Part shown: one piece after another, positions 1 through 64,000 of the stretch
Numbering within the stretch: position 1 is the stretch's first letter
How the letters are laid out: each line of letters opens with the position of its first letter
Origin: Burkholderiales bacterium
Lineage (GTDB): Bacteria; Pseudomonadota; Gammaproteobacteria; Burkholderiales; JAEUOS01
Reading direction: 5' to 3'
Length of the DNA: 64,000 nt
Assembly: GCA_031362865.1 (NCBI GenBank)
Contig: JANLTH010000033.1
Location: 11,811-75,810, forward strand
Program-made: the position numbers and the translations under genes
Notes under the pieces: model-generated
What the model was told of the DNA's origin: nothing
The model's input: the letters and a program-made list of their open reading frames with translations, nothing else
The model's database searches: none

Positions 1-9210: not shown

Positions 9211-10134
9211 TTAAAAGCGCTGACGGATCAGGAAGAGGGGACGGTTTTGCACTTCTCGGAATATTTTTGCCACGTAAGTGCCGACGATTCCAATGCAAAA
9301 CACTTGCAGCCCAAAGGCAACCAGGCTTACTGAGGTAATTGCTGCAAAGCCTGGCAGATATGCATTCCCCAACCAACGATCAAGAATGATGTACATCGCC
9401 AGCACCAGACCGATAGCGGACATCAACAGCCCACCATATGCAACTATTTGCAAAGGCCGGTTCGTAAAATAAAGCACGCCGTCCAACCCAAGCTTAAGTC
9501 GGCTCCAAAAGGTGTAGGAGGAGCGCTTGTCAATTCGCGGCTGATGCTCTATTTGGATGTATTTCTGCTTGAATCCCAGCCATTGATCCAAGCCTTGGGG
9601 AAATCGGCTCTTCTCCGTCAAGCCATTGTATGCATTTACAAAACGTCGGCTCATGGCACGAAGTGATGAGGTATTTTGCGGCACCGCGAATCCCGTAAGC
9701 AATCGGAAAATCGTGTAGTAGAGCCAAGCAGATGCACGATCAATGAGCGGGCTTTCCCGAACAGAATAAACACCGACGACCAAATCGTAATCATCCGACT
9801 CTAGCACCCGTACGAGCTTCGGGATTTCGTATGGCGGATCTTGCATATCCACATTCATTCGGAGCACGACATCGCCCGCTGCTTCTTGCAAGCCGCACGC
9901 AATCGCAGCGTGCTGTCCGAAGTTTCTAGAAAGATCCATTACTCGGACAAAATGGAATTGCAATTGCGTTTCTCGCAATTGCTCAAGCGACTCATCGCTG
10001 CTTCCATCGTTGATAAAAATCAATTCGAAACCGGATGTTCCTGCCAAAGGAATCATCACCGCCGAAATTTGGTTACAAAATGCTAGCGCAAGATAACCGT
10101 CGTTGTAAATAGGTACGACTATCGAGTACTTCAT
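9211..10134 (-). CDS. GT2 polyprenol-phosphate glycosyltransferase (ArnC/GtrB-like) with C-terminal membrane helices
   Basis: The start at ATG 10134 gives MKYSIVVPIYND. GT2 motifs are present (FINDGSSDES, DLSRNFGQHAAI, NVDMQDPP), with two C-terminal TM segments (LLMSAIGLVLAMYIIL, ITSVSLVAFGLQVFCIGIVG). Confidence 0.8.
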   Translation of the reverse strand: MKYSIVVPIYNDGYLALAFCNQISAVMIPLAGTSGFELIFINDGSSDESLEQLRETQLQFHFVRVMDLSRNFGQHAAIACGLQEAAGDVVLRMNVDMQDPPYEIPKLVRVLESDDYDLVVGVYSVRESPLIDRASAWLYYTIFRLLTGFAVPQNTSSLRAMSRRFVNAYNGLTEKSRFPQGLDQWLGFKQKYIQIEHQPRIDKRSSYTFWSRLKLGLDGVLYFTNRPLQIVAYGGLLMSAIGLVLAMYIILDRWLGNAYLPGFAAITSVSLVAFGLQVFCIGIVGTYVAKIFREVQNRPLFLIRQRF

Positions 10135-10396
10135 AAATGCATGGTTGGAAGCTTCTGATACATCCGCTACTAAACTTAGACTTGGGGAGTAAGTGCATAT
10201 AAATCTGCAGGATTTGTAGCCGCAGCGCATCGCCACAAGGCCCCAAAATCGCTATGTTCGATTCATTCGATTATCGAGAAATGTTTTGGGGGATGCATCC
10301 CAAATCAGAGTTTCCCAATAAATCGATCATACTATATCCGTTAGCGCAGTATGCTTTCTGAACAATTGGTTTGAACAAAGCTGATACCGCAAATCC

Positions 10397-11536
10397 ATGA
10401 CCACGAATTCGCTGCTTAGCTTCAATCGCCCCCATATGACGGGCGCAGAACTTGCCTATATCCAACATGCTCATTCTTCAGGCCAGCTTGCCGGAGATGG
10501 GCATTTCACTCGCCTATGCTCACGCTGGCTGGAGCAGAACACAGGCGCGCGCCATGCGCTGCTTACCCATTCCTGTACCGCAGCTCTTGAAATGGCAGCT
10601 CTACTGCTGGAGATCGCGCCCGGTGATGAAGTCATCATGCCGTCCTTCACCTTCGTGTCAACCGCCAATGCGTTCGTGCTGCGAGGCGGTGTGCCGGTGT
10701 TTGTCGACATACGCCCAGACACGTTGAACATTGATGAAAAGTTGATTGAGGCGGCGATCACCCCAAAAACGAAGGCAATCGTCGTGGTGCACTATGCAGG
10801 AGTGGCCTGCGAGATGGACACAATTATGGCAATCGCGCAGCACCACGGCTTGCCCGTGTTGGAAGACGCAGCTCAAGCACTGATGTCTACCTACAAGGGA
10901 AGACGGCTCGGCAGCATCGGCGCACTCGGGACGCTGAGCTTTCATGAAACAAAAAACGTAGTCTCAGGCGAGGGCGGGGCGTTGCTGGTCAATGACCCGA
11001 CGTTTTTTGAGCGAGCGGAAGTTATCCGAGAGAAGGGTACAAACCGAAGCCGGTTTTTCCGGGGGCAGGTGGACAAATACACCTGGGTGGATGTAGGTTC
11101 ATCGTTTTTGCCCGGGGAAATAGTTGCAGCCTTTTTATACGCCCAGCTACAGGCGGCAGAGCAAATTACGCAAGACCGTCTTCTGATTTGGTGGGCATAC
11201 CGAGCGGCGTTTGAGAACAATGCCGCAACCTTCAGGCCGCCCATGGTTCCGGATGGCTGCAACCACAACGCCCATATGTTTTACCTGATGGCGGACAGCT
11301 TGCGCAGTCGTACGCAGGCGATCAGTTCGTTGGCAACAGGCGGAATACACTCTGTCTTTCATTATGTCCCATTACACAATTCCCCTGCAGGCCGCCGGTT
11401 TGCGCGCGTTGGCGGCACTATGCGCGAAACTGAAAGAGTGTCTGACTGCCTCTTACGCCTTCCGCTTTGGCTGGGATTGCCGACTGATGTTCCTAAGCGC
11501 TGCGCCGAGTTGCTTGACCGGAGCTTTCTTTCTTGA
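10397..11536 (+). CDS. rffA: dTDP-4-amino-4,6-dideoxy-hexose transaminase (WecE/RffA-like)
   Basis: The N-terminus is typical of WecE (FNRPHMTGAELAYIQHAHSSGQLAGDGHFTRLCSRWLEQNTG). Other matches are SCTAALEMAALLL, MPSFTFVSTANAFVLRGGVPVFVDIRPDTLN and SFHETKN. Confidence 0.8.
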   Translation: MTTNSLLSFNRPHMTGAELAYIQHAHSSGQLAGDGHFTRLCSRWLEQNTGARHALLTHSCTAALEMAALLLEIAPGDEVIMPSFTFVSTANAFVLRGGVPVFVDIRPDTLNIDEKLIEAAITPKTKAIVVVHYAGVACEMDTIMAIAQHHGLPVLEDAAQALMSTYKGRRLGSIGALGTLSFHETKNVVSGEGGALLVNDPTFFERAEVIREKGTNRSRFFRGQVDKYTWVDVGSSFLPGEIVAAFLYAQLQAAEQITQDRLLIWWAYRAAFENNAATFRPPMVPDGCNHNAHMFYLMADSLRSRTQAISSLATGGIHSVFHYVPLHNSPAGRRFARVGGTMRETERVSDCLLRLPLWLGLPTDVPKRCAELLDRSFLS

Positions 11537-11637
11537 GAAAGTTGCGTAGTGTTTCTGGACGATCACCGGCATCTTCGGCATCGCACTCAGCTCTGCCTCT
11601 AGAATATGTTTCGCTCCCTCGTTCCCCGCAGTGTACG

Positions 11638-11893
11638 CGCGGCGGTCACATTTACCCCGCAGTATTTCCGACTACAGAGTTACGTTCCCGACCCATGTCA
11701 GAACTTGCCTTACAAGGTATTCCCGCCGTATTTCAATATGCCCTCTTTCATAGTTCGTCGGCTGGTCGACGGTACGCGCGAACGATGGGAACAGTAGCAG
11801 CAACGGATCATTGCGCCAGGTGCCAATTGAGATTACCAACGTGGATGGGCCTGCAGCGAGCGAGCGTGAAGGAAGCGGTCACAACGTTAGTGA
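11638..11893 (+). pseudogene. Remnant of the 3' end of a second, diverged DegT/WecE-type aminotransferase
   Basis: ORF 11533-11928 encodes GGHIYPAVFPTTELRSRPMSELALQGIPAVFQYALFHSSSAGRRYAR..CQLRLPTWMGL. This aligns with the C-terminus of the intact gene (NAHMFYLMADSLRSRTQAISSLATGGIHSVFHYVPLHNSPAGRRFAR..CLLRLPLWLGL). No N-terminal two thirds is present. Confidence 0.65.
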
Positions 11894-13406
11894 CACCACC
11901 ACGCCAAACGTTGGAAATCCTGTGTTGACAGATTCGCAGCTTCGTAGCTCGGATTATTTCGAATTTCGTGGCGACGGAGCTTTCGCGGTAGCTTTCTTGT
12001 ATGGCATCTGCCACTTAGGAATCATTTTTGTCCCAAATTCACTCTTTTGGGACGACTGGCTCATTGCCAACATCAGCCCCGAAATGCTTTTCGACATGTT
12101 CGACAAAACAGGTTCGGGTGTCTGGGTAGGCTGGCTGCTTAACGCGATCATCACAAATGGACTATTCCTTTCCCGAGTACTTGCGTATTTGTTCTACGGA
12201 GTCGCAACGGTCTGTGTATTCTCCCTTTTGAGACGCCACACCCCGGTTGGGGGAGATTGGGCTTTCGTTGTGGCCGGGCTGTTCGCGATATTGCCACTCA
12301 ACACGGCCCGTGTGAGCTTGATAAGCATGCCTTACGCATTGAACTACTGCACATTTTTTCTCGCTTGGCTTTTTCTCCTCGACCGAAGGAAACTTCTTTC
12401 GGGCAGTCTTTTCTTTTTCAGTTTCTTCACCGCGTCAACACTAGTCTTTTTTGCCCTGCCGATAGCACACCTGTACGCCAAAACGCAATCAAGAATTAGT
12501 ATTCGCGGTGTGGTTCGCTTTGGGCTGGGAAACGCAGGCATTCTCGCGATACCCTTCATTTTTTTTGCGCTCAAGCGATCATTTTTCGTACCCTACGGAA
12601 ACTACGCCGGCTACAACCAAAATTTCTACTGGGATGGCCTCGCCACGCGTTTTGTGCGTTCGTTCGACGACTTTCTGCCTTACGAAATTCAGTGGGGCTA
12701 TGTTCTCTTTCTGTTGATCCCCGTTTGGCTAATGTCCCGCCGACTTAGTCTCACACTTGACCGCAAACTACCCTTCTCCTTTGCACTTTTCGGCATCGGC
12801 GCGGTAGCACTGGTGCTGGCAATGTTTCCGTATCTGATCGTAGGCCACATCCCTACGTTTTGGGAGTGGACCTCGCGGCACCAGTTACTCATGCCGCTCG
12901 GAATCGCGCTTCTAATGGCCGGGTTTCTTGGGGTACTGCCAAACGCAATCCGAACCGTAGCATTTTGTATTCTCATTTCGCTATGCGCTGCGGCAAATCT
13001 GGCTCACTACGTCAGTGTTTGGAAGGATGCGAACAAGCAGGAGAAGCTCCTTGTCGAGATGAAAAAGCTGCCAAATCCGGTGGAGATCACGCTTTACTTG
13101 TTCGACGACAAGACTCCCAACGCCTTGCGTCGCCACTACCGCCAGTACGAATGGACCGGAATGCTGAAGCGTATTCATGGTGACGAGACGCGGTTCGGCA
13201 TCGGCATCCAAGAAGCGCCGAACTACGCCAGGGGTGAGTACGACAAATTGTTTGTAGCTCAGTACCTGGCATCCGGTCATCGCCGCACGAGTACCGCAGC
13301 GCTGCTGGTCGAGGTAAAGAAAGTGAGGCCTCCAAACTGCCGAGCATTCTGCGTAGCGAACTACGAGTTGCATGCAAAGCCGGTGTTAAACGAAACAAAG
13401 CCATGA
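11811..13406 (+). CDS. Polytopic membrane protein, GT-C-like (ArnT/Gtr-type candidate periplasmic glycosyltransferase); start uncertain
   Basis: There are about 11 hydrophobic segments followed by a soluble C-terminal domain of about 130 aa. An acidic WDDW motif lies directly after the first helix (AFAVAFLYGICHLGIIFVPNSLFWDDW). The 5' end overlaps the transaminase remnant, so GTG 11922 or TTG 11925 are alternative starts. Confidence 0.5.
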   Translation: MRQVPIEITNVDGPAASEREGSGHNVSDTTTPNVGNPVLTDSQLRSSDYFEFRGDGAFAVAFLYGICHLGIIFVPNSLFWDDWLIANISPEMLFDMFDKTGSGVWVGWLLNAIITNGLFLSRVLAYLFYGVATVCVFSLLRRHTPVGGDWAFVVAGLFAILPLNTARVSLISMPYALNYCTFFLAWLFLLDRRKLLSGSLFFFSFFTASTLVFFALPIAHLYAKTQSRISIRGVVRFGLGNAGILAIPFIFFALKRSFFVPYGNYAGYNQNFYWDGLATRFVRSFDDFLPYEIQWGYVLFLLIPVWLMSRRLSLTLDRKLPFSFALFGIGAVALVLAMFPYLIVGHIPTFWEWTSRHQLLMPLGIALLMAGFLGVLPNAIRTVAFCILISLCAAANLAHYVSVWKDANKQEKLLVEMKKLPNPVEITLYLFDDKTPNALRRHYRQYEWTGMLKRIHGDETRFGIGIQEAPNYARGEYDKLFVAQYLASGHRRTSTAALLVEVKKVRPPNCRAFCVANYELHAKPVLNETKP

Positions 13407-13764
13407 GAGCCGTCACCGCGATGGCTTGCCGCACGGAAAGCGGTACTGCGACAACGGGAACCCACTACCTGGGATGGGCGGGCGAAAGCTAGAATGGGGG
13501 CCTTGTTGAGGCTCGGCTTATTCGCTTCAAGAAGCAAACGTGGGCGGTTCCCGCGTGACGCAAAGTTCGTGACCAAGCTCCGAGCAAGTGCCATACCGAA
13601 CCCAGCCGATGCCCAGAGTTTGCAGTCGAATAGACTCCTCAGAGGAGAGACAATGAAGACGAGCGATTCGTTGAAAATGCAGGGCACGTCCTCGATATGT
13701 GGCATCGCCGCCTCCCGAGTCGTGGTGTATCGGGCAGCGAAACACTTTCGACGCTGCATCTGAG

Positions 13765-15033
13765 ATGGCGTTGTTTCGTCAAACCTCGGTATATCTGTTG
13801 GGCAATGTTCTCAATGCGGGGATTCCTTTTCTGCTCATGCCAGTCCTGACCCGTGTTCTGACACCGGGGGACTATGGCATCGTCACCATGTTTGCGGTTA
13901 TGCTGAGTGTCGCTGGCGCTTTCACGGGGTTGAGCGTGCATGGTGCGGTCCAAGTGAGATTCGTTCAGCTCGGTCGGACAGAGTTGGCCGAGTACGTGGG
14001 GGTATGCCTTGGCATTCTCGCGCTCAGCACTGCGGTCGTGTTGCTTCTCGTAGGAGCATTTGGTGACGCACTTGCGGCTGCAACAGGCTTGCCGCCAAAA
14101 TGGCTGCTTCTCGCCGTACTGCTCGCAGCACTCCAATTTGTCGGTAACATTCGCCTTTCGCTGTGGCAGGCGAATGGGGCTGCCTGGAAATACGGTGGTT
14201 ATCAGATCGTGCAAAGCGCGCTCAATGCCGTGATTTCTCTAGGGCTGGTTCTGCTGGCGGGCTGGGCGTGGGAAGGGCGCATCGCCGGACAGGCCGTCGC
14301 GATTATTCTCTGTGGCAGCGTCGCAGTGCTTTGGTTGCGCGCAGATGGTTTTGTTCGACGGCCGTCCGCGTGGAAGGAGCAGTCGCGCGATGCCCTCAGA
14401 TTCGGCCTGCCGCTGATCCCGCATGTGATTGGTGGGATCCTAATTGTGGCAACCGACCGCTTCGTCATTGTCGAGGCACTTGATGTCTCCCAAGCGGGTA
14501 TTTATATGGTGGCATTGCAAGTTGGACAAGGTTTAGGATTGATCACTGAATCATTCAACAGATCTTTCGCGCCTTGGCTCCTGGCAAAACTTGCGTCTGA
14601 CAAAGAACTACTGAAAATTCAGATGGTGCGAGGTACGTATTTGTATTTCGGTGCGGTGATCGCGTGCGCTGTTGTTCTTGGACTGGTCGCGCCATCGCTC
14701 CTCAGCATTTTGGTCGGGAAATCATTCCAGGCCGCAGCGCCGCTCGTGCTGTATACATCGCTGGGCTTTGCTTTCGGCGGCTGTTACTACATGGTGACCA
14801 ATTACATATTCTTCAAAAGCAAGACCTCGCACCTTGCGATTGTCACTTTTGTGGTCGGCTTGATCAATATACCTCTGATGATCTGGTTCGTCGGGAGGCA
14901 AGGCATTCTCGGTGCCGCTCAAGCATTTATGTTCACCCAACTGCTGAGTTTTTTGGGGACGTGGTGGTTGGCTCAGCGAAACGTCCCCATGCCATGGTGG
15001 AATGCCGTCTTCGCACGCTCCGCCAGTCACTGA
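13765..15033 (+). CDS. wzx: Wzx-type oligosaccharide flippase (polysaccharide biosynthesis protein / MOP superfamily)
   Basis: ATG at 13765 gives MALFRQTSVYLLGNVLNAGIPFLLMPVLTRVLTPGDYG, a typical Wzx N-terminus. About 12 TM segments follow. Confidence 0.75.
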   Translation: MALFRQTSVYLLGNVLNAGIPFLLMPVLTRVLTPGDYGIVTMFAVMLSVAGAFTGLSVHGAVQVRFVQLGRTELAEYVGVCLGILALSTAVVLLLVGAFGDALAAATGLPPKWLLLAVLLAALQFVGNIRLSLWQANGAAWKYGGYQIVQSALNAVISLGLVLLAGWAWEGRIAGQAVAIILCGSVAVLWLRADGFVRRPSAWKEQSRDALRFGLPLIPHVIGGILIVATDRFVIVEALDVSQAGIYMVALQVGQGLGLITESFNRSFAPWLLAKLASDKELLKIQMVRGTYLYFGAVIACAVVLGLVAPSLLSILVGKSFQAAAPLVLYTSLGFAFGGCYYMVTNYIFFKSKTSHLAIVTFVVGLINIPLMIWFVGRQGILGAAQAFMFTQLLSFLGTWWLAQRNVPMPWWNAVFARSASH

Positions 15034-15043
15034 AAGTACCAAG

Positions 15044-16024
15044 ATGAAGAGAGTATTGGTTACCGGCGCCGATGGTTTTATCGGATCTCACCTCACTGAA
15101 ATGCTGGTCAGAGAAGGCTATCAAGTACGGGCACTGTCCCAGTACAACTCATTTAACAACTGGGGATGGCTTGAAGATATCGCGCACTTGGCCGAGATCG
15201 AAGTGATCAGCGGAGACGTACGCGACCCCCATTTTTGCCGACATGCAGTAAAGGACATGGGCATCGTGTTCCACCTCGCCGCTTTGATTGCGATTCCGTA
15301 TTCTTATCTGGCACCGAATAGCTACGTTGACACGAACGTGAGTGGCACACTTCACATTTGTCAGGCTGCCCTGGATCATGGGGTTTCCCGGGTGATTCAT
15401 ACCTCGACGAGCGAGGTCTACGGCACCGCGCAATACGTGCCGATCAATGAACGCCATCCACTACAGGCGCAATCCCCTTACAGTGCGTCAAAAATTGCTG
15501 CGGATGCCATGGCGATGAGCTTCTTCAACGCGTTTTCGCTGCCAGTCACAATCGCACGTCCATTCAATACTTACGGGCCGCGCCAATCAGCTCGCGCGGT
15601 CATCCCGACCATCATCACTCAGATTGCCAGTGGCATGAAGGAGATCAAGCTGGGCGACGTGTCGCCTACTCGTGACTTCAATTATGTGGAGGACACCTGC
15701 CGCGGCTTCATCGCGTTGGCACAAGCGGATTCTGCGATTGGGCACACCGTGAATATTGGGTCCAATTTCGAAATCTCGGTCCGCGACACGCTGAAACTGA
15801 TCCGTGAACTGATGGGCAAAGATGTCGAATTTGTCGAAGACGCGCAACGCCTTCGGCCAGAGAAATCGGAAGTCCATCGGTTATGGTGTGACAATTCGCT
15901 CATTCACTCCCTCACAGGCTTCGCGCCGCAGTATTCGATTCGCGAGGGGTTGGAAAGAACCATTGATTGGTTCACAGAACCAAAGAATCTGGCAAAGTAC
16001 AAGGCCAACATCTATAACGTATAG
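15044..16024 (+). CDS. NAD-dependent nucleotide-sugar 4,6-dehydratase (LegB-like, extended SDR)
   Basis: The product begins MKRVLVTGADGFIGSHLTEMLVREGYQVRALSQYNSFNNWGWLE and has a YSASK catalytic motif. It is the first gene of the nonulosonic-acid block. Confidence 0.75.
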   Translation: MKRVLVTGADGFIGSHLTEMLVREGYQVRALSQYNSFNNWGWLEDIAHLAEIEVISGDVRDPHFCRHAVKDMGIVFHLAALIAIPYSYLAPNSYVDTNVSGTLHICQAALDHGVSRVIHTSTSEVYGTAQYVPINERHPLQAQSPYSASKIAADAMAMSFFNAFSLPVTIARPFNTYGPRQSARAVIPTIITQIASGMKEIKLGDVSPTRDFNYVEDTCRGFIALAQADSAIGHTVNIGSNFEISVRDTLKLIRELMGKDVEFVEDAQRLRPEKSEVHRLWCDNSLIHSLTGFAPQYSIREGLERTIDWFTEPKNLAKYKANIYNV

Positions 16025-16028
16025 CCCG

Positions 16029-17183
16029 ATGATCAACTTGTTTATTGAAATGGTGCGGGAAGAATACCGGAGCACTGACTTCATTCCCCTGCATGCACCG
16101 ATATTTTCCGGGCGTGAGCGCGAGTACGTGTTAGACACCATCGACTCGACCTACGTATCGAGCGTGGGAGCGTATGTTGATCGCTTCGAGCAGCAGACCG
16201 CAGCGTATGTTGGTTGTCCCAAAGCCGTGGCGACGGTAAACGGAACGGCAGCCCTGCATATCGCGCTGCTTTTGGCTGGAGTTCAGAGGGAGGATTTGGT
16301 CATTACGCAGCCCCTGACCTTTGTAGCCACGTGCAACGCCATAGCCTACTGCGGGGCTACGCCGATATTTGTTGATGTGGACCAGCATACACTTGGATTG
16401 TCGCCTCAAGCTTTGGACGACTGGCTAAACTCCAATGCCTTGGTGACGGATGCCGGCGTTTGTATCGCCCGTGAAAGTGGGCGCACAATCAGAGCGTGCT
16501 TGCCAATGCACACTTTTGGGCATCCAGTTGCCTTGGACGCGCTGATTGCGGTGTGCAGCAAATGGCACTTGGCGCTCATAGAGGATGCTGCGGAATCATT
16601 GGGAAGCCTTTATCACGGTCGCCACACGGGTACCTTTGGCATGCTGGGCACACTAAGCTTTAATGGCAACAAGATCATTACTACGGGTGGGGGGGGCATG
16701 GTGCTTGCTGATGCGGCACTGGGACTCAGAGCGAAGCACCTCACTACCACCGCCAAGCTGCCGCATTCCTACGAATTCGTGCATGATGAGATCGGCTACA
16801 ACTTCAGATTGCCCAACCTCAATGCCGCTTTAGGTTGTGCACAACTTGAACAGTTGGAGTCGTTTGTCGAGAGTAAGCGTCGGTTGGCCGCCAAGTACCA
16901 GGCCCTTTTCGCAAACAGTGCTTACACATTTATTAGAGAACCAGAGGGTTGCCGATCCAACTACTGGCTCAATGGGGTCGTTTGCGAAGACCGGTCGGCA
17001 CGGGACGCGCTGCTCGAAGCAACTAACAGTCAGCAGGTAATGACCCGTCCAATATGGACTCTCATGACGCAATTGCGTGCGTTTGCGCATTGCGATCACG
17101 GGCCGTTGGATACCGCAGAGTGGTTGAGCGCACGGGTTGTAAACCTCCCAAGCTCCGTAGTGGAACACCAGCTCGACGCATGA
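16029..17183 (+). CDS. DegT-family PLP aminotransferase (LegC/PglE-like)
   Basis: ATG at 16029. Family motifs are FIPLHAPIFSGREREYVLDTIDSTYVSS, LIEDAAESLGS and SFNGNKIITTGGGG. Confidence 0.8.
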   Translation: MINLFIEMVREEYRSTDFIPLHAPIFSGREREYVLDTIDSTYVSSVGAYVDRFEQQTAAYVGCPKAVATVNGTAALHIALLLAGVQREDLVITQPLTFVATCNAIAYCGATPIFVDVDQHTLGLSPQALDDWLNSNALVTDAGVCIARESGRTIRACLPMHTFGHPVALDALIAVCSKWHLALIEDAAESLGSLYHGRHTGTFGMLGTLSFNGNKIITTGGGGMVLADAALGLRAKHLTTTAKLPHSYEFVHDEIGYNFRLPNLNAALGCAQLEQLESFVESKRRLAAKYQALFANSAYTFIREPEGCRSNYWLNGVVCEDRSARDALLEATNSQQVMTRPIWTLMTQLRAFAHCDHGPLDTAEWLSARVVNLPSSVVEHQLDA

Positions 17184-18343
17184 GCAGGAAAGTTGCCGTC
17201 TTTACCGGGAATCGAGCGGAGTATGGCCTGCTCTACTGGCTCCTGCGCGAGGTGCAAGCGAGTGAATCACTTGACCTCCAGTTAATCGTTGGAGCCATGC
17301 ATTTTTCACCCGAATTCGGTGAGACCTGGAGGCAGATCGTGGCTGACGGGTTCGCGATTGATGCTCGCATTGAAATGCTTTTGTCCTCAAATTCAAGTGT
17401 CGGTGTCGTCAAATCCATCGGGCTAGGTACTATCAGTGCCGCCGACGCGTTTGCGCGGCTCCAGCCAGACCTGTTGGTAATTCTTGGCGACCGCTTTGAG
17501 GCGCTCTCACTAGCCCAAGCTGCGCTGATCATGCAGATTCCGATCGCACACATCCATGGCGGGGAGATCACGGAGGGCGCTTACGATGACGCGATTCGGC
17601 ATGCAATTACCAAAATGGCGAGCATTCATTTCGTCGCCGCAGAGCCTTACCGACGGCGCGTGATTCAAATGGGAGAGTTGGATACTTGCGTACATAACTT
17701 TGGGTCGCTGGGCATCGAAAGTGCGAGGCGAACCCCCCTAATGTCGAAGCAAGCGTTGGCGAATAGCTTGGATTTTGAGATGAAGGGTGACTACTTCTTG
17801 ATTACGTACCATCCAGCGACGGCCGCCGATGAGGACCCGGAAGTAGTCATTCGGGATATCTTGCTTGCTTTAGACACTTTTGCCGACTATCAATTGCTAT
17901 TTACGTACCCGAATGGCGACAACGGCGGCTGGTCGATTATTTCTGCGCTTGATGAATACGTGCGTACTCATCATGGCCGAGCGATAGCGGTGAAATCCAT
18001 GGGGCATGCTCGATACCTTGGTGCGATGAAATCAGCCGCTGCGGTAGTTGGTAATTCGTCGAGCGGCATCATTGAAGCGCCTTCGTTTGGCGTCCCAACC
18101 GTCAATATTGGTAGCCGACAGGGAGGTCGCCTCAGTGCTACGTCTGTGTTGCATTGCGCACCCACACGCGAAGCCATCAGCCAAGCCATCGCGCAGGCTG
18201 TCGACCCCGAATTCGTGGCCGCGTGTCGGGATGTTAAGAATCCTTACGGCAGTGGCTCGACATCAACGAAAATTGCACGGCTTCTCGAAATTTGCACGCT
18301 GGGACGGAAATCCCGTTTCAAAGACTTGGAGGACTTTGGATGA
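17180..18343 (+). CDS. neuC: UDP/GDP-N-acetylglucosamine-type 2-epimerase (hydrolysing), NeuC/LegG-like
   Basis: ATG 17180 overlaps the previous stop. Matches are KVAVFTGNRAEYGLLYWLL, LGDRFEALS, HIHGGE and NSSSGIIEAPSFGVPTVNIG. Confidence 0.85.
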   Translation: MSRKVAVFTGNRAEYGLLYWLLREVQASESLDLQLIVGAMHFSPEFGETWRQIVADGFAIDARIEMLLSSNSSVGVVKSIGLGTISAADAFARLQPDLLVILGDRFEALSLAQAALIMQIPIAHIHGGEITEGAYDDAIRHAITKMASIHFVAAEPYRRRVIQMGELDTCVHNFGSLGIESARRTPLMSKQALANSLDFEMKGDYFLITYHPATAADEDPEVVIRDILLALDTFADYQLLFTYPNGDNGGWSIISALDEYVRTHHGRAIAVKSMGHARYLGAMKSAAAVVGNSSSGIIEAPSFGVPTVNIGSRQGGRLSATSVLHCAPTREAISQAIAQAVDPEFVAACRDVKNPYGSGSTSTKIARLLEICTLGRKSRFKDLEDFG

Positions 18344-46365: not shown

Positions 46366-47024
46366 GCCGCCACCTCCAAATACTCTTTCATGCACTCGCG
46401 CAGCTTGGCCATCGCATAGCGCAGGCGGCTCTTCGCCGTTTCCATGCCGACCGCGCAGGCCGCCGCAATGTCGGCAATGCTCAGGTCGCTCTCTTCTTGC
46501 AACAGAAACGCTTCGCGCTGATTGGCGGGCAGCGCGCCCAAACATTCGAGCATGCGCCGCGCTACCTGGCTACCGTGGGCGCGCGACTCCGGTGCGTCTC
46601 GCGCAGGGGCTGCCACGTGCTCATGCAAGCCATCGCCAGTGCCTTCCGCATCTCCGGTGTCGCCTTCATCAAACGATTTCACTAACCCCAGCGCCACCAC
46701 CTTGTTGCTGCGGAAAAAATCCATCAAACGGTTGTGCGCAATGGTGTAGAGCCAGGTGGTGAACTTGGCTTCGACCACATAACGCTCGCGCGCATTGATC
46801 GCGTTCATCCACACGTCCTGCGCCAACTCATCGGCCTGGGCCGGATTGTGCTGCGGCTGCAACTGGCGTCGCAAATAGCGGTAGATGCCGCCCTTGTGGC
46901 GCTCATACAGCGGGGGAAAGGCGCGCGCGTCGCCATCGGCATAGGCCAACATGAGTTGTTCGTCAGAAAGTGGAGAGTCAAGCGCGTTCACCGGGTGCAG
47001 TGTAGCTAATAACGGTAACGCCAC
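46362..47024 (-). CDS. ECF-type RNA polymerase sigma-70 family factor; start uncertain
   Basis: Region 2 is AFPPLYERHKGGIYRYL..DVWMNAI and FTTWLYTIAHNRLMDFFR. Region 4 is LPANQREAFLLQEESDLSIADIAAACAVGMETAKSRLRYA. Confidence 0.85.
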   Translation of the reverse strand: MALPLLATLHPVNALDSPLSDEQLMLAYADGDARAFPPLYERHKGGIYRYLRRQLQPQHNPAQADELAQDVWMNAINARERYVVEAKFTTWLYTIAHNRLMDFFRSNKVVALGLVKSFDEGDTGDAEGTGDGLHEHVAAPARDAPESRAHGSQVARRMLECLGALPANQREAFLLQEESDLSIADIAAACAVGMETAKSRLRYAMAKLRECMKEYLEVAA

Positions 47025-47146
47025 ACGCTTGGGGTCAACCCACCAAGGCGAACTGCGTTACTGCGCAGGCAGGGAGCAATTTGAATTGGTCAGCGGCAGT
47101 TTTATCTGTGCTACCGTCACGCTTTTAAATCAGTGAGGAGAAGACC

Positions 47147-47419
47147 ATGTTTAGCTTGATTGGCACTGTCATTATTGGCTTGGTAGTTGGCCTGATCGCG
47201 CGCGCGGTCAAACCCGGCGAAGACAAAATGGGCATCATCATGACCGCGCTGCTCGGCATCGCCGGCGCATTTTTGGCCAAGTATGCCGGCCTGTTTTTAG
47301 GCATGTACAAAGAAGGCGACACGCCCGGCTGGATCATGTCTGTCGTCGGTGCGGTGGTCGTGCTGGTGATTTACAGCCTGGTCACCAAGAAGAGCGGCGG
47401 CTCTGGTACCGAGGCTTAA
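47147..47419 (+). CDS. GlsB/YeaQ/YmgE-family (transglycosylase-associated) small membrane stress protein
   Basis: The 90-aa product has family-typical glycine-zipper helices (IIGLVVGLIARAV, GIIMTALLGIAGAFLA, VVGAVVVLVIY). Confidence 0.8.
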   Translation: MFSLIGTVIIGLVVGLIARAVKPGEDKMGIIMTALLGIAGAFLAKYAGLFLGMYKEGDTPGWIMSVVGAVVVLVIYSLVTKKSGGSGTEA

Positions 47420-47424
47420 GCACC

Positions 47425-47925
47425 ATGAGTGCAGTGCGCCCCGCCTTGCCCGATCTCTATGCCCTGCCACGTAACGACCGCGAGCTTGAAGCGGCAGCGG
47501 AGCGCGCTAAAAAAATGGTCACCAAGCGGGCCGCGCTGGCTTCTGCCTCAACCCTGATCCCGCTGCCGGGCATCGATATCGCCGCTGATATCGCGCTGCT
47601 CTTGAAACTGATCCCCGAAATCAACCGTGAGTTTGGCCTTACGCCAGATCAAATCGCCAAGCTTCAGCCCACCAAGCAGCTGATGGTTTACAAAGCGATT
47701 GTGCTGATTGGTGGGGCGATGGTAGGCAAGCTGGTCACCAAAGAACTCATCATGCAAGCGCTCAAAACGGTGGGCTTGCGCATCACGATCAAGCAAGCCA
47801 CCAAGTATGTGCCCTTGGCGGGGCAGGCACTTTCAGCCGCACTCGGGTTTGCGGCGCTCAAATACATCGGCAATGCGCACATTAAAGACTGCACCAAGGT
47901 GGTCAAGCTGGTGCAGGCCGAGTAG
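47425..47925 (+). CDS. Hypothetical protein (DUF697-like)
   Basis: The 166-aa product contains STLIPLPGIDIAADIALLLKLIPEINREFGL and two amphipathic or hydrophobic segments. The family call is tentative. Confidence 0.4.
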   Translation: MSAVRPALPDLYALPRNDRELEAAAERAKKMVTKRAALASASTLIPLPGIDIAADIALLLKLIPEINREFGLTPDQIAKLQPTKQLMVYKAIVLIGGAMVGKLVTKELIMQALKTVGLRITIKQATKYVPLAGQALSAALGFAALKYIGNAHIKDCTKVVKLVQAE

Positions 47926-48003
47926 CTGGTCAGGCCGGAACCGCCCTCTCCTGCGGGGAGGGCAGGTGTGCAGGAAAGGTGCGAGCGTCTGACGCAAGCT
48001 GTC

Positions 48004-48357
48004 TCACGCCGCCGTCACCCGACTCCGCTCTCGCCGCTGCGGGTCGCGCCGCAACCGAATTTCAACGGTCTGCCCCACCGCTACTGCCGCTTTGACCAAG
48101 GTATCCAACTGGATCGACAGGTTGGCCGGGTCAAGCACCCGGTCCAACTGAGAGCGGCTCGTCGCCATCCGAAGCGCCATCGCCGTCTTCGTTAGGCGAT
48201 CAGCTTGCATGGCATCGTCAAGCTGCTCGGTGAGCGCACGCTTCAAGGCGCGCGCTTGCACTTCTTCGTAGATGCCTTCCTCTTTGAGAAACTCATCAAA
48301 ACTGCCACCTGCGCGGGGGTTAATCACATTGGCGCTTGCAGCGTCACGTTTGACCAT
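48004..48357 (-). CDS. HTH (XRE-like) antitoxin of a type II toxin-antitoxin pair
   Basis: The 117-aa product starts 14 nt inside the upstream toxin gene. A C-terminal HTH-like segment is present (LTKTAMALRMATSRSQLDRVLDP). Confidence 0.65.
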   Translation of the reverse strand: MVKRDAASANVINPRAGGSFDEFLKEEGIYEEVQARALKRALTEQLDDAMQADRLTKTAMALRMATSRSQLDRVLDPANLSIQLDTLVKAAVAVGQTVEIRLRRDPQRRERSRVTAA

Positions 48358-48715
48358 TTTTCCACTCCTTAAGGCGTTTTATCGCCAAGTCGATTTCGCG
48401 CGGATCCGTTTTTTGCGTCTTTTTTACAAAAGCGTGCAGCAACACCATTTCAGATCCGTGGACGGTGAATAGCACGCGCGCGATCCGGTTGCCAATCGTA
48501 CTGCGTACTTCCCAAATATCATCGCGCAGATGATCGACGCGGGGTTTGCCGATGGGCCACTTGTACTGAACATAGGCGATGTCTTCACCGACGATCTGTC
48601 GATCCGCTTTATCAAGCGCCATCAGCATCGCGCGAACCGGTTCATTGCCCGCCGTAGTGCGATAGAAAGACGCAAAAAGCCTTTGGAGGTCAACCATCGA
48701 CGAAGTGTACCGCAT
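48344..48715 (-). CDS. Gp49/HigB-type (RelE/ParE superfamily) toxin
   Basis: The sequence is typical of phage-derived Gp49-like toxins (FYRTTAGNEPVR, KWPIGKPRVDHLRDDIWEVRS, RVLFTVHGSEMVLLHAFVKKTQKT). ATG 48697 is an alternative start. Confidence 0.7.
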   Translation of the reverse strand: MRYTSSMVDLQRLFASFYRTTAGNEPVRAMLMALDKADRQIVGEDIAYVQYKWPIGKPRVDHLRDDIWEVRSTIGNRIARVLFTVHGSEMVLLHAFVKKTQKTDPREIDLAIKRLKEWKNGQT

Positions 48716-48730
48716 AAGGTACTAACTTTC

Positions 48731-48755
48731 GCGCAAATGCCGTAGGCATTTGCGC
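48731..48755. promoter_or_regulatory. Perfect 11-3-11 palindrome GCGCAAATGCC-GTA-GGCATTTGCGC; candidate operator
   Basis: Read directly from the sequence. It lies 16 bp upstream of the toxin ATG (48715) and spans the annotated TTG start (48750) of the divergent Crp-family gene. Confidence 0.45.
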
Positions 48756-49451
48756 CACGCACAGGGCTACCGGATTGGTACACTCCAACGAATGCGCCCA
48801 CCCGCTTTGGTCGAACTCGATTACACCGTTATCACCCAGCCGCGGCTGCGCGCCTTGGCGAAGCGCGGCACTGTGCGCCGCTACCGCAAAGACACCGTGG
48901 TCATGGAAGAGGGTGACCGCGGAGACTTGATGCTGATTATGCTGACCGGGCGGCTGCGTGCCTACTCGGCGAGCCAGCATACCGACCGTGAAGTGACCTA
49001 TGGCGTGTATGGTGCAGGTGATCTTGTGGGTGAAATGTCGCTCGACGGCGGCGCGCGCTCTGCCAGTGTGATTACTCTGGAAACCACCGTGTGCAGCATT
49101 GTCACCCGTGAAACCGTGCGCAGCTATATTGCCGAAGAGCCGGAATTCGCCTTCGACCTGATCGCTCGCGTGATCGAGCGCGCCCGCCGCGCCACGCACA
49201 CTGCACGCAGCTTGGCGCTCACCGATGCTTATGGGCGCTTGAGTGAGCTGCTCACCGGGCTGGCGGTGGTGCAGGGTGATGGCACGAAGCTGATCGAAGA
49301 ACGGCTCACCCATCAAGAGATCGCGAACCGGATTGGTTGCAGTCGCGAGATGGTGAGCCGGTTGATGAAGGATTTGGAGGTGGGGGGCTACTTAGCTAGT
49401 ACGGAGGGGCGACGTTGGTGTGTGGTGAAGTCGCTTCCGGCGCGCTGGTAG
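48750..49451 (+). CDS. Crp/Fnr-family transcriptional regulator (cNMP-binding domain + C-terminal HTH); start uncertain
   Basis: The cNMP-binding core is GDLVGEMSLDGGARSASVITLE. The HTH is THQEIANRIGCSREMVSRLMKDLE. Confidence 0.8.
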   Translation: MRHAQGYRIGTLQRMRPPALVELDYTVITQPRLRALAKRGTVRRYRKDTVVMEEGDRGDLMLIMLTGRLRAYSASQHTDREVTYGVYGAGDLVGEMSLDGGARSASVITLETTVCSIVTRETVRSYIAEEPEFAFDLIARVIERARRATHTARSLALTDAYGRLSELLTGLAVVQGDGTKLIEERLTHQEIANRIGCSREMVSRLMKDLEVGGYLASTEGRRWCVVKSLPARW

Positions 49452-49468
49452 GGGGAATTCGAGCTGGC

Positions 49469-51439
49469 TCATGGCAGGTTGCCAACTCCTTGCCGGAGCG
49501 GGTCTCCGGGTGTTGGTGCGCTTACCGGTATCGCGTTCTTGAGCACTTCGCGAACTTTAGCCACTGACGTGCTAGCGCCCACGTTTTTAGCGAGCCAACG
49601 TGTCAAGTTCGCGGCAGCCATGCTCGTACCGGCGAGCCGAACCGTGTCGCAACCGAACGTGCCGACTACCCTTAGTCCGTGCAGCGTCTCTGTTTCCTCT
49701 GTCACTGTGGCGACTTCGGGACTACGAGATGCGCGCGCACCTTCGGAGTGAGTTGCCGATGCCGCGTAAATCGAAACCGTAGCGTCCGATTTGCGATACC
49801 CGCCCGCGACGAGCGTGTGCTGTCCGGTTGCGATGCCGCTGATGCTGCCCTGGCGCTTGATATCTGAAGCCGCGGAATCTCCCGGTGGATTGGGCGTGCG
49901 ATCTAGTAGTTCATAGTCCGGGTCTACCAAATAGGATTGACGGCCATAGACGGGGCGGCCCAGCGTGGGATCGTCACGCTCCACCCAAGCATGGACGGGT
50001 GCGGTAAGTGGTGCGCCGCGATTGGTGAGCGTGACCGTCCACACACCGTGTGGCGCGACTTCACCAGCTTGGCTCTGTGTTGGCGCAACCGCGACCAGTA
50101 CCAACCGACCGCCTATGCCGCGGGAGTTTTGTGCGGGTGCGATGACCGCCGCTAGCCCGTTGTTCGTAGTTGGGTCAGCCAAATACCGGGCGGTTTCGAC
50201 GGAGACGGCGGGGCTGCTGCTGATTCCGCCCGGAGGTGTCAGCCCGACAACAACGTCAGCCGAACCGTCTGGCAGCCAGACTTCAAGAAAACTCGGTGTT
50301 CGGTCGTCTGGCAGCACGTGCCAAGCGAGTTGCTTCGTTTCGTCGCGCGCTAAGTCAAACTGCGCGTGCGCGCGATATTCATGGCTATTTCCCGAAGGCA
50401 GCACGAAAAAAAGCGATCCGCGGCGCTCGACCAATTCGTCAATCGCCCGCTCCAAGATCGACGTGCCGTCGTGCGGGCCAGCCATTTTTCCGAAGCTGAG
50501 GTTGATGATGATTTTGGCGAGCGTCCCTCCGCCCGCGCGCGCTCGCGGCACGTCTGTCCGCTGCAGAATATAACGTGCCGCATCCAAAATCTGTGAGGCG
50601 AGCGATCCCCCCGAGGTATCGCTCACACTTCGTCTCGCGAGTTGAACGCCAATCAGTTCCGCCGACTCCGCCTCGTCGCCGAGGCCCTCCGCCGTTCCGA
50701 CCGCAAGCCCTGCGACGGCTGTGCCGTGTGAGGATCGGTTTCGTGTTCCAGGAATCGATATCTTTTCGTAAACTGCCTCCCAGCTACCCAGCGCGACCTG
50801 AAGTCCATTAAGGGTTTTTCCTGCGAAGTCTCTGCCGTAGCCGAATCCTGATGGCTGGTTTTGAAGTCCATCGGTATCCTGTGACCATAGAAAACTGAAT
50901 CGGGTGTGCTTACTCAGATTGAGCAGGGTATCGTGCCCAAATGCAATCGCATCATCGATGACCCCGACTACCACTTTTGAAAATCTTTCGGTCGGCTTGA
51001 TAGGGCCGGGATCAAAAGGAATTTCCTCGCCGCTCGCAATGGGCAAGCCAACCTCGTAAGCCTCGATAGTGTCCGGTTGCCACTGTAGCTTGTATAAAAA
51101 CTCCGTTTTGACGAATGCGGTGCAAAATGTGGTGCCTTTAAGTTCGTGGCTCGGTTTGCGGTAGACCGACGGAACCCGAATCCAGCCCTTCAAGCCAGAG
51201 AGAGGGTTATCGACCCAGTTGGCAAATTGTTCTGCGGTGACACGAAGCGCCAGAATTACTGCGGTTTCCAATGGCACTTGCCCAACATCGCGAAATTTGG
51301 TTTCATCCGCCCAAGCGAGGTAGGGGTCCTGTCGCACCCCGGTCGTTTCGGTCAGCGCCTGCCCCCAATCCACTAGGGAAGGGCCTTTTTTGAGGTCAGG
51401 GCCGCGCCACGCGGGCAGGGGGGCTTTAGTCTTTTTCAT
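49469..51439 (-). CDS. Subtilase (peptidase S8) without signal peptide, with unknown N-terminal domain of about 170 aa
   Basis: Catalytic-triad contexts are VVVGVIDDAIAFGH (Asp), NRSSHGTAVAGLAVG (His) and RLAGTSMAAANL (Ser). ATG 51439 lies 2 nt after the upstream stop. The N-terminus MKKTKAPLPAWRGPDLKKGPS has no hydrophobic core. Confidence 0.75.
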   Translation of the reverse strand: MKKTKAPLPAWRGPDLKKGPSLVDWGQALTETTGVRQDPYLAWADETKFRDVGQVPLETAVILALRVTAEQFANWVDNPLSGLKGWIRVPSVYRKPSHELKGTTFCTAFVKTEFLYKLQWQPDTIEAYEVGLPIASGEEIPFDPGPIKPTERFSKVVVGVIDDAIAFGHDTLLNLSKHTRFSFLWSQDTDGLQNQPSGFGYGRDFAGKTLNGLQVALGSWEAVYEKISIPGTRNRSSHGTAVAGLAVGTAEGLGDEAESAELIGVQLARRSVSDTSGGSLASQILDAARYILQRTDVPRARAGGGTLAKIIINLSFGKMAGPHDGTSILERAIDELVERRGSLFFVLPSGNSHEYRAHAQFDLARDETKQLAWHVLPDDRTPSFLEVWLPDGSADVVVGLTPPGGISSSPAVSVETARYLADPTTNNGLAAVIAPAQNSRGIGGRLVLVAVAPTQSQAGEVAPHGVWTVTLTNRGAPLTAPVHAWVERDDPTLGRPVYGRQSYLVDPDYELLDRTPNPPGDSAASDIKRQGSISGIATGQHTLVAGGYRKSDATVSIYAASATHSEGARASRSPEVATVTEETETLHGLRVVGTFGCDTVRLAGTSMAAANLTRWLAKNVGASTSVAKVREVLKNAIPVSAPTPGDPLRQGVGNLP

Positions 51440-51441
51440 GG

Positions 51442-52557
51442 CTACCACTCCGCTTTCGCTTTTGTCCAGAGCCATTTCAGTGGTGACTCGTTGTAAGGCA
51501 GGGAAGAAGCTGGAGTCGGATTTTGGGCGGGTTGTCCCACAAACTCAAATCCATGCACCAACTGATAGAAGTCCAATTTTGGATCAAGCACTTCAAAACT
51601 ACGGTCCTGCCAGCCAGTCCCTTGACACAGATACTCTACATAGTCCGCTATCGTGGTGCCCAGCATCGCGCCTGCGACACTGTCCATTGGGTAGTGAACA
51701 CCCGCCACCGTTCTGTTGATAGCAATTCGAGAGGCTTGAGTCAACAATTGATCTCGAAGGGACTTGTGCGCAGCGAGACTACGGGAATCGAGCTTTCTAG
51801 GGTAGGACAGCTTGCTAAGAATGCAAGCCGCCACAAATGCTTCGGTCGCATGCCCGCTGGGCAGGCTGCCGTGCTCGGGTGTTGGCACCATCGGCTGAAT
51901 GTTTGGCGAATAGGCAATCGGGCGAGGTACGTCGAGCGCGTGCTTGAAGCGCATTGCGGCAATCGACGCAATGCCAAGGGAAACATCAATAAGCTCGTTA
52001 GTCCAGCGAGTGCGGGTAGGCTGAAGGTTGGCAACCGCGCTCCAAAATGGCGTCTGCGGAATCAACTGAGCCAAGCATTCGCTGGCGCGGTCTTCACGAA
52101 TTTTTGCCCAGCTCTCGACAAGAGCGAATTGTGATTTGCAGTCTGTATTCTTTGGCTTTGTCATGCGAATGATCGGGTGCTTTTGATAGCGGCCTTGGGA
52201 TTTGGGCTTTGGTGCGTCGAGTGAAATATGGGAAAGCGTGGCAACGCGGCTAGCCTTATCGGTTTCGAAGATCATCCGGGACTGCGCTTCGTACAGAAAA
52301 ATATGCTGGCGGATCGCCGGTTCCCAGCCCTTCATCCGCTCAGGGTTATCGAAGTAATCCTTGGGTGAAAGCAGCGCCCCAGCAGGAGTTGCAGGCACTG
52401 TACCCCCCCGACTCTTAATCAGCGCATCCGTCAGCAACGGCACACCAGGCATTCCGCCGCCCCCACCGTTGCCGCCCCCACCCCAGCCCGCCCAGCCAGC
52501 CCATCCTGCCCACCCAGCCCACCCTGCCCAGCCTGCCCAACCCGCCCATCCAGCCAT
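51442..52557 (-). CDS. Soluble PAP2 / vanadium-haloperoxidase-fold protein with N-terminal (AGW)8-Gly-rich tail
   Basis: All three PAP2 motifs are present: KHALDVPRP (Kx6RP), LPSGHA (PSGH) and NRTVAGVHYPMD (S/N-Rx5Hx3D). No TM helix or signal peptide was found. The AAGGAG Shine-Dalgarno sequence lies 6 nt upstream of ATG 52557. Confidence 0.7.
   Translation of the reverse strand: MAGWAGWAGWAGWAGWAGWAGWAGWGGGGNGGGGGMPGVPLLTDALIKSRGGTVPATPAGALLSPKDYFDNPERMKGWEPAIRQHIFLYEAQSRMIFETDKASRVATLSHISLDAPKPKSQGRYQKHPIIRMTKPKNTDCKSQFALVESWAKIREDRASECLAQLIPQTPFWSAVANLQPTRTRWTNELIDVSLGIASIAAMRFKHALDVPRPIAYSPNIQPMVPTPEHGSLPSGHATEAFVAACILSKLSYPRKLDSRSLAAHKSLRDQLLTQASRIAINRTVAGVHYPMDSVAGAMLGTTIADYVEYLCQGTGWQDRSFEVLDPKLDFYQLVHGFEFVGQPAQNPTPASSLPYNESPLKWLWTKAKAEW
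52453..52554 (-). repeat. Coding low-complexity repeat: eight consecutive Ala-Gly-Trp triplets followed by GGGGNGGGGG
   Basis: The decoded codons are GCT GGA TGG / GCG GGT TGG / GCA GGC TGG / GCA GGG TGG / GCT GGG TGG / GCA GGA TGG / GCT GGC TGG / GCG GGC TGG. The period is 9 nt with varied synonymous codons. Confidence 0.9.
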
Positions 52558-52593
52558 GATGCTCTCCTTGTTGTTGAGTACTGCTGTTCGTAA

Positions 52594-54384
52594 CTACTTG
52601 CGTGGTATTCCAGCTGCCAAAAATGCGTCTGCGAAGCGCTGGGCAATGCCGAAGGCCTTGCCGGGCGTATTTTCCAAGAACGAGGACACCGTAAACCCAG
52701 GAACGAATTCGAGTACGCGCTTCGCAAACTCGCTTGCCTGCGGAATCTGGCCGTGCAGCGCATGCGCCAGTGTCAAAGTCCGATAAGTTGACACGTGGTT
52801 GCGGTTGGCTTTGAGTGAGCGGTCGCCCAGCTCGATGGCGCGCTCGTACTTGCCCGCCGTGAGGGCAGCGGAAGCCGCGAGTGCGTCATAGAAGTAGCGC
52901 AGCGGGTCCAGTGGCGAGAGTTGCAGCGCGCGCTCGGTTGCCTCGGTTGCCTCAGCCCCGTGGTCGGAAAAAGCATGCGTAGTGCCCAGAAAGAGCCAAG
53001 CCAGCGACTCGTTCGGGTTGGCCGCAAGAGCGGCTTCGTGGCGCGCCTTGGCCTTGTCCATGTCGCGCATCAAATTGCTTTGCACCAGGCCGTCGATGGT
53101 CAGTGCAAGGGAGCAATCGGCATCGAGGTCGAGCGCGCGGTGCGTCAAATCTTGCGCGTAGGCGGTTTGCCGCTTGGGGTCATCTGCCCAGCCTTGGGTA
53201 ACAAAGAGTACATACCACTTGGCAAGCCAGGCGTAGGGAGTGGGCAGCCGTTTGTGCCGCTCAGTCAGGTGATCGAGCAGGGCGCGTGAGCGTTCAAAGT
53301 CCGTGCGGCTGGTGCGGTGCATCAAGTTGATGCCGCCCAACAGCAGCGAGTAGCTGTCGAGTGTTGGCAGCGGTTTGGTTTTCGCCGCCTTCACTTCGTG
53401 GTCAAGAATGTGGCGATGCGCTTTTGCGGCGATGATGCCGCAGGTCTCGCTCTCGAGTTGGAGCAAGTCGTCCACCGACGTGCTGGTGCGCTCCACCCAC
53501 ACCACTTCATTGCTGCGCAACTCGGAAAGCTCAGCTGATACCAATACGCGGCCTCCGGTGACCACATAACTCCCGCTAAGCGCGTAGTTTGCGCCGAGCC
53601 GCGAATCCACCTCGCCGGCGCTAGAAGGTCGATCACGAAAACCGGTGGTCGAGAGCCGTGAAATCACCCGCAGATCGTGGCTGCGCGCCAGCTTGTCAAT
53701 TATTCCGTCCGCGATCAGGTCACCCACAGCAAGTGTTTCCCGATCCGCCTGCCGCGATGCAAACGGGATGACTGCTATAGTTGGCGCGAGCGCAGCAGCG
53801 GCACGTTCGTGCGCTGGAACAATCGGGAACTTGCCAACCGCCCCCACCCGGTAACTGCGCACTGGCTCCGCGAAATGCTTGACGAAACACTCCCCCAAAT
53901 CCTCAATATCCGCATCCAAATCCGCCGTCAGCGCATCGCGCACCTCCGGCGACACCACAATTTCATGCGGGCCGGCCAGGGTCATCAGGCGCGCGGCAAG
54001 GTTGACCCCTTTACCGTACATGTCATGCGCATCCGCCACTACTGTGGTGGTGTGCGCGCCCACGCGCAGCGCGAGCGGTTCCGCGCTTGCAAACTTTGCG
54101 TTCTCGTCTTGCATCATCGCCTGCAATCCAAGCGCGGCCTGCACGGCTGGGCGGGCACTGGCGAATTCGAGCATCACGCCGTCTCCGGTGCTTTTGACCA
54201 AGCGACCGCCGTGCGCGGGCAACAGTTCGTCCTCGATGCGTGCCACCAGTTGCAGCCAGCGTTGAATCGTTTGGTCTTCATGTTCCTCCATCAACCGCAC
54301 CGACTCAACCAAGTCGGCAAACACGATGGTTTTGACCGGGCGCGTAGCACCGTGGAGCCAATCATCTATGGCGGTAGAAGGCAT
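52594..54384 (-). CDS. Class III adenylate/guanylate cyclase with C-terminal TPR-like helical-repeat region
   Basis: Cyclase motifs are TIVFADLVESV, LVKSTGDGVMLEF and YGKGVNLAARL. A middle beta-rich domain follows (IAVIPFASRQ..), then TPR-like repeats to the C-terminus. ATG 54384 is preferred. The ORF extends to a GTG at 54462, adding 26 low-complexity codons. Confidence 0.8.
   Translation of the reverse strand: MPSTAIDDWLHGATRPVKTIVFADLVESVRLMEEHEDQTIQRWLQLVARIEDELLPAHGGRLVKSTGDGVMLEFASARPAVQAALGLQAMMQDENAKFASAEPLALRVGAHTTTVVADAHDMYGKGVNLAARLMTLAGPHEIVVSPEVRDALTADLDADIEDLGECFVKHFAEPVRSYRVGAVGKFPIVPAHERAAAALAPTIAVIPFASRQADRETLAVGDLIADGIIDKLARSHDLRVISRLSTTGFRDRPSSAGEVDSRLGANYALSGSYVVTGGRVLVSAELSELRSNEVVWVERTSTSVDDLLQLESETCGIIAAKAHRHILDHEVKAAKTKPLPTLDSYSLLLGGINLMHRTSRTDFERSRALLDHLTERHKRLPTPYAWLAKWYVLFVTQGWADDPKRQTAYAQDLTHRALDLDADCSLALTIDGLVQSNLMRDMDKAKARHEAALAANPNESLAWLFLGTTHAFSDHGAEATEATERALQLSPLDPLRYFYDALAASAALTAGKYERAIELGDRSLKANRNHVSTYRTLTLAHALHGQIPQASEFAKRVLEFVPGFTVSSFLENTPGKAFGIAQRFADAFLAAGIPRK

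Positions 54385-64000: not shown

Follow-up and report, generated by a model that had tools for sequence, protein, structure and literature searches.

Pure short-peptide arrays at the N-terminus of PAP2-like proteins encoded with a TPR signal transducer and a Csp-like subtilase in alpha- and beta-proteobacteria

Genomic features of the locus

Annotation of the window (the whole 64-kb stretch of DNA analysed) showed a three-gene cassette in the order TPR signal transducer, array-bearing PAP2-like protein and Csp-like S8 protease, with a divergent regulator on either side (Table 1). The stop codon of the cyclase-TPR gene lay 36 nt ahead of the PAP2 start, and a 656-aa form of the protease started at 51439, 2 nt past the PAP2 stop. 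An S8 gene adjoined PAP2 at 77 of 78 loci, and 75 of the 78 had a TPR protein upstream of PAP2. A reciprocal search from S8 homologues recovered the same TPR/array-PAP2/S8 triad. At locus L085, a SARP-type protein (Trans_reg_C+BTAD+TPR) replaced the cyclase-TPR protein.

Table 1. Coordinates of the cassette and its features in the window
Feature	Position	Strand	Source
Divergent Crp-family cNMP-binding transcription factor	48750..49451	+	Pfam
Co-transcribed Csp-like S8 subtilase (longest ORF)	49469..51475	-	ORF list, Pfam, AlphaFold2, Foldseek
Whole PAP2 / class-A acid-phosphatase-like gene, 371 aa, predicted soluble	51442..52557	-	Pfam, alignment, AlphaFold2, Foldseek
Internal Met36	52450..52452	-	Sequence, alignment, AlphaFold2
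Gly-rich linker GGGGNGGGGG, residues 26-35, joining array to folded core	52453..52482	-	Direct reading, AlphaFold2
(Ala-Gly-Trp)x8 array, residues 2-25	52483..52554	-	Direct reading, TRF, AlphaFold2
Met1 ATG of PAP2-like gene	52555..52557	-	Direct reading and ORF list; gene caller on identical Logan contig agrees
Shine-Dalgarno AAGGAG, 6 nt ahead of start codon	52564..52569	-	Direct reading
Class-III nucleotide cyclase + TPR protein	52594..54462	-	Pfam and other sources; gene caller starts at 54384
Divergent LuxR/GerE-type regulator	54567..55328	+	Pfam

The Crp-family gene recurred in 26 loci, mostly in beta-proteobacteria, and its product probably reads the signal made by the cyclase. The LuxR/GerE-type regulator recurred with the cassette in 22 loci, and at locus L091 it was fused to a cNMP-binding domain. 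No conserved exporter, importer or transporter gene was found in the cassette neighbourhoods, so an extracellular signal is unsupported. No neighbouring protein carried a matching repeat motif; the repeat was confined to the 5' end of PAP2 in every locus, and other repeat matches at the loci were alternative frames of the same array DNA. An NLR-associated amyloid signalling pair (HET-s / BASS type) was rejected on the absence of a matching motif from the adjacent sensor. A known defence system was also rejected (PADLOC returned generic cyclase and cNMP-domain matches only), as was a plasmid origin (no Megablast match).

The array of the window gene

The minus-strand ORF at 51442..52557 was read directly as M-(AGW)8-GGGGNGGGGG-M. 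The codons given for this repeat in the earlier note (GCT/GCG/GCA/GCA/GCT/GCA/GCT/GCG for Ala and GGA/GGT/GGC/GGG/GGG/GGA/GGC/GGC for Gly) matched base for base, and the AAGGAG with its 6-nt spacer before the Met1 ATG was present on re-reading. All 8 of the 9-bp units differed in DNA, and TRF detected the 9-bp period at only 84% match. At least 10 deviations from the consensus were counted, all of them within the 16 four-fold sites among the 72 bases. By our own calculation, the probability of 10 deviations falling on four-fold sites by chance is (16/72)^10 = 3e-7, and a chance origin of the codon pattern is therefore excluded. The pure repeat was obtained from one reading frame of the array DNA only.

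AlphaFold2 predicted residues 1-35 to be disordered (pLDDT <50), with the core helix PLLTDALIKSRGG starting about 5 residues past Met36. The use of Met36 as a start showed no conservation among orthologues.

Arrays across the PAP2 family

The family comprised 1041 representatives of 50%-identity clusters at E<=1e-30. Each of the 90-odd related loci whose 5' end is intact carried, in frame at the N-terminus, an array built from a unit of 3 or 4 residues. Copy number across the family was 3 to 18. Units were built of two or three small or polar residues and one feature residue (W, F, Y, L, I, V, M, H or A), as in GGF, GGV, GGL, GGY, SGI, NSY, SGH, GGA and SGGM. Ala-type units (GGA, SGA, GAA), Gly-free units (NSY, SSY, SSL, NAL, NSF, NDA) and polar units (NDA, QRA, KGH) also occurred. 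The units could be read as x-x-phi, directly after Met1 in beta-proteobacteria and after a conserved GPE in alpha-proteobacteria, where the leaders ahead of the array had a residue count that was not a multiple of three. Linkers of the orthologues were comparably rich in G, A and S and ended in [S/N]P[L/M].

Among 70 arrays, Trp was the feature residue in 3 (the others having F, L, A, V, Y, I, M or H), and 10 had a period of 4. On the sequences compared, conservation lies in a pure array whose units join one feature residue to two or three small or polar ones, and not in Trp. The Trp-centred roles first suggested, namely membrane-interface insertion and GW/WG docking, are weakened because Trp itself is not essential, its slot being filled by F, Y, L, I, V, M, H and A. 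Nor did the even spacing of Trp hold as the key property, the family period being 4 as well as 3. Two specific candidates were dropped on the same counts: a GW/WG Argonaute-docking motif or Trp membrane anchor (Trp in 3/70 arrays only) and a collagen or polyproline-II repeat (10/70 arrays of period 4, and Gly-free units). The subtilisin P1/P4 idea, in which a period of 3 places a hydrophobic residue in both S1 and S4, is weakened by the same 10/70 arrays of period 4.

Turnover of the unit was fast: GGY and GGV arrays occurred on cores that are 94% identical, and SGL and SGF arrays on cores that are 90% identical. The near-identical pairs L003/L005 and L023/L028 had identical arrays. Annotation pipelines in several databases often placed the PAP2 start downstream of the array. 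The upstream frame was nonetheless conserved, with the array present upstream at every orthologue annotated from an internal start, contrary to the possibility that orthologues begin uniformly at the internal Met. Domain, database and literature searches found no characterised domain with such a repeat, in agreement with the earlier note, and full-text literature searches returned nothing relevant on the repeat strings or on the combination of PAP2, subtilase, cyclase and TPR.

A flavin Trp-halogenase gene adjoined 4 of 8 Trp-type arrays and 0 of about 80 others (hypergeometric ~3e-5, by our own estimate). No halogenase was found within the 64-kb window of the present cassette, and no other recurrent tailoring or transport gene was found for the non-Trp unit types. 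The nearest solved relative of the cassette halogenase was Xcc4156. This enzyme does not halogenate free Trp, and its open site "might accept ... even peptides" (PMC7336383).

The PAP2-like protein and the Csp-like protease

Pfam matched PAP2 at residues 193-304 (PF01569, E = 5e-14). The residues K205-x6-R212-P213, P233-S-G235-H236 and N281-R282-x5-H288-x3-D292 were invariant in an alignment of 57 sequences. The catalytic residues are intact and the enzyme is apparently active; the C-terminus (...WLWxxAxxEW) was also conserved. The model (pLDDT 85, AlphaFold2) had the helical-bundle fold of soluble acid phosphatases, with acid phosphatases 7f17/7f18, then 8yc1 and 1d2t as the best structural matches on Foldseek. 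No transmembrane segment was predicted in the PAP2 protein (maximum KD19 = 1.06), and no signal peptide or transmembrane segment was predicted in any of the three cassette proteins of the window, all of which look cytosolic.

In the S8 protease, the triad and oxyanion Asn (D162, H238, N351 and S606) were invariant in 65 sequences. The top structural matches of its model (pLDDT 88, AlphaFold2) were CspC, CspA and CspB (Foldseek E 1e-21 to 1e-23, TM up to 0.76), aligned over ~650 columns to CspC 6mw4 and ~520 to CspB 4i0w, and the next family scored ~1e-10 or worse. Sequence search matched 9sj6 and 4i0w. As in the clostridial Csp subtilases of spore germination, the protein combined a prodomain with a subtilase core, and a beta-rich segment, corresponding to the jelly-roll-type insert of Csp proteins, separated the oxyanion Asn (N351) from the catalytic Ser (S606). 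CspB activates a zymogen, pro-SleC, by taking off its N-terminal pro-region. The differences are that the window S8 shared 13-16% sequence identity with Csp proteins, that its hosts are non-sporulating alpha- and beta-proteobacteria, that its presumed substrate would be a PAP2 enzyme bearing pure repeats and not a cortex hydrolase, and that the cassette looks cytosolic and is linked to cAMP signalling. The suggested link between the tail and the co-transcribed subtilase is plausible, since the protease accompanies PAP2 at nearly every locus (77/78) and has the fold of a Csp-like zymogen activator. A tripeptidyl-peptidase role was rejected, the fold being Csp-like and not TPPII-like and the alpha-proteobacterial leaders not being multiples of three.

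Selection on the peptide

Selection was measured on 70 arrays (703 units) against a consensus for each array. A large proportion of the units (98.2%) were pure at the protein level. At four-fold sites, 697 of 1392 positions (50.1%) departed from the array consensus, compared with 34 of 3604 (0.94%) at non-degenerate sites. This family-wide contrast indicates that purifying selection keeps the array units identical at the protein level, and it bears out the claim that selection acts on the peptide over recent slippage of the DNA. The orthologous arrays of loci L050 and L070 showed synonymous differences only, plus one extra unit in L070. Codon entropy was higher in the arrays than in the core gene, and adjacent units shared the same codon less often than expected (581 times, against 671 +/- 15 in shuffles). 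Synonymous sites of the arrays were nearly saturated and codons were used more evenly there than in the core gene, which removes long exact DNA repeats.

The contrast between synonymous and non-synonymous change also means that the array is translated, as had been suspected for the window gene; the frame stays open, and the variation in all orthologues is synonymous only. A feature of the DNA or RNA itself, that is, a 9-bp microsatellite or contingency locus, a G-quadruplex, or an untranslated leader with Met36 as the true start, is hardly tenable for this reason and is already largely refuted. It would fit the G-richness of the window array, whose coding strand shows a long pattern of G3+ runs, the 9-bp period seen by TRF and the internal starts given to orthologues in several databases. 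Against these stand unit lengths in multiples of 3 nt with heterogeneous DNA, the identical arrays in near-identical strains, and the many orthologous arrays that are not G-rich (NSY, SSL, NAL, NDA). The RNA of the window array had no match in Rfam and folded no better than shuffles (z = +0.65). A phase-variable contingency locus was rejected in particular, the units being of 9 or 12 nt, mostly all different in DNA, and length-stable. Contingency loci such as Haemophilus lic1A (CAAT) likewise have a tandem repeat directly after the start codon, but theirs is DNA-perfect and frame-switching with a unit that is not a multiple of 3, whereas the present arrays are codon-scrambled.

A device acting in translation, in which a 5' run of 8-18 codons for the same residue plus Gly ties expression of PAP2 and a translationally coupled S8 to the supply of charged tRNA or to nascent-chain stalling, is very improbable. 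The arrays do stand at the extreme 5' end of the gene, the S8 start does follow the PAP2 stop at once (2 nt), and W, F, H, L, I and V are residues that classic attenuation leader peptides also use; every synonymous codon is used in the arrays. Such a device would, however, have close relatives respond to different amino acids (GGY against GGV at 94% identity); Ala, Ser and Gly units are improbable as sensors, and the halogenase link is left unexplained.

Proposed role of the array

These results showed that a homo-oligopeptide array at the N-terminus defines the family and is translated, and it is predicted to be intrinsically disordered. Its role may be that of a pro-segment cut by the co-encoded protease, possibly freeing identical short peptides, a reading that we put forward tentatively. 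It draws on the universal presence of the array, the selection on the peptide, the turnover of the unit, the obligate partners, the intact S8 triad and the halogenase link. By analogy to CspB cutting pro-SleC, the array would be the dedicated substrate of the co-encoded S8 protease, to which the tail should be accessible because it is predicted to be disordered. The protease would cut past the feature residue of each unit, stripping the tail from the phosphatase and freeing many identical tri- or tetrapeptides. Where the arrays are of the Trp type, a flavin halogenase encoded nearby, with an open site, may act on the peptides before release. More speculatively, the TPR domain might read the freed peptides or the tethered array and so set the output (cAMP/Crp or SARP), and switches of unit might give rise to private channels without cross-talk.

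Several points count against a pro-segment. No column of the S8, TPR or PAP2-core alignments covaries convincingly with the class of feature residue, no exporter or importer is conserved near the cassette, and the window cassette lacks a halogenase. Peptides from Ala-type units (GGA, SGA, GAA) would be too plain for specific ligands, a pure precursor model leaves the conserved PAP2 domain unexplained, and the purity of the units could equally reflect homotypic packing or avidity and not the identity of a product. The fullest version of the proposal is unlikely as a whole. In it, the cassette would be a self-contained cytoplasmic peptide-signal generator in which S8 dices the array into 8-18 identical tri- or tetrapeptides (brominated or chlorinated in the Trp type), the TPR domain of the cyclase or SARP protein reads them and so turns protease activity into a cAMP/Crp response in transcription, unit switching provides pherotype-like orthogonal channels, and codon scrambling is selected for array stability.

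The arrays also resemble low-complexity assemblers, such as FUS ([G/S]Y[G/S]), FG repeats and the GGX repeats of silk or abductin. It is conceivable, though doubtful, that the array is kept on the protein as a sticker-spacer sequence of the sort inferred in the earlier note and drives homotypic assembly, whether into oligomers, condensates or stacks of the silk or amyloid type, or localises the phosphatase, with S8 as an off-switch or acting on another substrate. Besides composition and the predicted disorder of the tail, the tolerance of periods 3 and 4 fits a polymer that is insensitive to spacing, pure units could mean homotypic ladders, and Ala-type arrays look like silk-type GA/GGA. Self-association leaves unexplained, however, both the obligate protease and TPR regulator and the halogenase beside Trp arrays; polar units (NDA, QRA, KGH) would be poor stickers, and very fast unit switching would not be needed.

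Class-III cyclase domains are active only as dimers, and TPR domains bind extended peptides. An uncut array could thus serve as a tethered multivalent ligand that bridges the TPR grooves of two or more cyclase-TPR molecules and dimerises the cyclases, with S8 trimming it to tune or end the signal. The strict synteny of the TPR protein and the array protein agrees with this, identical units would give maximal avidity, and the output is swapped (cyclase or SARP) while the TPR part stays. The idea is nevertheless quite unlikely, as no TPR column clearly covaries with unit type and the SARP-type variant has no obvious need for dimerisation by a ligand. A comparison of S8, TPR and PAP2-core columns with the class of feature residue gave no convincing covariation, the top mutual information being barely at or above the permutation null (no phylogeny correction). 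Pairs with the same unit and pairs with different units showed no clear contrast in identity, and the three genes had mosaic identities.

Comparison with known systems

For the arrays as pro-segments, the closest likeness is to multi-copy precursors cut by subtilisin-like proteases, such as yeast alpha-factor, fungal Kex2-processed repeat proteins, the TRH precursor and multi-core cyanobactins. Shared properties are many identical short units in one translated precursor, a dedicated subtilase encoded or acting alongside, and codons that vary between units while the peptide is conserved. Tailoring enzymes can also be present in such systems, for which the halogenase beside 4 of 8 Trp-type arrays would be a candidate here. 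The units of those precursors, however, are spaced by recognition or spacer sequence and the precursors are secreted, whereas the present units of 3-4 residues abut directly and lie on the N-terminus of an enzyme with intact catalytic residues. The arrays differ from multi-core RiPP or pheromone precursors in export, no secretion signal or transporter being found here.

The RRNPP proteins (Rap/NprR/PlcR/PrgX) are TPR receptors of oligopeptides. The cassette likewise encodes a TPR regulator beside a proposed source of short peptides, and the fast change of peptide identity between relatives resembles pherotypes. RRNPP pro-peptides, however, are small, separate, secreted ORFs whose products are re-imported by Opp, and neither was found here; the peptide source would be the N-terminus of a 371-aa enzyme without a secretion signal. 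RRNPP receptors have an HTH or phosphatase output and occur in Firmicutes, and the cassette TPR proteins have a cyclase or SARP N-terminus. In the borosin OphMA, the peptide substrate is part of the same polypeptide as the folded enzyme and is later excised by a protease, a precedent for an enzyme-fused, protease-excised peptide. The OphMA core lies at the C-terminus, has no tandem repeats and is acted on by the methyltransferase domain of the same protein, whereas no sign was found of PAP2 modifying the array.

Elastomeric and sticker repeats (FUS, FG nucleoporins, spider-silk/abductin GGX and mycobacterial PE_PGRS GGA/GGN) share with the arrays a Gly/Ser/Ala spacer with an aromatic or aliphatic residue every 3-4 positions, and disorder, which is predicted here. 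Those repeats are degenerate and long; the present arrays are short, 98% pure and N-terminal on an enzyme, and their unit changes wholesale between close relatives.

Significance

If confirmed, the arrays would be a new protein feature, pure peptide arrays on non-repetitive DNA with units that flip between near relatives. The combination of purity, scrambling and unit flipping is hard to obtain from standard models of repeat evolution, and the arrays would therefore offer a clean natural system for the study of low-complexity selection and codon choice. The cassette would likewise represent an uncharacterised, widespread three-gene module that spans alpha- and beta-proteobacteria with about 1000 clusters at 50% identity and joins proteolysis, phosphatase and cAMP signalling. 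For the orphan open-site "tryptophan halogenases" of the Xcc4156/BrvH type, peptidyl-Trp in SGW/GGW arrays would be a concrete candidate substrate. The mis-annotation was systematic, and gene starts called past the array probably explain why the feature went unnoticed.

The (AGW)8 array and its host gene

Analysis of the window confirmed that the (AGW)8 run opening the PAP2-like gene is real, with chance excluded, and the Ala and Gly codon series, the AAGGAG site and its 6-nt spacer agreed exactly with those listed in the earlier note. All of the 9-bp units (8/8) differed from one another, Tandem Repeats Finder gave a 9-bp period with only 84% matching, and the other frame across this DNA was non-repetitive. 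The array showed at least 10 differences from its consensus, and all of them fell at four-fold sites, which make up 16 of its 72 bases; a chance of (16/72)^10 = 3e-7 was calculated for this. The coordinates of the features are shown in the table.

The host protein matched the PAP2 Pfam model at residues 193-304 (E 5e-14), with complete catalytic motifs that were invariant across the family. In the AlphaFold2 model, residues 1-35 had a pLDDT of <50, the core (pLDDT 85) began at about residue 40, and the closest solved folds were soluble class-A acid phosphatases. The extreme C-terminus, L-x-W-L-W-x-x-A-x-x-E-W (window 51442-51475, residues 359-371), was conserved and often formed the protein end; E370 was invariant, and W364, A367 and W371 were nearly invariant. 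C-terminal peptides are frequent ligands of TPR domains, so by analogy this C-terminus could dock the TPR partner encoded upstream. Just past the start codon, G3+ tracts follow one another in a long series on the coding strand, here the minus strand (GGGCGGGTTGGGCAGGCTGGGCAGGGTGGG..., window 52453-52547), and could fold into a G-quadruplex in DNA or mRNA; this was not a family feature, since many arrays were not G-rich.

Features of the window and of related loci (L numbers denote genomic loci of relatives)
Feature	Location	Strand	Remarks
Class-III cyclase + TPR protein	upstream of PAP2		36 nt gap
AAGGAG	52569-52564	minus	6-nt spacer to ATG
Array-PAP2 ORF	51442..52557	minus	ATG at 52557; M-(AGW)8-GGGGNGGGGG-M36
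S8 peptidase	downstream of PAP2		start 2 nt past PAP2 stop
Crp-type cNMP-binding regulator + LuxR/GerE regulator			divergently transcribed from window operon
Trp-halogenase genes	L002 10935-12455; L003 10789-12282; L041 1518-3020; L085 13687-15270 (minus strand)		
Mis-started genes	L058 (Tateyamaria sp. ANG-S1) 7884-8000; L087 3800-4000; L088 3750-4000; L089 3760-4000		

Arrays in related genomes

The best database homologues of the window PAP2 shared at most 46% identity, and many opened with other short repeats (SGW, GAF, GAM, GGV, AGI, AAF). The family contained 1041 representatives at 50% identity (E<=1e-30). The frame 5' of the conserved core was read in 80 fetched genomic loci of alpha- and beta-proteobacteria, plus one of a Myxococcota; wherever the 5' end was intact, an ATG was followed by an in-frame N-terminal array. 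The tripeptide units were GGF, GGV, GGL, GGI, GGY, SGI, SGL, TGL, SGV, SGY, SGF, GTM, AGL, AGM, NAL, NSY, SSY, NSF, SSL, GAY, AGY, YAG, GAV, NGI and EGF, together with His-containing (SGH, KGH), Ala-type (SGA, GGA, GAA, TGA) and odd (QRA, NDA) units, while the tetrapeptide units were GGGL, SGGI, SGGA, SGGL, SGGM, SGGV, GGGM and GGGF. Arrays usually started at residue 2 in beta-proteobacteria and after a short leader ending GPE in alpha-proteobacteria, and in both groups were followed by a G/A/S linker and then by [S/N]P[L/M] at the beginning of the first core helix.

Three proteins annotated as tail-less (Ramlibacter, Alsobacter and a MAG) all had an in-frame array upstream of the annotated internal start (3/3), as did Tateyamaria, where protein P0064 was annotated without the array present in the L058 DNA. 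Public PAP2 annotations at L058, L087, L088 and L089 began at an internal ATG, GTG or TTG directly past the array, as in P0064 ('MLTEALI...') and P0019 ('MADALIL...'), and the in-frame sequences upstream contained (SSY)7, SGW/(GGW)5, (GGA)n and (GGV)15. Gene callers therefore hide the feature. At L089, a spurious ORF was called on the opposite strand over the array. A run of N interrupted the array region of a Polaromonas MAG (L014, 7809-7990), leaving its frame undeterminable, which suggests that arrays can break short-read assemblies.

Selection on the array peptide and turnover of the unit

A set of 70 non-redundant arrays (60 tripeptide and 10 tetrapeptide) contained 703 units, in 3-18 copies (median 10), and 98.2% of the units were identical to their own array's unit. 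Half of the four-fold third positions (50.1%) departed from the array consensus codon, whereas only 0.94% of non-degenerate positions departed from the consensus. This contrast proves that the array frame is translated and that purifying selection acts very strongly on the peptide, bearing out strongly what the earlier note had proposed; a start at the internal Met with no upstream frame, which would have spoken against it, was not what the in-frame, translated arrays showed. In two Microvirga species with 88.5% identical cores, the orthologous arrays aligned unit by unit with synonymous differences only, bar one extra unit, and between near-identical strains arrays were identical. A PAP2 subfamily is defined by this array, which is translated, predicted to be disordered, pure in its unit and scrambled in its codons.

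Codon use was more even inside arrays than in the cores of the same genes (entropy 1.92 vs 1.80 for Gly, 1.97 vs 1.86 for Ala and 1.94 vs 1.80 for Val). Across all arrays (L006-L084), the codons at corresponding positions of adjacent units matched 581 times, against 671 +/- 15 in position-wise shuffles; synonymous codons are anti-correlated along the array, and arrays may be under selection to lose exact DNA repeats. That the array is a translation or tRNA-supply device is very improbable. Explanations at the DNA or RNA level, or by a wrong start codon, are barely tenable: they are contradicted by the codon statistics and by the non-G-rich orthologues, no Rfam hit was obtained, and RNA folding was unremarkable. 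A 'young' minority of arrays (L004, L010, L016, L039, L048, L059, L067) was DNA-homogeneous or carried 18-45-bp multi-unit duplications, the latter visible as a higher order in L016 and L048. We infer that block duplication creates and remodels arrays, which would later decay at synonymous sites only.

The unit was switched between closely related proteins: GGY vs GGV at 94% core identity, AGL vs SGF at 90.5%, SGL vs SGF at 89.6%, and GGL, GGV and GGI within Microvirga. The feature residues of the 70 arrays, one per unit, were F (12), L (12), A (11), V (10), Y (9), I (6), M (5), W (3) and H (2). Conservation applied not to Trp but to the make-up of the unit, one feature residue together with two or three that are small or polar, and the Trp-specific functions suggested in the earlier note found no support, with Trp in 3 of 70 arrays.

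The three-gene cassette

Of 78 loci, 75 had a TPR protein ahead of the array gene and 77 had an S8 protease behind it; the exceptions were contig ends. A reverse search from S8 homologues led back to this triad, and the arrays there were (GGY)12 and (GGA)6. The three window operon proteins had no signal peptide or transmembrane segment, and no terminator-like site was found between their genes on the coding strand. The S8 family had invariant D162, H238, N351 and S606, and its AlphaFold2 model (pLDDT 88) best matched the clostridial germination subtilases CspC, CspA and CspB (E 1e-21 to 1e-23, vs 5e-10 or worse for other subtilases), a likeness also visible at sequence level. The array gene is locked between a TPR signal transducer and a Csp-like protease with invariant catalytic residues, all predicted to be cytosolic.

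Beta-proteobacterial cassettes were accompanied by Crp (26 loci) and GerE (22 loci). In L091 (491-1627), cNMP-binding and GerE domains were fused in one protein, and in L085 (7341-9920) a SARP-type Trans_reg_C+BTAD N-terminus replaced the cyclase while the TPR part was kept. By domain composition, the regulatory parts of the cassette are modular. Pairwise identities were discordant among cassette genes of L016 and L037 (PAP2 92%, TPR-cyclase 72%, S8 90%), of L015 and L046 (74.5%, 87% and 68%), and likewise of L010 and L051, which suggests recombination or uneven rates inside the cassette.

A flavin-dependent Trp-halogenase (PF04820, E 1e-109 to 1e-135) was found in or beside cassettes L002, L003/L005, L041 and L085/L086, all of which had Trp-type arrays (SGW/GGW); it was absent from the window and from all other loci, including those with non-Trp arrays. 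The hypergeometric estimate for this link was ~3e-5 (8 Trp-type loci among ~88, the loci being non-independent). The halogenases were only 31% identical between lineages and therefore represent at least two. Their nearest solved relative was Xcc4156, an orphan open-site halogenase (E 8e-70); BrvH, like Xcc4156, is without known native substrate (PMC7754283). The association suggests that array Trp side chains may be enzymatic substrates and that the array may act like a tailoring-competent peptide.

Proposed mechanism and comparison with known systems

Pro-SleC, a zymogen, is activated by CspB through removal of its N-terminal pro-region. By analogy, our tentative preference is that the array is a pro-segment and substrate of its dedicated protease, which would cut behind each feature residue, removing the tail and yielding many identical tri- or tetrapeptides. 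A further step, in which the TPR domain would sense the released peptides or the still-tethered array and so set cAMP/Crp or SARP output, is doubtful; unit switching would then create private channels. Against the pro-segment stand the lack of convincing covariation of unit class with S8, TPR or core residues, the lack of a conserved transporter near the cassette, the uninformative ligands that Ala-type units would make, and an intact phosphatase whose role the model does not explain. A permanent sticker-spacer or self-assembly tail is rather unlikely, and a multivalent TPR ligand that clusters cyclase domains is more improbable still.

Besides the Csp-like protease fold, which recalls zymogen activation, the cassette resembles subtilase-cut multi-copy peptide precursors in layout, RRNPP peptide sensing in the TPR regulator adjoining the array gene, and FUS, FG or silk-type repeats in composition. 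RRNPP was ruled out, as the cassette lacks both a secreted pro-peptide encoded separately and a receptor of the HTH or phosphatase type, and a secreted RiPP or pheromone precursor was ruled out by the absence of export. Also rejected were a contingency locus (units of 3n nucleotides, DNA-heterogeneous), a collagen/PPII repeat (period-4 and Gly-free units), an amyloid signalling pair (no matching motif in the partner protein) and a GW/Trp motif (Trp not conserved in arrays). Membership of known families is limited to the component domains: PAP2, Csp-like S8 and class-III cyclase/TPR. Pfam, NCBIfam and PADLOC held no model for tail or cassette, and a full-text literature search with the repeat strings and gene combination gave nothing relevant. 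The (AGW)8 tail marks a widespread and hitherto undescribed module of three genes. Its mechanism is approached by inference only, and the evolution of its arrays is unusual and open to direct testing: units stay pure although their DNA is not identical, and they are switched wholesale.

Elsewhere in the window, a 229-aa protein (55826-56515, minus strand) unrelated to the cassette had an apparent signal peptide (MKSTALSCFTALLALVSAPAFAQA), Gly/Ser-rich low-complexity stretches and no recorded Pfam hit. A toxin-antitoxin-like pair (48004-48715, minus strand) immediately past the Crp gene consisted of a Gp49/HigB-like 123-aa ORF followed by a 117-aa ORF, and L004 carried a PIN/MazE pair at the same relative position.
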